Virus record (IMG/VR): IMGVR_UViG_3300041809_000290 | Location: 1-56,028 of that record | Strand: one strand, 5' to 3' | Source of the DNA: a virus | Taxonomy: Duplodnaviria; Caudoviricetes | Length of the DNA stretch: 56,028 bases | Shown here: in pieces, positions 1-56,028 of the stretch | How the letters are laid out: the number at the start of each line of letters is the position of its first letter | Position numbering within the stretch: the first letter of the stretch is position 1 | Position numbers and translations under genes: made by a program | Notes under the pieces: model-generated | What the model was told of the DNA's origin: nothing | The model's database searches: none | What the model saw: the letters and a program-made list of their open reading frames with translations, nothing else

Positions 1-128
1 GGCTCAGGTCGCCGTACACGTGGCTCAGATTGCCGGACACGCCGCTCAGATTGCCGGACACGCCGCTCAGGTCGCCGTACACGTGGCTCAGGTCGCCGGA
101 CACGCCGCTCAGATTGCCGGACACGCCG
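1..128 (-). repeat. 21-bp coding tandem repeat, about 6 copies
   Basis: Units GTGTCCGGCAATCTGAGCGGC / GTGTACGGCGACCTGAGCCAC on the minus strand. Confidence 0.9.
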
Positions 129-208
129 CGCGGAGCTCCTTGGTGCTCCGAGCCTTCCTCATCAATCCAGTAGATTTTTGCCTCGATTCGAACTAGGACT
201 GCCTTCAT
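1..208 (-). CDS. Heptad-repeat protein, truncated by window edge (MKAVLVRIEAKIYW...VSGNLSG/VYGDLSH repeats)
   Basis: Not in ORF track. ATG at 208 with GGAGG RBS; frame stays open to base 1; translated by hand. Confidence 0.75.
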   Translation of the reverse strand, partial: MKAVLVRIEAKIYWIDEEGSEHQGAPRGVSGNLSGVSGDLSHVYGDLSGVSGNLSGVSGNLSHVYGDLS

Positions 209-505
209 ACTCCCACCTCCCACCAATTCAATCTGCAAGAGTCGCAAGTAATTCTTCCGGGATTTGGGTGCTCCTCGATATGACAACTCATTATCAACAA
301 AGCCCTCCTCAAATCCCTCATCCGATGGGTCTAAATACCGCATAAGCTTCTCGCATGTTGCACAGCAATAGATCGCGCAAAACTTCCCGTCAAAGAGGTT
401 TGTTTGATAGTGCATTCTTGTCCCCGACGGAAAACCACGAAGACATCCGAATCACATATGTGGTTTCTGAGTCATCACGTCTTTATCAGTTAACACTGTA
501 GTCAT
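209..505 (-). pseudogene. Zn-ribbon-like ORF with in-frame TGA at a Cys-like position (pseudogene or Sec read-through)
   Basis: MTTVLTDKDVMTQKPHM*FGCLRGF...YCCATC; TGA at 454-452; ATG directly follows the upstream gene's stop. Confidence 0.55.
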
Positions 506-506
506 A

Positions 507-953
507 TTAGTTTTCCTTTACCGAGTAGCCGTAGCGGGCGGCGATCTCACGCAAACGCCCATCGGTATAATATCCATCGCTATTTAACTGCCGAAGCATC
601 GCCAGCGGCACTTCCTTAGGCTCCGTAGGTGGCGGAATATACTCTGACAATAACACAGCGCATGTAGCACATTCTTTCCCATCAATTGATGGCCTGCCGC
701 ACTGAGGGCACCAAAGCTCCGCGCTCGGTCGGCGGGCGGAGAGTGCCTTTATTGCATCATCGATTTCGACCATCATTTCAATTAATAATCCCTCGCGATA
801 ATAATCATCAGGGATATCACAATCGTTGATTAATTCTTGAATGTATTCTCGGGTTTTCTTTAGTGGCTCGTCCGCCTCGCTCTTGGCGCTGTCACTCATC
901 GTCATCCCTCCTTTTTTAAGCGTAATATGAAATCTATTGAAGATCACTCTCAA
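507..953 (-). CDS. Hypothetical protein with CxxC...CxxC; likely start near 905
   Basis: CPQC/CATC motifs; AAGGAGG RBS before the internal ATG. Confidence 0.7.
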   Translation of the reverse strand: MRVIFNRFHITLKKGGMTMSDSAKSEADEPLKKTREYIQELINDCDIPDDYYREGLLIEMMVEIDDAIKALSARRPSAELWCPQCGRPSIDGKECATCAVLLSEYIPPPTEPKEVPLAMLRQLNSDGYYTDGRLREIAARYGYSVKEN

Positions 954-1720
954 TTTCTATTGTTGGAAATGACTTTATAACCAAGCTCTTCAACTCTATG
1001 TTTCATTATTTCTACTATTGGTTCCGGAACTGCCGGATTATGGTTAGTCCATGCTTCTGCAACTGCCCATAGAACTTTCTCTTCTACCTGTTTTGGATAA
1101 TTGGTTTTTAGTGAGGCCAACTCGGTTTCAAGAAGTTTTCGACAGCGCTGTTCTTCAAAATACGCCTCTTGCAAGCTAACATACTCTTTTGATGCCTCTG
1201 TCAATTCAGTTTGTATTTCCGCGATATGTTCCACTTGTTCTGTTTCGTATTGTGGCCGATTGGCTATATACTCTTCAATAACGGTAACAAAATCATCTAT
1301 AAAGTTATAAATCCAGGCATCTTGCGATTCTCCTTGAACTAGTCTACCCAACATTTTCACAACCAATGATCTTATCTCATTCTTCTCATTTACACCCCCA
1401 TTTAATTCGGTTATCTTAGTGCCTCCCTTTAATATTCTAGTTACTTCATCGGCTATTTCCCAAGGCCCATGATTCCATGATCTCCGAATCGATTCGAAAT
1501 AGTTCAGAGCTACGTCGATTCGGCTCTGAAGTTTATGCTCGCGCTTTGAGAGTCCTGTCGGAATAGTTACGGGTATCTTGGGGTTTAGGCTATATCTCGT
1601 TGCTGAATGACTCTCGTCTCTCTCAGGATTCTGATCGGTTAGAGTTCTACCTAAACGCTTAACTCTATTAAATATGGAAGGCGTCTTCCACGGTACTTTG
1701 TCTTCTCTTGTTTCATTCAT
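950..1720 (-). CDS. Hypothetical coiled-coil protein
   Basis: 256-aa ORF, GGAGG RBS, operon packing. Confidence 0.7.
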   Translation of the reverse strand: MNETREDKVPWKTPSIFNRVKRLGRTLTDQNPERDESHSATRYSLNPKIPVTIPTGLSKREHKLQSRIDVALNYFESIRRSWNHGPWEIADEVTRILKGGTKITELNGGVNEKNEIRSLVVKMLGRLVQGESQDAWIYNFIDDFVTVIEEYIANRPQYETEQVEHIAEIQTELTEASKEYVSLQEAYFEEQRCRKLLETELASLKTNYPKQVEEKVLWAVAEAWTNHNPAVPEPIVEIMKHRVEELGYKVISNNRN

Positions 1721-1898
1721 TTATTTTAATCCTCCCATATAGTAGTAATACTTATTTCCCAAAACAATATTCCAATATAGAGGGACCTCCATCGAGTTGA
1801 TTTTCTTTGATTTATTGAATCAATCATTCGGCTTTGAGTTATCTGAAATGATAATCCAAGAGTAATCACATGGGACCATCCTACCGACAGCATTCGTC

Positions 1899-2112
1899 TC
1901 ATTTGTCTTCCTCCAAATCACAAGGTCTAAAATATTTGATAAGTCTTATGTTGTCATACTCATGTATAAATAGTTCACATTTTACGATAGTATATGAATG
2001 TATATTTGGTGCAACATGTGGTTTTAATATTTCGATCACCTTTACATGTCCTATAGAATGGGCAATCATGGTGCCTATAGACGACCCCTACTTTTATATC
2101 TTGTGGCCTCAT
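1899..2112 (-). pseudogene. Small gene apparently split by a frameshift near 2045-2055
   Basis: MRPQDIKVGVVYRHHDCPFYR continues plausibly in the shifted frame as VKVIEILKPH...FRPCDLEEDK*; both ends overlap neighbours by ATGA. Confidence 0.4.
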
Positions 2113-2588
2113 ATGCCCTCCTTTGTTCTAAAGTCTCCCATTGCTTCATGCCATTTCTTCGATGTAGATTCTCGGGCGCACTTTATTTGATCCTCTGAAA
2201 GCAATCTTTCTAGCTCTCCATGATATATTGCTTGCCACATACTATGATTTTCTAGTGCATCTATTTGTTTCTCAAAGACTTCTACTTCAAAGTTATAATC
2301 CAACTCCTTATTTATGTCTCTCATGTATTTAAACACTATTTTTATATCCTCTATACTTGGTGAATTGTTAAACAAACGACTGCAATTACCATAATGTAAT
2401 CCAGCAATGGCACCACACTCCAAGCATACTCCTGTTGCACTTTCCTTTATATCTTTGTTTTGAGTGGTTAGAACAGAATGAATTAATTTCATTATGTCCG
2501 TTGTAGCCTCATTATATCCCCAAGCTTCATTCGGTAGCCAACTACGAACTATTCTTTGAACTTCTATCTCTATTTCTTTAAGGTTCAT
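2109..2588 (-). CDS. Hypothetical protein
   Basis: ORF; ATG 2588 overlaps upstream stop (ATGA) with AAGGAG RBS. Confidence 0.7.
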   Translation of the reverse strand: MNLKEIEIEVQRIVRSWLPNEAWGYNEATTDIMKLIHSVLTTQNKDIKESATGVCLECGAIAGLHYGNCSRLFNNSPSIEDIKIVFKYMRDINKELDYNFEVEVFEKQIDALENHSMWQAIYHGELERLLSEDQIKCARESTSKKWHEAMGDFRTKEGI

Positions 2589-2752
2589 CGATTCCACTCC
2601 TTCCCATATATGCCATCAATTATTTCTATTATCATGTTGTGACGTTGATGTCGGTAAGCGTCTTTAATCTCTTCCGCCAATAATGGGTCTATTTCCAATT
2701 TGCTTTGTGAAGCCTCTCGCATGACGTCCACCATATCTTGAAGAGTAGTCAT
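2585..2752 (-). CDS. Small hypothetical protein (55 aa)
   Basis: Hand-translated MTTLQDMVDVMREAS...; fills the gap between coupled genes. Confidence 0.6.
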   Translation of the reverse strand: MTTLQDMVDVMREASQSKLEIDPLLAEEIKDAYRHQRHNMIIEIIDGIYGKEWNR

Positions 2753-2754
2753 GG

Positions 2755-3090
2755 TTATTCAGGTTTACGTTTAATCTCAAATGTCTCCCGCAATAGTGGC
2801 AGGAGGTTTTTGGGTGAATGTGCGTCGGTACTGTTTGCCAATTTCATGCATAGTTGTTTACATTCAATGTTCCTACCAAGAGGACGCAACGATTCTCGAA
2901 TAGCCGTGAACATGTCATTAGCCCACTTCTCACGTCCTGTTAAATAAAGTACTGGCTTGCCTTCTATTTTAGGAAGAGGTTTGTTTTTGGCATAACTTGA
3001 CGTGTCTCCTTGTTCCCTTCTTTGTTTGCGAAGAGCTTGGGCCTCACGTATCTTCTGTTTATGTGCTTCACTCATTCCACCTTTCTTCAT
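2755..3090 (-). CDS. Hypothetical basic protein
   Basis: ORF, RBS, operon packing. Confidence 0.7.
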   Translation of the reverse strand: MKKGGMSEAHKQKIREAQALRKQRREQGDTSSYAKNKPLPKIEGKPVLYLTGREKWANDMFTAIRESLRPLGRNIECKQLCMKLANSTDAHSPKNLLPLLRETFEIKRKPE

Positions 3091-3308
3091 CGAGACCTCC
3101 TTTTGTCTTCATGGCCTATTTGTATTTCGACTGACCACATCAAAAATTCTATAATTATATGAAAGTGCCAAGCGGCCTTGCGATCGTATTCTATGATTAA
3201 ATCGTCCTCCTCATCTTCGCTGGTTCGAAGAGTTGGATGGATGTGAGCGAACATTGATATACCATATCCAACTTGATCTTGATAAGTTCCCACTTCAATG
3301 TTGAACAT
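3087..3308 (-). CDS. Hypothetical protein
   Basis: ORF 3087-3338; likely start MFNIEV after GAGGAG RBS. Confidence 0.6.
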   Translation of the reverse strand: MFNIEVGTYQDQVGYGISMFAHIHPTLRTSEDEEDDLIIEYDRKAAWHFHIIIEFLMWSVEIQIGHEDKRRSR

Positions 3309-3310
3309 TT

Positions 3311-3475
3311 TCACTCCTCTTTGATCTTCTCTAGCCACGCTTCAGCTTCATCGGCCGTTAAACCCAGGTTTTTTGCCAACCATAGGCGTGAAACCCATGC
3401 TATATCCATTGGTTCAGCATTTAATTTAACTTGTCGTGTACGTCCCCTTTTAATATAATGCAATCGGTACTCCAT
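3311..3475 (-). CDS. Small hypothetical protein (54 aa)
   Basis: Hand-translated MEYRLHYIKRGR...; fills the operon gap. Confidence 0.55.
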   Translation of the reverse strand: MEYRLHYIKRGRTRQVKLNAEPMDIAWVSRLWLAKNLGLTADEAEAWLEKIKEE

Positions 3476-3487
3476 TACATTAAACCT

Positions 3488-3706
3488 TCATTCTGCTTCG
3501 TCTACAACTTCATATTTTATGTCTTCACTTATGACCAGTACTTTGTTATCTGGAAATAGCGCAGAAAATACGCCATCTATTTTGGCTTGTATTTCATCTG
3601 GAACACCAAACGGCACTGTTACGATAATTTTTGCTGATTTAGGAACCTTAACTACTTGAACTGATTTGAGTTCAAGCTCTTGCCCTTCATTGTTGATAAG
3701 TTTCAT
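3488..3706 (-). CDS. Hypothetical protein
   Basis: ORF with GGGAGG RBS. Confidence 0.7.
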   Translation of the reverse strand: MKLINNEGQELELKSVQVVKVPKSAKIIVTVPFGVPDEIQAKIDGVFSALFPDNKVLVISEDIKYEVVDEAE

Positions 3707-3876
3707 TTCTTATGCCTCCCTCGATTAGACTTTAGTTTAAACGGCTTTTTTGTTGAAGCATAACATAACGGCTTAGCTTCAGAGTTGGTGTTAGGAGTTA
3801 CGCAAACATCGCCGTGACGACAGTGAGCTTTCCATCGGCACTTGCATATCCGCTCACTTCCGTCAGGATTTTGCAT
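3703..3876 (-). CDS. Cys-rich 57-aa microprotein, paralogue of 3986-4159
   Basis: MQNPDGSERICKCRWKAHCRHGDVC...PLCY; AAAGGAGG RBS; ATGA overlap with next gene. Confidence 0.7.
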   Translation of the reverse strand: MQNPDGSERICKCRWKAHCRHGDVCVTPNTNSEAKPLCYASTKKPFKLKSNRGRHKK

Positions 3877-3900
3877 ACATCTATGCCTCCTTTAAACACC

Positions 3901-3965
3901 ATATTATCCATATAATTGTATTCCTTCAATCTTAATTTGAATTAAATCTCAAAATTTGATAATAT
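3901..3965. promoter_or_regulatory. Back-to-back sigma70-type promoters
   Basis: Minus: TTGAAG(3929-3924)-17-TAATAT. Plus: TTGAAT(3937)-17-TAATAT(3960). Located at the strand switch. Confidence 0.7.
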
Positions 3966-3985
3966 TAAAGGCCATTGGAGGCTTT

Positions 3986-4159
3986 ATGAATGGGAAAGAG
4001 CGTACAGGTGAACCTTTGTGTAGTTGTCAGTGGGCCTTAGACTGTCATAAAGGGCTAAAATGCCCTTCTCGGCAGCATCATGCATCTGAACTTCCTCCTG
4101 ATTGCTATCAAAATCGAAATCCTATTATACATGAGGAATTAAATTTACACAATAGTTAA
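3986..4159 (+). CDS. Cys-rich 57-aa microprotein
   Basis: GGAGG RBS, ATG 3986; LCSCQWALDCHKGLKC...PDCY. Confidence 0.7.
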   Translation: MNGKERTGEPLCSCQWALDCHKGLKCPSRQHHASELPPDCYQNRNPIIHEELNLHNS

Positions 4160-4168
4160 ATTTAATGA

Positions 4169-4197
4169 TTGACACTATTAAATAATAGGTTTAGTAT
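4169..4197 (+). promoter_or_regulatory. sigma70-type promoter
   Basis: TTGACA-17-TAGTAT. Confidence 0.7.
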
Positions 4198-4259
4198 CGG
4201 TGAATGGCATGATCCAACGGTGTTCGTATGAACACCTATTAAGAAGCATGGAGGCCAAA

Positions 4260-4664
4260 ATGGCAGTAGTCAAGACAAGAGAGCCACGACAGACTTTTCG
4301 AGGGCTTTCGATCAGCGCGGCAAATCCGATGGGGCGAAGGAGCGGTCATCGGGCTCCTCGATCTCTTCGGCGGCGCGGATTCAATCGAATCGAAGAATGC
4401 AAAGATGAGGATATCGCCAAGTACGTCTTCGGCCTCGATCTTCAAGGAGAGCGAAACGCTATCGATAAGAAAAGGATGGCCACTCTTAGGGGTCAAATCA
4501 CAAAGTTGGAGAAACAGGTAGTCAAAGATCCGAAGGATGATCAGCTTGAAAAGAATCGGGAAATTCAGATTCGTATCAACGCACTACAACACGATATAGA
4601 TTCCATGGAAGTTCCGGTTAAGAAGATAGAGGCCCTTGTTAAGGATTTTCGGAGCGCCGTATGA
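4260..4664 (+). CDS. Hypothetical protein with Arg-rich N-terminus and coiled coil
   Basis: GGAGG RBS before ATG 4260. Confidence 0.75.
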   Translation: MAVVKTREPRQTFRGLSISAANPMGRRSGHRAPRSLRRRGFNRIEECKDEDIAKYVFGLDLQGERNAIDKKRMATLRGQITKLEKQVVKDPKDDQLEKNREIQIRINALQHDIDSMEVPVKKIEALVKDFRSAV

Positions 4665-4918
4665 AGTTGCGCGATATCCGAAATGGAGCTATCTATCCCA
4701 TCGACTCTTTAGTTCCCATGGATGGGCCTAATTCCGGCCCATATGTCATGACGGGTATCATCTCACGATCTTCGACTCCTATTCAGATTCCTTCAGAGTT
4801 TTGTGAGATCATTCTTGGTTCTAGGGACAGGCAAAGTGCTGAGATCCAAGCTCGCTATTTAGAAAATGCTCCTACCTTTTCAAACTTCACTCCTTCTCCA
4901 GAGGAGGATGACGACTAG
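4661..4918 (+). CDS. Hypothetical protein
   Basis: ATGA-coupled ORF. Confidence 0.7.
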   Translation: MKLRDIRNGAIYPIDSLVPMDGPNSGPYVMTGIISRSSTPIQIPSEFCEIILGSRDRQSAEIQARYLENAPTFSNFTPSPEEDDD

Positions 4919-4920
4919 AC

Positions 4921-5028
4921 TGCGAAACTGTCTGAGTAATCCAAGGGAAGAAAGCGGGTCATTGGGGATGATCAACATGTAGATGACGAGCGAGTCTTGT
5001 GTTCAAAGAAAACCAGAACCATTGAGCG
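4921..5028 (+). ncRNA. TIGR-like guide RNA array 1 (3 x 36-nt units)
   Basis: Units start at 4921, 4957, 4993: 5-nt edge, N9, loop (AGTAATCCA / degenerate / AGAAAACCA), N9, AGCG. Confidence 0.7.
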
Positions 5029-5029
5029 C

Positions 5030-5053
5030 GCCCACCTTAATTGGTGGGCTTTT
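5030..5053 (+). terminator. Intrinsic terminator
   Basis: GCCCACC-ttaatt-GGTGGGC-TTTT. Confidence 0.85.
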
Positions 5054-5056
5054 ATA

Positions 5057-5085
5057 TTGAAATAAACTCAATTTATTCATAATAT
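5057..5085 (+). promoter_or_regulatory. sigma70-type promoter
   Basis: TTGAAA-17-TAATAT. Confidence 0.65.
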
Positions 5086-5104
5086 ACCAAAGGAAGGTGG
5101 TTTT

Positions 5105-5371
5105 ATGCAAAGCATTGAAGATATGTTAGGTCCTCCAATTTTTATAAACGATGTCAATACAAAGTGGTGGCATGATCATCGTGTAAATGAATTATTAATG
5201 CTTAACAGTTTGACTCAACAATTCTCTGCTTGGATAGTAAGATTCGGGGATGGTCAGATTGAACGCGTTTTAGTTACTGAGCCAGACCATGAAGTCATGC
5301 ATTCAACTAAAAACTACAATGAAATGGAAATTGCTATTCTTGAATTAAAACACCAAAAGGAGGGAATATGA
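5105..5371 (+). CDS. Hypothetical protein
   Basis: ORF with RBS. Confidence 0.7.
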   Translation: MQSIEDMLGPPIFINDVNTKWWHDHRVNELLMLNSLTQQFSAWIVRFGDGQIERVLVTEPDHEVMHSTKNYNEMEIAILELKHQKEGI

Positions 5372-5556
5372 ACTTATTCCAATATCTTATTATGGTAGGC
5401 TTAATCACATCTATTCTCGGATTTGTTCTTATGTTTGTTCATAAATATTTTATTTCCAACAGCATCATCTATAAATTGACAAAGTATCGTTATATAGTAC
5501 TTATCATTGGTTGCACGTTGTGCATGATCTACAATTTACGTTGTCTGATAGTTTAG
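5368..5556 (+). CDS. Small membrane protein (2 TM)
   Basis: Two hydrophobic stretches; AGGAGG RBS. Confidence 0.65.
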   Translation: MNLFQYLIMVGLITSILGFVLMFVHKYFISNSIIYKLTKYRYIVLIIGCTLCMIYNLRCLIV

Positions 5557-5566
5557 GAGGTATAAT

Positions 5567-5821
5567 TTGGTGTTTAAGGTAGGCGAAATAGTAAAATGCA
5601 TTGACAGTTCGTTTCTTAAAGATGAGGACAAGTCTCACTTCGATCAATGGCTTGTTGAAGGCAACATTTATACGGTTCGAAATCTATGTTTGATGCCAAA
5701 TCATGATCCTGGAATTTATTTAAATGAAATCAGGGGCCACGTTGCACATTGTCTGGAAACAGATTGTGAAATGGAATATTGCTTTAATCCAAACAGGTTT
5801 CAAAGAATAGGAGGGGAATGA
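5567..5821 (+). CDS. Hypothetical protein, paralogue of 43562-43906
   Basis: FKVGEIVKCID...GNIYTVR...NRF motif; AGGAGG RBS. Confidence 0.7.
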   Translation: MVFKVGEIVKCIDSSFLKDEDKSHFDQWLVEGNIYTVRNLCLMPNHDPGIYLNEIRGHVAHCLETDCEMEYCFNPNRFQRIGGE

Positions 5822-6048
5822 TGAATTCAGATGATGAACTAATTGAGGAGGAAGATTCTCTCGCTAATGCTGCTGGAATTACACCTCCGGACATTCTTTT
5901 AAAGGGAGACAATATTGCGCCGAAAGTCACACATCCTTGGGACTATATTCATTTATCCAAAGTAGAACGCAAGGGAAAGACCTATGAGGAATTGCAAGAA
6001 ATTCGCAAAGAAAAATGGTATGAATTGAATAACAAATCCGTTATATGA
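5818..6048 (+). CDS. Hypothetical protein
   Basis: Coupled ORF; ends in a 20-bp tandem duplication. Confidence 0.6.
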   Translation: MMNSDDELIEEEDSLANAAGITPPDILLKGDNIAPKVTHPWDYIHLSKVERKGKTYEELQEIRKEKWYELNNKSVI

Positions 6049-6125
6049 ATAACAAATCCGTTACTCCTGGCTATCTCAAGTATAGATCCATCTTCTGAAA
6101 TTGAAATCACGAAGGAGGAACCAAA

Positions 6126-7031
6126 ATGAAGCATGTATTTTATCATGGAGCAGACTTAGATGGATGGTGTGCTGGATTTATTTGTTCTCTAGGGTTGCGT
6201 GCAGAGGGTGTAGAGTATGAACTACATTCTTATGATTATGGAAATTCGTTTCCTCACAACGAAGTGGACCTCAAGAAGGATTCGTTGATATTTACGGATG
6301 TAGTTCCTAGTCCTTATGACAATCTTTTGCGTATATGCCAAGAAGGATATGATATTACAATTATCGATCATCACAAATCTTTAATAGAGTTCGTGCAATC
6401 ACAATTGACTTCATTTGATATCAAAGGACTTTTAAGTGATCAAGTTTCAGCTTGCATGCTTGCGTGGAAATACTATTTCCCTTCTTTAACTGTTCCTGAG
6501 TATATTAAACTACTTAGTTTATATGATACTTGGAACAATAAAGACAAAGAACTTTGGGACAACCGTATCATGCCATTTCAATTGGGTTCTCGGGTACATG
6601 CTAAAAATCCCTCAATTGATAACAATTTTTGGAATGATCTTCAGGACCATCGTTATGATTCTGAACGCATAAACAAAATTATTAATGACGGTATAGTATG
6701 CATGGATTACAAAAAACAAGATGATGAGAAGAACTGCCATCTGTCATTCAATGGAACGATGGTTGATTTTCCTAGTTATCGTTGTATTTGTTTAAACACT
6801 GGTTTTTGTGGTTCACAAACTTTTGAAAGCAAATGGAATGAAAATGATTATGACATTATGCTCGCGTATAATTACAACGGCCATGGATTTTCGGTTAGTC
6901 TTTATACTACCAAAGATATTGATGTATCAAAAATAGCGGTATCATATGGAGGAGGAGGCCACAAACAAGCAGCAGGATTTAGAGTTAAATCTGTTGAGAT
7001 AAAGGATGGTATTATAATATTTACTAAGTAA
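6126..7031 (+). CDS. DHH/DHHA1-family phosphoesterase
   Basis: HGADLDG, FTD, IIDHH and C-terminal GGGGHKQAAGF motifs. Confidence 0.92.
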   Translation: MKHVFYHGADLDGWCAGFICSLGLRAEGVEYELHSYDYGNSFPHNEVDLKKDSLIFTDVVPSPYDNLLRICQEGYDITIIDHHKSLIEFVQSQLTSFDIKGLLSDQVSACMLAWKYYFPSLTVPEYIKLLSLYDTWNNKDKELWDNRIMPFQLGSRVHAKNPSIDNNFWNDLQDHRYDSERINKIINDGIVCMDYKKQDDEKNCHLSFNGTMVDFPSYRCICLNTGFCGSQTFESKWNENDYDIMLAYNYNGHGFSVSLYTTKDIDVSKIAVSYGGGGHKQAAGFRVKSVEIKDGIIIFTK

Positions 7032-7285
7032 TGTCTATGATAGTAAGAATTCCAATCAAAGAGAGCGCGCCAGTTGCTTTGAGTAATCCAACGTCTATGA
7101 GCGGACCAAATAGTGTGAGTAAACCAATAGTGGTGAGTGTGTCAGGCAGTTTAGAGTAAACCAGAAGTAGTGAGCGGGTCAAAAGTGGTGAGACATCCAA
7201 AAAGGAAGAACGAACCAAGAATGAAAAGACGACCAATTAGCTAAAGTGAGCCTAACATCGATGAGAAATCCAGCGAGAGAAAGCG
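7032..7285 (+). ncRNA. TIGR-like guide RNA array 2 (7 units of 36-37 nt)
   Basis: Units start at 7032, 7068, 7104, 7140, 7177, 7213, 7249; edge AGYG|nnYCA alternates with loop AGWnnWCCA around 9-10-nt variable segments. Confidence 0.8.
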
Positions 7286-7295
7286 TATTTTGATT

Positions 7296-7323
7296 AAAGC
7301 CCGATTAGTTATCGGGCTTTTTT
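7296..7323 (+). terminator. Intrinsic terminator (possibly bidirectional)
   Basis: AAAGCCCGAT-tagtt-ATCGGGCTTTTTT. Confidence 0.85.
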
Positions 7324-7348
7324 AATTCCGTGTCATCATCACGGAATT
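7324..7348. repeat. Dispersed 25-bp palindrome, copy 1
   Basis: AATTCCGTG-TCATCAT-CACGGAATT. Confidence 0.9.
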
Positions 7349-7415
7349 GATTCTATTATAGAAGGTTGCTAATCGGACAATCCATGTGGTATCATTATTC
7401 GAATAGGAGAAGCGC

Positions 7416-8153
7416 GTGATGCTCAGATTAGTGGTTCCCGTTGAATCTCGTTTAATGAAATCCCGACAACAAAATTCAACTCAAGGAGTTCGACTTGTCG
7501 TCAACGAGGATTCATGCAAGATTGAGAGCAAGCAAAGCACGACCCGTTGGAAGAATATTGAAAAAAGCCATCAATCAACAATTGTATTACAACGGGGATC
7601 AAGACCATCCCAAAAACAAGTTGCGTTATTGTCGAAGAATAATAGTCGATTACAGAGTAAATGCGAGAATGCGATCATTGAAAAACTCGCAGAGATCGAA
7701 CACGATAGATGGAGTGGGCAAGCTAGAACTGCTTTAGATAAAATGGATAATGAACGAAGAACGAGATGGGATAAATTGTCCAAGACTCCATATGATAAAT
7801 TAACAGAGGAAATGAAACAAAAATATAGGGATCAAGTTTATGAATATTGGCCTATAATTAAATCATTTATTTTATCGATGATGGGCAGGAAATTTAAGAA
7901 AAGTTTAACTGATTTGTGGGTTGTTCCTCGAAGTCCTGGTATGTCTGTTGAAAATCATTCCAAGAAAACATTTAGAGTAATTGATGACAAACAATCGCTG
8001 TTTGACACTGACGAAGAACAACAGAAGAAGCAAGAGAAGAACAATACTGAATTGAAGATAATAAACAAGCATCGTAAGAAGGCCGTGAACCACCAAATTC
8101 AACAATCAAGAACTTCTATTGATCCCGTATATGCGCCAGAGCAAATGTATTAG
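7416..8153 (+). CDS. Protein with RyR-like domain
   Basis: EKLAEIEHDRW...TPYDKLTEEMKQKYR resembles the RyR repeat motif; several xxKS motifs. Confidence 0.6.
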   Translation: MMLRLVVPVESRLMKSRQQNSTQGVRLVVNEDSCKIESKQSTTRWKNIEKSHQSTIVLQRGSRPSQKQVALLSKNNSRLQSKCENAIIEKLAEIEHDRWSGQARTALDKMDNERRTRWDKLSKTPYDKLTEEMKQKYRDQVYEYWPIIKSFILSMMGRKFKKSLTDLWVVPRSPGMSVENHSKKTFRVIDDKQSLFDTDEEQQKKQEKNNTELKIINKHRKKAVNHQIQQSRTSIDPVYAPEQMY

Positions 8154-8164
8154 GAGGGTTTGAA

Positions 8165-8731
8165 ATGGAACGACCTGGATGGGCAGACACTAAACCATGG
8201 GAAAAGTTTCCTGAGGATGTACGGGCTGACATTAGGATTAATGATAACTATATCAAGGACTTGGCTCCATACATTGCACATGAAATGTTGGTGGACGCTT
8301 ATCTCAATGCGGCGGACGAGAACACTCGTCATGATATAAATATAGTTGGAATGTACGAAGGATTTTGTGGGGCTGATAAGTTTTCTTTGTATTATAATCG
8401 TCCTCGTAAAATTCTTGATGAGACGTTGCTGTGTCCTAGACGGTTGGAGAGCCTTTCAGGGGAAATGTTTCCAGGTCGCGACCATTGGGCGAGAATAGGC
8501 GATTGGCGTTGCTGTAGTTTCTGTGGGTCTATGCACCCTGATGATGTGATAGAGGCTGTTAAGAAGTTTGGAACAACTATCGTAAGTACTTGTGATAAAT
8601 CCTACAAACGATATATACATTTGCCGAATACACCTAATGCGGGATTCGGTCCTATTAAATTTTATACCATGCACTTCAGCGATGAACAACGTAAGGCATT
8701 TAATGATTTGCTATTTAGTAGCGATCTGTAA
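8165..8731 (+). CDS. Hypothetical protein (CSFCGSMHP motif)
   Basis: ORF with AGGAGG RBS. Confidence 0.75.
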   Translation: MERPGWADTKPWEKFPEDVRADIRINDNYIKDLAPYIAHEMLVDAYLNAADENTRHDINIVGMYEGFCGADKFSLYYNRPRKILDETLLCPRRLESLSGEMFPGRDHWARIGDWRCCSFCGSMHPDDVIEAVKKFGTTIVSTCDKSYKRYIHLPNTPNAGFGPIKFYTMHFSDEQRKAFNDLLFSSDL

Positions 8732-8739
8732 AGGTAAAT

Positions 8740-9825
8740 ATGTCGAAACTTGTTATTGAAGTTGAAGATCCTCTTGTTGATTCCCAGGACAAATACGAAA
8801 AGGCAGTAGAGTCTTTGTCCAAGGCTCTTGGAATCAAACAATTTAAGGAAGAGTCTCATGAGCACGCCGAAACAACACCTTATAATTCATTAAAGGAACT
8901 AACTGATGATACTGTCAACGAGGTTCAACGTAAGCTATTCAGATTTTATACCGAAATAAGAGAGCAATGGATTTCGAGATCAATAAAGAAAGCAAAGGAC
9001 GGACGTATACTAAAACTAAATGGCAAGATATATTTAAATCCGAAGACTGGGAAGCCTTTAACAATATCTGAATGGAACGCAATAAAGAAGGATATCGATA
9101 ATCTCACTTCATGGATATTTGGAAATTATGATGAATCTCTTGTGAAGCGGGCTTTAGCTCTTGGGAGGATTCTACAAGGATTTGATACAATTGAAGAACG
9201 AATTGACTCGTCTATCGAAGACCTTGATATACCAAGAGTGATAAATTCTATAACGCATGATGAACTATATCGTGATATTATTAACTATGGAATGATCCAT
9301 ACTGGCGAATTAATAACCGATTTGACAAATAGGGCACGCAAGAAAATAGTCCAGGTGATTATGGATTCTTATAACAATAAGTCAACATCGAGAGAATTAA
9401 CTCAGGATTTATTCGATGCGTTCTCTACACTAAATAGGGATTGGCGACGAATCGCTGAGACTGAATTAGCATACAATTTTAATTCCGGCTATATGCTTGC
9501 CGAACTTGAACAATTGCCAGAAGGACAAGACTACGTATTTATGGAAGGTATTGCAGGAGGAGGCGCTTGTCCATTCTGTGCAAATAATGTGGATAGGAAA
9601 GAATTCGTATTGCTTAAATCCGCTCCCAAGGGTGGGGGCGATGTTGTTGAGATAGATGGTGACGAATATACGGCAATATGGCCGGGGAAGACTAATGAAA
9701 ATAGGTCAAGGTCTATGTGGAGGGTTTGCGTCATAAATCATCCGAATTGTTTGTGTACGTACATTAAGATCGATTATAGATCGGACGACTTTAGCAAGAG
9801 ATTGCGGGAAGTCGTTGAGCAATGA
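8740..9825 (+). CDS. Head morphogenesis protein (Mu gpF/SPP1 gp7-like)
   Basis: RDWRRIAETE, CPFC, HPNCLC motifs. Confidence 0.8.
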   Translation: MSKLVIEVEDPLVDSQDKYEKAVESLSKALGIKQFKEESHEHAETTPYNSLKELTDDTVNEVQRKLFRFYTEIREQWISRSIKKAKDGRILKLNGKIYLNPKTGKPLTISEWNAIKKDIDNLTSWIFGNYDESLVKRALALGRILQGFDTIEERIDSSIEDLDIPRVINSITHDELYRDIINYGMIHTGELITDLTNRARKKIVQVIMDSYNNKSTSRELTQDLFDAFSTLNRDWRRIAETELAYNFNSGYMLAELEQLPEGQDYVFMEGIAGGGACPFCANNVDRKEFVLLKSAPKGGGDVVEIDGDEYTAIWPGKTNENRSRSMWRVCVINHPNCLCTYIKIDYRSDDFSKRLREVVEQ

Positions 9826-9852
9826 TAGACTTAAATTAATAGGAGATAATAA

Positions 9853-10437
9853 ATGAACTTTCTAAGTCTATTCGGACGATACTTAGTAGCTAGAAGCGGC
9901 GGAATGGTTGAATCTCCCTGGATGATGGCTGCTGTTGACATGGGAGACTGTTTCTTAGGTACTGTTAATCCAACTACGTTAGCTGCATCAGGAACGATGC
10001 AGATACTATTGTCGATCCCCGTTGGTGTAGCTGCACACGTAAAAGATATGATGTGCAATTTAAACCAAGCATATTCTGTAGCGATAAGCTATTTAAGCGG
10101 AGCATGGGCTAAAACAGGACAACAACCTGTACTGAATTTAAATCTTGCAAACTATGGAGCATTGAAATCTCCCAAATGTTCGCTATGGTCTGGTTACACA
10201 GGTTCTCCTACATTAAATCCAATATTCACGGCAAATCTTCCTGCTACTGTAGGACATGAGAACTTGCTGTCGGGCGAGAATGAGAAGATAATCAAGGGCG
10301 GTGGTGCTGGAGCCCCTGGAACTTTTATGGATTACTTAATAGTTATAACCAATACTTCTGCTAGTTCCATGACTAACCCGTTCTTTAAATTGAGATGGGT
10401 TGAGGACGTGGATACTACTAATACTGCTGGACCGTAA
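9853..10437 (+). CDS. Putative virion structural protein
   Basis: ORF with RBS, located in head module. Confidence 0.6.
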   Translation: MNFLSLFGRYLVARSGGMVESPWMMAAVDMGDCFLGTVNPTTLAASGTMQILLSIPVGVAAHVKDMMCNLNQAYSVAISYLSGAWAKTGQQPVLNLNLANYGALKSPKCSLWSGYTGSPTLNPIFTANLPATVGHENLLSGENEKIIKGGGAGAPGTFMDYLIVITNTSASSMTNPFFKLRWVEDVDTTNTAGP

Positions 10438-10474
10438 TGCGCGATAAAGCGCTACGAGTATAAAGGAGAACTCT

Positions 10475-10831
10475 ATGAGTGACACTGTTGATTCCAGCGC
10501 TCCGGTGACTTCCGATCCGGCAGCGGCCGCTTCCGATCCTTCTGTGTCTTCCGCTGCCCCCGCTACGGATGAGGCTGCTACGGATGCTGCGGCCGATTCC
10601 AGCGCTCCGGCTGCCGACGCTTCCGCTGCTCCGACTGACCAAGGAGGTTCCCCTGTGTTGACCGCCGAATCTTCCGCTGCGGTAGTTTCTGATCCGAATA
10701 ATGCTCCTGTGGCTTCTCCGTCTTACACTCTGGAGCAGAGGGTGTCGCAACTCGAAGGCGCAGTGAAGCATCTTGCTGCACAGGTAGGACAGGTTCAAAT
10801 CGAAGTTCTATTTCCTTCGCTCGGGTCGTGA
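10475..10831 (+). CDS. Ala/Ser/Asp/Pro-rich low-complexity protein with C-terminal coiled coil
   Basis: AAGGAG RBS; composition; LEQRVSQLE. Confidence 0.7.
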   Translation: MSDTVDSSAPVTSDPAAAASDPSVSSAAPATDEAATDAAADSSAPAADASAAPTDQGGSPVLTAESSAAVVSDPNNAPVASPSYTLEQRVSQLEGAVKHLAAQVGQVQIEVLFPSLGS

Positions 10832-10840
10832 GTGTTCCTG

Positions 10841-10882
10841 CCTCGCGTGCTGCTTGGGGGATCGGTAGTACGCGGGGATTTT
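10841..10882 (+). terminator. Probable intrinsic terminator
   Basis: CCTCGCGTGCTGC...GTAGTACGCGGGG-ATTTT. Confidence 0.6.
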
Positions 10883-10899
10883 AATTCAAGGAGGTTCTT

Positions 10900-11100
10900 A
10901 TGCTATTGGTTATATTAATGAAGTCTGATGGTGTCAAAGAACCTCCCTATCCCAAAGGCAAACGAAAAGTTAAACTCGTAATGAATGAATGGAAGCATGG
11001 TAAACTTCACAGCGGTTCTAAGAAAGGTCCTAAAGTAAAATCACAAAAGCAGGCCGTGGCTATAGCATTGGAAGAGCAAAGAAATCATCCAAACAAGTAA
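10900..11100 (+). CDS. DUF6496-like small basic protein
   Basis: VMNEWKHGKLHSG...VKSQKQAVAIAL motif. Confidence 0.7.
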   Translation: MLLVILMKSDGVKEPPYPKGKRKVKLVMNEWKHGKLHSGSKKGPKVKSQKQAVAIALEEQRNHPNK

Positions 11101-11107
11101 GGATAAT

Positions 11108-11278
11108 ATGGACAATAAGTTTCCGGTTAAATTGGTCATATCCCCGAATGCTCAATATGAAGAAAGGCGTTGCCAGAAGTGCAATGCATTACTACTTCGA
11201 GAACTGCACAAGAGTATTCGGGAACCACATAGCATTGAAATAAAATGTCGTCGTTGCGGCACTATTTGTCTATTATAG
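11108..11278 (+). CDS. Com-like (phage Mu) zinc-ribbon regulator, 56 aa
   Basis: Not in ORF track; RCQKCNALL...IEIKCRRCG. Confidence 0.75.
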   Translation: MDNKFPVKLVISPNAQYEERRCQKCNALLLRELHKSIREPHSIEIKCRRCGTICLL

Positions 11279-11325
11279 GAAGGTGATTGCTAGTTAAGTA
11301 CGTTTGGACGTACTCTTAAATAAGA

Positions 11326-11370
11326 AGAGCCTCATAGAGGGCCGTCGAGTTAACACTCGGCGGTCTTTTT
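11326..11370 (+). promoter_or_regulatory. AGAG repeats plus terminator-like hairpin before the prohead protease
   Basis: AGAGCC-tcat-AGAGGG, then GGCCGTCGAGT-taac-ACTCGGCGGTC-TTTTT. Confidence 0.55.
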
Positions 11371-11373
11371 ATT

Positions 11374-12354
11374 TTGGCGATGATGGAGATTGACATGGAA
11401 GACTTGTTTAAGGATATGAGCGAGAATTTCAATGATCTCTGCTATGCTCCATTCGGCACGGGACAAGTTTTAATTAAAGGTGTTAAAGAAGATGGCGAGA
11501 TGATAATCTATGCCGAAGCTTCTAATGAAGGATTGGATCAAGAAGGCGAAACTGTATTACAAAAAGCTTTGATGGAGAATAAGTATTATTATTTGGACCA
11601 TGGCGTAATCAGTTGGAATCATCAACATAGAACATTGGGAGATCCAAGATTTATTATCGGGGAGCCTCTTGATGTCCGATTTAATACCGAAGACCGTAGG
11701 ACCCTATTAAAGGGCCGTCTCTATGATCAGAACGACATTGCTCTTGGCGTCTGGAAGAACATTCAATCAAAAGCTCGTCTTGGAGCTTCGGTAGGTGGAG
11801 GAATACTTAACAAGAGCAAAGAAGGAACAATAAACAAGGTACTTTGGAATGACACCGCTCTGACACATGCGCCGATGTTGGATTCTACGATAGGTTCAGT
11901 AACTCAAGTACCATACAAAGAGTTCATGAAAGCCTTAATGGCCGGAAGCGGAGTTAACGCGGCTCTTTATACCGGCGGTCGTGCGCTAACTTCCGAGACT
12001 ACTCGAAGAAATCGTCGATATCAGGCTGCATTTCATAATCGTAAATTATATAACAATGATGATGGTGACAGCAATGGTGAGATGCGTCGTAAGATGAACA
12101 ATCGAGAAGATGTAAAAGGTGAATACGATCATGTAGATAATTCTTCCTATAAAGATGACCCGAGATTACTCTACGGTATGGCCAGAACTTTATTTGATGC
12201 ACTTCTCCTCGAAATTAACAATGGTCAAATTGAAGATTGGAAGGATATTCATGAATTTATTAATAGTCAGAATTTACCGGACGACGTATTGACACTAATC
12301 ACAGGTTTCATTGCTCGAAATGTCCCTGGCCTTACTTGGTCAAGGGATAAATAA
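11374..12354 (+). CDS. Prohead protease (likely start 11395)
   Basis: ASNEGLDQEGE, WNH, IIGEP, GASVGG motifs; precedes scaffold and capsid. Confidence 0.85.
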   Translation: MAMMEIDMEDLFKDMSENFNDLCYAPFGTGQVLIKGVKEDGEMIIYAEASNEGLDQEGETVLQKALMENKYYYLDHGVISWNHQHRTLGDPRFIIGEPLDVRFNTEDRRTLLKGRLYDQNDIALGVWKNIQSKARLGASVGGGILNKSKEGTINKVLWNDTALTHAPMLDSTIGSVTQVPYKEFMKALMAGSGVNAALYTGGRALTSETTRRNRRYQAAFHNRKLYNNDDGDSNGEMRRKMNNREDVKGEYDHVDNSSYKDDPRLLYGMARTLFDALLLEINNGQIEDWKDIHEFINSQNLPDDVLTLITGFIARNVPGLTWSRDK

Positions 12355-13344
12355 ATGGAGGATCATATGGATAAGGTGAAGGTGAAGAAGGACGGAGACA
12401 AGACGAAGAAGTCTTCGCCGGTCTCGACTCTTCGCAAAGCGTTTCTTGATTCCGCTGCCGAAATGGCCAAGTCTCTTGATTCGGTTGGCGACGGGGATGA
12501 TTCGCGCAAAGCGATGAGAATTTCTAGGTCCCAAGAGACCACCCATGGTAAAGATCAGAAGCTTGGTTCCAAGATCAAAATGGACACCGAGGACGATGGT
12601 CTTGATGAGCATGTCGCCGACGATCGTGCCAATCAGGACACGGATGAGTGGGACGACGAGGAGGAGTTTACTCAGGACAAGGAAGAGGGTGACAAGGAAG
12701 AGGACGAGGAGGATTCCAGTTCCGACTCTGGCGACGATGATGAGGATTTTGACAAGAACGAAGTCAAGCAAAGAATCAAGGATGAGGGGAACGACGCAAA
12801 GCTTAGTCGTGCTATGAAGAAGAATCACATCAAGAAGTCGAAGTCTCTTATCGACGAGCTTTCCGCCGATGACGAGGTTTCGGAAGCGCTTGATGTGTCT
12901 CCCTTCCTTAAACGACTTACGAAGGGTCTTTCCGATCGGTTGGAATCGATGCAAGAATCTCTTGCTAAGTCGCAGCAAGAGGACATCAAGTCGCATCTTC
13001 GGCCGATGGCCAAGAGCATACAGGCTCTAGGTGAGATGGTAACTGCTGTATTCGATAGCGTCGAAGTTATTGGATCGCAGCCTCAGAAGTCTGCTTCGCT
13101 TCTGAAATCTCAGCACGACCGGTTCTATGGCTCGCCTGAGAAGAAGGAAGGTGATAAGGATAGCGCGGCGGACATGGAAGTGCTCGAAAAGTCTATGGAT
13201 ATGCAAAAGGTGCTCACCATTTCTTCGCAGATTTTCGATCCGAAGACCTGCGCAAAGATTCAGGGGCGTCTTAATAAAGGCATCCCACTTGAACCCGAGT
13301 GGATTGCCAAAATTCTCAAGAATGCCGCGAAGGAGGATAAATAA
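12355..13344 (+). CDS. Capsid scaffolding protein
   Basis: Acidic/coiled-coil, many (L/M)xK(S/A/G) motifs, between protease and capsid genes. Confidence 0.7.
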   Translation: MEDHMDKVKVKKDGDKTKKSSPVSTLRKAFLDSAAEMAKSLDSVGDGDDSRKAMRISRSQETTHGKDQKLGSKIKMDTEDDGLDEHVADDRANQDTDEWDDEEEFTQDKEEGDKEEDEEDSSSDSGDDDEDFDKNEVKQRIKDEGNDAKLSRAMKKNHIKKSKSLIDELSADDEVSEALDVSPFLKRLTKGLSDRLESMQESLAKSQQEDIKSHLRPMAKSIQALGEMVTAVFDSVEVIGSQPQKSASLLKSQHDRFYGSPEKKEGDKDSAADMEVLEKSMDMQKVLTISSQIFDPKTCAKIQGRLNKGIPLEPEWIAKILKNAAKEDK

Positions 13345-13346
13345 TC

Positions 13347-14795
13347 ATGGATCTTATCAACAGTTTTGACATGGGGTACGAGGGGTTCTCTCGTGCGAAT
13401 GAGGAGACCCTTGAGGCTCTGTCTAAGGCTCTTCAGGCCGGATCGGGTGTCAACGCTGCCTCCTTCACCGGTGGTCGTGCGTTAACTCCGGAAAGTCTGG
13501 ATTCGGTTCTTGTTTCGGTTCTTCATACCACGGAGGAAGCACGTCTCTTCCAGCGGCTCAAGAAGAATCCGGTCAAGTCCGTGGTTCACCAGTGGAATTA
13601 CCGCTCTGATGTAGGACCTGACTACGCAGGGTGGACCTCGGAAGGTGGTACTGCGGTTTCGACCGACCAGACCATCGCTCGTAACTATGTGACCGCGAAG
13701 TACCTTCAGACGATGCGGACCGTTACGTTACAGGCTGCCACTTCCAACATGCTCGAGGACGCAATCGCGATCGAACAGGAAGCGGGCGCTCTGTGGCTCG
13801 TCCGAAATATCGAGAAGGCGATGTTCAAGGGTAACTCCACGAACAACACCTATGAGCCGGATGGTCTTGAATCTCAGCTTACGGGACAGATACAGGGTAG
13901 CGGTGCTACTTCTGGCGGTCTCGCTAATGCTGCCAACATCATCGACCTTCGTGGCGCCGATGCTACTTCCGCGATTTTCGAAAACGCCATCAACAACGGC
14001 GCGAAAATAATCAGGCAGAACTTCGGTGTTCCGACTCACTGCTTCACTTCTATATCGGTTATGACCGATGTGCAGCAACTTCTTCGCGATCGTATACGTT
14101 TCGGTGCTGGCGCCAATCTCGGTTCGGCCATCTTCAACGAATATCCGACTCCCTTTGGTAAGTTTGAACTTGTTGACGATGTGTTTAACGTGGAAGGCAC
14201 CACTCCTGACGTGTCGGCTGTTTCAGGTATTCCGGGAACGACCACTGCGTTGACGATGGCTTCGCCTACTATTAACGTTGATGCAAACTCCCAGTTTGCT
14301 AATACGGATGCGGGCAACTACTTCTACCAAGTTTCCCCTCTCAATCAGTACGGACCTGGTGCGGCGGTTAATACGACCGTTGCCGCTGCTGCCGTTTCTG
14401 GTTCGAACGTCAGTATCAACATAACGCAGCAGCCGGTTCCGGCCGCTACCGCGTTCAAGGTCTATCGGTCGCAGAAAGGAGCTACCTCCGCTACCAGTGG
14501 AGCGGGGTGTCTCTATATGTTTACCGTAGCCTTGGCCAACCTCACTGGAAGCAACATCATCGATGAGAACAGCTATCTTCCCGGTACTTCGAGCGTTTAC
14601 ATCCTGAATCTCAACCCGGTATATAACGCGATCGAATGGGTGCAGTTTCTTCCGATGATGAAGTTTGACCTTTACCCTACCAACGCGGCCGTCTACCCGT
14701 TCCTGATGCTGCTCTTCGGTGCTCTCGCTCTCAAGAAACCGAATCAGCATATAAGGATAAAGAACGTCAGCCCGTCCACCCTTGGGTGGTTCTAA
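13347..14795 (+). CDS. Major capsid protein
   Basis: ALSK|AL...GGRALTPESLD N-terminus of Herelleviridae-like type; strong codon bias; followed by a terminator. Confidence 0.9.
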   Translation: MDLINSFDMGYEGFSRANEETLEALSKALQAGSGVNAASFTGGRALTPESLDSVLVSVLHTTEEARLFQRLKKNPVKSVVHQWNYRSDVGPDYAGWTSEGGTAVSTDQTIARNYVTAKYLQTMRTVTLQAATSNMLEDAIAIEQEAGALWLVRNIEKAMFKGNSTNNTYEPDGLESQLTGQIQGSGATSGGLANAANIIDLRGADATSAIFENAINNGAKIIRQNFGVPTHCFTSISVMTDVQQLLRDRIRFGAGANLGSAIFNEYPTPFGKFELVDDVFNVEGTTPDVSAVSGIPGTTTALTMASPTINVDANSQFANTDAGNYFYQVSPLNQYGPGAAVNTTVAAAAVSGSNVSINITQQPVPAATAFKVYRSQKGATSATSGAGCLYMFTVALANLTGSNIIDENSYLPGTSSVYILNLNPVYNAIEWVQFLPMMKFDLYPTNAAVYPFLMLLFGALALKKPNQHIRIKNVSPSTLGWF

Positions 14796-14823
14796 TCTCT
14801 AGCGATTAAATAACAGCCAACAA

Positions 14824-14857
14824 GCGGCCCTGGGAAACTAAACACCAGGGCCGTTTT
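14824..14857 (+). terminator. Intrinsic terminator
   Basis: GCGGCCCTGG...CCAGGGCCGT-TTT. Confidence 0.85.
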
Positions 14858-14878
14858 GGCACAGGTCAGGAGGACCAG

Positions 14879-15784
14879 ATGAACTATCTTCGTGATTCAT
14901 TTGCACGTCTCAAAGGATTTAGGCGTTTGTATCAACGAAAGTATGCGTTTTGCCGACAGGCCATCATTCCTGTTGGGAACGCCGGACTTTGGTCTTGTCC
15001 GGGAATCTGGAAGGGCGACAAGATAAGTTCTATTGATTATTTCCCTACTACTTCTATGGTAGCACCGAGTGGATCAATAACTAACTCGGAAACTTCTATT
15101 GCTAAACTTTACATGCCGCCTAACTCTCTTCAAGCCGGAGCTGGATTTATGCTTACTGCTTATGGAACCGTTACCTCGACGGTTGCCAATAGCATAACCA
15201 TAAATATAAGAATTGGAACAACCACTTTAACTGGGACGATACCCCTTGCATTTGCGGCAACAGGTACTACCTCCGCTTCTAGTGCTCCATTTCAGATAAA
15301 CGCATTTATCGTAATTAGAACTACGGGTGCGAGCGGTACCATTCTTGGCCATGGTGCAGCTATTACCAATACTACGGCGGGCGCCACTCAGGCATTCTCT
15401 CTCGCTCAGGTTCTCGGAACTGCGACGAGCGTGGCCGTTAATACTACCGTATCCAATCTTATCGAGCTTACATGCGTTACGGGAGCGTCTACTACTGCGG
15501 TAACGTTCCAAAATGTATGCTTTGAATATTCGGCCGCGGTCGATCTGACTCCGTTCTGTCAAGGCGCCACTCCCGAATCTTCTATAATGGGGCCGCTCGC
15601 CACTGTTCCCGGAGTTGTTGTTGCTACTCAAACCGGCGTAGGGTCCATTAATCAGGTGAATGGTTCCATCGATATGACTCCTCTTCCTTTCAATTTGATG
15701 TCGGGAAACGCTACCGTCCAATGGGAGTCGTATATAGATAGAGTTTCACTCGCAACCTCATCTTCGCCTGAGCTTCTAGAGTAG
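14879..15784 (+). CDS. Putative head decoration/fibre protein
   Basis: Thr/Ala/Gly-rich; follows the capsid gene. Confidence 0.6.
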   Translation: MNYLRDSFARLKGFRRLYQRKYAFCRQAIIPVGNAGLWSCPGIWKGDKISSIDYFPTTSMVAPSGSITNSETSIAKLYMPPNSLQAGAGFMLTAYGTVTSTVANSITINIRIGTTTLTGTIPLAFAATGTTSASSAPFQINAFIVIRTTGASGTILGHGAAITNTTAGATQAFSLAQVLGTATSVAVNTTVSNLIELTCVTGASTTAVTFQNVCFEYSAAVDLTPFCQGATPESSIMGPLATVPGVVVATQTGVGSINQVNGSIDMTPLPFNLMSGNATVQWESYIDRVSLATSSSPELLE

Positions 15785-15795
15785 GAGAACAACAG

Positions 15796-16329
15796 ATGTC
15801 AGCCACAGTTGTATTAGCTGAAAGCAATGGACCCTCTGCTTCTAGGGTAGAGACTTTAAATCCACCCAATCTCAATATGGGAAGCGCTGATGCAGTTGGG
15901 CTGTCACCTGTTACTTATCCTATAACAGCAAAAGCCAATGGTTGTTCTTACGAAAAGTGGGAACGACTTCAAGTTCAAGCTTTGGGGGGAAGTAACCAAG
16001 TAGACAATTTTGAAGTTTGGTTATCCAGCTTAGGAGGGGGTTATTTAACTGGTGAGGGCATGGTCTGCAACCTCGCTACATCAGGATATGCGGCCGCGAC
16101 GTATCCTTCTGGTGGACCGTCCGGAAATCCATCCACGGTAGCGCTCAATACAATGCCGATCGCCCAACCTTCGGGACCCAATTTGGGTATAGGTGGAAGT
16201 CTTGCTGGAGTAATAAGTGCCGTTCCTGCATATTCTGATTTCATGGTATTGCAAACTACAGTTACGGCCTCTACGCCTGCTGGGAACTCCAATACCAAGA
16301 CTATCACGATACAATGGAACGAGATGTAG
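15796..16329 (+). CDS. Putative virion structural protein
   Basis: ORF with RBS; Gly/Ser-rich. Confidence 0.6.
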   Translation: MSATVVLAESNGPSASRVETLNPPNLNMGSADAVGLSPVTYPITAKANGCSYEKWERLQVQALGGSNQVDNFEVWLSSLGGGYLTGEGMVCNLATSGYAAATYPSGGPSGNPSTVALNTMPIAQPSGPNLGIGGSLAGVISAVPAYSDFMVLQTTVTASTPAGNSNTKTITIQWNEM

Positions 16330-16343
16330 AGTTTGGTTGAAAT

Positions 16344-16372
16344 ATGTGGGAGAGTAAAATCTCCCACATTTT
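16344..16372 (+). terminator. Intrinsic terminator
   Basis: ATGTGGGAGA-gtaaaa-TCTCCCACAT-TTT. Confidence 0.8.
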
Positions 16373-16385
16373 AAACTAGAGAACC

Positions 16386-16796
16386 TTGGAGTTTCAAATG
16401 AACAACTTGTCCATATTTATTAAGTTAAAGGGTGATAGCAATCTCAATCCCAATCCTATAGAGTTCTATGACATATTTAAACATAGGCATGAAGTTGATA
16501 CCATAATATTTTTATTTGATTTTAACTCTTATCTTGTAAATATAGAGGAAGGATATTTTTGTATAAACGGTGGACGAAAAGTACAAATGTCAAATTGTAA
16601 TAACTTTGAAAATAGAACTTTAGTATATGCCAAGAAGCATTCTAAAGAAGTTGATATAGGTTCAGAAGAAGAAGTTCGACCCATTCTTATTAATTATTTA
16701 ATTGGAATAGGCGGAGAATTAAACGGCGAACCTGAAATAGTAGCCATACAGTTCACGGAAGATGGAACGGTATGGAGTTGGAGAAATAAAAGATGA
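16386..16796 (+). CDS. Hypothetical protein
   Basis: ORF coupled to the next gene. Confidence 0.65.
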   Translation: MEFQMNNLSIFIKLKGDSNLNPNPIEFYDIFKHRHEVDTIIFLFDFNSYLVNIEEGYFCINGGRKVQMSNCNNFENRTLVYAKKHSKEVDIGSEEEVRPILINYLIGIGGELNGEPEIVAIQFTEDGTVWSWRNKR

Positions 16797-17953
16797 ACCG
16801 AATATTGGTTGCCATAGGCAACGCTAACATACTTGAAATACTAGAGCAGTATACTCAAATAAAAATATATGTATCGGTAAATGGTGGAACCACGTACAAT
16901 GAACTCACCACCCCTGCCACTAGAATAACAATTAATTCCTATCAAGCTGAATATTATTATGATGATTTAACGGTATATACTGGAGTACCGCAAGTCTATT
17001 ATACCAGTTCATTTTATAATCCGGTCGGTCCCCTTGAGAGTGCTCAATCTGCGCCTCAAATAAATAGTCTGCAAAATACTCAAGTTGGATTTAGTTTCGA
17101 CAATTATATACCTCCTCCTAACGAGTGGGGCAAAATATTGACGGCGGATGATCTTCGATATACCTATATGTGGGGAATCGATATGACATCTTCCGATGTA
17201 GAACAGACTAACTTTCAAGACTCACAACTCGACTTCTATATTCGAGAATCCGTGGGAGATTGGGAACGATTGCTTGATTTTGATATAATGAAGCACGTTT
17301 ATAAAACTGACGATCCAATCCTAGATCCTATTAGTAAGTATCATCGCTCGAAATATTGGAGAGGCGGTGTAGATTACACTGATGAAGATGATTCGTATCC
17401 TTATGACCCGATGCAATGGCAGAATTTTGGATTCTTGCAGTTGAGACATCAACCTATTGTATCCGTTGAACGTTGTATATTTAAAAATCCTGTAGGTGGA
17501 CAAATGATGGATTTGATTGCTATGCAGTGGATTCGAATTAATAAAAAGGCCGGGCAATTAAACTTCTACCCCACTAACGGAGCGCCATACGGTCCGTTCG
17601 CTAGTGGAGTATTGCCATGGAGGTTGTTTGGTGGAAGATATTCAAATGCATATTATGTTAACTATACAACGGGATTTCCGACATCTGAGTTTGTTCCTGA
17701 TGACCTTCGGTCGGTAATCGGGAAATGGGCAGTTATTAAAATAATGTCAACAGTTGGTGATGGACTTCTGGCCGGATTTAGTTCTCAAAGTGTTAGTCTT
17801 GATGGAATATCGGAGAGTTTTTCTAGCACGCAAAGCGCTACGTCTGCTTTCTTTGGAGCTAGAATAATGCAGATGCAAAGGGAAATCAAGGATTGGCTTG
17901 ATAACAATAGGTCTAAATACGGCAAAATCCCGCTTAGTTTTACGGGATTCTAA
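16793..17953 (+). CDS. Head-tail adaptor/neck protein
   Basis: VNYTTGF...GFSSQSVSLDGISESFSSTQSA motif; position. Confidence 0.75.
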   Translation: MNRILVAIGNANILEILEQYTQIKIYVSVNGGTTYNELTTPATRITINSYQAEYYYDDLTVYTGVPQVYYTSSFYNPVGPLESAQSAPQINSLQNTQVGFSFDNYIPPPNEWGKILTADDLRYTYMWGIDMTSSDVEQTNFQDSQLDFYIRESVGDWERLLDFDIMKHVYKTDDPILDPISKYHRSKYWRGGVDYTDEDDSYPYDPMQWQNFGFLQLRHQPIVSVERCIFKNPVGGQMMDLIAMQWIRINKKAGQLNFYPTNGAPYGPFASGVLPWRLFGGRYSNAYYVNYTTGFPTSEFVPDDLRSVIGKWAVIKIMSTVGDGLLAGFSSQSVSLDGISESFSSTQSATSAFFGARIMQMQREIKDWLDNNRSKYGKIPLSFTGF

Positions 17954-17956
17954 CGC

Positions 17957-17981
17957 AATTCCGTGTCATCGTCACGGAATT
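17957..17981. repeat. Dispersed 25-bp palindrome, copy 2
   Basis: AATTCCGTG-TCATCGT-CACGGAATT. Confidence 0.9.
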
Positions 17982-17998
17982 AGCAAGGGGAGGTTTTT

Positions 17999-18478
17999 AT
18001 GGCAAAGGTTACGTATCAGAATCAAGATGGTGCTCTCGATAATGTAGCTCACTTCGGCTGCATGTGCGCTAGTATTTACAATTACAAGTCCCTGTTCATG
18101 GGAATTGACACCAGCATTCAAGAACTAAACGATATCTGGAATAAGGCTATTGCTGCCGGAATAATTGACGGAAATAAACTTGATTCCACCTATCTTGAAG
18201 TTGAGAGCCCACAAGGTCTTATAGATTTAATTGGCCTTCCTCTTCAATACGTGGATCGGCATATCACCAATATCAATGAGCCTATCCCTCCTAATACCTA
18301 TGTACTTAACGAATATTTCAGACAGTCAAATGGATTCCACCACTTCTGTAGTGGAGGTTTGGACGGGGTTCTTCTATTCGATCCTATTTATTCTTGGGAC
18401 GGGTCGAAGAACATAGGATCGCAAACAGTAATGCACGGTGTGCTCTTAGAGCGCAGATTCTATACGATCGTGGGTTAA
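17999..18478 (+). CDS. Papain-fold (C39/DUF261-like) cysteine peptidase, candidate cell-wall hydrolase
   Basis: YQNQ...GCMCAS...HHF...LFDP gives the Q-C-H-D order. Confidence 0.6.
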   Translation: MAKVTYQNQDGALDNVAHFGCMCASIYNYKSLFMGIDTSIQELNDIWNKAIAAGIIDGNKLDSTYLEVESPQGLIDLIGLPLQYVDRHITNINEPIPPNTYVLNEYFRQSNGFHHFCSGGLDGVLLFDPIYSWDGSKNIGSQTVMHGVLLERRFYTIVG

Positions 18479-18482
18479 TTAA

Positions 18483-19640
18483 ATGTCGGGCGGCGGCGGA
18501 ACAAGTTGGAAACTTAGAACCTATCAGACTGTCTCTCGTTACGAGGCAGCCTTAGCTAGGCATGCCCAATGGTGTAGGTGGGTCAAGGTACTGACATGTC
18601 CTTGCATAACAGACACAACCAATCAACCTCTAGCTGATTGTCCAATATGTAAAGGACGAGGGGAACTATTCTCCTCTCCTGGTCCATTTTTAATCATTGA
18701 TGAAGATGCATATCCTGATTATTATGGAAGAATTAACATTCAAAATGGACCATTTATAACTGGTACGCCTTCGGTTTATCAAGTCATAAATACTCAAAAT
18801 AATCAATATAATGAAATCGCTCTAGGAACTCAGCCGATTGGAAATGGATATATACAATTAGCATTTCCATGGCCTAGCCCATCTACCAAGTTGTTCGCAA
18901 ACTATGCGTTCGATCAATATACGACAGTTACAAACGAGAATTCTACAGTGATACGCAGTTGTATATTACAAACAACCGGAACCGCATTTAATTATAAGGG
19001 TAGAACTTATTATGGCGACATAGCAAATGTAATAAGTGTATTTAATTCTACTAAGAACGAATATTACACTGTTTTGAATATATCTCAACAGTATATATAT
19101 CTTACGGGAATGGGATCTTGGTCTTCTGGTGATACCTTGCAAGTATCCTACACATTCATGCAACCGTTCCAATTTGTTATACACTCGGTTAGTCCACAAC
19201 GATCTTGGAGAGACGGGTTTATTGCCGACTCTTCTGATGCAGTAATTCAATCTCCCTATTATTATCCAATATTTGCGAACGATCTAATAACTGCTCTTAG
19301 TATGGATGTCGAGGGGACGGAAATAATAGATCCTAGAATAAATTCGGGAAATAACTGGGATATAATTAAATCTGTTTATGACGTTGATACTATTTACGCC
19401 ATTATTGATCATTCTGGAAAATCATATGATCCCATTGCTTCTGTTATGGTATTGAATAGGACTGAGCTTCATTGGATAAATCCGAAGCCAAATGTTAGAT
19501 ATACCGTAAAATTTAAATACCATCCTACTTTTATGGGATTACCTAGTATGGATACTGCAAGAAGCGCTGAGAACAAGAAGTTTGTTAATAGAATTAACGC
19601 TAAACTAAGAGATAAGATGAATAATCAGGTGGTATTCTAA
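18483..19640 (+). CDS. Neck/head-closure protein
   Basis: CPC...CPICKGRG N-terminal motif; position. Confidence 0.65.
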   Translation: MSGGGGTSWKLRTYQTVSRYEAALARHAQWCRWVKVLTCPCITDTTNQPLADCPICKGRGELFSSPGPFLIIDEDAYPDYYGRINIQNGPFITGTPSVYQVINTQNNQYNEIALGTQPIGNGYIQLAFPWPSPSTKLFANYAFDQYTTVTNENSTVIRSCILQTTGTAFNYKGRTYYGDIANVISVFNSTKNEYYTVLNISQQYIYLTGMGSWSSGDTLQVSYTFMQPFQFVIHSVSPQRSWRDGFIADSSDAVIQSPYYYPIFANDLITALSMDVEGTEIIDPRINSGNNWDIIKSVYDVDTIYAIIDHSGKSYDPIASVMVLNRTELHWINPKPNVRYTVKFKYHPTFMGLPSMDTARSAENKKFVNRINAKLRDKMNNQVVF

Positions 19641-20563
19641 TGGCCGAAGATATTCATGTTTCAATTGAAGACTTCTTCCCTTCGTTCTTCGATTTACATG
19701 AAGGAGTGAATGCAACTCCACTACCTCATCTTGATCAAGTTATTAATACAATAGCTCAAGAAGTTCTGGTTACGTGGCGTAAATTTACTATGGGAGAGCC
19801 GATACCGGGTACTCCTCGAGTAATTAATTCGAGAGGAGATTATACTAAATCCATAATATTATTTGATCAAGGTGAAAATAGAATAATAGAGTCTAAAGGT
19901 CCATGGACAGGCTGGATTGAAAAAGGTCATGGAGAGATCGATTTGAAGCCAGGGCTTTTGCATGGACCGAAAGCACGAATGGGGAAAAAAGGACCCTACA
20001 CTATTGTTTCATTTAGAAGTGGAGTACCAACCACTCTTCGTTCTAATGATCCTATGCCTCCTCCTATATATCGACATATGAAAAAGATAACCAATGCTAT
20101 CGATGAAGCATATGCGTCAGGAGAATCCGCGCAACCTGGAACCTCTCGCGTTATTGGCAAGAAATTTGAAATAGTCAAAAACTCGAAGGGTATACTTGAA
20201 AAGAGAGTTGCAAACAATTACAGGTGGGGCTACAGGTTGCCCAAGGAAGCGGGTGGAAACCCTGAAACAAAACAAGTACAAGGTGGAACGTTTCATTACA
20301 ATGGAACTACCTATCAAGTAGCAAAGGGAGCTTATACTTGGAAGTCGGGTAAGCACTCTAACATGGTTAGAATGGATACTACAGCCGGATTAAAAAGGAC
20401 ATCGGAGTATCGAACATTCCGAGTTGTTTCATATAAGTCAGACCCTAGGTCATGGATAATTCCCGAACTTGCACCGCTCCCAATTCGAGAAAAGGTTATA
20501 GAAGCTATAACTCCAAAGGCAAATGAAATAATTCGAACAACACTAGAGGAAGACTTGAGATGA
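19640..20563 (+). CDS. Neck/tail completion protein
   Basis: IEKGHGEIDLKPGLL...YRTFRVVS...SWIIP; position. Confidence 0.65.
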   Translation: MAEDIHVSIEDFFPSFFDLHEGVNATPLPHLDQVINTIAQEVLVTWRKFTMGEPIPGTPRVINSRGDYTKSIILFDQGENRIIESKGPWTGWIEKGHGEIDLKPGLLHGPKARMGKKGPYTIVSFRSGVPTTLRSNDPMPPPIYRHMKKITNAIDEAYASGESAQPGTSRVIGKKFEIVKNSKGILEKRVANNYRWGYRLPKEAGGNPETKQVQGGTFHYNGTTYQVAKGAYTWKSGKHSNMVRMDTTAGLKRTSEYRTFRVVSYKSDPRSWIIPELAPLPIREKVIEAITPKANEIIRTTLEEDLR

Positions 20564-21354
20564 TAACGAAGAGTTTAACTTCACAGATATCTTCCTCTAT
20601 TGTCGCTTCTGGATCAACACAGAATATTCAAGTTGTTGAAGTTAGAAACCCTGAGTTTATATTGCCACCTATTATATCATGGTATTTTAAGCAGCTAGAT
20701 TTGGCCAATTTACACCCGAACTTTCCCACAGTTCGAGTTGGAAATACCCATCCATTTGCCATGTTATTATATCAAGAAGTTCAAGGTCAAGATTTGGATT
20801 TAAGTGTATTCCCTTCAATAACTGTGATTGACAGTTCATCGTCTCAAATTGCCATGGAGTTAGGAAATGGGCAAACTAATGGGACTTTATATAATTCAGG
20901 AGGTGCTTCCGTATTGTATCCTGTGTTTAGACAAGGTATAGTAAATGGCCAATTTAAAACATCAATGGCAAATGTAGCTCTTCTTGATGCGGCAATGAAT
21001 TCAATTGGATATGTTAATTATACAAGTACTCGTTACGTGTCGCAACATAACATAGATATAAATATATGGGCAGAGAATAAGGACTTCGTGAGTGAACTAT
21101 TCGATCTGGTTAGCCACTTCTTTATCGATAACAAAATCGCTCTTCATGAATCGCAAGGTCTTCAATTAATAGAGGCGTTCAATGGACGTAGGTCTGGAGA
21201 TATTAACTTGGATTTTGGAAAACTTCTATATGGTGCTGTTTTAACTGTCCCAATGATGATAGAACACCATTCATACAACTTTACGATTAATAATCCGACC
21301 ATCATAACTTCGGTTGATGACACTACGGTATATCCTGGATTTACTCACGTATAA
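20560..21354 (+). CDS. Putative tail terminator/completion protein
   Basis: FPSITV motif; precedes the sheath gene. Confidence 0.55.
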   Translation: MITKSLTSQISSSIVASGSTQNIQVVEVRNPEFILPPIISWYFKQLDLANLHPNFPTVRVGNTHPFAMLLYQEVQGQDLDLSVFPSITVIDSSSSQIAMELGNGQTNGTLYNSGGASVLYPVFRQGIVNGQFKTSMANVALLDAAMNSIGYVNYTSTRYVSQHNIDINIWAENKDFVSELFDLVSHFFIDNKIALHESQGLQLIEAFNGRRSGDINLDFGKLLYGAVLTVPMMIEHHSYNFTINNPTIITSVDDTTVYPGFTHV

Positions 21355-21365
21355 AGGAGAGTTAT

Positions 21366-21614
21366 ATGTCTGACAAAGAGGAAATTAAAGTTGAAGTACC
21401 TAAAGTAGATTCGCAGAGACCTGCTATTAAACCACCGGTAGAAATGATTCATAGGGATAATTATTTCAATACTTATCACCCTGATTTCGATGTTGTTCTT
21501 CGTGCTTATATTTCGGAAACTTCTCATGCTACAATTAAAAGTAAAGAAGAGTGGGATGCGCTTGTAGAAAAGCACGTTCCTGAAATTGTTAATACTAAGA
21601 AGGTGGAGGAATAA
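21366..21614 (+). CDS. Hypothetical protein
   Basis: AAAGGAG RBS. Confidence 0.7.
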   Translation: MSDKEEIKVEVPKVDSQRPAIKPPVEMIHRDNYFNTYHPDFDVVLRAYISETSHATIKSKEEWDALVEKHVPEIVNTKKVEE

Positions 21615-21615
21615 A

Positions 21616-23334
21616 ATGGCTATAAGCAACGGTAATATTCCCTTTAACAACTTTAGTAGCGGTGGAATTTTATCAAGCCATATTATCCCAGGTGCTTACT
21701 CTCATATAGTTGCCAACGTAGGTTCGGCTGGAGTAGTGCAAGGTAACGTTGGCGTTATCATGGGTCAGTGCACGCAAGGTCAACCACAAGTACTTATGCA
21801 ATTTAATTCTCCCACCCAAGCCGAGCAGACTTTAGGTAGCGGAGAACTTTGTGATGCTGTTCGAATGGCATTCAATCCGTCCCCGAATTATACTCCGCAA
21901 GCTATATATGCCATGCGGGTAAATAGTGCAACTCAATCAACTTTGAATTTATCAAATGCTATTCCTAACGTAGTAATAGCTCTTACCAGTGCTGACTATG
22001 GTTTGATCACGCAACAAGTGAACATAACTATATCCGCCGGTACGAACGTAGGACAAAAGCTCGTTATTAACTTCCAAAACAACACCCAAACATTTGACAA
22101 TACGTATAGATCGTCTCTTACTCTAACTCACGCCACTGCCACTGTATCGATAACCACCAATAGTGGGACTAATACGATGGTATTGAGTGTGGGAACTTAC
22201 ACCATACAGCTTGCCAACTATCCAACCCTCGCTGCTCTTGCTGCTTATATAAACACTCTGACCGGATACACGGCCGTTGTGACCGCCGGTCAATCGAACG
22301 CGAGCCCTCTTCTTCTGGATAGCACTGCATCGGCGCAGAGCTTGCTCGGAGGTTATGTTTGCACTAGCAATATGCAGGCTGTTATAGATACGATTAACAA
22401 CAATTGCATTTACGCTACGGCAGTGGCTGCCAATGGCGCGAACAATAGAACCGCCCCATCCAACATCGCCACCACCTATTTCGGTACTGGTACTGACGGA
22501 ACGTACACGGCTACCGATTGGACTAATGCACTGACGGCAATGACCGCATACAATGTGAACTTCATAGCAACTCCCAATTCGAGCGCAAGTGTCTGGGCAT
22601 CGATTAGTGCACATGTAACCTCTATGTGCGCTCCTAGCGGAAGAAAGGAGCGTCAATTCCTTTGTGGAAATGCTTATGGAACTACTGATACTCAAAGGGT
22701 CACGGATGCACAAACTCTGAATAGTCAATATGGAATGTACGTGGTTCAGGGATTCACTCAGTACAATATAAACGGAATCGCAACCCAATATGGGGCCGGA
22801 TATACTGCATGTCTTCTTTTGGGGATAATTTGTTCAACTGCAATAAATATGCCCCTTACTTCAAAGACTTTAAACGTAATTTCCTTGGAAGCAAACCTTC
22901 CTACGTCCAGAGTTGAGCCGCTTCTCTCGAATGGTTGTTGCGTAGTTAACTACGACGCGAGCGGACTTCCCAAGATAGTTCGTCAACTTAATTCGTATCA
23001 GACGGCCAACTTACTTTGGAACGAGTGGAGTTCAGTGCGAGAAATGAATTATGTTTCGCTCGACCTTCGAAATTACCTACAGAATCTTTATGTCGGGCAA
23101 CCTGGGTCTAACTTCTCACAGGGTGTTATCATAGGGGCGGTAACTGCTCGTTTAAAGTACTATGTCTCTCAAGGAATCTTCACGGCTGATAACACTGGAA
23201 AGTCATTCTGGAATATTCAAATATCGTTGAATGGATCGGTTCTTACTATAGACTACGATGCCTATATAACTTTGCCAATCAACTTCGTGTTTCTCACTCA
23301 ACACTTCCACGATGTCGTTCAGGCCGTGTCTTAA
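21616..23334 (+). CDS. Contractile tail sheath protein
   Basis: IPGAY N-terminus, GTGTDG...W..AL, PINFV C-terminus; GGAGG RBS. Confidence 0.9.
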   Translation: MAISNGNIPFNNFSSGGILSSHIIPGAYSHIVANVGSAGVVQGNVGVIMGQCTQGQPQVLMQFNSPTQAEQTLGSGELCDAVRMAFNPSPNYTPQAIYAMRVNSATQSTLNLSNAIPNVVIALTSADYGLITQQVNITISAGTNVGQKLVINFQNNTQTFDNTYRSSLTLTHATATVSITTNSGTNTMVLSVGTYTIQLANYPTLAALAAYINTLTGYTAVVTAGQSNASPLLLDSTASAQSLLGGYVCTSNMQAVIDTINNNCIYATAVAANGANNRTAPSNIATTYFGTGTDGTYTATDWTNALTAMTAYNVNFIATPNSSASVWASISAHVTSMCAPSGRKERQFLCGNAYGTTDTQRVTDAQTLNSQYGMYVVQGFTQYNINGIATQYGAGYTACLLLGIICSTAINMPLTSKTLNVISLEANLPTSRVEPLLSNGCCVVNYDASGLPKIVRQLNSYQTANLLWNEWSSVREMNYVSLDLRNYLQNLYVGQPGSNFSQGVIIGAVTARLKYYVSQGIFTADNTGKSFWNIQISLNGSVLTIDYDAYITLPINFVFLTQHFHDVVQAVS

Positions 23335-23394
23335 AGGGACTGATATGATGTTACTCCTGAACGAATATGGCAAATAAAGAAAGGAGAGTAAATT

Positions 23395-23871
23395 ATGACC
23401 AAGCTCGTGGCCGGGGGTAGTGAGGTACAGATTCAAATCATCCAAAACGCAAGCGGGCCTGCCATCCCCCTCGGCCTTGTGACTGGAGCCTCATTCGATG
23501 AGGACTTCGGAATACAAGGTGCTAGGGTAATCGGATATTTAGGCCCAGTATCGTATGATTCTCAGGATTATTCGTGCATGATTAATCTAGGGACTTACGT
23601 TCCTCAAACTCAGGGATCTAGCAATTCGAATGCTCCTTACCCTGATGGAGGACAAAAGACCCTCGCGGATTATCTTCCGACTCGTGCACAAATTCAATCG
23701 AACAACGGAGTTCCTGGAGGGTTTAATACTTTACAGTTTGTAAATACGGCTACTGGAGCTATAGTAAATCAGTTTGAAAATGTGATAATAGCAAGCGATG
23801 GTACTCAAATATCTCCCAATAGTTACCTAACGAACAACGTTAGGCTTATGGCCGTCGAACGTTCAATATAA
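23395..23871 (+). CDS. Tail tube protein
   Basis: Follows sheath; size; DEDFGIQGARVIG. Confidence 0.8.
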   Translation: MTKLVAGGSEVQIQIIQNASGPAIPLGLVTGASFDEDFGIQGARVIGYLGPVSYDSQDYSCMINLGTYVPQTQGSSNSNAPYPDGGQKTLADYLPTRAQIQSNNGVPGGFNTLQFVNTATGAIVNQFENVIIASDGTQISPNSYLTNNVRLMAVERSI

Positions 23872-23881
23872 GGAGTAAATC

Positions 23882-24250
23882 ATGTCCACTTCATTTGGTG
23901 AAGAGAAAACTTATACAATAGGAAGAACGATTCTTAAAGAGAGTGATCTGAAAATAAAATTCACTTATAATGACGAAGTATTTACCCTTCATTATCCCAA
24001 CCCTGGCGAAAAGGCTCTGATAGAAGTGGACGTAGCCAGAAGACTTAGCGGGGTTCCTAGAGATTCTGTAGACCCTGAACAAGCGTCTCTTATAACGGCC
24101 ACTTGCTATGTGTCAGATTTATATATAAAGGACGAATGTCCCGAGTGGTTTAAACCTTGGGAATGCTACGATGAAATGTTAATTGCAAAGTTGTATAGGG
24201 AATACCTTAGCTTTCGAGACAAATTACAAAACAGATTTAGCAAACCTTGA
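23882..24250 (+). CDS. Tail assembly chaperone
   Basis: Between tube and tape measure genes. Confidence 0.7.
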   Translation: MSTSFGEEKTYTIGRTILKESDLKIKFTYNDEVFTLHYPNPGEKALIEVDVARRLSGVPRDSVDPEQASLITATCYVSDLYIKDECPEWFKPWECYDEMLIAKLYREYLSFRDKLQNRFSKP

Positions 24251-24560
24251 CTATGATAAGGCGGCAGAATTAAATGCGATTGACATTTGGATATGCTTAC
24301 ATTTTAGGAAGCTGCCGACTGAGAAGGTAGTTCAGGACCTTAGTGATGAAGCTAAGATCCTACTATTCAAGGGATTTTTAAATGCTCCAAGTCGTGAAGA
24401 ACTTCAATTGCTTTATGCTAAGCAATTACAGAACGAAAAGGAGCAGTTTGCAAATGAATCATTAAGAAAGATGGGATATTCTGACGCACAAATTAAAGAG
24501 ATAAGGGAAGAGTTAAGAACCAGACCGGTAGAAATCGACCCTTATCTTGTAGGTGGTTAA
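24213..24560 (+). CDS. Tail chaperone extension, probably reached by +1 frameshift
   Basis: Overlapping +1 frame without a good RBS/ATG; AGC-TTT-CGA at 24209-24217. Confidence 0.55.
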   Translation, partial: FETNYKTDLANLDYDKAAELNAIDIWICLHFRKLPTEKVVQDLSDEAKILLFKGFLNAPSREELQLLYAKQLQNEKEQFANESLRKMGYSDAQIKEIREELRTRPVEIDPYLVGG

Positions 24561-26505
24561 TATGCCTGATATAGTCGCCCGTATAGTATTACAAGCTTCA
24601 GGTGGTAATCAGGCCGCTAACGAAATTAAGAAAGTTGGTGAAGCTGCACGCGAAGCTCGACGTGATTCTGCGGGGGGATTTGGAGCATCCATCGGTGGCA
24701 ACGCCGGTGGAGGAGGTTACGAGCGGTCTTCCTCTGGATTATATATACCTAGTGGCATGGACGCTCTACGACAAGAACACAAAGAGTTTCTTGACATCAC
24801 TAGAAAATATGGAAAAAAAAATCCGACTAAAGCACCTGAAAGAAATGTTGGTGCGGGACGCGCAAGCGACGGGCGAGAAAACACAGGATTCGGATTTATT
24901 CGTGGTGCCGCTCAAGGAGTAGAAGACATCGGATCTGGAGATTTAATAGGCGGAGCAGGAACGGGAATAGCTGGATTATCAAGAATGTTGGGTGGCGCTG
25001 CCGGCGCCATTGCTCTTGCTGCCGGACTTAGCATATATGCGGGAAATAAACTAGCTACTAATTCTACTGAGTGGGGAGGGCAATTTAATAAATCTAGTGC
25101 TAGATTAGGCTATAATTTGTCTGATCTTGTTGGAATAGGTAAGAATTTTAAATCTGGTATGGTTGGAAAAGCTCAAGGAACTGGTATGGGCGACCAGATA
25201 CTCCAATTTATGAATGCATTAGGAGAATTTGGTGGATCTAAAATAAAAGAATCTGATTTATTTAATACGGATAAATCAAATCATGCCAATGTTTTGTCTC
25301 AAGCATTTTATGAAGGTGTTGATCCAACAATACAAGCTCGATATATTGCTCTTAAACAGCATGGTGGAATGGGTTATGGAGAACTATTTGGAACTAATGG
25401 TAGAAATGGAATTTCTGATATGCCAGGAATTTCACAAGCAAACAAAGGAAGATTTATAACAGATATTAGTAATATAGTTGAACAAGCAATGTCGATGGGA
25501 ATTAAGAAAGGGTCTTCAACTTTGCTTAGTCAATCCTATGCCGTTGGAATAAACAATCTAATGCAATTTGGACATGCTTCTATAGAAGGAGCGGAATCAA
25601 TATATAATAAACAAATTGGATTTCAAAGATCCATTGGTGGTGGCATTAAATCGGCCGAGCAAGCTTGGTCTTTTATGCAATTCAGAAGGAATGGCGACAG
25701 TTACACCGATACGTTGATGAGAGCTATGAACGCCAGTCCTGATGAAACATATGAAAGAATAAGAACAATGTTTCCTAATGATATAGATGGACAAAGAATT
25801 GCTCTAATGCAAACTTTAGGAGTCAATGTAGAAGAGGCACAGAGAATAATTGATTCTCATATGGGATCGGAAGAAGCAGCTAATCGTAAAATGGATCGTA
25901 ATATTCCATCTATAAATGCTGCGAAAATTTTGACATTGACTCCTCCTGATGTTGGATCAGATTATTTACGAAATCAACGATCAACAGAAGGGGGTCTAAA
26001 GGCTATAGGAGAAGCGCTATCTAATGTATTTGGAAATGTCCGAGAATCAATAGCTCACCCTTATGACAACAGAATGTCCACTCCCGTTGGAAGGGTTGTT
26101 TCGTCGTTAAGAGACATGAATTGGTCAGTGGGATTACCGTCCGCATTATCACAGGCATATAATAAAACAAAAGTCATACCTGGGTCTGCAATGGAGGATC
26201 TGTCCGCGCAAATGAGCCTCTACAATACAAAGCAACTTCCTGATAGTTATTTAAATATGAAAGGGGCAGGTGGAAAGACAGAATCAAGTGCGTTTGCTAC
26301 TTTAAACAATTTATTTAAGAATGTACCCGATTTATTTACTAATAAGATAGACCAGAAGGAATTCCAAACAAACTTAATGCAAGGTCAGAAGCCTGATTAT
26401 ATACCTGATATGATTTCTGTGCTTAATGAATTGCGAAGTGAACTTCGAACTCATTATCATCAGACGGTGACTGATGAGGGTAGAGTTCAGGTGGAATCCA
26501 AATGA
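24553..26505 (+). CDS. Tape measure protein
   Basis: Gly/Ala-rich helical composition; canonical position. Confidence 0.75.
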   Translation: MVNMPDIVARIVLQASGGNQAANEIKKVGEAAREARRDSAGGFGASIGGNAGGGGYERSSSGLYIPSGMDALRQEHKEFLDITRKYGKKNPTKAPERNVGAGRASDGRENTGFGFIRGAAQGVEDIGSGDLIGGAGTGIAGLSRMLGGAAGAIALAAGLSIYAGNKLATNSTEWGGQFNKSSARLGYNLSDLVGIGKNFKSGMVGKAQGTGMGDQILQFMNALGEFGGSKIKESDLFNTDKSNHANVLSQAFYEGVDPTIQARYIALKQHGGMGYGELFGTNGRNGISDMPGISQANKGRFITDISNIVEQAMSMGIKKGSSTLLSQSYAVGINNLMQFGHASIEGAESIYNKQIGFQRSIGGGIKSAEQAWSFMQFRRNGDSYTDTLMRAMNASPDETYERIRTMFPNDIDGQRIALMQTLGVNVEEAQRIIDSHMGSEEAANRKMDRNIPSINAAKILTLTPPDVGSDYLRNQRSTEGGLKAIGEALSNVFGNVRESIAHPYDNRMSTPVGRVVSSLRDMNWSVGLPSALSQAYNKTKVIPGSAMEDLSAQMSLYNTKQLPDSYLNMKGAGGKTESSAFATLNNLFKNVPDLFTNKIDQKEFQTNLMQGQKPDYIPDMISVLNELRSELRTHYHQTVTDEGRVQVESK

Positions 26506-28016
26506 GTAATGCCGACACAAAATATGGAGGGTCTTCCAGCGGTCCGGGAGCTATATATCGTAAGACCAAGGTAGAGGTTACGTGGGTAGCTTGGGATTGG
26601 GACTCAAATCAACCCAAAGACCCTAAAGATATAACTATAATGGCACTATCATTTCAATGGCTAAAATCAATTAAAAATCCAGCTTCTCGATGTGTACTAA
26701 CGATGCTACCACAATTCTCTGACAGTAATTACTTGGATTTAATGAATCCTATGGACGTTATACAGATATATGAGTTTGATACTTTAAAGTTTCAGGGATA
26801 TATAACTAGAATCGGTGCATCAGGAGAGATACTTCCGGATGGAACTCCAAGTCGCAGGGTGTCTCTTTATATATCGTCATTTGGAGAATTAATATCTAAT
26901 GCAAATCTTGGGGTTTCGTTGTTCCTACAAAGTGGATGGAATAGCGTTCCTGGCGGAACTTATGTTAAGGTGGGAGTACAAATAGCACAATTTGTTGCAT
27001 CACTAGCAACCGTTATGAACAATAACCAGCCATATTCCTCGGCACTTATTTCGGTTATCGATGAATGGCTTAACTTTGTTAGCGAGGTCGGCGCTCCTAG
27101 TTTCGTAACATATTTCAATTATTGGATAAACTACCAAACTGGAATGGTTGGTCAAGCTATATATAATACTCCAAGCGATCCATACTTATTTAGTCCTCAA
27201 GATAATAACATAAATCTATTGCAGATAATATATAAATATACACAAATGCCATTTAATGAACTATTTATGGATTGTGGGCCTCGTAAAATATACAGTGAGA
27301 CAGACCCATTATTATCAAATGTAGTATCAACTGACTTAGTTAATAATTATGATTATTTAATAAATAGGGCTACTCTATTCGATGGAACAATAAACGATTA
27401 TGGAACCACATGCAATTTGTGGTCTAAATTAATTGATAAAGTCGTTCCATCCTCCTATATTAAAAGATTTGATCTAAATAAAACTATGGAGGAAAGCTAT
27501 TCCTTATATTTAGTGGCACCGGCCATATTTAATCCAGAAGATTTTGCTCTAATCGCGATGGGAACTCCAGTTATAGACCCTGTTGCCCTCAATAAATATT
27601 TACTTCGAGAACTTCATCAGAACTTATTTTATAAATCCAATATGCCATATCCAAGATATCAAGATTTACAATTGTTAAATGATTCTACACCTATAACGAT
27701 TATACAAGAATCAAAATATAAAGCACAGACATTAATGAATTGGTTTCAATATAACGATCAATTTTTATCTGGAGTCGTTAGAATAGAAGTTCCTAGCGAT
27801 GAGACAATAGACCCTAGAATAGGCGAGAAGATTAGCTTTGATAACATTAATGATGCCTATTTTTATGTAGAAGGAGTGTCTCACACTTGGACTTATGGAG
27901 GGGAAATAACTTCTGATTTAACGCTAACAAGAGGATTTGGAATTAATGGTCCAATAAGTCTCAAGGATAAGATATTTAAGAGAGGCATATTTGCCTTGGG
28001 GAATGGATTCTCATGA
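26502..28016 (+). CDS. Baseplate hub protein
   Basis: PFNELF, RIGEK...FYVEGVSHTW...LTLTRG. Confidence 0.75.
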   Translation: MSNADTKYGGSSSGPGAIYRKTKVEVTWVAWDWDSNQPKDPKDITIMALSFQWLKSIKNPASRCVLTMLPQFSDSNYLDLMNPMDVIQIYEFDTLKFQGYITRIGASGEILPDGTPSRRVSLYISSFGELISNANLGVSLFLQSGWNSVPGGTYVKVGVQIAQFVASLATVMNNNQPYSSALISVIDEWLNFVSEVGAPSFVTYFNYWINYQTGMVGQAIYNTPSDPYLFSPQDNNINLLQIIYKYTQMPFNELFMDCGPRKIYSETDPLLSNVVSTDLVNNYDYLINRATLFDGTINDYGTTCNLWSKLIDKVVPSSYIKRFDLNKTMEESYSLYLVAPAIFNPEDFALIAMGTPVIDPVALNKYLLRELHQNLFYKSNMPYPRYQDLQLLNDSTPITIIQESKYKAQTLMNWFQYNDQFLSGVVRIEVPSDETIDPRIGEKISFDNINDAYFYVEGVSHTWTYGGEITSDLTLTRGFGINGPISLKDKIFKRGIFALGNGFS

Positions 28017-28651
28017 GAAACACAAATGTAGGTCAAGCTTATTCGAGTAGGTCTATTGCGAGGGCATCTCAGTCTGGAATAGAATTTCTGCAAAAACTTC
28101 CTCATTCAGACAAAGTTGAAGTCACTCTTTGTGTAGTAAATGCAGTTAATCCTCAAGAAATGACTTGTGATTTGGTCACTTCAAACGGATCGATAAAACA
28201 GCATGTTCCGATACTTGCTAAATGTGGATTAGATGACGCAACGGCTTCACAAATATGGGGAGAGTTCGAACTTCCCGCGGTACACAGTACTGTCGTGGTC
28301 CTATTTATTTTGGGTAAGGAATCGTTCCCTGTAATAATTGGAACATTATATCCGTTCGCCACTAATTTATTTCAAGCAGGACAGACACCTGTTAATAGTT
28401 CTAGCAAACAATTTACAAAGTCTTTACTTCAAAAAGGTCTTGATGCAAAAACTTATAGAAGGATATTTAAGAGTGGTACTTCTATTGAGGTACAATCGAA
28501 TGGTACAATAGTAGTAGAGACTCCTAGTGGAGGATACTTTGAACTTAACGAAACAAACCAGACGTTTGTAGTAAAAGATGCCCAAGGAAATATAATACAA
28601 TCTAGTGGGACTTCAATAACGTTGAACGGAAATTTGACGGTGAGCCAATGA
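28013..28651 (+). CDS. Baseplate central spike (gpV-like)
   Basis: LPAVHSTVVVLF...PVIIG, then short beta repeats. Confidence 0.75.
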   Translation: MRNTNVGQAYSSRSIARASQSGIEFLQKLPHSDKVEVTLCVVNAVNPQEMTCDLVTSNGSIKQHVPILAKCGLDDATASQIWGEFELPAVHSTVVVLFILGKESFPVIIGTLYPFATNLFQAGQTPVNSSSKQFTKSLLQKGLDAKTYRRIFKSGTSIEVQSNGTIVVETPSGGYFELNETNQTFVVKDAQGNIIQSSGTSITLNGNLTVSQ

Positions 28652-29019
28652 AGAAGTTGTTTGATGCAAATGGAACTTTCTCTTATGGTTCCAATGTATA
28701 CGGAAGTGTGCAGCCTTCCGTTGTTTCAAGTCCGTCCACAAAAGTTAAGTCCCAAGGAAAACAACTTAATTTTGGACCATTAAACATATTAATTCCGGCT
28801 GGTATTACGGATGTGTCAGGATGTTCTTCTACGTCTCCCACACCTGCTACTATTAATCCGGGATCTACAAAAATAAAATCTGGAGCAGCTTTCGCGGTGT
28901 TAGATGGGGACAGCGTGAACGTTTCCGGAGTTGCTGGATTGAATGGTGGAAGTGCTTGTACTTTACAGACGTTTTCTGTTACGGCAAAAGCAAGTCAGAT
29001 AAAGACACAAGGTAATTAA
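28648..29019 (+). CDS. Spike-tip (PAAR-like) protein
   Basis: Small, repeated STKVKS/STKIKS, AVLDGD; follows spike gene. Confidence 0.5.
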   Translation: MKKLFDANGTFSYGSNVYGSVQPSVVSSPSTKVKSQGKQLNFGPLNILIPAGITDVSGCSSTSPTPATINPGSTKIKSGAAFAVLDGDSVNVSGVAGLNGGSACTLQTFSVTAKASQIKTQGN

Positions 29020-30693
29020 ATGAGCGACAATCTTTTGATAAAGAGCTTCCTCTTCGAAGTCGTTCATACTCAAGATAGCACCATTTTGTCCTCATTTACA
29101 CTAGTTCTTCCTCCTCAACGATTAACCATTAGGGAACCGCAACGAGTTAGTATTGTAAAGACGTTTGGAAATGCTTTTGTAGATGACTATGGCGCTGACA
29201 ATATAGAAATGACGATTAGTGGCATGTCAGGTACAGCGTTGGCGCTTCCTACATTTCAACCTTCTGGTCAGGCTGCACAGAATCCTATTGTTATAACTGG
29301 AGATCAGCAAAATCCTGGAAATTCACAAACTACTGGTGTAACTGCGGTTCCAGCTTCCACATTAAATAACAATCAAGGATTTACTTCACAATCTGCATTT
29401 TATACATTCCGTGATTCCATAATTAGATATAAAGACAATGTTGATTTTGATCAGTATGAACTAAGAGTATACGATTTGGGAGATGGCCAAGCTTACAAAT
29501 GTATTTTGCTGGATTTCACCTTAGATCGTACATCAGATTTACCGTTTAGATATCCGTTCACCATTCGGCTTTTTGTTTATGCTAGAATGGGAACCAAAGA
29601 TGTTGCTAAAGCTACTCCTATATCCACTGCAAAGAACCCCATATTTTCATTAACAAATATAACTAATGCCTTAAATTCGATGAACAATGCGTTCCCATTA
29701 TTTCAAACAATTCAAAATATAAAGAATCAGGTATCTTTGATAACTCAACAAGTATCACAATTGGAAGGGGCTTTTACCAATTGGTTAAGTGAAGGCCAGT
29801 CTGTAATTGAGTCTCCATTGTGGCTGGCAAAGACATTGATTGCTTCGTTTAAGCAACTTAATGAATTTGTATACTCTGCGTATACAATGGGTCTTATGAC
29901 TGTTCAAAGCTACATGAGTGCAAAGGAAGTTATAAACGATCAGTGGGAAAATGCTCTTAGTGTTTATGGGTATGCGATAAGTAATACCCCATCTTCGACC
30001 GCATCTCTTGTACTGTCTACTCTTAAAGGAATGGATTATACAACGAATCCTTCAGTTCCATTGCCGACATCAAATACAATTAATTTTACTTATACCGGTC
30101 TTTTACAATACACTGTTCAGGGAGCCGACACATTACAGAGCATTGCACAATCTCAATTGGGAAATTCTAATGACTGGATATATATTGCCTGGGTTAATCC
30201 TGGAATAGCCTCAAATGCCGATCTTGTAGTAGGATCTAAAATATTCATACCTATTCAAAAGAGTCAACAAAACGTAGCAAAAGATCAATTTATTATATCT
30301 GAAAATATTCAGACCGATACGTATGGCACTGATATAATGTTAGACTCTCAGGGAAATATCATAGTTTCTGAGGGTGGGGACCTAGCAGTAATTTCTGGAA
30401 TGAAGAATCTACTCCAGGCATTAAACATAAGATTGAATACACTTGCCGGTAGCATGATAAAACAAACGGCATTTGGTTTAGTCAATTCAGTCGGATTACC
30501 CGGTACAGCATATGCATTAAATTATGCGGTAGTTAACTTTAAGGACACTTTAATTCAAGATCCTAGAGTTGCTAGTGTTAGCAACGTACAAGCCAATACT
30601 CAGGGCGACGCTATATTCATGTCAGCAAATATAACTCCCGTTAGTGGGGATTACACACTTCCGATAAATACGTCCATAGGATTAGGAGTTTAA
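29020..30693 (+). CDS. Baseplate protein: tube-initiator-like + LysM + gp25/W-like
   Basis: YTVQGADTLQSIA...LG...W..IA..N LysM; C-terminal YGTDI...ISGMKNLLQA...DPRV. Confidence 0.75.
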   Translation: MSDNLLIKSFLFEVVHTQDSTILSSFTLVLPPQRLTIREPQRVSIVKTFGNAFVDDYGADNIEMTISGMSGTALALPTFQPSGQAAQNPIVITGDQQNPGNSQTTGVTAVPASTLNNNQGFTSQSAFYTFRDSIIRYKDNVDFDQYELRVYDLGDGQAYKCILLDFTLDRTSDLPFRYPFTIRLFVYARMGTKDVAKATPISTAKNPIFSLTNITNALNSMNNAFPLFQTIQNIKNQVSLITQQVSQLEGAFTNWLSEGQSVIESPLWLAKTLIASFKQLNEFVYSAYTMGLMTVQSYMSAKEVINDQWENALSVYGYAISNTPSSTASLVLSTLKGMDYTTNPSVPLPTSNTINFTYTGLLQYTVQGADTLQSIAQSQLGNSNDWIYIAWVNPGIASNADLVVGSKIFIPIQKSQQNVAKDQFIISENIQTDTYGTDIMLDSQGNIIVSEGGDLAVISGMKNLLQALNIRLNTLAGSMIKQTAFGLVNSVGLPGTAYALNYAVVNFKDTLIQDPRVASVSNVQANTQGDAIFMSANITPVSGDYTLPINTSIGLGV

Positions 30694-30694
30694 T

Positions 30695-31774
30695 ATGGGA
30701 TATCCTGTTAAAACATTTGATCAAATAGTTGCAAGCATGATTGCTTATATAGTGGCAAACTCCACCACTATAACTGACTTTAATGCCGGATCAATAATTA
30801 GGTCGTTTTGTGAGGCAACAGGTCTTGTGGGAGAAGAGATATATGTGGCTTTATATTTGGGATTCCAAAGACAACTTGCAAACATTCCACAGTATGTATT
30901 TAATTTAGTTCAAAAGGTCGGAACAGTCGCTTCCGTGAACTTAGTATTTGGATGTTCTGTGTCTGCTCCTCAGGCTTACCCAATACCGATAGGAACTCAG
31001 GTACAGACTGCATCTGGAATAGTATTTAGTACAACTTCTGCTGGAAGTATTCCTCAAGGATCTACCGTATCCGGTTCTATTCCCGCAGTATCTAATGCGA
31101 TAGGTTATTCAAATAATGTTGCCGCTAACACTCTTACTTCTTTAATAGGAAGCGTCAACGGAATTAACTCCGTTACTAATCCTAATTCCGCTACGGGAGG
31201 AACCGATTCGGAGACTCCTTACCAATATAACCAAAGGTTCCAGGCTTATATAGAAGGATTGGGAGTATCAAATATAGCTGGTTTAATATTTGGTGCTCTT
31301 TCTGTTACTGGAATAACCTCCGCCTCTGTTATAGAGAACTTTCCGCCAGTATCAAATGTAAACGTAAGTTTATACATTGATAATGGACAAGTGGGTGGAG
31401 TTAGTGCTGCGACTATAGCTCAAGTTCAATCCATAATAAATGGAAATGGAAGCACTTCAAATCCAGGGTATAGAGCAGCTGGAGTAAATGTGGTTGTTTA
31501 TGCACCTTCGATTGTAACTATCAATGTGGTAGGAACGGTTCATTTAATATCTGGAGCAAATCAAACGGTCGTATTTAATAGTATAAATACAGCTTTGACA
31601 AACTATATTAATTCATTAGGAGTGGGAGCAAACGTAATATACAATGAACTAATATCGGCAGTAATGGGAGTATATGGAGTTGCAAATTGCGTGATATCTT
31701 CCCCATCAAGCGACACCACTATTCTTCCTTCACAGGTTGGAAGAGTTGGCACTATAACATTTACTCCTAATTGA
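30695..31774 (+). CDS. Baseplate J-like wedge protein
   Basis: ITDFNAGS, VTNP..ATGGTDSET, YRAAGV. Confidence 0.9.
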   Translation: MGYPVKTFDQIVASMIAYIVANSTTITDFNAGSIIRSFCEATGLVGEEIYVALYLGFQRQLANIPQYVFNLVQKVGTVASVNLVFGCSVSAPQAYPIPIGTQVQTASGIVFSTTSAGSIPQGSTVSGSIPAVSNAIGYSNNVAANTLTSLIGSVNGINSVTNPNSATGGTDSETPYQYNQRFQAYIEGLGVSNIAGLIFGALSVTGITSASVIENFPPVSNVNVSLYIDNGQVGGVSAATIAQVQSIINGNGSTSNPGYRAAGVNVVVYAPSIVTINVVGTVHLISGANQTVVFNSINTALTNYINSLGVGANVIYNELISAVMGVYGVANCVISSPSSDTTILPSQVGRVGTITFTPN

Positions 31775-31786
31775 TAGGATATAGAA

Positions 31787-32539
31787 ATGAACGTAATAAC
31801 CGAAATAAATCAATCTGCAATTTCAAGTGCTATAAATAAGGGGGATAATGATCTTCCTTATATAACCGTCATCGGAAGTGCAGATTTTGTTCCTAATCCA
31901 ACAATAGTCACGTCTGCTGATTTCAAATGCGGTGCACTGTGCAATGAGCTTGAATACGCTCGACTTGTTGCAGGTTATTACGTAGGATCAATGAATCCTG
32001 CTCAAGCTACAGGTAATGAATTAAATTCAATAATAAACGCTTTTATTAATTTGCCTAGAAATGGGGCAACTGAAACCGATTCTATGTATCTCGATAGGTT
32101 TTTAGCAATAGTGGCCCAAAATTCATTTCCAAATAGATGTACTCCTGGAGCAATTTTAAATGCATTATCTTACTTTATTAATATTGGTAGTATTCAGATA
32201 GTAGAGCCATTTAATACTAATAATCTATATTTTGAGGTTAGATTTTCCGGAACGCAGGCAATAACTAGTACATTGACTTTTGATAATGATTTTATAGGAT
32301 TTCTTAATAACAATTATATTGGTGGTGTTAACTCAGGTGTAATAATAACTTATATATACAATATAATACAAAGAATAAAGGCCGCAGGTGTAAGTTTTGT
32401 GGTCTATACAGTATCTTTAAATTCAATAACTTCTACCACTTATTTTAAAATAGGTTCAAGACAGTTCTCAGTATTTAGTAAGTGCGATTTCTTGAACGTC
32501 AGGTCTATTACGAACACAATATCTGCTTATTTCACTTGA
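31787..32539 (+). CDS. Baseplate wedge protein (gpI-like)
   Basis: ATGNELN...LPR..ETD..Y..R; IKAAGV. Confidence 0.7.
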   Translation: MNVITEINQSAISSAINKGDNDLPYITVIGSADFVPNPTIVTSADFKCGALCNELEYARLVAGYYVGSMNPAQATGNELNSIINAFINLPRNGATETDSMYLDRFLAIVAQNSFPNRCTPGAILNALSYFINIGSIQIVEPFNTNNLYFEVRFSGTQAITSTLTFDNDFIGFLNNNYIGGVNSGVIITYIYNIIQRIKAAGVSFVVYTVSLNSITSTTYFKIGSRQFSVFSKCDFLNVRSITNTISAYFT

Positions 32540-32603
32540 TAATATCGATTGGGGTTTATCACATGGTATACTTTAATGAGAAGAACGATGGAGGAAACTC
32601 ATC

Positions 32604-34712
32604 ATGGTCCTTAACGCAAGTAGAGCTATAAAAGCTGCACAGTTTTACTCTGGAGAACAAGCTACCAGCGCTGATTTTAATTTTATGGCACAAGAGACCT
32701 ATCAAAATGAAGTTGAACTTTTGGCGATGCTCGCTAATAACGAAGATGTGGATGATGTCTCCACTTCGGATACTGTTATAGCCGGTTTAATTGCTACAAC
32801 AATATCAAATTTAAACGTTACACTAACTGCCGGATGCGCGGTATCTTTCTCGGGATCTTATTGGTCCAATAATACCTGGGGATGGGTTTCCGGCGCTGGA
32901 AACATATTTGGGGTTATTAATCCATCGGATCAGGTTCTTGCATTTGGATCTAATTCTGGAACTTACACCAGATATGATATCGTCGAGATTCAACCAGTAT
33001 TAAATAGTTATAATTCTTCATCTCGACAGTTTATAGACCCTGTTACGCAGCAAGTATCGACAAATAATGTTAATACAAGATATGAATTTGGAATTAATAT
33101 AGTAATTAAACCAGGAAATGCTTCGGTTCAAAATACCTATCCGACTACTGATCCTGGATACATTAAAGTTATGGAAGTGGCTATACCTGTGGGGGCTACA
33201 ACTCCAAGTTATGTATATGACTCTCGAAACACTGGATTATGGAATGGCAATAATGGCGGTACAAGGTGCAGTAAAGATTTGTTTTATTATATTGCACAAA
33301 ATGCTGCAAGTTCTCCTTTTACCACTTCGTTGCCATTGGCATCGGCAAATAGAGGAAGAATGTATATTTTTCAAAAAACCGATAGTAGTGCAAATACCGT
33401 TACTGTAACTGTTACTGGAGCCGATACTATCAATGGATCGGTCACTTCAATTGTTCTGTCTTCACAATGGGATTACGTTGTTCTTCGTGCTATTAATTCA
33501 GGAAATTATATTGTCATCGCTAATGGAATTGGGCAATGGAAATCTGCATTAACAAAGCCGTTGGGTGCAGGTTGGCCGATAGCACTAAATGCTTCTGCCG
33601 TGTTGGGGTCGGCAAACGGAATTGATGCGGCATCGGTTATTCAGTATGGAATAGGGACACTAAGCCCTCCGAGCATAACAAATCTTAACCAATATTTGCC
33701 TGGGGGATTTTATTTAACTACTAATGCTTGTACGGGTGCACCAGGAGGGCTGGCTCACTACTTTGAAGTAATAATTGTTACTGTAAGTACTACACAATCT
33801 GTACAATACGCATTTGATACTTCCACATTAATATTATATAAAAGATACTATTCGGGTGGGGCAGGCACTTGGGGCACGATTTATGATTCAGTATCTCTGC
33901 CTCTCGGGACCAACTGGCCCGCAGTCCTTGCAGGCGCTCTCGGGACCAACTGGCCCGCAGTCCTTGCAGGCGCTCTCGGGACCAACTGGCCCGCAGTCCT
34001 TGCAGGCGGGACGATGGGCTCCGGGTCCGGAGCAGGAGGCACGATCCCCAACGGCCCGTGGACCAGCTATACGTTCTGGTCGAGCGGAGTCGGCCCGAAT
34101 ACCGTCATCCTGCCGCCTATCTCCAGCATGCAAGTAGGCAATAGGGTCACGGTGTACACTGGGGCCGCGGTTACGACTATAAACGCGGCCGGATCGGACC
34201 ATCTTGGATATTATGGCGGATCGTATGGGACTTCTTTTGTTCTCCAGGCGTGCGGCGACTATGTTACTCTCGAATACAACCCGGCGGGCCTATGGGCCGT
34301 CGTCGCGACGAACGGACCGGAACTTGAAGCATCTTATAGCGGTTCAATAACAACCGGAACTCCTGGTTCAGGTGTACCTTATAATATAGGAAATATTGTT
34401 TTAGTTCCTGGAGTTTACGATTTATTAATGACGGGGGACGTAGACGCTGAAACAGGTTACGCTACAACTATGTCCCTGTTAGCCGCTTTGTCTACATCTT
34501 CTTCTAGTATATCTGACAATGATCTGGCCGGGGAGGCACTAGTTGGAATGCAAAGTGCGAATGTAGGCGAAGTTCGAGGGTCAATAACTAAATTAAAAAG
34601 AGTTATTATCACTACATCAACAACTTATTATTTAATATTTTTATTATATGGTAACAGTCCTCCACTTGCTTATTATAGAAACTTTAGAATAAGTGCAAGA
34701 AGATTGGCATAA
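32604..34712 (+). CDS. Tail fibre / receptor-binding protein
   Basis: RYDIV N-terminal anchor motif, modular Gly/Ser/Thr-rich body, last tail gene. Confidence 0.85.
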   Translation: MVLNASRAIKAAQFYSGEQATSADFNFMAQETYQNEVELLAMLANNEDVDDVSTSDTVIAGLIATTISNLNVTLTAGCAVSFSGSYWSNNTWGWVSGAGNIFGVINPSDQVLAFGSNSGTYTRYDIVEIQPVLNSYNSSSRQFIDPVTQQVSTNNVNTRYEFGINIVIKPGNASVQNTYPTTDPGYIKVMEVAIPVGATTPSYVYDSRNTGLWNGNNGGTRCSKDLFYYIAQNAASSPFTTSLPLASANRGRMYIFQKTDSSANTVTVTVTGADTINGSVTSIVLSSQWDYVVLRAINSGNYIVIANGIGQWKSALTKPLGAGWPIALNASAVLGSANGIDAASVIQYGIGTLSPPSITNLNQYLPGGFYLTTNACTGAPGGLAHYFEVIIVTVSTTQSVQYAFDTSTLILYKRYYSGGAGTWGTIYDSVSLPLGTNWPAVLAGALGTNWPAVLAGALGTNWPAVLAGGTMGSGSGAGGTIPNGPWTSYTFWSSGVGPNTVILPPISSMQVGNRVTVYTGAAVTTINAAGSDHLGYYGGSYGTSFVLQACGDYVTLEYNPAGLWAVVATNGPELEASYSGSITTGTPGSGVPYNIGNIVLVPGVYDLLMTGDVDAETGYATTMSLLAALSTSSSSISDNDLAGEALVGMQSANVGEVRGSITKLKRVIITTSTTYYLIFLLYGNSPPLAYYRNFRISARRLA
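33901..34008 (+). repeat. Three perfect 36-bp coding repeats (LGTNWPAVLAGA)
   Basis: CTCTCGGGACCAACTGGCCCGCAGTCCTTGCAGGCG x3. Confidence 0.95.
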
Positions 34713-34719
34713 AATTATG

Positions 34720-35106
34720 TTAAAATATCTTTGCAACATGTTTATATGTAAAATAAATCTCATCTTTATTCTCCAAAAATCCGTATATTGGTGTTTCTCC
34801 TGTAATAGTGGCATGATCACATTCATGCCGGTAGCCCAATTCAATGTTACTAAATCTAATACCAGCATTAATTATATAAAGACTTTCCCACGGAGCAAAG
34901 AGTCCATTATTCAAAGAAGATTCCCAAGTTTCTACAGAACCTCCTATAAAAATGTGATTATCAAGCAGTTGTGCTTCTATTCCAAGAGTAGTTTGATAAG
35001 TATTCGAGGGGTACTGTGTAATCGGAGAATAAGCATTCGAGGCTGCTCCCTCATTATAATTCAGTGTCCCCACCGAGAGCAGATACGCCAGAGCGAGCCA
35101 TGTCAT
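34720..35106 (-). CDS. Antisense moron-like gene, putative exported beta-rich protein
   Basis: AAGGAGG RBS; candidate promoter TTGTAT-17-TATTGT; hydrophobic N-terminus; C-terminal Phe. Confidence 0.7.
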   Translation of the reverse strand: MTWLALAYLLSVGTLNYNEGAASNAYSPITQYPSNTYQTTLGIEAQLLDNHIFIGGSVETWESSLNNGLFAPWESLYIINAGIRFSNIELGYRHECDHATITGETPIYGFLENKDEIYFTYKHVAKIF

Positions 35107-35233
35107 ATAGTCCTCCTTGTATATCTTATTAAGACATACAATATCATTAAATATAAATTAATACAAGTAACTATAAATTTAATAAATATATTAAATTGGC
35201 ATGGTTTAAGCTATGATTTGAAAGGCGGTATGT

Positions 35234-35986
35234 ATGGGGTCTGACACTGTGTTTAAATACTGGGAATTTTGGGCCTCCATAGGGTTAACTCTGATATTAA
35301 TAATATCCGCATTGGTAGGGTTTTTAAAATCTGGTGGCACACTGCAAGCCGGAAAGCTTACTCTTAAACCGTATCGAAAGGGAGACGATTCAAGAGTAAA
35401 TCCACATCAATTTTGCCCTCATGCTAAAGACATACTAAAGGTGGTTATGAAAACTACCGAGTATTGTGAAACCAAACATTACATGAGGGACGAATTAATT
35501 GATACTCAAATGAGGTACTTTGATGAGAAGGAAATTGAATTAAAGGGATATCTTCAGAAAGTATTTATTGATGCTTTACAAATAGCCGTTCCTATTCAAG
35601 AGGATCTTGTTCAAAATCAAGAATACATTAATTATAACTTAGCTCTCATGGGACTAAGTAGAGAAATAAGAGAATATGTTAAAATAGCCATACTAAAGAA
35701 CCATTTTATATCTGACAATGATACTGAATGGCAGGAGCGTAAACGAAGATACAAGACTTCTATCATACAGAAGGGGGTAGATTTCCTTAATATATATTGG
35801 AGAGGAAGTACTATTCCTCGCTATAAACTTTATGAGGCTAACCATAGCGATGAAAGTATCGCAGAAATAAATAAGACAATCGATGATATGTTTGAATACG
35901 CGAGAACATGTGCCGTCGAGAATGACAATAAAATAAATAAGGTTAAGGATGAATATGAAGAATTCTTAAAGTCAAACATCGGCTAA
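35234..35986 (+). CDS. Membrane-anchored hypothetical protein (lysis region)
   Basis: One N-terminal TM plus soluble domain. Confidence 0.7.
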   Translation: MGSDTVFKYWEFWASIGLTLILIISALVGFLKSGGTLQAGKLTLKPYRKGDDSRVNPHQFCPHAKDILKVVMKTTEYCETKHYMRDELIDTQMRYFDEKEIELKGYLQKVFIDALQIAVPIQEDLVQNQEYINYNLALMGLSREIREYVKIAILKNHFISDNDTEWQERKRRYKTSIIQKGVDFLNIYWRGSTIPRYKLYEANHSDESIAEINKTIDDMFEYARTCAVENDNKINKVKDEYEEFLKSNIG

Positions 35987-35997
35987 TGGAGCGTTAA

Positions 35998-36336
35998 ATG
36001 AAGAAAACAATTCGAACCTTTAATGTTTGGATACGAGACACAGGATCTTGGATTATGCTTCTACTATCCGCTTCAGCAGGTATTATGTTGGCAAGTTTTC
36101 CCCATCTTGCCAGACAAAATCTAAAGCCCTCTAGATTGATAGCGACCATTGTAGTTGCTATTGTGTCTGCCGGTGGATTAGTAACGTTTGAATCGGTACG
36201 AAAGAGCGACCGAACAGTACGATCTTTACACCTTTGGCATCGAATGGGGTCTATGTTCATGGCTGGATTAAGTTCGGTCGCCTTGACTGACTCTATATTT
36301 GAAGCTATTACTCGAATATTTGGTAGCATTAATTAA
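35998..36336 (+). CDS. Holin-like membrane protein
   Basis: 2-3 TM segments; position. Confidence 0.5.
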   Translation: MKKTIRTFNVWIRDTGSWIMLLLSASAGIMLASFPHLARQNLKPSRLIATIVVAIVSAGGLVTFESVRKSDRTVRSLHLWHRMGSMFMAGLSSVALTDSIFEAITRIFGSIN

Positions 36337-36349
36337 TAAACTGAATATG

Positions 36350-36378
36350 TTGACAAACGAAGTTAAATTAGTTAATAT
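36350..36378 (+). promoter_or_regulatory. sigma70-type promoter
   Basis: TTGACA-17-TAATAT. Confidence 0.7.
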
Positions 36379-36420
36379 AATAGGTACATCGGTTTCAAAG
36401 ACAAATCATAAGGAGGTTCT

Positions 36421-36726
36421 ATGTCAGATGTTGTAAAGGCTAAGTCTTGGATCGTGGTGTTCTTCAGCACCATATGGTCCTGGATTGTAACCGTGGCTAA
36501 AGAAGTGATCGTATGGTACGGAGAGGCCAAGGCGTTCGTTCAGAAGGTGCTTCGTCTGTTCGACCAGCCCAATTCCAACCCGACCAAGATCAGTTCGCGA
36601 AGGGTGCTTTGTGGCGTCTTTGCGTTCTTCGCTGTACGGCAATTGCTTCATGGTGACTGGTCAGGTTTCCTGATGGCACTCGTGGGAGCCGTTGTCGTAG
36701 CTATTCTCATTGCTCTCAAGCCCTAA
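36421..36726 (+). CDS. Holin-like membrane protein
   Basis: TM segments; ISSRRV motif; AAGGAGG RBS. Confidence 0.55.
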   Translation: MSDVVKAKSWIVVFFSTIWSWIVTVAKEVIVWYGEAKAFVQKVLRLFDQPNSNPTKISSRRVLCGVFAFFAVRQLLHGDWSGFLMALVGAVVVAILIALKP

Positions 36727-36734
36727 TTACAGTT

Positions 36735-37124
36735 ATGTCCGACGTACAGATTGATCCACCTAAACAGGTACAACCTGTACGTCGGCGATTTGGAATATTT
36801 CATGATCCTCTTGGAGATGTTTCGAGTAAACGAGTCCAATCGTTTAGTGCATTTTTAGAAGCGGTATTTGCTCCATTGTGGGCACCTATAATTCAAGACA
36901 TTCTTCAAAAGCATTATGGAACACAAGTCCAAATCCCCATATTAGGCATAATGGCACTTTTGTTAAGTTATTCAGCAGCACTTCAAGGAATAGCTTGGGG
37001 AAATGAAAGCAGGATGAATTCATCAGGGTATCAACCTCCGATGAATTATAATTCAATAGGGGCTATTTCAACTCAATCAAATACCAAATTATTTGATCCC
37101 AAGGCTACTACTTTAGAGAATTAA
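36735..37124 (+). CDS. Holin-like membrane protein
   Basis: VSSKRV motif plus hydrophobic segments. Confidence 0.5.
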   Translation: MSDVQIDPPKQVQPVRRRFGIFHDPLGDVSSKRVQSFSAFLEAVFAPLWAPIIQDILQKHYGTQVQIPILGIMALLLSYSAALQGIAWGNESRMNSSGYQPPMNYNSIGAISTQSNTKLFDPKATTLEN

Positions 37125-37133
37125 GGAGGAGGT

Positions 37134-37430
37134 ATGAAATGTCAACGGATTCTAGTACTGGTTCTAAGTTTAGCCCTCATCTCATCGTGGTGCCATGCAT
37201 CGCCTGCGCAGTCCTCGGAATCCTCATCGGCTTCGGAGCAAGCAAAGCAGCAGGCAGCTTCTTTAGCGGCGCAGGCATTATTGGACAGTCAGCAAGCGCT
37301 CAAAGAGTCGAAGCAACTGATCAAAGAGCAATCGACAACGATAGTGTGGCTTTCAATAGGCTGTGCCGTACTTTCAATCTCGACTCTAACGGCCGCATCC
37401 GCAGCAGTAATTAGTGCCATTAAGCACTAA
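37134..37430 (+). CDS. Spanin-like protein (signal peptide, coiled coil, C-terminal hydrophobic segment)
   Basis: AAGGAGGAGG RBS; architecture; end of the lysis cluster. Confidence 0.55.
   Translation: MKCQRILVLVLSLALISSWCHASPAQSSESSSASEQAKQQAASLAAQALLDSQQALKESKQLIKEQSTTIVWLSIGCAVLSISTLTAASAAVISAIKH
37139..37414 (+). CDS. Fully nested spanin-like partner with N-terminal TM
   Basis: Different frame, shares the RBS tract, has a TM segment. Confidence 0.5.
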   Translation: MSTDSSTGSKFSPHLIVVPCIACAVLGILIGFGASKAAGSFFSGAGIIGQSASAQRVEATDQRAIDNDSVAFNRLCRTFNLDSNGRIRSSN

Positions 37431-37450
37431 TCTATTCGGTAGATCGAAAC

Positions 37451-37478
37451 AAACCCGGTTGTTTAACCGGGTTTATTT
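37451..37478 (+). terminator. Intrinsic terminator
   Basis: AAACCCGGTT-gttt-AACCGGGTTT-ATTT. Confidence 0.8.
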
Positions 37479-37499
37479 ATATACATTACAAAGACATAC

Positions 37500-37524
37500 A
37501 ATTTCGTGTCATCATCACGGAATC
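37500..37524. repeat. Dispersed 25-bp palindrome, copy 3
   Basis: AATTTCGTG-TCATCAT-CACGGAATC (2 mismatches to copy 1). Confidence 0.85.
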
Positions 37525-37527
37525 ATA

Positions 37528-37556
37528 TTGACGTGGAATAAATTTAACGATATAAC
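37528..37556 (+). promoter_or_regulatory. sigma70-type promoter
   Basis: TTGACG-17-TATAAC, 3 bp after palindrome copy 3. Confidence 0.65.
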
Positions 37557-37562
37557 AATACA

Positions 37563-38966
37563 GTGACGTCTAAACATTACACTCTAGGAGAGCAACAGAT
37601 GATTGCCACGACTAAGGAAGTTAATGGAATTAGTCAAGACTTGGTAAAGTTCTCTTATCATTTTGCATATCGAATGAAGAGATTTATTCATGCCGAAGTA
37701 GAGGATTTAAGCCAGGAACTTTTAACTCGCACTTTGGAGTACATTTATAAACAACCGACAGCTGTTAAGAAGGCCACGATAACAACATTTAAATCCCATT
37801 GTCTTAGCCTTATGTCGTGGACGGCAAGAAAGATGTTATCTGAAAAGTGCAGTCAAAAAAAAGGCCACGCCATATCTCGTGCTAAACAACGTATAGATGG
37901 GTTATGCTTTGATAATTCTCAGGGTCTAATAGATAGAAATAAGCTTCCTGACATTTGTCAATATTCGTCCAATCAATCAGTAACCACATGTAAGATTCCA
38001 ATTGTGGATTATGCTGAAAGTCGATATGATGACTTTGATAGGTTGGTATTAAAATTGGACATAAACAGGATAAAATCAGTGCTTAGTTCCGATGAATTAT
38101 CTGTTGTCAATCTTTTGGAACAAGGGTTTCGAGGAAGAGAAATAAATAAGATAATGTCAGGAAGTCATGGGTACGCACATTTCATGTTAAAGAATCTTCG
38201 ATCAAAATTAACGGCTATTAAAGATATTTACTTTAATGACTTGACATTCAAACAAATTAAACATAATATTAAATCTGCATCAATAAATGAGGGTCTTTTG
38301 ATCCCCAAAGAACATGAAGGAGGTTGCAATATGGCGACCACGAAGAAGACTCCGGATAAAAAGAAGGCGCCTGCAAAGAAGGCTCCGAGCAAAGATCCCA
38401 AGGCCAAGAAAGAGGTTGCGAAGAAGGCTCCTGCGAAGGCTTCCGCAAATGCCCCTGTTACCAAGGCAAAGCCCAAGGCAAAGGAGAGGGCTCCTCGCGT
38501 GCCGGGAAAGAGCGAAAAGATAGTTGCATTCATTCAGCCGTTCCTCGATAAGGGAAAGTTGTCGAGGCGCGAAATCGCCGTCAAGGTGGCTGAGAAGTTC
38601 GATCTTACGGAAGGAACTTCGTACATCTATGTCACTCGACAAGCCAACGAGGGCAACTCTCCCAAGAAGAAGACTGCGAGCAAGCCTTCTGAAAAGAAGA
38701 CTCCATCAAAGACTTCGAACAAGAAGGCGCCTGCAAAGACTCCGGCCAAGCCCAAATCGAAGAAAGCCAAAATCGAAGAAGAGGAATACGAAGAGGAAGA
38801 GGCCCCTGCTCCTAAGAAGAAGTCGTCAAAGGCAAAAGCGAAGACTGCAAAGTCAAAGGGAAAGCCCAAGGATGAAGAGGGGGATGAGGATCTTCTTGAG
38901 GACCCCTTCGCCGATGAGGACGACGCTGAGGAGGAAGAGGAAGAGTTCGATCCGGAATCGGACTGA
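37563..38966 (+). CDS. Sigma-factor-like protein in frame with a histone-like K/A-rich, acidic-tail domain
   Basis: EVEDLSQE (region 2-like), LSSDELSVVNLLEQGFRGREI (region 4 HTH-like), KKAPAK repeats. Confidence 0.65.
   Translation: MTSKHYTLGEQQMIATTKEVNGISQDLVKFSYHFAYRMKRFIHAEVEDLSQELLTRTLEYIYKQPTAVKKATITTFKSHCLSLMSWTARKMLSEKCSQKKGHAISRAKQRIDGLCFDNSQGLIDRNKLPDICQYSSNQSVTTCKIPIVDYAESRYDDFDRLVLKLDINRIKSVLSSDELSVVNLLEQGFRGREINKIMSGSHGYAHFMLKNLRSKLTAIKDIYFNDLTFKQIKHNIKSASINEGLLIPKEHEGGCNMATTKKTPDKKKAPAKKAPSKDPKAKKEVAKKAPAKASANAPVTKAKPKAKERAPRVPGKSEKIVAFIQPFLDKGKLSRREIAVKVAEKFDLTEGTSYIYVTRQANEGNSPKKKTASKPSEKKTPSKTSNKKAPAKTPAKPKSKKAKIEEEEYEEEEAPAPKKKSSKAKAKTAKSKGKPKDEEGDEDLLEDPFADEDDAEEEEEEFDPESD
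38331..38966 (+). CDS. Nested in-frame histone H1-like DNA-binding protein
   Basis: Internal TTGACA-17-TAATAT (38241-38269), GAAGGAGG RBS, ATG 38331, abrupt codon-bias change. Confidence 0.7.
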   Translation: MATTKKTPDKKKAPAKKAPSKDPKAKKEVAKKAPAKASANAPVTKAKPKAKERAPRVPGKSEKIVAFIQPFLDKGKLSRREIAVKVAEKFDLTEGTSYIYVTRQANEGNSPKKKTASKPSEKKTPSKTSNKKAPAKTPAKPKSKKAKIEEEEYEEEEAPAPKKKSSKAKAKTAKSKGKPKDEEGDEDLLEDPFADEDDAEEEEEEFDPESD

Positions 38967-39000
38967 TACACGTAATAAAAAGTTCTCATGGAGAATCGGA

Positions 39001-39028
39001 CCGCTTTCAAATCTGGAAGCGGTCTTTT
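39001..39028 (+). terminator. Intrinsic terminator
   Basis: CCGCTTTC...GGAAGCGG-TCTTTT. Confidence 0.7.
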
Positions 39029-39035
39029 ATTTTAC

Positions 39036-39064
39036 TTGAATTATTCCAAATAATCGGATAAGAT
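39036..39064 (+). promoter_or_regulatory. sigma70-type promoter of replication operon
   Basis: TTGAAT-17-TAAGAT. Confidence 0.6.
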
Positions 39065-39137
39065 ATAGAGTGATAGAGCAAGACGCTTGGGAACGTTATG
39101 CTTCATCCTAGCCTAGCCTTCCGAGATTGGGCATTAT

Positions 39138-39231
39138 GAAGAGTATTTGAGGGGCTAGCGTAGGCGCGTTGTTCTCGGCAACGCGAAAGGATGACCAAGC
39201 ATCCGTTACGCTAGCCCCTCGTTTATTCTTC
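39138..39231 (+). ncRNA. Structured three-way-junction leader RNA
   Basis: 14-bp perfect stem 39149-39162/39207-39220 enclosing two hairpins. Confidence 0.65.
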
Positions 39232-39248
39232 AAATAATTTAGGAGCGG

Positions 39249-40358
39249 TTGATGAGTTTATCACAATTGCAAATAAACTGTCTTCATGAAATTATTAATG
39301 AATACTTGATAAGAGGGGAAATTAACCATACAAACGCATATATTCTAGACTTTTTAATTTCTAAGCCCCTGCATCGGTTTGAAGTTATGGATCTTGCATA
39401 TCATTGTGGAGTATCTAGGGCGGTAATGTTTAGACAACTTGCTTTATTTAAACAATTAGGATTATTAACTTATACGAAATATCATACTATAGGATCTACT
39501 AATAAACGTATTTATAAATTTAAAGCTGGTACAAAACTGATTAGACAATTTAATTCTAAAATGCAGTTTATCGAAAAGATTCTTGATGTGCATAAAGAGG
39601 AAATTAAATCAAAAACAGGTAGAGAAATTGGTAGTAAGCGTATCGAGATTGATACAGTTATTCGAAATCCTGATGACCCGAATATGCAAAAAAAGTACTC
39701 AAATGAGACAGTTGAAATTCATAAAAACCCTAGTAAAAGAGTGAAATTGGGACCTAACCGTCTCATTTCGGAATCTAGGTCTATAAGACCAGGGTATATA
39801 TATAGTTCTTCTATGGATAATATTAGTAAGAATAAGAATAAAGATAGTAAGATTAATAGTAAAATAAATAAGCGCGCGCCAAAATTAAATGAACTGCTGT
39901 ATCAGTCTGTTATAGATGATATGAATGAAGTTGGTAGATTAACAAAAGCAAAGTTCCGTTTAATACCAGATACAATTAAATTAATAAAAGCTCTATTTGA
40001 GTCCGGTTACACCTTAGACGATTTTAAGGCAGCACATCGCGGCATCCATTCGACATCTCAAGTCTGGTATTTAAAACGTGGATTGTATAATCCCCAATTT
40101 CTATATCAACCTAAAAACTTCGAGAAGTTTACAGTGCTTAGTGTTTCAGAGCAGGAAGCTGAAGATGTTGAGAATGATGTGACAAGAATAAGCGATAAAG
40201 AATTAGCTAAGAAGATAGTAGACAAAACTGCATCAAGCGAGGAGATTGACGAATATTGGCGTAGAGCCCCCAAACGTAGGAAGGAAGAGGAGATAGAGAA
40301 GGAGCGAATCCGTAAACATTTTGGCGTTAAGAAGCCGAAGCCCATACATACTTTCTAG
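39249..40358 (+). CDS. Phage replication initiator (N-terminal HTH)
   Basis: LAYHCGVSRAVMFRQL HTH; GYTLDDFK...PQFLY..KNFEK C-terminal domain; precedes the loader. Confidence 0.75.
   Translation: MMSLSQLQINCLHEIINEYLIRGEINHTNAYILDFLISKPLHRFEVMDLAYHCGVSRAVMFRQLALFKQLGLLTYTKYHTIGSTNKRIYKFKAGTKLIRQFNSKMQFIEKILDVHKEEIKSKTGREIGSKRIEIDTVIRNPDDPNMQKKYSNETVEIHKNPSKRVKLGPNRLISESRSIRPGYIYSSSMDNISKNKNKDSKINSKINKRAPKLNELLYQSVIDDMNEVGRLTKAKFRLIPDTIKLIKALFESGYTLDDFKAAHRGIHSTSQVWYLKRGLYNPQFLYQPKNFEKFTVLSVSEQEAEDVENDVTRISDKELAKKIVDKTASSEEIDEYWRRAPKRRKEEEIEKERIRKHFGVKKPKPIHTF
39617..39870. other. Putative replication origin inside the initiator gene
   Basis: Degenerate palindromes (GTATCGAGATTGATAC, GTACTCAAATGAGAC, GTCTCATTTCGGAA) followed by an AT-rich tract. 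Confidence 0.45.
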
Positions 40359-40369
40359 GAGACAGTTAA

Positions 40370-41155
40370 ATGACCAAGTTTAATCAAGAGCTTAGGAATC
40401 AGGTTGAAGAGTTAAAGCACAACATCATAGGGCGCTGCAAAATATGCCACGGCAAAGGTACTATCACTGATTCTCATGATGACCAAATGTATTCGAATTG
40501 TAAGTGCAAGATTATATTCAGATATTTGTCCCGTTTAACAAAGGCACTCATTCCTTCGGATTATTGGGCGCTTGATTATGATGACTTACAGTTAAGCGAC
40601 GAGGTTCGTGATAAGACAAGCACGTTTATTGCACACCTGGATCGAGCCCATAAATTGGGTCTTGGTTTAATATTCCAGGGAAATAACGGAGTGGGCAAGA
40701 CCTCTGTAGCTTGTGAGATCGGGAAAGCCGCAATCGTTCAGGGATTTTCGGTGAGATACTTTACGCTTGCCGCTTATGTCGATGCTACCTTCGCTAAGAA
40801 TGAGGATTTAATTGACTACTATGAGCAAGGGCAATTTCTAATCATCGACGAGGTTGATAAGTGCTCTAATAAAATTAAGGTAATGATGGATAATCTATTC
40901 AGGCGTTTATTTAATATGCGCAAGGTTGTCATATGTGCGACTAACGCTGATAGGGATACTTTGGACGCTCTACTCGGAAAGTCCATTGTGTCTTTATTAA
41001 AGAGACATTGTATGCGTTTAATATTCGACGGTGAGGACTATAGTGAGGTTGTGGAGGACAACTTTGAAAGTAGATTGCTTGGAGAATTTAATTATTATGC
41101 ACCCGCAATTAAAAAGATGGCTTACGATTTTGAGAAGTTTGATTTAAATCGTTAA
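40370..41155 (+). CDS. dnaC: DnaC/IstB-like AAA+ helicase loader
   Basis: CxxC..CxC, Walker A GNNGVGKT, Walker B LIIDE. Confidence 0.85.
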   Translation: MTKFNQELRNQVEELKHNIIGRCKICHGKGTITDSHDDQMYSNCKCKIIFRYLSRLTKALIPSDYWALDYDDLQLSDEVRDKTSTFIAHLDRAHKLGLGLIFQGNNGVGKTSVACEIGKAAIVQGFSVRYFTLAAYVDATFAKNEDLIDYYEQGQFLIIDEVDKCSNKIKVMMDNLFRRLFNMRKVVICATNADRDTLDALLGKSIVSLLKRHCMRLIFDGEDYSEVVEDNFESRLLGEFNYYAPAIKKMAYDFEKFDLNR

Positions 41156-41174
41156 ACAAAGGTAGGTTTATTAA

Positions 41175-42608
41175 ATGAGCAGCGTTGAAACCTTTGTGGA
41201 GCGGAATTACCGCTCAGAGGACATAGAACTAGAACTAGCGGCATTTATATGCAAGCAGTCTAGTGAATTTATATCCGGTCTGGAGCCTGAATGGTTTAGT
41301 AGCATAATCATCGCAAATATAATTAAAGTTGAACGGGAGATTAGGACCCCGATAACTAAAGACGTTCTTGACGTTAAACTGAGGGCGGCGAAGTACATTA
41401 AGAAAGATGAGCAAGAATTATATGATGATACGATTGACAAGATTTATTCGATTCGACCTAGTGTGTTAACTGAGAGGGCGTTCAAGGCAAATAGGGAAAC
41501 CCTGATTGAATTGTTTGAGGGTCGCACTATGCTTCAGGGCATGAAGTCTGTAATTAAGAATATTAAACGTATGACCGTGACTGAAATAAAACAGCAACTT
41601 CAAACTATAAGCACTGGTGTGAGAGTTAAGGACGGAATTAATGGCGGAAATTATGTTGATAATTTTGAGGATAGATATGAAAGCATCGTTAAGAAGCAGG
41701 AGTTTGCAAAAGATGGAAATAGCGCTGGCGTATTAACCGGGATTCACGCATTCGATTCTATGACGGGCGGTTTAATGCCGGGGGAGTTTGGAGTAATAGG
41801 TGGTCGTTCAGGAATAGGAAAGACCGCTATGCTCGAGTGCTTAGGGACAAGCGCTTGGCGAGATTTCGGGAAGAATGTTTTATTTGTATCCGGGGAGATG
41901 CCGAGGTTTGATGTCGAGTTGAGATTTGATTCAAACATAGCTGGAGTTTCTAGCAGCAAGTTTAGAATGGGCGATTTAACTCAAAAGGAAATGGATGCGT
42001 GGCGTAGGAAGGTTGAGGAAGAGGGTGAGGTTCATCAGAACTTTTTGGAGGTTGTGTCATTCCCGAGAAACTTTACAGCGGCAGACATTGAAGGGTGCGC
42101 ATTAAATATTCAGGATAAATACGGTGCGCCTATTAATTTAATACTGCTTGACTATCTTAACATAATGAATCCAATACATAGTCATGGATCTTCAAAAGAG
42201 TGGTCGGCGCAGTCCGATGTCTGTTGGGAAGTGAAGGTACTAACATCCACATTAAATGATACTTGCGCTTTATGGACTGCAAATCAATTAATTGATGAGG
42301 CGATAGACGCCGAGGCTTTGAGCTTGGGGGACTTTAAATATGCGAGGGCTATCACCGAGACCGCCCCTGTCGTAGTTGGTCTCGTGCAGACGGAATCTGA
42401 TCGAGATGATGATGTAATTCAATTGCAAGTTTTAAAGATGCGTAATGCCGAACTTCCAACGAGGGCTATTGTGTTGCATCCGGACATGGACCATATGCGA
42501 ATATTCCAGGAGCAGTCGCATGAAATTAAAGACTTTGCATTGTGGGACGAGGACGATACTCGTGCTATGCCAAAAAAGAAGCGCAAGCACGACTTTGCAA
42601 AGGATTAA
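41175..42608 (+). CDS. dnaB: Replicative helicase (DnaB family)
   Basis: TGIHAFD..TGGL, GRSGIGKT, SGEM, LLDYL, LKMR. Confidence 0.92.
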   Translation: MSSVETFVERNYRSEDIELELAAFICKQSSEFISGLEPEWFSSIIIANIIKVEREIRTPITKDVLDVKLRAAKYIKKDEQELYDDTIDKIYSIRPSVLTERAFKANRETLIELFEGRTMLQGMKSVIKNIKRMTVTEIKQQLQTISTGVRVKDGINGGNYVDNFEDRYESIVKKQEFAKDGNSAGVLTGIHAFDSMTGGLMPGEFGVIGGRSGIGKTAMLECLGTSAWRDFGKNVLFVSGEMPRFDVELRFDSNIAGVSSSKFRMGDLTQKEMDAWRRKVEEEGEVHQNFLEVVSFPRNFTAADIEGCALNIQDKYGAPINLILLDYLNIMNPIHSHGSSKEWSAQSDVCWEVKVLTSTLNDTCALWTANQLIDEAIDAEALSLGDFKYARAITETAPVVVGLVQTESDRDDDVIQLQVLKMRNAELPTRAIVLHPDMDHMRIFQEQSHEIKDFALWDEDDTRAMPKKKRKHDFAKD

Positions 42609-42612
42609 ATAA

Positions 42613-43578
42613 ATGATCGACTATTTGGCGTTGCTCGATAAATATAATATTGGAATTGACCGACATGCTGGAGAGGATGAAGTATTTATTGATACGTGTC
42701 CTTATCATGATGAGAATACGCCCTCCCTTGCATTTAATATTAAGACGGGCGTCTTTTATTGCCACGGCTGCAAGGAGGCGGGAACTTTTGAAAAGCTCCT
42801 TGCCGATTATACAGGAATGTCTAGAGTTGATGCAAAGCAGGAATTGTTAAGCTTAGAGACGGCGGATAATTTAATTGATGAATTAAATGATTCCATTGAG
42901 GAATTGGACAGGGAAGAAGTCAAGAAGGAGCTAAAATATCTCTCGATAAAGAGTTTCCATAAAATATATAAACCACTTGAATTATGTCCAAAATCTTGGC
43001 AATATGTAGTTGATAGGGGATTTAAGCCAAACACAATACGGGAGTTCGATTTTAGATACGGCGGTAAATCTGGTCGGTGGGCAGAGCGAGTAATCATACC
43101 GATTTACAATGAGGGTGGGAAATTGCTGTCGTTTACAGGACGTACTTTAATCAAGGGCAAGAATCCCAAGTACAAGAATGTGAAAGGGCGTTCGAATCTT
43201 CGGGCGCTCTATGGTCTTAATAATCTGCTTGTTAAATATAATATAGGCAAGTCCAAGTTTCCCTACCTCATGGTCGAGGAAGGCACCTTAGACGCGAGCT
43301 ACCTTCAGCAATTTGGGATTTTGGCAGTATCCACTACTGGAACTAACGAATTAAAGCCCCATCAAGTTTATTTATTAAAACGATATGCGGATATGGTGGT
43401 ATTAAACTATGATGGAGACCGAGCAGGCGACAAGGCATTTGAAATTAATCGCGGTTTATTGACAAAATATCTGCCTGTGGTTGAATTGAAGATTCCAGGT
43501 GGGAAAGATCCTAACGACCTTCGACCCTCAGAGGTTCAGAAGGTGTATAAGGAGTATTTAAATGCAAGCACCATTTGA
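42613..43578 (+). CDS. dnaG: DNA primase (CHC2 zinc finger + TOPRIM)
   Basis: CPYHDENTPS..CHGC; EG.LD; DGDRAG; KDPND. Confidence 0.92.
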   Translation: MIDYLALLDKYNIGIDRHAGEDEVFIDTCPYHDENTPSLAFNIKTGVFYCHGCKEAGTFEKLLADYTGMSRVDAKQELLSLETADNLIDELNDSIEELDREEVKKELKYLSIKSFHKIYKPLELCPKSWQYVVDRGFKPNTIREFDFRYGGKSGRWAERVIIPIYNEGGKLLSFTGRTLIKGKNPKYKNVKGRSNLRALYGLNNLLVKYNIGKSKFPYLMVEEGTLDASYLQQFGILAVSTTGTNELKPHQVYLLKRYADMVVLNYDGDRAGDKAFEINRGLLTKYLPVVELKIPGGKDPNDLRPSEVQKVYKEYLNASTI

Positions 43579-43906
43579 AATTGGAGAAGTGGTGATTTGC
43601 GTGGACGCCGCCGACATCTCTTCGCCACCGTGGCATCCTCTCGAGTGCGGTCATATGTACACAATTAGGGACATTGCACGGTTTGATGGGCCTGATGTGG
43701 TGCACGATAAGAACATACATAAAAATTGTAAGTGGGTCGTCTGGCTCATGGAAATTCACAATATGAGCAATAGAGCTGCCGCTATGGCTCTTGGTATTAA
43801 TCCAATAAGTAATAATGAGCTAGGATATGCGGCAACTCGCTTTGAGAAGATGGATTCTGAAATGCTCGAAGAAACGATTGATGTTAAGGCAGAGGAGGTC
43901 GCGTAA
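43562..43906 (+). CDS. Hypothetical protein, paralogue of 5567-5821
   Basis: FEIGEVVICVD...GHMYTIR...TRF. Confidence 0.7.
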   Translation: MQAPFEIGEVVICVDAADISSPPWHPLECGHMYTIRDIARFDGPDVVHDKNIHKNCKWVVWLMEIHNMSNRAAAMALGINPISNNELGYAATRFEKMDSEMLEETIDVKAEEVA

Positions 43907-44154
43907 TGAACTTGTATCTGTGTTCTAATCAAATTGGAGACTATTATGTAATTGCAGAAGATCCAACTTCCGCCCAAATTAAATTGGAGCGCTTATTGGG
44001 TGGCGGTGGTGTGGAGGGAAGCGGTTACGGACTTAGTTTTGAACGAAAGGTTGAGAATATAAAGCTTCTTGCAATAGCAATAACGTTTGATAAGGATAAA
44101 CGGCCAGAATTTACTGGTAAATATTTAATATTAAATGAGGAAGCTACAAAATGA
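43906..44154 (+). CDS. Hypothetical protein
   Basis: Coupled ORF with RBS. Confidence 0.7.
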   Translation: MNLYLCSNQIGDYYVIAEDPTSAQIKLERLLGGGGVEGSGYGLSFERKVENIKLLAIAITFDKDKRPEFTGKYLILNEEATK

Positions 44155-44816
44155 AAATAATTGATCAATCCTGTCAAATATTGTCTAATAACTATTTTGA
44201 TAATGATAAGAAATTCATTGAAATGTCGGGTAGGGTGGCTTATAAATCTGAGGACAAAATATCAGATGATTCCGCCGATCAGTTTATTAAAATGATTGTT
44301 CTAAAGGGACACGAGGCTGTTCTCGAACATTCTTCGATGAGTGTTAAGTTTATTACTGATCGTGGCGTGAGTCACGAACTAATTCGACATCGAATAGCGA
44401 GTTTTACACAGGAGTCAACGAGGTATTGTGATTACTCGAAGGACAAATTTAATCGACAAATAACTTATATACGTCCAGTTTGGGTAGATTCTTTAGTTGT
44501 ATCAATCAACACAGAAGAGAACTGGAAGTCTACAAGTACAAATTATTTGTGGTATCAGTCAATGCGCGAGGCTGAGAACTTTTATTTTGAATTACTGTCA
44601 AAAGGGTGGAGTCCTCAACAAGCTAGGAGCGTTCTACCAAACAGTCTAAAGACTGAAATAGTGGTTACTGCTAACTTCAGAGAATGGCGACATATATTTA
44701 AACTTAGGGCCATATCGAAGGCTGCACATCCTCAGATGAGGGATCTTATTATTCCATTGTATCGATATTGTCGGCACAATTGCCCAAGTGTGTTTGATAT
44801 GGGGGATGTAGAATGA
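44151..44816 (+). CDS. thyX: Flavin-dependent thymidylate synthase
   Basis: GHEAVLEH, RHRIASFTQESTR signature, ARSVLP, AHPQMR. Confidence 0.95.
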   Translation: MKIIDQSCQILSNNYFDNDKKFIEMSGRVAYKSEDKISDDSADQFIKMIVLKGHEAVLEHSSMSVKFITDRGVSHELIRHRIASFTQESTRYCDYSKDKFNRQITYIRPVWVDSLVVSINTEENWKSTSTNYLWYQSMREAENFYFELLSKGWSPQQARSVLPNSLKTEIVVTANFREWRHIFKLRAISKAAHPQMRDLIIPLYRYCRHNCPSVFDMGDVE

Positions 44817-44992
44817 TTCACTATCGTGTTGACTTGGTTCCTAGGGAACGACAAGCTCTCATAGACTCAATCGGTATTAGAATTGGGAGTGGGGATATGG
44901 CCGACGATATATATTTTCAGAATTTAATTTATAAACTTAGAAGTGCTGAGGTAATTAATAAAGTTAGGAGAGCAGATAATGGCAAAGACTGA
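44813..44992 (+). CDS. Small hypothetical protein (59 aa)
   Basis: ATGA-coupled, hand-translated MIHYRVDLVP... Confidence 0.5.
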   Translation: MIHYRVDLVPRERQALIDSIGIRIGSGDMADDIYFQNLIYKLRSAEVINKVRRADNGKD

Positions 44993-45218
44993 ACCTATTT
45001 CTGGTTGTGTCGATCTTTTGATAGTTCATCCCCAACATTACAATCAAACAAAATTTGAAGTATGGGACGTTTTGGATGCGTGGTTTCCTCATGATCCCCT
45101 TCTCTGGCAAGCAGTGAAATATATTGCGCGCGCTCCATTTAAGGGTAACTCAGTTCAAGACATAGGAAAGGCCCTAAACTACCTACAACGTTGGATAGAT
45201 AAGGAGCAATCAAAATGA
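44979..45218 (+). CDS. DUF3310-like protein
   Basis: HPQHY...AVKYIARAPFKG..QDIGKA..YL. Confidence 0.85.
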   Translation: MAKTEPISGCVDLLIVHPQHYNQTKFEVWDVLDAWFPHDPLLWQAVKYIARAPFKGNSVQDIGKALNYLQRWIDKEQSK

Positions 45219-45859
45219 CATTCAATCACTATCAAGAGCAGGCTAAGAAAACCGCTATATTTCCTAACTTTGTTTATGACATTTCGTTTAATTCCATTGA
45301 ATTTACGGAGCAACCGTCAATCAAAATTATTTATCCTACTCTTGGATTAATTGGAGAGAGCGCAGAACTTTATGAGAAGATGCATTATTTTACAATAGAA
45401 GCCTCAACGACTTCGGTATCAGAAGTGCATTCTAAAATTATTCTTGAGTTATCAGACGTACTTTGGTGCATTTCTATTCTTGCCGATATACTGGGGCATA
45501 AGCTTTCTACTGTTGCTCAATTTCGTGGTGAGGACAATGAGGAATTAACTTTTGATTCTTGGATAAAAGATCATATAGCATTTGAAAGACACGGTGCTAA
45601 TACCATAGTTGATGACTTGTTGTATTCGACTGGATTATTTGCAGAATGTGTTAAGAAGATATTAAGAGATCAAGGTGGAATAATTGACAAAATAAGTGGA
45701 GAGAGGTTGTTTGAAATCCTGCATAATTGTCTAGTTTATATCGGAACTATCTCAGTTAAAATAAATTCAACATTCAATCATATTGCAATAAAAAATCTGG
45801 AGAAGTTGGAATCTCGAAAGGAACGTGGAGTATTAAACGGTTCAGGGGACACTCGATGA
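45215..45859 (+). CDS. MazG-like NTP pyrophosphohydrolase, apparently tandem-duplicated
   Basis: YQEQAKKTA, LGLIGESAEL, ELSDVLW, NLEKLESRKERG. Confidence 0.85.
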   Translation: MTFNHYQEQAKKTAIFPNFVYDISFNSIEFTEQPSIKIIYPTLGLIGESAELYEKMHYFTIEASTTSVSEVHSKIILELSDVLWCISILADILGHKLSTVAQFRGEDNEELTFDSWIKDHIAFERHGANTIVDDLLYSTGLFAECVKKILRDQGGIIDKISGERLFEILHNCLVYIGTISVKINSTFNHIAIKNLEKLESRKERGVLNGSGDTR

Positions 45860-46737
45860 CCAAAGAGGTCGCGCTCAGGTTTGATACGCATGTCGATATT
45901 GACATGCAAAAGACGGTGAACTTTCTTGAAGAGTCCAGGAAGGTAGTTCGAAGTTTATTTGAACAAAATCCTAAGCTTGCTATACAGGCTTTGAATCAGG
46001 TATCAGCGATAGAGGCAATGTCACATAAAATAAAACTTGATGAACTTCAACAACAAGCGATGATATCTAAGGTGTCTATGCAACGAGAAATAGGGACCCT
46101 TTTAATGCCATTAGTAAAACGAGGGCCAAAATTAAATAATAGTAAGAATCCAAGCCTCAAGGATTTAGGAATTAGCGAGGATGAATCAAAGGTGTGGCAA
46201 AAGTATGCTACTCTTCCAGAGTATGCATGGAATTTTGCTCTTAAACAGCAGTTGTTTCCTCGGAAGACTTATTTACTTACAGAGATTAAAAGATTTGTAG
46301 AGATTAGGGATTACTTAGATATGATGGAGGATGTGCGAGTCGATCAACTTGCGCTAAAGGAGTATTTTGTTAAAGGTTATGTATTGGCAGATGTGAAGGC
46401 AGATCTTGAACAAAATGATATTCAGACTAAATCAGAGCGTAAGGCTAAGTCTTCTGTCGGTAAACAGGCTTGGAAGTATGAACAAGAGTCTCAAGAGGAA
46501 GAAGAGGTCGTTGATGATTCTATTGTGGAAAATATGGTCGATCTTCTTGTTGCAAATAGCGAGGCGTTCGAGCATATAGTAGACGAATCAGTGGCCTTTT
46601 TTGAGCAGATCAAATCTGCTAAGATAACTAAGTCCGATCGAGAAAACATAGAGATATCTATGGATCGGTTAATCGAGTGCAGTAAGCAAATGTTCAAGGC
46701 TTATAGAAGAGCAAGGAAGGTATTGAAATGGCAGTGA
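45856..46737 (+). CDS. HTH-like helical protein upstream of tubulin
   Basis: SLKDLGISEDESKVWQKYATLPE HTH-like segment; overlaps tubulin start. Confidence 0.6.
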   Translation: MTKEVALRFDTHVDIDMQKTVNFLEESRKVVRSLFEQNPKLAIQALNQVSAIEAMSHKIKLDELQQQAMISKVSMQREIGTLLMPLVKRGPKLNNSKNPSLKDLGISEDESKVWQKYATLPEYAWNFALKQQLFPRKTYLLTEIKRFVEIRDYLDMMEDVRVDQLALKEYFVKGYVLADVKADLEQNDIQTKSERKAKSSVGKQAWKYEQESQEEEEVVDDSIVENMVDLLVANSEAFEHIVDESVAFFEQIKSAKITKSDRENIEISMDRLIECSKQMFKAYRRARKVLKWQ

Positions 46738-47840
46738 TTCAATTCATCATCGGTCTAGGGCAGTGTGGTAATCGTCTTGCTAAGACATTTTCAGAGGAAT
46801 TCGAGGCGCCTTGTTGTTTCCTAAATTTGGCAACTATTGATTATGCACAATCAGGATTCCCAAAGTCCGCCATTCTTGCTATTGATGAGAATGGAACCGG
46901 AAGAGATCCGGAGGTTGGGGAACGATTGGCTCAAGAGCATAAGCCTCAGATATTAAAGTTCTTGGAACGACAATTTCCAGAATTAGATAAAGGCGATCGT
47001 GTCCTCGTTTGCGTAGGGTTGGGAGGGGGAAGCGGAAGTGGTCTTTTGTCTTTAGTGCTCAGTTGGCTATTTAGTAAAAAGTCTGAAGTGCTTCTTGTAG
47101 CTACTCTTCCTCAAGATAGTGAAAGTCTTCCTGCTAAACCAAACGCTTTGTCGAGTTTAAACACAATAATAAAGAAGTATTTGAAGCCTAAGAAACTTAC
47201 CTTGCTTGTTGTTGACAACCAATTTGCCTTGGAACGTTACGGCACAGAGGACGATGACATCGATGAAGACTCTGGTAATTATTGGTTTAAGGTAAATAGA
47301 GGAATTGTCAAGTCATTGGTACGATATAGAAATCTTACGGATATGGAGCAGTACTTAAATGCTGTTGAAATATCAAGTGGAATCGGAAGCTTTGATGAAC
47401 GAGAGCTTATCAGAGTGCTATTTTATAAGGGAGGAATAATAGACATCAGGGAATTGGTGTGTAATAAATTGGATTTAGATTTAATAAGTAGTGCAAAGTT
47501 TAGATCATTAATATTTGGAAATCTTGATATAGGTACTACTAAGATGTATGCGGTTGCCGTTGGATTTCCTTATTCAATGCGTAATGATCCGAATGTTCCT
47601 GAATTTCTTGATATGATATATAAAAAGTTATCTAAGATAACTCATACTACGTTTGTTTTGAGATCAAGCCACTTTAATAAAAAAAGTAAGGCTATACATG
47701 TGAATGTGTTGTTGTCGGGTCTCACCCAAAGTAAAGGGTTAAATAAAATAATAAAGCATACGGCTAAAGATGTTGCAAAGTATAATTCTAAGGCTGATAT
47801 TGAGAAACTTGATTTAACGGGAATTAAGTTTAAGGGGTAA
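46728..47840 (+). CDS. FtsZ/tubulin-superfamily GTPase
   Basis: GLGQCGNRLA, GTGRDPEVG, GLGGGSGSG signature, VDN, FDERE. Confidence 0.9.
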   Translation: MAVIQFIIGLGQCGNRLAKTFSEEFEAPCCFLNLATIDYAQSGFPKSAILAIDENGTGRDPEVGERLAQEHKPQILKFLERQFPELDKGDRVLVCVGLGGGSGSGLLSLVLSWLFSKKSEVLLVATLPQDSESLPAKPNALSSLNTIIKKYLKPKKLTLLVVDNQFALERYGTEDDDIDEDSGNYWFKVNRGIVKSLVRYRNLTDMEQYLNAVEISSGIGSFDERELIRVLFYKGGIIDIRELVCNKLDLDLISSAKFRSLIFGNLDIGTTKMYAVAVGFPYSMRNDPNVPEFLDMIYKKLSKITHTTFVLRSSHFNKKSKAIHVNVLLSGLTQSKGLNKIIKHTAKDVAKYNSKADIEKLDLTGIKFKG

Positions 47841-47842
47841 GT

Positions 47843-48334
47843 ATGGACACTGCCAAAAGCGTTATTACTGTTCATATAGGCGATAAGACTTATGCGGAAG
47901 CTATTGAAAACAATATTCAACCTTCCTCGCTTACTCCGGAGAATTTAAAGAATGGTCTTGCTAAGGCTGTGGGCAAAAGAGCATTTTATGCGGCTCTTCG
48001 AGCCGATGGTAAGAAAATGGCCGCGTCGATAGATACCGACTTTGACTTTTGGAAGGCTACAAAGTTTAATTCAATAGCCCAACTTCCTCAATATAAAAAA
48101 GCTGCGCAAAAGGTTATCGACATGCAGATCATGATTCGATATCCCAAATCATATAAAGCGCATTTAAGGAGGCAACGAGAGATTTCATACGTTAATGAAA
48201 GGCTTCTTGTGCTTGTTACTGCTTATGAGAACTTAATATCAGCATTGCAAAGTATTGCGAAGCTGACCATAAGCGAACTAAACATATTCAGCAGCGGTGC
48301 TGGATCCGAATCAAGTGGGGATTTTAATGACTGA
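47843..48334 (+). CDS. Putative UvsY-like recombination mediator
   Basis: Helical, about 160 aa, next to SSB in a recombination module. Confidence 0.4.
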   Translation: MDTAKSVITVHIGDKTYAEAIENNIQPSSLTPENLKNGLAKAVGKRAFYAALRADGKKMAASIDTDFDFWKATKFNSIAQLPQYKKAAQKVIDMQIMIRYPKSYKAHLRRQREISYVNERLLVLVTAYENLISALQSIAKLTISELNIFSSGAGSESSGDFND

Positions 48335-48350
48335 TAGAAAGGAGACAACG

Positions 48351-49706
48351 ATGAAGGGAAAGAGCACTGGTTCTACGAGGGTTCGACCGGCGAAAAAGAC
48401 TTCGACTAGGAAGTCAGACGCGAATGATTTCACCGATGATGAAGTTGTTCGCGAGTCTCAGCAAGCCACTCAATCGAGTGGAAATTACATTCGAGTTAAG
48501 GAAGGAGAGAAGGCCCCGATTTATTTCCTTAGCTCTAAGTTCGAGCAGGGCTATGAGCATTGGATTGACATAGGAGGTAGTCCAAATCGAATTCCTTGTG
48601 CGGGTGGCATGAAAGGAAAGGGCTATGCCGCTGATGACTGTCCTCTTTGTGCTTTAGCGCAAGAGCATTTTAATTCCGCAAAGAAATTGGCAAGTGCCGG
48701 TAAGTCTTCTGCGGCAAAGGCTGAGAAGGATCTAGCATTTAAGATTAGAGCTAAATATGCAATGTACTTCATCGCAGCTAAGGGCGAGCGCAACGTAGTA
48801 TCTGTAAAGGGCGAGAAGCAATTCAAAATAGAATTTGATAATGCACAGGTTGGTCTTCTCTCATTGACTAAGGCCAATCGGGATGCTTTTGCTGCGTGTA
48901 AGGCAAAGTACGATTATATAGTTCAGAATAAGGATCTATTTAATCGATATATAATTTTTGATAAGCGCAAGCGTGGAGAAGACGAGTTCTCGTCGGTAGA
49001 ATTTATACCTGCGAAGAAACCTTCCGAAAAGCCCGACGTAGAGATACCGGAGGATGTTGATCTTGACAGCGTTTTTGAAGTTGACATGGCTCAAATTAAA
49101 AAGGTTGCCAAGGCATTCCGCGCTGGTGATTTTGAAGAGGAAGACGATTCGAATGTGGACCTCGAAGATGAAGATGAGGAGGATGAGGACTCTCTTGAAG
49201 AGTTAGATTCAGACGATGATGACTCTGAAGAAGAGGACGAGGACTCCGAAGAGGAAGAAGAGGATGAGGAGGAAGAGCCTACGCCTCGGAAACAGGCTAA
49301 ATCAAAAAAGAAGCCTCCTGTGAAGAAGCATTCGAAATCGAGGGATGTTGAGGAGGAAGAGGATTCGGATGAAGAGGAAGTGGAGGATGAAGACTTCGCT
49401 GACGTTGAAGAGGACGAAGACGGCGATGAAGAATCCGAAGAGGAAGGGGATGACGAAGACTTCCTCGGTAAAATAACGGATGATTTTGAAGACGATGACC
49501 CCGAGGAAACGCCCAAGAAGCGAAAGACTCGAGAAGAGAAGACGACCAAGAAGGTAATAGGAAAGAAGCCCGGTCCTGTATCGGGTTTCAAGAATCGGGG
49601 GCCTGCGAAAGAAGCTCCTGAGAAGAGGAGAGGACGGCCGACGAAGAGTACTCCTCCTCTACCAGCAAAGGCCAAGGCTATATTAAAGGCCAAGCATCGA
49701 GGATAA
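48351..49706 (+). CDS. Single-stranded DNA-binding protein (gp32-like) with long acidic region
   Basis: HW...C...DDCPLC Zn motif; long D/E tract; AAAGGAG RBS. Confidence 0.7.
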   Translation: MKGKSTGSTRVRPAKKTSTRKSDANDFTDDEVVRESQQATQSSGNYIRVKEGEKAPIYFLSSKFEQGYEHWIDIGGSPNRIPCAGGMKGKGYAADDCPLCALAQEHFNSAKKLASAGKSSAAKAEKDLAFKIRAKYAMYFIAAKGERNVVSVKGEKQFKIEFDNAQVGLLSLTKANRDAFAACKAKYDYIVQNKDLFNRYIIFDKRKRGEDEFSSVEFIPAKKPSEKPDVEIPEDVDLDSVFEVDMAQIKKVAKAFRAGDFEEEDDSNVDLEDEDEEDEDSLEELDSDDDDSEEEDEDSEEEEEDEEEEPTPRKQAKSKKKPPVKKHSKSRDVEEEEDSDEEEVEDEDFADVEEDEDGDEESEEEGDDEDFLGKITDDFEDDDPEETPKKRKTREEKTTKKVIGKKPGPVSGFKNRGPAKEAPEKRRGRPTKSTPPLPAKAKAILKAKHRG

Positions 49707-49762
49707 TTTGATTTAATAGGCCCTCTCGTATGAGAGGGCTAATTACTTTGAGGGAGGTTACT

Positions 49763-50059
49763 ATGGGTGATCCACAAGAGATGCATGATGAGGATTATGA
49801 TGATCCAAGAAAGAGCAAAATGAACTTTAGTGAAGCTCTTGATTGTTTAAAAGTTCATGTTAAGGTTGCACGTCAAGGATGGAATGGAAAGGGTATGTAT
49901 ATTGAATTGGTAGGATCTCATCAATGGTATAGAACTACTGGAGAGGAAGGATTGACCAATTCCTCGTTTATTGCCATGAAGACTGCACAGAACACCTATA
50001 TTCCTTGGCTTGCATCTCAGATGGACATGCTCGCTGAAGATTGGTGCGTGGTAGAGTGA
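49763..50059 (+). CDS. DUF2829 / Tad2-like protein
   Basis: MNFSEAL..LK..KVARQGWNGKGM...PWLASQMDMLAEDW. Confidence 0.85.
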   Translation: MGDPQEMHDEDYDDPRKSKMNFSEALDCLKVHVKVARQGWNGKGMYIELVGSHQWYRTTGEEGLTNSSFIAMKTAQNTYIPWLASQMDMLAEDWCVVE

Positions 50060-50060
50060 A

Positions 50061-50270
50061 ATGAGCGGACGTTACTGCAAGTGTGGAGCGCCCGCTGATT
50101 ACACAGGGGCGGAATCGTATAGTTACACTTTATATCTGCCTGTTAATAATGGAATGCCGATTGTGGTTTATGCAATTTGTGGGCATGGGAAGATTGTAGT
50201 TAACAGATCGATGGAGCTGGATAAGCAAGCATATTATCTTGAAAGATCCAACGTAGCAACGTTTTCTTAA
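50061..50270 (+). CDS. Small hypothetical protein
   Basis: ORF, CKCG motif. Confidence 0.55.
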   Translation: MSGRYCKCGAPADYTGAESYSYTLYLPVNNGMPIVVYAICGHGKIVVNRSMELDKQAYYLERSNVATFS

Positions 50271-50293
50271 TAGTAAATTAGGAGGTTTATTAA

Positions 50294-51289
50294 ATGGCAA
50301 CTCTTAAGGAACTTGAATCCGCAGTAAATAAAGGAGTAGGAACAAATTTAGTAACTCATTTAACCACTAAAGGCGCTAAAGTAGTTAAATCAGGTTTAAG
50401 CACAGGTTCAATGTGTTTAAACTATGCTCTTAGCGGAACTCCGAACATAGGATTTGCCTATGGTAGAATGGTAGAACTGTTTGGTCCGGAGAGTTCTGGC
50501 AAGACTACTTTGGCATTACACTGCATTGTCGAAGCACAACGTCTTAAACTTCCTTGTATTTATATAGATGCCGAAAATGCTCTTGACCCAATTTACATGG
50601 GCGCCGTGGGAATTGATTTAGACAATTTATCCATTGTACAACCAGATTATGGAGAGCAAGGTTTGCAAGCGGTGGAACATGCATTAAAGAACGGATATCG
50701 TTTAATTGTGGTTGATTCAGTGGCTATGTTAACTCCGAAGGCCGAACTTGAAGGTGATATTGGTGATGCTCATATTGGGCAGCAAGCTAGAATGATGGGT
50801 CAAGCTATACGTAAAATATCTAACATAACGAACAAGAAACAAGCGGTAGTTTTATTTATTAATCAAATCCGATATAAAATAGGAGTAATGTTTGGCAATC
50901 CCGAGACGGTCCCCGGCGGAATGGCACTTAAATTTGCGGCGTCTTATCGTTTGGAGATAAGAAGTCCTCGTGGTGATAAGATTGAAACGAAGGACGCTGT
51001 TGAAGGTAACACTGAAACGGGAACAAGGACCAATGTAAAAGTAATTAAGAATAAATGCTATATACCATTCCGAAAAGCGTCATACGAGATCGCTTATGGA
51101 AAAGGCATTGATAGAGTTCGTGATGCTGTTAATTACCTTGAAATGATTGGCAAGTTTAGCGATGGATCAATAGTATTTAATAAACATCGATTTAATAAGA
51201 AGAAGTTATATGAGGAAATGAAGACAAACAAAGAATGCCGGCAATTCGTGGTCAACATAATCAAGGAAGAAGCGAAAGGAACACATTAA
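50294..51289 (+). CDS. recA: RecA recombinase
   Basis: GPESSGKTT, IDAENALDP, VVDSVA, FINQIR, GGMALKF. Confidence 0.97.
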   Translation: MATLKELESAVNKGVGTNLVTHLTTKGAKVVKSGLSTGSMCLNYALSGTPNIGFAYGRMVELFGPESSGKTTLALHCIVEAQRLKLPCIYIDAENALDPIYMGAVGIDLDNLSIVQPDYGEQGLQAVEHALKNGYRLIVVDSVAMLTPKAELEGDIGDAHIGQQARMMGQAIRKISNITNKKQAVVLFINQIRYKIGVMFGNPETVPGGMALKFAASYRLEIRSPRGDKIETKDAVEGNTETGTRTNVKVIKNKCYIPFRKASYEIAYGKGIDRVRDAVNYLEMIGKFSDGSIVFNKHRFNKKKLYEEMKTNKECRQFVVNIIKEEAKGTH

Positions 51290-52419
51290 TGATTATCATA
51301 TCCGACCTTCATACCGGTAATAAACATGACACTATTAAAAAGGGTTGGACCGACAATCGATCATTTGACTTGTTGGCTCGAGGCAAAGAAGCCATAGATG
51401 CAGCAAGACGACTTAAAAGCTCTGCTATGGCCATAGCGGGAGACATATATCAAAGTTCAAAGCCCGAACCTGATTCCATTGATATTTTGTTTAGATTACT
51501 TAGTTATGCACAGGAGCAGGATATATTTGTTTATATAATTCCTGGGAATCATGATTGGAGTCTAAAATATAATTCGCTTATTTATATGAATGCTCGATTA
51601 ATTAGAGGAATACGTGTAATACTAAAACCTACTATTGTAACTATTGAAAATTCCACTGTCGCATTTTTGCCTCATGTCTCACCAAGAGAATACGCCTCAT
51701 ATGATAGTTATATGGATTATGCTAAGAAATTAACGCAAAAGGATAAACCGAAGTCAAAGCCAATAGACTTGGTGATAGGACATGGACTTTTGGAAGGTGC
51801 TGTAGACGCGAATGACAATTCAGATATAGAGAGTGGGAATGCTATTAAATTCAAGATGTCAGAGTTTTGGAATTATCGAATGGGAGTTTTCGGTCACGTG
51901 CACAAGGCTCAGAATATAGGAAAGAATTGGTATACTGGTCCTGTGGTAACAAACACGTTTGGAGAAGTTGATAAGAAATATTATATTGAAACTAAACAAG
52001 ATCATACAGTACAATTGGTTCCATTTAAAACTTCGGAGGAAATATACAAAACATTTAACATCAATGTATTTGAGAAGTTTAAACTAAATGAGCAAAAAGT
52101 GGCTATTGCAGCAAAGAATAAATTAATACGATTAAATATTGCTACTGATGACTTGAACATTGTTCCTAAACAAGAAATTGAAGACATGTTTAACAAATAT
52201 GGAACTGTAATGCAGTTAAACATAGAAGTTAAGCGGAAGGATAATGGACCACAAGAATTAAACGATATAGAATGCGCGAATATAATTAAAAAGTCTGATT
52301 ATGGATCGATATTTAAGAAATATGTAAAATCAAAGAAACTTTTAAAGTCAGAATCGGATTTAGTGATTAAATTGGGAACATCATTAATACGAGAATGTAC
52401 TTCTAATAAAGGGAAATGA
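51289..52419 (+). CDS. sbcD: SbcD/Mre11-like nuclease
   Basis: SDLH, AGD, GNHD, GH, GHVH metallophosphoesterase motifs. Confidence 0.9.
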   Translation: MIIISDLHTGNKHDTIKKGWTDNRSFDLLARGKEAIDAARRLKSSAMAIAGDIYQSSKPEPDSIDILFRLLSYAQEQDIFVYIIPGNHDWSLKYNSLIYMNARLIRGIRVILKPTIVTIENSTVAFLPHVSPREYASYDSYMDYAKKLTQKDKPKSKPIDLVIGHGLLEGAVDANDNSDIESGNAIKFKMSEFWNYRMGVFGHVHKAQNIGKNWYTGPVVTNTFGEVDKKYYIETKQDHTVQLVPFKTSEEIYKTFNINVFEKFKLNEQKVAIAAKNKLIRLNIATDDLNIVPKQEIEDMFNKYGTVMQLNIEVKRKDNGPQELNDIECANIIKKSDYGSIFKKYVKSKKLLKSESDLVIKLGTSLIRECTSNKGK

Positions 52420-52420
52420 T

Positions 52421-54436
52421 ATGCTTACATCAATTGAAGCCAAGAACTTTTTATCGTATTCGCATGTTAAATTGTCGATAAACAAGAAGCAGCATACTAC
52501 CCTTGTTTTAGGGGACGTAGGATCCGGTAAATCATCTCTATTTGAAATGATTTGTTGGGGTTTGTATGGTTGTGGTCGAACTAATGTATTATCAGAAGTT
52601 AAACGAATTGGAATAGAAGGTGATACGTTTGTTGAATTAAACTTTGAGAAGATAAAGGGATATGAAAAACCCCTTAAAATAGTTCGTGGATTGAAGACTG
52701 ATAATTCAGGGTATTTACAAGTATGGTATGACGGACAAGTACTTGACAAGGGTGGGGCAAAAGTAGCTTCCAATAATTCGGCACAAGAAACCATTAATAA
52801 TATATTTAGTGCAACTCGTGAAGAGTATTTATTGTCATCGTTCTTTGGTCTTGGTACAAATGATTTATTATTTAAAGCCTATCCTTCTGAGAAATTAGAC
52901 ATATTGCAAAAATTTGTAGGTATAGACGTTTGTAATGAAATAAATTCAACGGCACTTAAATATAGTAAGGACAAGCACAAAACAGCAGAATTAATAGAGA
53001 CCCAAATAACTACGCTTCTTAATTCTATTAGCGATATTAAGGACAGAAAGCAGGAGTTAAAGAAGGCGATTACGAATGCTCAATCTGTTCATACTGAATT
53101 AAATAGACTATATGTAGTTCGCGTTGATTTGCTTAAACAAGAATCAAGATATCAAAGTATAGTTCGTCAATCGACTGGAGACAAATTAAAACGAGAATCG
53201 CTTATTAATAAACACGAGAACGACATGTCTGCATTAAACACTGCAAAGATAGGGATTAGTGTTTCTAAGAAATCACTTGTAGATTGCATAAAACGTAAGG
53301 ATAAATTGGAATCTAAGATATCTGAATTTAAATATACTCCTGAAGTTATGTCTAACAAGATAACAGAGAACAGTAGTAATATGGCCGAAATTAGAGGTCA
53401 AATTAATTTATATAAAGTTGCCGATATAACGGACAGTATGATGAAATGTCCTCTTTGTTCAGCTGATTTGGACAAGAATCATAAAATAAGTATTAAGAAG
53501 ACGTTGATTAAATTGCAGAAACGTTTAGACGAATTGCAGTCTGAAACATTAGAGCTTGGAAAACTGAATACAAGTCTCATTGAGTATTCAGCTAAATTAA
53601 TAAAAGTTAAATCCAAAATTAAAACACTTAATGATGAGATCAAAGAGGGAAATGAGGATATAAAGAATTTAATGAAGTCAATATCTTCGCAAACGATAGC
53701 TATTAGAAAAATAGACAATAGAATTGTAGAGACCAAAGAGGAGCTTCGTAATCACAATAAATTGCTCGCAAAAATAAGCGATCTAGATGAATCAATTAGC
53801 AAATGGCAAATCAAGAGTGGTGGTTTGGATTCCCATGTTAAGGATTTAAGAGATCAATATAGGAAGATGAAATCAACCATGGAGAAAGTGGATAATGAAT
53901 TGAAACCAAAGGTAGATAAACTTCGCAAGGAGGCAATAGCCTATAAGTTTATAGCGGAGGCGTTCTCAAAGTATAATATTCCTAATCAATTGTTAAAAAG
54001 TGTAAAGCATATAATCGAAATAAAGGCTACTCAGATATTTAATAAGTTTGATAATGGAGAGATTCGAATTGACGATATTCCAGGAGAGAAGCCGGGGATA
54101 GATTTCTATTTGGTCACAAGTGAAGGCAAGAAGCCCTATCATTTACTATCAACAGGGGAACAGACACTTGTTTATTTGTCCGTTAGAATTGCGATGTCTA
54201 TAGTTCTTAGCAATATTAAGAACAATAATATTAAATTCTTGGTGCTTGATGAAATTGCAGGAAATCTTGACCCTGATAAGAGGGATATTTTGGCTGGAGT
54301 AGTTGATGGTATGCTGAGGCAGATGTACGAACAAGTATTTGTAACCTCACATGTCGAATTACCTGATGTGTTTGATTCGACTATTAACGTTAAGAAGAAG
54401 GGTGCTGTGTCGAGAATAGAAGGAGGATTAGAATGA
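52421..54436 (+). CDS. sbcC: SbcC/Rad50-like SMC ATPase
   Basis: GDVGSGKSS, CPLC zinc hook, LSTGE, LVLDE, TSH. Confidence 0.92.
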   Translation: MLTSIEAKNFLSYSHVKLSINKKQHTTLVLGDVGSGKSSLFEMICWGLYGCGRTNVLSEVKRIGIEGDTFVELNFEKIKGYEKPLKIVRGLKTDNSGYLQVWYDGQVLDKGGAKVASNNSAQETINNIFSATREEYLLSSFFGLGTNDLLFKAYPSEKLDILQKFVGIDVCNEINSTALKYSKDKHKTAELIETQITTLLNSISDIKDRKQELKKAITNAQSVHTELNRLYVVRVDLLKQESRYQSIVRQSTGDKLKRESLINKHENDMSALNTAKIGISVSKKSLVDCIKRKDKLESKISEFKYTPEVMSNKITENSSNMAEIRGQINLYKVADITDSMMKCPLCSADLDKNHKISIKKTLIKLQKRLDELQSETLELGKLNTSLIEYSAKLIKVKSKIKTLNDEIKEGNEDIKNLMKSISSQTIAIRKIDNRIVETKEELRNHNKLLAKISDLDESISKWQIKSGGLDSHVKDLRDQYRKMKSTMEKVDNELKPKVDKLRKEAIAYKFIAEAFSKYNIPNQLLKSVKHIIEIKATQIFNKFDNGEIRIDDIPGEKPGIDFYLVTSEGKKPYHLLSTGEQTLVYLSVRIAMSIVLSNIKNNNIKFLVLDEIAGNLDPDKRDILAGVVDGMLRQMYEQVFVTSHVELPDVFDSTINVKKKGAVSRIEGGLE

Positions 54437-54669
54437 GTATAGATGTGAAAAAGATAGTTGCTAATTTAAAATTTGAACAAAAGGATGCTATTTATTGTCA
54501 AAAAAGATGGGATGAAATAACACACGAATTAGAGGCGTCTGGATTAATTGATAATCATACGGGCATGAGCCAACTTGGTAAGTACTTAATATCATTAATA
54601 ATTAAACGAGATTTGGACATATATAATATTAAGAAATATATCTATGAACATTTTGGGGAGAATATATAA
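54433..54669 (+). CDS. Hypothetical protein
   Basis: Coupled ORF, GGAGG RBS. Confidence 0.6.
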   Translation: MSIDVKKIVANLKFEQKDAIYCQKRWDEITHELEASGLIDNHTGMSQLGKYLISLIIKRDLDIYNIKKYIYEHFGENI

Positions 54670-55038
54670 ATGATTGAGGACAAAGATGAAAACACAGTAC
54701 GGTCATTAATTATTAAAGCTTTATCATCAAATACACCAAAAGATGGATGGGGAGAACCAAGACAATTGATTCCAGAGAACTTGGATACTGAAATTTTGGC
54801 TGATCACTACTTAATTTATAAAGATAAGATAGAATATTATTTTATGGGATATAAACTTGGAGAGGAGAATAAGAAATGGCCTACACTTGGATGTATTCTA
54901 ATGATGACTCGGACTGGTCGTTCAAAGTCTCCAAGAAAAGTGGTGGTGTTTGCGCGTGGCCTAAATGTTCAAGTTCATTTGGCTTGGGAGCACATCATTG
55001 CGTTCCTCGCGGGTTTATGGCGACGAGACCAATTGTAG
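54670..55038 (+). CDS. Hypothetical protein; C-terminus overlaps the HNH gene
   Basis: ORF with RBS. Confidence 0.5.
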   Translation: MIEDKDENTVRSLIIKALSSNTPKDGWGEPRQLIPENLDTEILADHYLIYKDKIEYYFMGYKLGEENKKWPTLGCILMMTRTGRSKSPRKVVVFARGLNVQVHLAWEHIIAFLAGLWRRDQL

Positions 55039-55235
55039 AGAATGGCATATTGTTATGCAATAAACATCATACATTAGTGGAGAATTGTAAAGGAACGACC
55101 AAGTACGAGCAGATTATAGGAATTTTGATCGGATTGGATGTGTATCTAGCCTTAAAAGAATTAGCCCAAAGCAGCTTGAAGACAGAAGACATAGAGGATA
55201 ATATGGTTATTAGTAGCGACGTTTGGTTGGAGTAA
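54876..55235 (+). CDS. HNH endonuclease-like protein
   Basis: CAWPKC...AHHCVPR...ENGILLCNKHH; GAGGAG RBS. Confidence 0.8.
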   Translation: MAYTWMYSNDDSDWSFKVSKKSGGVCAWPKCSSSFGLGAHHCVPRGFMATRPIVENGILLCNKHHTLVENCKGTTKYEQIIGILIGLDVYLALKELAQSSLKTEDIEDNMVISSDVWLE

Positions 55236-55237
55236 CT

Positions 55238-55558
55238 ATGGCAGATAAAAGCTGGAAAGCCTTTGAACGAGTTGTGGCTAGATTCTTTGGGACAGAGCGC
55301 AATCCGTTGTCTGGAGAGAACAGCCGGCATCATACTAATTCCGATTCATTGCATCCTACTTTATATATCGAATGCAAGCGCGACCTAAGTATATTTCCTA
55401 AAAAGCTCATTGATTTAATTATGGATACGGAGGAGAAGGCTTCACAGGAAGGCAAGATTCCTATTATTGCATTAAAACAACACAGGCGTAAGGGTTTTTA
55501 TATGCTCATTCATAGTGCTGATGTTTTGGACGTGGCTTCAGAAGTAGTAGAAGAATAA
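55238..55558 (+). CDS. PD-(D/E)xK Holliday junction resolvase-like protein
   Basis: WKAFERVVA...SD...YIECK. Confidence 0.7.
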   Translation: MADKSWKAFERVVARFFGTERNPLSGENSRHHTNSDSLHPTLYIECKRDLSIFPKKLIDLIMDTEEKASQEGKIPIIALKQHRRKGFYMLIHSADVLDVASEVVEE

Positions 55559-55581
55559 TTCCGTGACGACGACACGGAATT
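55557..55581. repeat. Dispersed 25-bp palindrome, copy 4 (inverted orientation)
   Basis: AATTCCGTG-ACGACGA-CACGGAATT; reverse-complement spacer is TCGTCGT. Confidence 0.9.
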
Positions 55582-55595
55582 AGAAGGTAGATTAA

Positions 55596-56028
55596 ATGAA
55601 TGATCTAATTGAATTATCTAAGAGTTATAAATACATCATCATTGATTATGCCAATCTTATTGCTCGTTCGTATTTTGGCATGTCTCAATTGTCATACAAT
55701 GGTAAGAAGACCGGAGGAATATTTGGTCTTGCTAGAACTTATTTCAATTTGCATACTGAGTTTCCTAAGTCTCAAATAATATTTTTAATGGAGGGTTCTC
55801 AAAATAGGCGTAAGGAGCTTTACAATAAATATAAGAGCAATAGAATCAAGAATGAAGGTTTTATCGGCGCATTGGTAGATGGGCAGAAATTTATTAGGAA
55901 TGTTGATGCTCAGTGGATGTCTCATACTGGTCTCGAGGCTGATGATATTGCTGCCTATATAGTGGAGACAGCGCCTAAGAAGAGCAACATATTACTCGTA
56001 TCTAATGATGCGGATTGGGGTGTCTTAT
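55596..56028 (+). CDS. 5'-3' exonuclease (FEN/PolI N-terminal family), truncated by window edge
   Basis: Hand-translated IIDYANL...RKELYNKYKSNR...GLEADD...SNDAD. Confidence 0.9.
   Translation, partial: MNDLIELSKSYKYIIIDYANLIARSYFGMSQLSYNGKKTGGIFGLARTYFNLHTEFPKSQIIFLMEGSQNRRKELYNKYKSNRIKNEGFIGALVDGQKFIRNVDAQWMSHTGLEADDIAAYIVETAPKKSNILLVSNDADWGVL

Follow-up and report, generated by a model that had tools for sequence, protein, structure and literature searches.

A short array of alternating repeats in the genome of a wetland phage, here called array A, is very probably, as judged from its letters, a dual-repeat array of the TIGR type by descent. It is co-transcribed as the 3′ tail of an operon of two ORFan genes, and searches for a tas gene came up empty over the 4.9 kb upstream and the 49 kb downstream of it. 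The whole stretch of DNA analysed, hereafter the window, measures 56 kb, which CheckV equates with ~58% of the genome. Elements of this kind are known; what is new here is a TIGR-type array that is detached from tas. In our estimation the chances are about even that array A is an orphaned remnant of an array-tas-array locus.

Anatomy of array A and of the operon that carries it

The features of the operon, and those of a second array in the window (array B), are given below; the half-units are the 18-nt view of array A, with 7 variable letters after each.

4169-4197, plus strand: sigma-70-like promoter of the array A operon (TTGACA, 17 nt, TAGTAT; 10/12 in the consensus scan)
4251-4664, plus strand: ORF1, 137 aa, with an Arg-rich N-terminus and a predicted coiled-coil C-terminus; ORFan (ORF list)
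4661-4918, plus strand: ORF2, 85 aa, overlapping ORF1 by ATGA, its stop codon abutting array A; ORFan (ORF list)
4921-4956, plus strand: unit 1; truncated edge TGCGA, spacer A AACTGTCT, loop GAGTAATCCA (intact), spacer B AGGGAAGA, edge half AAGCG
4957-4992, plus strand: unit 2; edge half GGTCA, spacer A TTGGGGAT, loop GATCAACATG, spacer B TAGATGAC, edge half GAGCG
4993-5028, plus strand: unit 3; edge half AGTCT, spacer A TGTGTTCA, loop AAGAAAACCA, spacer B GAACCATT, terminal truncated edge GAGCG
4933, 4951 and 4969, plus strand: half-units TGAGTAATCCA, AAAGCGGGTCA and TGATCAACATG
4987, 5005 and 5023, plus strand: half-units CGAGCGAGTCT, AAAGAAAACCA and TGAGCGCGCC
5030-5056, plus strand: Rho-independent terminator of array A; hairpin 5030-5049 with a 7-bp stem (six G-C pairs) and loop TTAATT, then TTTTAT
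7032-7285, plus strand: array B, ~7 units (three of 36 nt, three of ~37 nt, one of ~35 nt) of the same repeat family, better kept than array A
7296-7320, plus strand: terminator of array B (terminator scan)

Array A consists of three units in an exact 36-nt register (4921-5028), free of indels, in which loop-type repeats (GAGTAATCCA) alternate with edge-type repeats (GAGCGGGTCA). It starts at the third base past the stop codon of the ORF at 4661-4918, possesses a truncated edge at both ends, and is followed at its 3′ end by the terminator. The units begin at 4921, 4957 and 4993 and the last one ends at 5028. A preliminary description of this DNA had given the letters and the 36-nt register correctly; it had also placed the start 3 nt past a stop and had the array run into a terminator, which is congruent with a stop that ends at 4918 and a hairpin at 5030-5049. 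Its 9/9 division into repeat and spacer has to be replaced, since the family consensus gives 10-nt repeats (GAG....CCA) and 8-nt spacers: the first letter of the 11-mers is free in the clade (A 0.23-0.25, C 0.22-0.23, G 0.20-0.22, T 0.32-0.33). The unit plan is a half edge, the 8-nt spacer A, a 10-nt loop repeat, the 8-nt spacer B, and a half edge, making 36 nt.

Both genes preceding the array are without any credible homologue besides themselves. ORF1 yielded no Pfam family above the cut-off and no PHROG (best Atlas score 0.75), a search against 5.8 billion proteins returned only ORF1 itself, and neither the Tas HMM nor hhalign revealed a likeness to Tas. For ORF2 there was no Pfam or PHROG family and nothing at or above 0.8 in the Atlas, and in a full HMMER search of 1.84 billion representatives the protein itself was joined only by two weak matches, each confined to a short part of a long protein.

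Two metatranscriptome runs of different studies each yielded an RNA contig here, over 4193-5022 (run X5, 830 nt) and 4561-5026 (run X6), with no differing letters. The view that array A forms the 3′ end of a separate early transcript with a promoter at 4169, put forward in the preliminary description, finds support in these contigs and in the promoter-like site (10/12) at 4169-4197; the contig of run X5 starts ~10 nt upstream of the start predicted from that promoter. The two contigs end at the last edge repeat, just 5′ of the terminator stem, across which the DNA contigs continue. This is a weak hint that the RNA 3′ end lies at the terminator (5030-5049), though cover commonly drops off close to a terminated 3′ end, which would explain it equally well. 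What is seen here are assembled contigs of the unprocessed transcript, in which 36-nt species are invisible. Positions 3700-4192 and 5059-7776, and array B, are without RNA-contig cover in X5 and X6, which is no evidence of silence.

Kinship with Tas-linked arrays

According to the accessible portion of Faure et al. (Science 2025, PMC12045711), both repeats of dual-repeat TIGR arrays begin with box D (UG) and finish with box C (CCA), and the two boxes make base-specific contacts with Tas; the arrays open with a truncated edge repeat and close with a truncated edge repeat and a rho-independent terminator. With a profile derived from the half-units of array B alone, the chain of six half-units at 4933 scored 40.9; unrelated places reached no more than 8.9 on either strand. 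Independent profiles drew on the Tas-linked arrays of other phages (342 edge repeats and 404 loop repeats); on the window they scored 54.9 at 7044 (array B) and 42.8 at 4933 (array A), followed by 10.5 in the tail of array B and then 2.2, as against a maximum of 9.3 (mean -3.6, sd 2.5) in 100 Markov-1 random windows. The loop/edge phase of array A is the one that the Tas-linked profiles predict. It is because profiles of Tas-linked arrays select both arrays at such scores that we take array A to be, in all probability, of TIGR descent, as the preliminary description had surmised in calling it a TIGR-like dual-spacer array akin to the one at 7032. The profile scan for arrays that it had proposed, run on the 56-kb window, returned arrays A and B and no third place. 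The repeat vocabulary that it had seen in both is indeed common to them: AGTAATCCA occurs at 4935 and 7082, in addition to one unrelated minus-strand site at 10328, and AGCGGGTCA is found in the window at 4953 and 7173 only.

In IMG/VR, a generic pattern of three half-units (TGAG....CCA, one every 18 nt) picked out 57 loci, ~29 of which, on our reading, are alternating arrays with the edge nGAGCGAGCCA and the loop nGAGARNACCA, the remainder being simple tandem repeats. At 22 of the 57 loci a protein family of ~260-300 aa adjoins the arrays. Its member from locus L013 matches the solved TasH (21kl_A, E 3.9e-9) as well as 9mty_A, deposited as an IS110-type C-terminal-domain protein; the array loci with this protein family are, therefore, genuine TIGR-Tas. 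The loop (GAGTAATCCA/GAGTAAACCA) and the edge (GAGCGGGTCA/GAGCGGACCA) of the window are one or two letters off the clade consensus. Loops identical to GAGTAAACCA are present in the Tas-linked arrays of two contigs of Dehalococcoidia MAGs, L155 and L157, whose Tas possess their own arrays with GAGTAAACCA loops and GAGCGAGCCA edges, and Dehalococcoidia MAG contigs account for nine of the 16 genome loci with GAGTAA-type loops. In L028, L051 and L005 the Tas-linked arrays start 1-6 nt past the end of the upstream tas reading frame. This is also the placement of array A, except that the upstream gene in those loci is tas.

It is highly improbable that array A is instead a chance or otherwise unrelated 18/36-nt periodicity in a 3′ UTR, for instance a degenerate tandem repeat or a set of protein-binding sites. 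Such an origin would agree with Tandem Repeats Finder, which reported neither array A nor array B at a score of at least 30, with the one unrecognisable half-unit, with the lack of Rfam matches in the whole window at gathering thresholds, and with a predicted RNA fold of 4915-5060 that is not unusual (z = -1.65), but it is at odds with the score that independent Tas-linked profiles assign to array A in the correct loop/edge phase, and with the fact that the sole other scoring place in the window, array B, has the same stop codon-array-terminator layout. The window contains no tRNA genes.

Erosion of the repeats and absence of tas from the window

Array A lies at or beyond the degenerate end of the Tas-linked arrays, with its register and the contrast between repeats and spacers kept. 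GAG and CCA are both intact in one of its seven half-units, compared to 535 of 728 in Tas-linked arrays (19 loci); two further half-units have 5/6 box letters and four have 4/6 or fewer, classes that hold 130 and 63 (9%), respectively, of the 728 Tas-linked half-units. In array B seven of 13 half-units are at 6/6 and six at 5/6, none being lower. The mean pairwise identity of same-class repeats amounts to 0.47-0.52 and 0.47-0.70 in array A and 0.71/0.71 in array B, whereas the medians for 36 Tas-linked arrays are 0.87 and 0.82, with minima of 0.58 and 0.50. Spacer identity is 0.21 in array A, 0.31 in array B and 0.27 (median) in Tas-linked arrays; the repeats of array A (0.47-0.70) are thus far more alike than its spacers. 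The most degenerate Tas-linked arrays (L008 and L012) come near array A, and array B falls inside the range of Tas-linked arrays in both boxes and repeat identity.

No unit of array A is free of defects in its boxes C and D. Unit 1 (4921-4956) is the best kept, with CGA as edge box C and AAG as edge box D. The loop repeat of unit 2 has lost box C (ATG) and has GAT as box D; the corresponding half-unit at 4969 (TGATCAACATG) scores -16.1 on the loop profile with 2/6 in its boxes, and unit 2 is probably dead. Unit 3 displays TCT as edge box C and AAG as loop box D. The regularity implied by the notation of the preliminary description has to be corrected accordingly, the repeats being far more degenerate, that at 4969 being without box C and only one of seven half-units being intact.

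The search for a Tas effector covered the window in several ways. An HMM of 19 Tas proteins, run against all window ORFs of at least 40 aa, gave a best E of 0.13 for a coiled-coil stretch of the ORF at 950-1720; hhalign of Tas against the 116 window ORFs of at least 90 aa gave a best probability of 2.2%; and a six-frame search of the window with a 21-member Tas alignment (A2) gave no matches at E up to 10. Pfam scans of ~60 window ORFs revealed no HNH, RuvC or Nop protein. The Pfam Nop model also found nothing in the six frames of the window, a null that is uninformative because the same model misses five of five phage records with long arrays, four of which are at least 90% complete. Terminase, portal and DNA polymerase were likewise not found (Pfam, ~60 ORFs), from which we surmise that much of the genome is missing. 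A 25-bp palindrome of the phage, used as bait for the missing part, retrieved nothing from IMG/VR and five metagenome loci, none with a Tas match: L145 overlaps the end of the window and adds 250 nt, L143 shares the palindrome only, and L141, L142 and L144 have no blastn match to the window.

Array B lies 2.0 kb from array A and begins one base past the stop of a DHH/DHHA1 gene (6126-7031). The interval 5105-7031 holds four small ORFs (5105-6048) and this DHH/DHHA1 phosphoesterase, and a six-frame profile search detected no tas remnant between the two arrays. The ORF 3′ of array B (7416-8153) shows only a sub-threshold match to the RyR domain and no relevant PDB match. When the DHH protein was used as a single query against IMG/VR, no relative of the phage was found. 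Its homologues in other phage loci are usually situated amid replication genes (ThyX, RecA, DnaB, primase). A conserved association of DHH with arrays was considered and ruled out, because none of the 80 IMG/VR loci examined, out of 250 relatives, has an array beside the DHH homologue and the small ORFs at 5105-6048 do not recur as conserved neighbours of DHH.

For the normal layout of the clade, 80 TasA loci were examined together with up to 8 kb of flanking sequence, all comparison Tas loci having been found via tas or well-kept arrays, so that remote degenerate arrays would be missed. Arrays are present in 79 of these loci. The 217 array segments share the strand of tas without exception, and their distance from tas, 91 nt in the median and 979 nt at the 90th percentile, never exceeds 2787 nt. 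In ten whole Tas-bearing IMG/VR records the strict edge-plus-loop pattern occurs at one site per record among the matches listed. One of them (G001) has three arrays at its site and two others (G004 and G005) have two each, with gaps of 0.75-1.8 kb that presumably reflect an array-tas-array arrangement.

As to closer relatives, blastn of 4100-7400 against GenBank phages returned no match. The repeat pair specific to the window was encountered at three IMG/VR loci, all with one and the same sequence and without array structure, and the same kind of pattern gave nothing in genome contigs. A tas-bearing sister phage was sought by comparing the 80 TasA loci to the window ORFs of at least 80 aa; DnaB alone was shared, at two loci and without synteny.

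Present role and comparison with known systems

Most likely, arrays A and B would once have flanked a tas gene as the outer parts of an array-tas-array locus, and this gene would have been lost, or replaced by the five unrelated genes of 5105-7031, including the DHH phosphoesterase. Array A would now be an orphan that is drifting and presumably lacks a present function. Since every unit has a fault in one or more of the boxes needed for contact with Tas, at most unit 1 might still be loadable, given a compatible Tas. Erosion, short length, the lack of tas where the clade always has it and the array-gap-array geometry all argue for a remnant. The loss of tas is no more than a deduction, since the interval between the arrays shows no detectable trace of the gene, and the argument is weakened by the ~58% completeness of the genome, since tas may sit in the missing part. 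Continuing selection would also be conceivable, given the exact register without indels, the repeats that are more alike than the spacers, and an array B that is in the Tas-linked range.

The preliminary description envisaged an effector that is served by these guides in trans. On that view, arrays A and B would constitute a satellite guide cassette, expressed from early promoters and processed to 36-nt tigRNAs that are loaded on a Tas encoded in the unsequenced part (~40%) of the genome, a possibility that we rate as real if somewhat doubtful. A genome that is 58% complete, and in which the Pfam scans likewise missed terminase, portal and DNA polymerase, would have room for such a gene, and the exact 36-nt register, the repeat/spacer contrast, the array's own terminator, the RNA contigs of two studies over array A, and an array B that is as well kept as some Tas-linked arrays are all what one would expect of guides in use. 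Against this, each unit has a defective box C or D, the very boxes described as contacting Tas in the accessible portion of PMC12045711, and a defective box in every unit fits decay at least as well. Since the window has yielded no Tas, such an effector could only be encoded 4.9 kb or more from the array, or by a different element, a layout not seen in the 80 TasA loci (flanks up to 8 kb) or the ten whole records; the arrays found adjoin tas in 80/80 and 10/10, respectively. Nor do the spacers point to a target in the window: the spacer pairs of arrays A and B gave no site at up to one mismatch in four orientations with gaps of 0-6 nt, although natural targets need not be in the phage. Matches with two mismatches are at about chance level by our own estimate.

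The Tas that is acted upon could also be foreign, belonging to a host element or a competing phage, with array A supplying hijacking guides or an abundant early RNA decoy. We think this unlikely. Its position on an early, promoter-proximal transcript that was recovered in two metatranscriptomes would suit such a role, as would the absence of tas from the window and the loop GAGTAAACCA/GAGTAATCCA, which is identical or near-identical to the Tas-linked loops in L155 and L157 and thereby suggests that plausible hosts contain a compatible Tas; neutral decay, however, explains the erosion more simply, and no TIGR precedent for such a mechanism was found in the literature searched. Phage mini-CRISPR arrays and RNA anti-CRISPRs would be analogues. 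An improbable elaboration is that Tas-less cassettes are kept on purpose, arrays A and B being expressed early and acting on the Tas of a prophage or other mobile element in a Dehalococcoidia-like host, or of a co-infecting phage. Within it, and with equally slim prospects, the better-kept units would redirect the foreign Tas, and those units of array A whose boxes are defective would sequester it as an RNA decoy; if true, TIGR systems would thereby gain their first described anti-Tas or guide-hijack strategy. Service in trans and action on a foreign Tas are both kept in play by another contig of a Dehalococcoidia MAG, L153, where three arrays lie directly past the stops of non-tas genes (apparently encoding secreted or membrane proteins) and the MAG has no Tas match. 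A Tas match was obtained in one of five such array-bearing MAGs, which are possibly incomplete. Tas-less placement after unrelated genes therefore recurs and may be functional.

Orphan CRISPR arrays and phage mini-CRISPR arrays are guide arrays without adjacent effector genes, being either relics or served in trans. They belong to a different RNA-guided system, the repeats and effector of which are not homologous to those of TIGR. The closest likeness of array A is to the TIGR-TasA dual-repeat arrays, as far as these are described in the accessible portions of PMC12045711 and of Xu et al. (bioRxiv 2026, 10.64898/2026.09.09.750476): a 36-nt unit, two alternating short repeats running from box D (GAG here) to box C (CCA), and two short spacers per unit. 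Its repeat words, moreover, match the consensus found beside Tas genes. Array A differs in having no tas in 56 kb, only three units, eroded boxes, and an upstream gene that is an 85-aa ORFan rather than tas. SpTIGR-TasH of Salicola phage CGphi29 (PMC12045711; PMC13421893, both as accessible) is similarly phage-borne and dual-repeat, with 16 nt of spacer per tigRNA (8 + 8), the division that also suits array A; SpTIGR, however, has an adjacent HNH-Nop effector, whereas the window yielded neither an HNH nor a Nop protein.

TIGR-Tas systems date, as described entities, from 2025. The TIGRFinder catalogue, according to the accessible portion of its description (10.64898/2026.09.09.750476), seeks arrays only around tas genes, and because of this anchoring arrays distant from tas would fall outside it. 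No paper on orphan TIGR arrays was found in the literature searched. A three-unit eroded array is, by itself, a modest finding; it does illustrate, on a small scale and clearly, how a TIGR-type array can be transcribed in a stretch of 56 kb that has yielded no tas, and the layout in L153 is similar. As relics, such arrays would document how phages gain and lose TIGR-Tas. Should they be served in trans instead, TIGR loci need a different kind of search, and the sharing of guides, or decoys, between mobile elements comes into question.

Wetland metagenomes (runs X1-X4) carry the phage at 99% identity or more, with no strain variation seen and one contig having a single differing letter; habitat labels from runs with small shares were left aside. 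At a depth of 3-5, too low for us to attach meaning to it, the DNA contigs of runs X1 and X2 break inside array A at differing places (4912/4927 and 4973/4985).

Array B and the adjoining phosphoesterase gene

Array B, the better-kept sister TIGR-type array of the window (7032-7285), directly adjoins the gene for a DHH/DHHA1 phosphoesterase (6126-7031). Among the 80 IMG/VR loci examined, none has an array beside a DHH homologue, and in these phages the homologue is usually surrounded by replication genes. The position of the gene next to array B appears to reflect mosaicism rather than a functional partnership. Several of the array B "spacers" at 7098-7195 are mutually similar and rich in purines (AATAGTG, ATAGTGG, GAAGTAG, AAAGTGG), which suggests that units were duplicated and then drifted, rather than being acquired independently.

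Detection of Tas, and arrays without it

The Pfam Nop model (PF01798) found no match in any of five phage records with long TIGR arrays (G001-G005, the records of loci L011, L013, L041, L050, and L055). An HMM built from 19 sequences of Tas, the partner protein of TIGR guide arrays, revealed a homologue in four of these Nop-negative records (those of L011, L013, L041, and L050). Since Nop misses records that bear arrays and are positive with the Tas HMM, a negative Nop result is no evidence against the presence of Tas.

A Dehalococcoidia MAG contig (L153; G011:C148) carries three TIGR-type arrays at 1098-5208, each downstream of a non-tas gene and each starting within about 45 nt 3′ of its stop codon. 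These genes encode proteins of 113, 608 and 210 aa, of which the 608-aa one is membrane-anchored and beta-helix-like.
No Tas match was found in the 8-kb locus or across the whole MAG; one of five similar MAGs has such a match. GAGTAA-type loop repeats occur at 16 loci in prokaryote genomes (L146-L161), 9 of them in Dehalococcoidia or Dehalococcoidales MAGs, and the source of one DHH homologue (P0108) is named as a Dehalococcoidales MAG. These loci and P0108 may be a clue to the host.

The array A operon and other repeats of the window

The ORF1-ORF2 operon, with the eroded three-unit array A in its 3′ tail, may originate from a GC-richer source; G+C is 0.53 at 4200-4500 compared to 0.35-0.40 on either flank. 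Assembled DNA contigs from two wetland runs are interrupted inside array A (4912-4985), at places that differ between the runs (X1, 4912/4927; X2, 4973/4985; depth 3-5).

A perfect 36-nt tandem repeat (three copies, 100% identity) at 33901-34008 lies within a 702-aa ORF of the tail region (32604-34712) and looks like a coding repeat. This repeat bears no relation to the TIGR arrays.

A 25-bp palindrome, AATTCCGTG-7 nt-CACGGAATT, occurs four times in the window and also on four metagenome contigs (L141-L144), which gave no further blastn match to the window beyond it.

Positions of the 25-bp palindrome
7324-7348, window
17957-17981, window
37500-37524, window
55557-55581, window
3487-3520, metagenome contig L143

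A further contig with the palindrome, L145, overlaps the window end and extends the sequence by 250 nt.

What the first reader, a model, noticed from the sequence alone, without database searches (positions are those of the whole stretch)
7032..7285. Top candidate: TIGR-like tandem dual-spacer guide array with no adjacent Tas gene
Seen: seven units. TGTCT-atgatagta-AGAATTCCA-atcaaagag-AGCG | CGCCA-gttgctttg-AGTAATCCA-acgtctatg-AGCG | GACCA-aatagtgtg-AGTAAACCA-atagtggtg-AGTG | TGTCA-ggcagtttag-AGTAAACCA-gaagtagtg-AGCG | GGTCA-aaagtggtg-AGACATCCA-aaaaggaag-AACG | AACCA-agaatgaaa-AGACGACCA-attagctaa-AGTG | AGCCT-aacatcgatg-AGAAATCCA-gcgagagaa-AGCG. Two units have a 1-nt insertion, arguing against coding constraint. 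Known: TIGR-Tas arrays have 36-nt units with alternating edge and loop repeats, CCA boxes and two 9-nt spacers, and guide Nop-domain Tas proteins to both DNA strands. Differences here: the 3' box reads (G)AG rather than the UG I recall, spacers are purine-rich and partly similar to each other, and no Nop-domain protein is recognisable in 56 kb. Inference: an RNA-guided system with dispersed arrays and a distant or different effector, or decoy guides.
Basis: partly seen in the sequence, partly recalled or inferred. Interest (0 to 1): 0.92.

Follow-up and report, generated by a model that had tools for sequence, protein, structure and literature searches.

The report
Phage TIGR guide-RNA arrays without Tas
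This stretch is a real array of seven small guide RNAs of the recently described TIGR-Tas system, carried by a phage fragment that holds no gene for the partner protein, so it is a new example of a known system in an unusual, uncoupled layout.

Summary
7032-7285 (+) is seven 36/37-nt units of half-edge, spacer, loop repeat, spacer, half-edge. It starts one base after the DHH gene's stop codon and ends in AGCG plus an intrinsic terminator.

A second three-unit array of the same type lies at 4921-5028.

The same AG...CCA 36-nt architecture fills more than 100 IMG/VR phage loci. In 70 of 119 of them it sits beside a ~290-aa protein that matches NCBIfam TIGR_Tas_endo and solved TasH/TasR chains.

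All 30 predicted tigRNA base pairs in the ten window units are kept, four through changes on both sides. This argues for function rather than decay.

No Tas is encoded in the 56 kb. However, the record is only about 58% of a genome.

In eight other phage records, arrays lie 5-61 kb from the only tas gene. Three records rated complete carry arrays and no tas.

Most likely these are working arrays whose tas lies in the unsequenced part of the genome. A trans-supplied Tas is the main rival.

This scan has noted orphan or satellite TIGR arrays on other DNA before.

The parts
4169..4197 (+). sigma-70-like promoter candidate (TTGACA-17-TAGTAT) ahead of operon B
   Evidence: Consensus scan, 10 of 12 matches. 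Promoter-like sites are not enriched over shuffles in this region, so this is a candidate only. An RNA-library contig starts at 4193.
4200..4918 (+). operon B: two ORFs of unknown function (4200-4664, 154 aa, C-terminal coiled coil; 4661-4918, 85 aa)
   Evidence: ORF list. No Pfam family passes its cut-off. The Atlas gave no usable relatives. hhalign to the Tas profile gave 2.2% for the 154-aa ORF.
4921..5028 (+). array B: three 36-nt tigRNA units (4921-4956, 4957-4992, 4993-5028). It starts 3 nt after the TAG stop and ends in AGCG.
   Evidence: Sequence. Each unit matches covariance model R1, which was built from these ten units, at E<=0.0014. All end pairs are kept. It is covered by contigs of three metatranscriptome runs.
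5030..5049 (+). intrinsic terminator after array B (7-bp stem with 6 GC pairs, then a T run)
5057..5085 (+). sigma-70-like promoter candidate (TTGAAA-17-TAATAT) ahead of operon A
   Evidence: 9 of 12 matches; candidate only
5105..7031 (+). operon A: four small ORFs (5105-5371, 5368-5556, 5567-5821, 5818-6048) and a 301-aa DHH/DHHA1 phosphoesterase (6126-7031) whose stop codon abuts the array
   Evidence: ORFs. Pfam gives DHHA1 at 26.6 bits (cut-off 25.9) and DHH at 21.9 bits (below its cut-off of 28.1). None of these proteins has a relative in the other array-bearing loci.
7032..7285 (+). array A (the finding): seven 36/37-nt tigRNA units. Each is a 5-nt 3' half of an edge repeat, spacer A, a 9-nt A-rich loop repeat AG....CCA, spacer B, and a 4-nt 5' half of the edge repeat A[GA][CT]G.
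7296..7320 (+). intrinsic terminator after array A (10-bp stem, then a T run)
   Evidence: also the terminal hairpin in the RNA fold.

Best explanation
7032-7285 is a genuine dual-repeat TIGR (tigRNA) array, and 4921-5028 is a smaller one of the same type. The steps below are marked as shown or inferred.

1. Each array is the untranslated tail of an early rightward operon and is transcribed with it up to an intrinsic terminator. The terminators and the array position are shown. Co-transcription is supported only for array B.

2. A dual-repeat-type Tas dimer binds the box D (AG) and box C (CCA) motifs of the edge and loop repeats. This Tas would belong to the ~290-aa family that sits beside the same AG...CCA arrays in other phages. 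It has no recognisable nuclease domain, so it is TasA-like. This step is inferred from the architecture shared with Tas-linked arrays.

3. The precursor is cut inside each edge repeat between positions 4 and 5 (AGCG|NNYCA), giving 36/37-nt tigRNAs. The 5' and 3' ends of each tigRNA form two base pairs, and its loop repeat closes with one G-C pair. The cut site is inferred from where the arrays begin and end. The pairs are shown by covariation.

4. The two 9-nt spacers pair with opposite strands of an 18-bp DNA site. Because this Tas family lacks a nuclease domain, the outcome is more likely binding or repression than cleavage. This step is inferred from Faure 2025 and Xu 2026.

5. The tas gene is not in these 56 kb. 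I think it most likely lies in the unsequenced ~40% of this phage genome.
For: **Architecture.** The array meets the published definition read: alternating 9-nt repeats, 9-nt spacers, a 5'-truncated edge at the start, and a 3'-truncated edge plus terminator at the end.

**Same kind of array next to Tas elsewhere.**
- 106 of the 119 hold arrays of 4 or more half-units. Their repeats are the same words as in the window, such as AGCGAGTCA, AGTAAACCA and AGAAATCCA.
- 70 loci encode one protein of a single cluster, median 288 aa. This cluster hits PDB TasH and an IS110-C-terminal-domain chain.
- 3 of 4 tested members of the cluster pass NCBIfam TIGR_Tas_endo.
- The median array-to-tas distance is 34 nt.

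**RNA-level constraint.**
- 30 of 30 cells of the three predicted pairs are standard pairs over the ten units. Changes on both sides are GC to AU twice, CG to UA once, and GC to UA once in a loop repeat. 0 of 500 shuffles reach this, and slid controls give 0-55%.
- Read within a single edge-repeat copy instead, 3 of 12 cells are unpaired (edge list).
- The same in-unit pairing holds in the other loci: 407 of 436 informative cells (93%), against 75-81% for three alternative registers.
- Box positions deviate in 4 of 65 cells, against 18 of 52 for inner repeat positions in array A (Fisher p=1e-4).

**Transcription.** Contigs of three metatranscriptome runs cover 4193-5022, 4561-5026 and 4733-5013, that is operon B plus array B. 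They cover little else of 3500-9000. A DNA run covers 24 of 30 bins.

**Distant tas is common.**
- In 8 other records, arrays lie 4.9-61 kb from the single tas gene.
- The window record is rated 58% complete.
- Its colinear relatives reach 80.8 kb at 84% completeness.
Against: - No tas was found, so the effector is inferred, not seen.
- The two closest relatives (66% and 49% capsid identity) have neither arrays nor tas in what is sequenced. The system is therefore accessory, and a tas acquired with the arrays would be expected next to them.
- Three records rated 100% complete carry arrays without any tas, so true orphans exist.
- Array A has the lowest repeat identity of 157 arrays (0.71 against a median of 0.90).
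- No processed 36-nt RNA has been seen.
- RNA-library contigs cannot prove transcription, and none covers array A.
- The shuffle control ignores that the units are paralogues. I also fixed the paired positions after reading the sequence, guided by the paper's description.
Confidence: 0.5

Rival explanations
1. True orphan arrays. The phage has no tas at all, and its tigRNAs are loaded onto a Tas made by a co-infecting phage, a prophage or the host. They would either redirect that protein to targets useful to this phage or soak it up as decoys.
For: - Three records rated 100% complete hold clear arrays: G032 (89 kb), G033 (51 kb, terminal repeats) and G040 (41.6 kb, terminal repeats).
- These three have no Tas by any test used. 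The A1 profile gave no hit. NF052498 gave no hit for G032 and G040. hmmsearch --max gave a best E of 0.19, and hhalign of 235 ORFs of 130 aa or more gave a best probability of 4.3%.
- One of them (L086) also ends in AGCG plus a terminator, like the window arrays.
- The window's box motifs and end pairs are conserved, as a trans-acting Tas of the common type would need.
- Relatives of the window phage lack tas.
Against: - The window record is only about 58% complete.
- Among the 9 records rated 90% complete or more whose array locus lacked a local tas, 5 do have a full tas elsewhere.
- No donor Tas or host is known.
- The decoy idea has no test behind it.
Confidence: 0.3
2. Relic: leftovers of a TIGR-Tas system whose tas was lost. 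They are still transcribed as operon tails but have no function.
For: - Array A has the lowest repeat identity of 157 arrays.
- Unit B2 has a loop repeat that departs from the AG....CCA form (ATCAACATG).
- A complete record (G024, L044) shows an array next to a 58-aa stump that resembles a Tas N-terminus, so decay of such systems does happen.
- No self-target was found.
Against: - Neutral decay would hit boxes and paired positions as often as other positions. Instead boxes deviate in 4 of 65 cells against 18 of 52.
- All 30 pair cells are kept, with four changes on both sides.
- All 14 half-units between the stop codon and the terminator are intact.
- The cultured phage phiRSL1 has similarly variable repeats directly beside its Tas gene, so variable repeats do not mean decay.
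Confidence: 0.1
3. A non-Tas effector encoded in the window uses the arrays, for example the DHH phosphoesterase or one of the small proteins in the two operons.
For: The arrays directly follow these genes in the same operons. Pfam gives no family above its cut-off for the small ORFs.
Against: - None of the ten neighbouring proteins has a relative in the other 119 array loci.
- None has a relative near the arrays of the three tas-less complete genomes.
- The DHH protein is covered by the DHH and DHHA1 matches.
- The geometry and boxes are those of Tas-bound arrays.
Confidence: 0.05
4. The periodicity reflects a hexapeptide-repeat coding sequence. Candidates are the 70-aa minus-strand ORF 7024-7236, or the 42-aa plus-strand ORF 7031-7159 that overlaps the DHH stop as TAATG.
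For: Both ORFs exist. In the plus frame CCA reads as proline for 3.5 units. The C-poor plus strand keeps the minus strand free of stops.
Against: - No frame stays open through either array. The longest covers 205 of 254 nt of array A and 94 of 115 nt of array B.
- The two 10-nt spacers shift the repeat register within the 70-aa ORF.
- Conservation comes in blocks of 2 and 3 bases rather than every third base.
- Compensatory pairs sit 31-33 nt apart.
- Spurious ORFs across such arrays are common: one BLAST cluster holds 147 of them in 63 loci.
Confidence: 0.02

Closest known systems
Dual-repeat TIGR-Tas systems (Faure et al., Science 2025, PMC12045711; passages and section 6 read). The nearest type is TasA, for example FpTIGR of Flavonifractor plautii.
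   Same: 36-nt units made of edge repeat, 9-nt spacer A, loop repeat and 9-nt spacer B. Box C is CCA. The loop repeat is A-rich. Two end base pairs are supported by covariation. The array starts with a 5'-truncated edge and ends with a 3'-truncated edge plus a rho-independent terminator. It occurs in a tailed phage.
   Different: Box D is AG, not the UG described for TasR arrays. There is no tas within 4.9 kb on the left (the contig end) or 48.7 kb on the right. The guides are split into two mini-arrays appended to unrelated operons. The repeats are far less uniform.
AG/CCA-box arrays beside NF052498-type Tas in IMG/VR phage contigs (for example L010, L004, L055), and Ralstonia phage phiRSL1 ORF034 ('transposase') with its unannotated downstream array (NC_010811.2, about 14.2-15.6 kb)
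   Same: The repeat words and geometry are identical. The in-unit end pairing is the same. The phiRSL1 array also keeps little more than the boxes, and its units match the window-derived model R1.
   Different: Those arrays abut their tas gene (median 34 nt). The window arrays do not.
Tas-distal and tas-less arrays in other phage records found here (G001, G011, G013, G014, G015, G026, G041, G045 with a distant tas; G032, G033, G040 with none). Similar cases were noted earlier by this scan.
   Same: Short arrays of the same family lie kilobases from tas or without one. L086 ends in AGCG plus a terminator, like the window arrays.
   Different: Several of those records are rated complete, so the presence or absence of tas is settled there. 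In the window it is not.
Orphan CRISPR arrays, viral mini-CRISPR arrays and repeat-derived RNA anti-CRISPRs
   Same: Guide or repeat units are carried without the effector gene by a mobile element. This is the precedent for trans use or decoy action.
   Different: The RNA architecture and protein family are unrelated. This is an analogy only.

Membership tests
Dual-repeat TIGR array (Faure 2025) | Two distinct alternating 8-12-nt repeats separated by ~9-nt spacers, giving 36-nt units | tested here: met
   There are 9-nt edge repeats (A[GA][CT]G NN[CT]C[AT]) and 9-nt loop repeats (AG....CCA). 18 of 20 spacers are 9 nt and 2 are 10 nt.
Dual-repeat TIGR array (Faure 2025) | Several units in tandem (most often 5-15) | tested here: met
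   Array A has 7 units. Array B has only 3.
Dual-repeat TIGR array (Faure 2025) | [quoted passage not shown] | tested here: met
   Both arrays start with a 5-nt half-edge just after a stop codon. Both end in AGCG followed by terminator-like hairpins at 5030-5049 and 7296-7320.
Dual-repeat TIGR array (Faure 2025) | Box D (UG) at the start and box C (CCA) at the end of both repeats, the motifs covarying between edge and loop | tested here: inconclusive
   Box C is CCA in all 7 loop repeats of array A and YCW in the edge repeats. Box D is AG, not UG, and is the same in edge and loop. The AG form is the one found in more than 100 arrays, most of them beside Tas. The paper says the motifs 'could diverge'. 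Its figure S4 could not be seen.
Dual-repeat TIGR array (Faure 2025) | Box C/D base pair plus one further edge pair between the two ends of a processed unit, supported by covariation | tested here: met
   30 of 30 cells are paired, 4 cells show changes on both sides, and 0 of 500 shuffles are as good. The family-wide figure is 93% against 75-81% for other registers.
Dual-repeat TIGR array (Faure 2025) | Adjacent gene for a Nop-domain Tas protein | tested here: not met
   There is no Tas in 56 kb by the HMM, hhalign, a six-frame profile search and NF052498 with a positive control. The record is about 58% complete.
Dual-repeat TIGR array (Faure 2025) | Transcribed and processed into 36-nt tigRNAs bound by Tas | not testable with these tools
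   The only data are contigs of three RNA libraries across operon B and array B. There are no small-RNA data.
Protein-coding hexapeptide repeat | One reading frame open through the whole repeat, with third-position variation | tested here: not met
   No frame spans either array. Conservation comes in blocks of 2 and 3 bases.

The most novel reading that the evidence does not exclude
The phage truly lacks tas. Its two mini-arrays are kept under selection, as the compensatory end pairs suggest, because their tigRNAs load onto the Tas protein of a competing phage or prophage in the same cell. They would either redirect that protein or titrate it, making them an RNA-only weapon or anti-TIGR decoy. 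Together with the tas-less arrays in three complete phage genomes found here, this would define a class of free-riding guide arrays.
Probability: 0.25. Interest if true: 0.8.

Novelty: new variant of a known kind. Interest (0 to 1): 0.5.

Why it matters
TIGR-Tas was described in 2025, and its natural targets and biology are still open.

**Gap in published catalogues.** Published catalogues look for arrays only around tas genes: TIGRFinder was applied to 20,096 tas loci. Arrays uncoupled from tas are therefore invisible to them. Two full-text searches and term look-ups in the two main papers found no mention of tas-less or distant dual-repeat arrays. The supplements could not be seen.

**What this window adds.** It is a clean case of two mini-arrays hitch-hiking on the 3' ends of unrelated early operons.

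**A usable criterion.** Compensatory pairing between the two half-edges that flank the same 36-nt unit allows a working tigRNA to be called from sequence alone, without the protein.

**Wider pattern.** In other phage records, arrays lie 5-61 kb from tas, or occur with no tas in genomes rated complete. This suggests that guide and effector are often separate genetic units in phages. That bears on how the guides are used (in cis, in trans, or against rivals) and on how such systems should be annotated.

Tried and rejected
**Tas searches that were uninformative**
- Pfam Nop PF01798, six frames on the window: 0 hits. I ran no Tas positive control for it, so it says little.
- Pfam PF02371, six frames: 0 hits in all 5 records, including G014, which does have a Tas. 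It failed its positive control and is uninformative.

**General screens**
- Rfam found nothing and there are no tRNAs.
- The RNA fold of 7020-7330 is no more stable than shuffles (z = -0.44). This is expected for an unprocessed TIGR precursor.

**Relatives of the array region**
- blastn of 5500-9900 against the phage collection: none.
- DHH protein in viral contigs and metagenome contigs: none.
- The 188-aa and 154-aa neighbours in viral contigs: none.

**Extending the contig**
- The second metagenome scan, with the left-end protein, gave only two short non-syntenic contigs with no Tas and no array.

**Relatives by capsid protein**
- Five relatives were found. None has Tas, the array pattern or R1 matches.

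**Self-targets**
- For the ten guides in both possible spacer arrangements, the best match in the window has 3 mismatches. This is no better than the two wrong-orientation controls, which have 4-5.

**Alternative effector**
- No array-neighbour protein is shared with other array loci.
- The Atlas gave nothing usable for the 154-aa and 85-aa proteins.
- hhalign of 366 ORFs within 2 kb of arrays in Tas-less loci: best probability 9%.

**RNA cover**
- No RNA-library contig covers array A. This says nothing either way.

**Technical failures**
- My first hhalign run failed through a wrong option and was repeated.
- The search for related loci with alignment A1 on genome contigs was rejected as too diverse. 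The single-protein rerun gave two MAG contigs, which I did not study.

**Not used**
- Structure prediction, fold search and complex prediction. There is no Tas in the window to fold or dock.
Full report
**What is there**

On the + strand, one base after the TAA stop of a DHH/DHHA1 phosphoesterase gene (6126-7031), the sequence runs through seven units of 36 or 37 nt up to 7285. It is followed by a terminator-like hairpin at 7296-7320 with a T run. Each unit reads as follows:
- a 5-nt half-edge (NN[CT]C[AT]);
- spacer A (9 nt, or 10 nt in units 4 and 7);
- a 9-nt A-rich loop repeat (AG....CCA);
- spacer B (9 nt);
- a 4-nt half-edge (A[GA][CT]G).

The chain of 14 half-units is unique in the window. 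A stricter two-half-unit pattern occurs 7 times (6 of them in the array), against 0.48 expected from 100 shuffles. Tandem Repeats Finder misses the array because only the box positions are constant.

It has three units in the same register and shares repeat words with array A (AGTAATCCA, AGCGGGTCA). It begins 3 nt after a TAG stop and ends in AGCG plus a terminator at 5030-5049.

A covariance model built from the ten units finds no further unit in the window; the next best match has E 0.51.

**Is it a TIGR array?**

The features of dual-repeat TIGR arrays, as I read them in Faure et al. 2025, are these:
- two alternating 8-12-nt repeats;
- 9-nt spacers;
- 5-15 units;
- a 5'-truncated edge at the start;
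- a 3'-truncated edge plus a rho-independent terminator at the end;
- box D and box C at the repeat ends;
- one box C/D base pair plus a second edge pair that covaries.

The arrays meet all of these except that box D is AG rather than UG.

To see whether AG...CCA arrays are real TIGR arrays, I scanned IMG/VR with a 52-nt pattern taken from the array. 106 of them hold arrays of 4 or more half-units, some up to 49 half-units long. Their repeats are dominated by AGCGAGCCA or AGCGAGTCA alternating with AGAAAACCA, AGTAAACCA, AGAAACCCA or AGAGCACCA.

Clustering all ORFs of these loci gave one protein family present once in each of 70 loci, with a median of 288 aa. An HMM of it hits 71 of 119 loci. 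Evidence on what this family is:
- A member matches PDB chains named TasH (E 2.5e-9) and an IS110-C-terminal-domain protein (E 5e-10).
- 3 of 4 tested members pass the curated cut-off of NCBIfam NF052498, 'TIGR-Tas system RNA-guided endonuclease'. The fourth scores 58 bits against a cut-off of 100.
- Pfam sees only the helix-hairpin-helix part and no nuclease domain. I therefore call the family TasA-like, without a structural test.

In the 67 loci that have both, arrays lie a median of 34 nt from this gene. The window's repeat type is therefore the ordinary guide array of a large, bona fide Tas family.

A cultured example is Ralstonia phage phiRSL1. Its ORF034 is annotated 'transposase'. A ~1.3-kb unannotated array follows it, and the repeats of that array are about as variable as those in the window.

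**Function or decay?**

Array A has the lowest repeat identity of the 157 arrays compared (0.71; the others range from 0.72 to 1.0 with a median of 0.90). That could mean decay, but the variation is not random.

- Box positions 1, 2, 7, 8 and 9 deviate from the majority in 4 of 65 cells. Inner positions deviate in 18 of 52 (Fisher p=1e-4). For both arrays together the figures are 11 of 90 against 23 of 72 (p=0.003).
- If each 36-nt unit is taken as the processed RNA, its 5' half-edge positions 6 and 7 pair with positions 3 and 2 of its own 3' half-edge in all ten units.
- Units A3 and A6 carry A:U where the others carry G:C. Unit A5, the only one with AA as box D, carries U:A where the others carry C:G or U:G.
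- The loop G2-C7 pair is kept in nine units and replaced by U-A in unit B2, whose loop repeat (ATCAACATG) departs from the usual AG....CCA form.
- In total, 30 of 30 cells are paired. 0 of 500 shuffles reach that, and slid controls give 0-55%.
- Read within a single edge-repeat copy instead, 3 of 12 cells fail (edge list).

Two caveats apply. The units are paralogues, which the shuffle control ignores. I also fixed the positions after looking at the sequence, guided by the paper's description of 'two solitary pairs'.

As an independent check I applied the same positions to the other loci. Where neighbouring edge repeats differ at those positions, the in-unit register gives 407 of 436 standard pairs (93%). 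Three other registers give 75-81%.

This is the signature of an RNA that must close its two ends after being cut in the middle of the edge repeat, as described for tigRNAs.

**Coding alternatives**

- No frame stays open through either array. The longest covers 205 of 254 nt of array A and 94 of 115 nt of array B.
- The 10-nt spacers shift the repeat register inside the 70-aa minus-strand ORF.
- Conservation comes in blocks rather than every third base.
- ORFs across such arrays are a common artefact: one BLAST cluster holds 147 of them in 63 loci.

**Expression**

Eleven public runs hold part of 4100-7400, all labelled wetland or peat metagenomes. Four of them are metatranscriptomes.

Contigs of three RNA libraries cover 4193-5022, 4561-5026 and 4733-5013. 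That is the operon 4200-4918 plus array B. They cover little else of 3500-9000. A DNA run covers 24 of 30 bins.

This fits strong transcription of operon B through its array. However, contigs cannot show RNA ends or strand, RNA libraries can hold DNA, and array A is not covered.

**Where is Tas?**

It is not in the window:
- c1 HMM against six-frame stretches: best E 0.63.
- hhalign of 89 ORFs: best probability 2.9%.
- Six-frame search with a 40-sequence Tas alignment: none.
- NF052498: none at E<=10, while the control record G014 scored 130.5 bits.

The neighbours of the arrays are a DHH phosphoesterase, a RyR-domain protein and small proteins with no family above its cut-off. None of them recurs near arrays elsewhere.

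The record is a linear fragment rated 58% complete. Its colinear relatives reach 57.6 kb (rated 60%) and 80.8 kb (rated 84%). These relatives have neither tas nor arrays. Their synteny with the window starts only at the head-morphogenesis gene at 8740, so the arrays sit in a variable early region.

I could not extend the contig.

**How unusual is an array without a neighbouring tas?**

I searched the whole records behind the loci that lacked a local Tas: 43 distinct records. Three further loci were not held.

- 15 of the 43 have a match elsewhere. Of these, three are fragments at contig ends or a weak 58-aa stump.
- Combining the Tas places with the locus ranges and array positions, arrays lie 4.9-61 kb from the only tas in eight records:

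| Record | Distance from arrays to the only tas |
|---|---|
| G001 | 4.9, 9.3 and 15.6 kb |
| G011 | 18 kb |
| G013 | 7 kb |
| G014 | 10.9 kb |
| G015 | 15 kb |
| G026 | 37 kb |
| G041 | 61 kb |
| G045 | 9 kb |

- Of the 9 records rated 90% complete or more, 5 have a full tas far away.
- One (G024) has only a short open frame resembling a Tas N-terminus beside its array.
- Three (G032, G033, G040) have clear arrays and no Tas by any test.

Both situations therefore exist. This scan has also noted several such orphan or satellite arrays on other DNA. Those are unverified AI notes that I did not test.

**Targets**

None of the ten guides, in either possible arrangement of the two spacers, matches the window better than the wrong-orientation controls do. 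Host and rival genomes are unknown.

Purine-rich, C-poor spacers are a trait of the whole array family, and I cannot explain it.

**Verdict**

This is a new example of a known system (TIGR-Tas) in a layout the literature I could search does not describe. Two mini-arrays are appended to unrelated operons, and no tas lies within at least 4.9 kb on one side and 48.7 kb on the other.

My odds are:

| Reading | Odds |
|---|---|
| tas lies in the missing ~40% of the genome | about 0.5 |
| Truly tas-less, with guides or decoys acting in trans | about 0.3 |
| Relic | about 0.1 |
| Anything else | small |

The supplements of the two main papers were not seen and may already list AG-box or distant arrays.

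Noticed in passing
window 4921-5028: A second, three-unit TIGR array of the same repeat type lies at the 3' end of the preceding operon, ending in AGCG plus a terminator. Unit B2 has a loop repeat that departs from the AG....CCA form (ATCAACATG), yet its positions 2 and 7 still pair (U-A).
   Followed up: yes
window 7324-7348, 17957-17981, 37500-37524, 55557-55581(-): A 25-bp palindrome (9-bp arms around a 7-bp core) occurs four times with 0-2 mismatches, against 0 expected. One copy lies directly after the array A terminator. No spacer matches it.
   Followed up: partly
window 6126-7031 and 7416-8153: A phage DHH/DHHA1 phosphoesterase directly abuts array A, and a RyR-domain protein follows it. 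Neither is linked to arrays in other loci.
   Followed up: partly
window 33901-34008: A perfect 3 x 36-nt tandem repeat (100% identity) lies inside the 702-aa ORF 32604-34712. It also has a 36-nt period but is coding and unrelated to the TIGR units.
   Followed up: no
window 2-129: A GC-rich 21/63-nt tandem repeat sits at the contig's left end. It lies inside a truncated minus-strand ORF with a heptapeptide-like GDLSGVS repeat, and its composition is unlike the rest of the window.
   Followed up: no
L064 (record G032), L067 (G033), L086 (G040): Three phage records rated 100% complete carry clear AG/CCA TIGR arrays but no Tas by profile, NCBIfam or hhalign searches. G032 and G040 each hold two arrays. 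The L064 array has perfect repeats between two copies of a promoter-like AT-rich repeat.
   Followed up: yes
L044 (record G024), about 17284-17352 of the record: An array is followed by a 58-aa open frame that resembles the N-terminus of the Tas family (A1 profile E 0.0076). This may be a truncated tas in a record rated complete.
   Followed up: partly
L014 versus L064: Two related phage contigs share three flanking gene families. L014 has tas plus an array after the 183-aa gene. L064 has no tas, and its array sits at a different position between the shared genes.
   Followed up: partly
L145 (Ralstonia phage phiRSL1, NC_010811.2, about 14.2-15.6 kb): ORF034, annotated 'transposase', is a Tas homologue (38% identity to the L004 Tas). 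The 1.4-kb unannotated gap after it is a long 36-nt array. Microcystis phage Mvi-JY20 also has a weaker homologue.
   Followed up: partly
L001-L119 arrays: Spacers of this whole array family are purine-rich and C-poor on the transcribed strand (mean purine 0.59, mean C 0.20 over 156 arrays). I have no explanation.
   Followed up: no
L146, L147: Tas homologues with 53-60% identity to the L004 Tas lie on contigs binned into a Candidatus Hydrogenedentota MAG and a Saccharimonadales (CPR) MAG. I did not check whether these are phage contigs or carry arrays.
   Followed up: no
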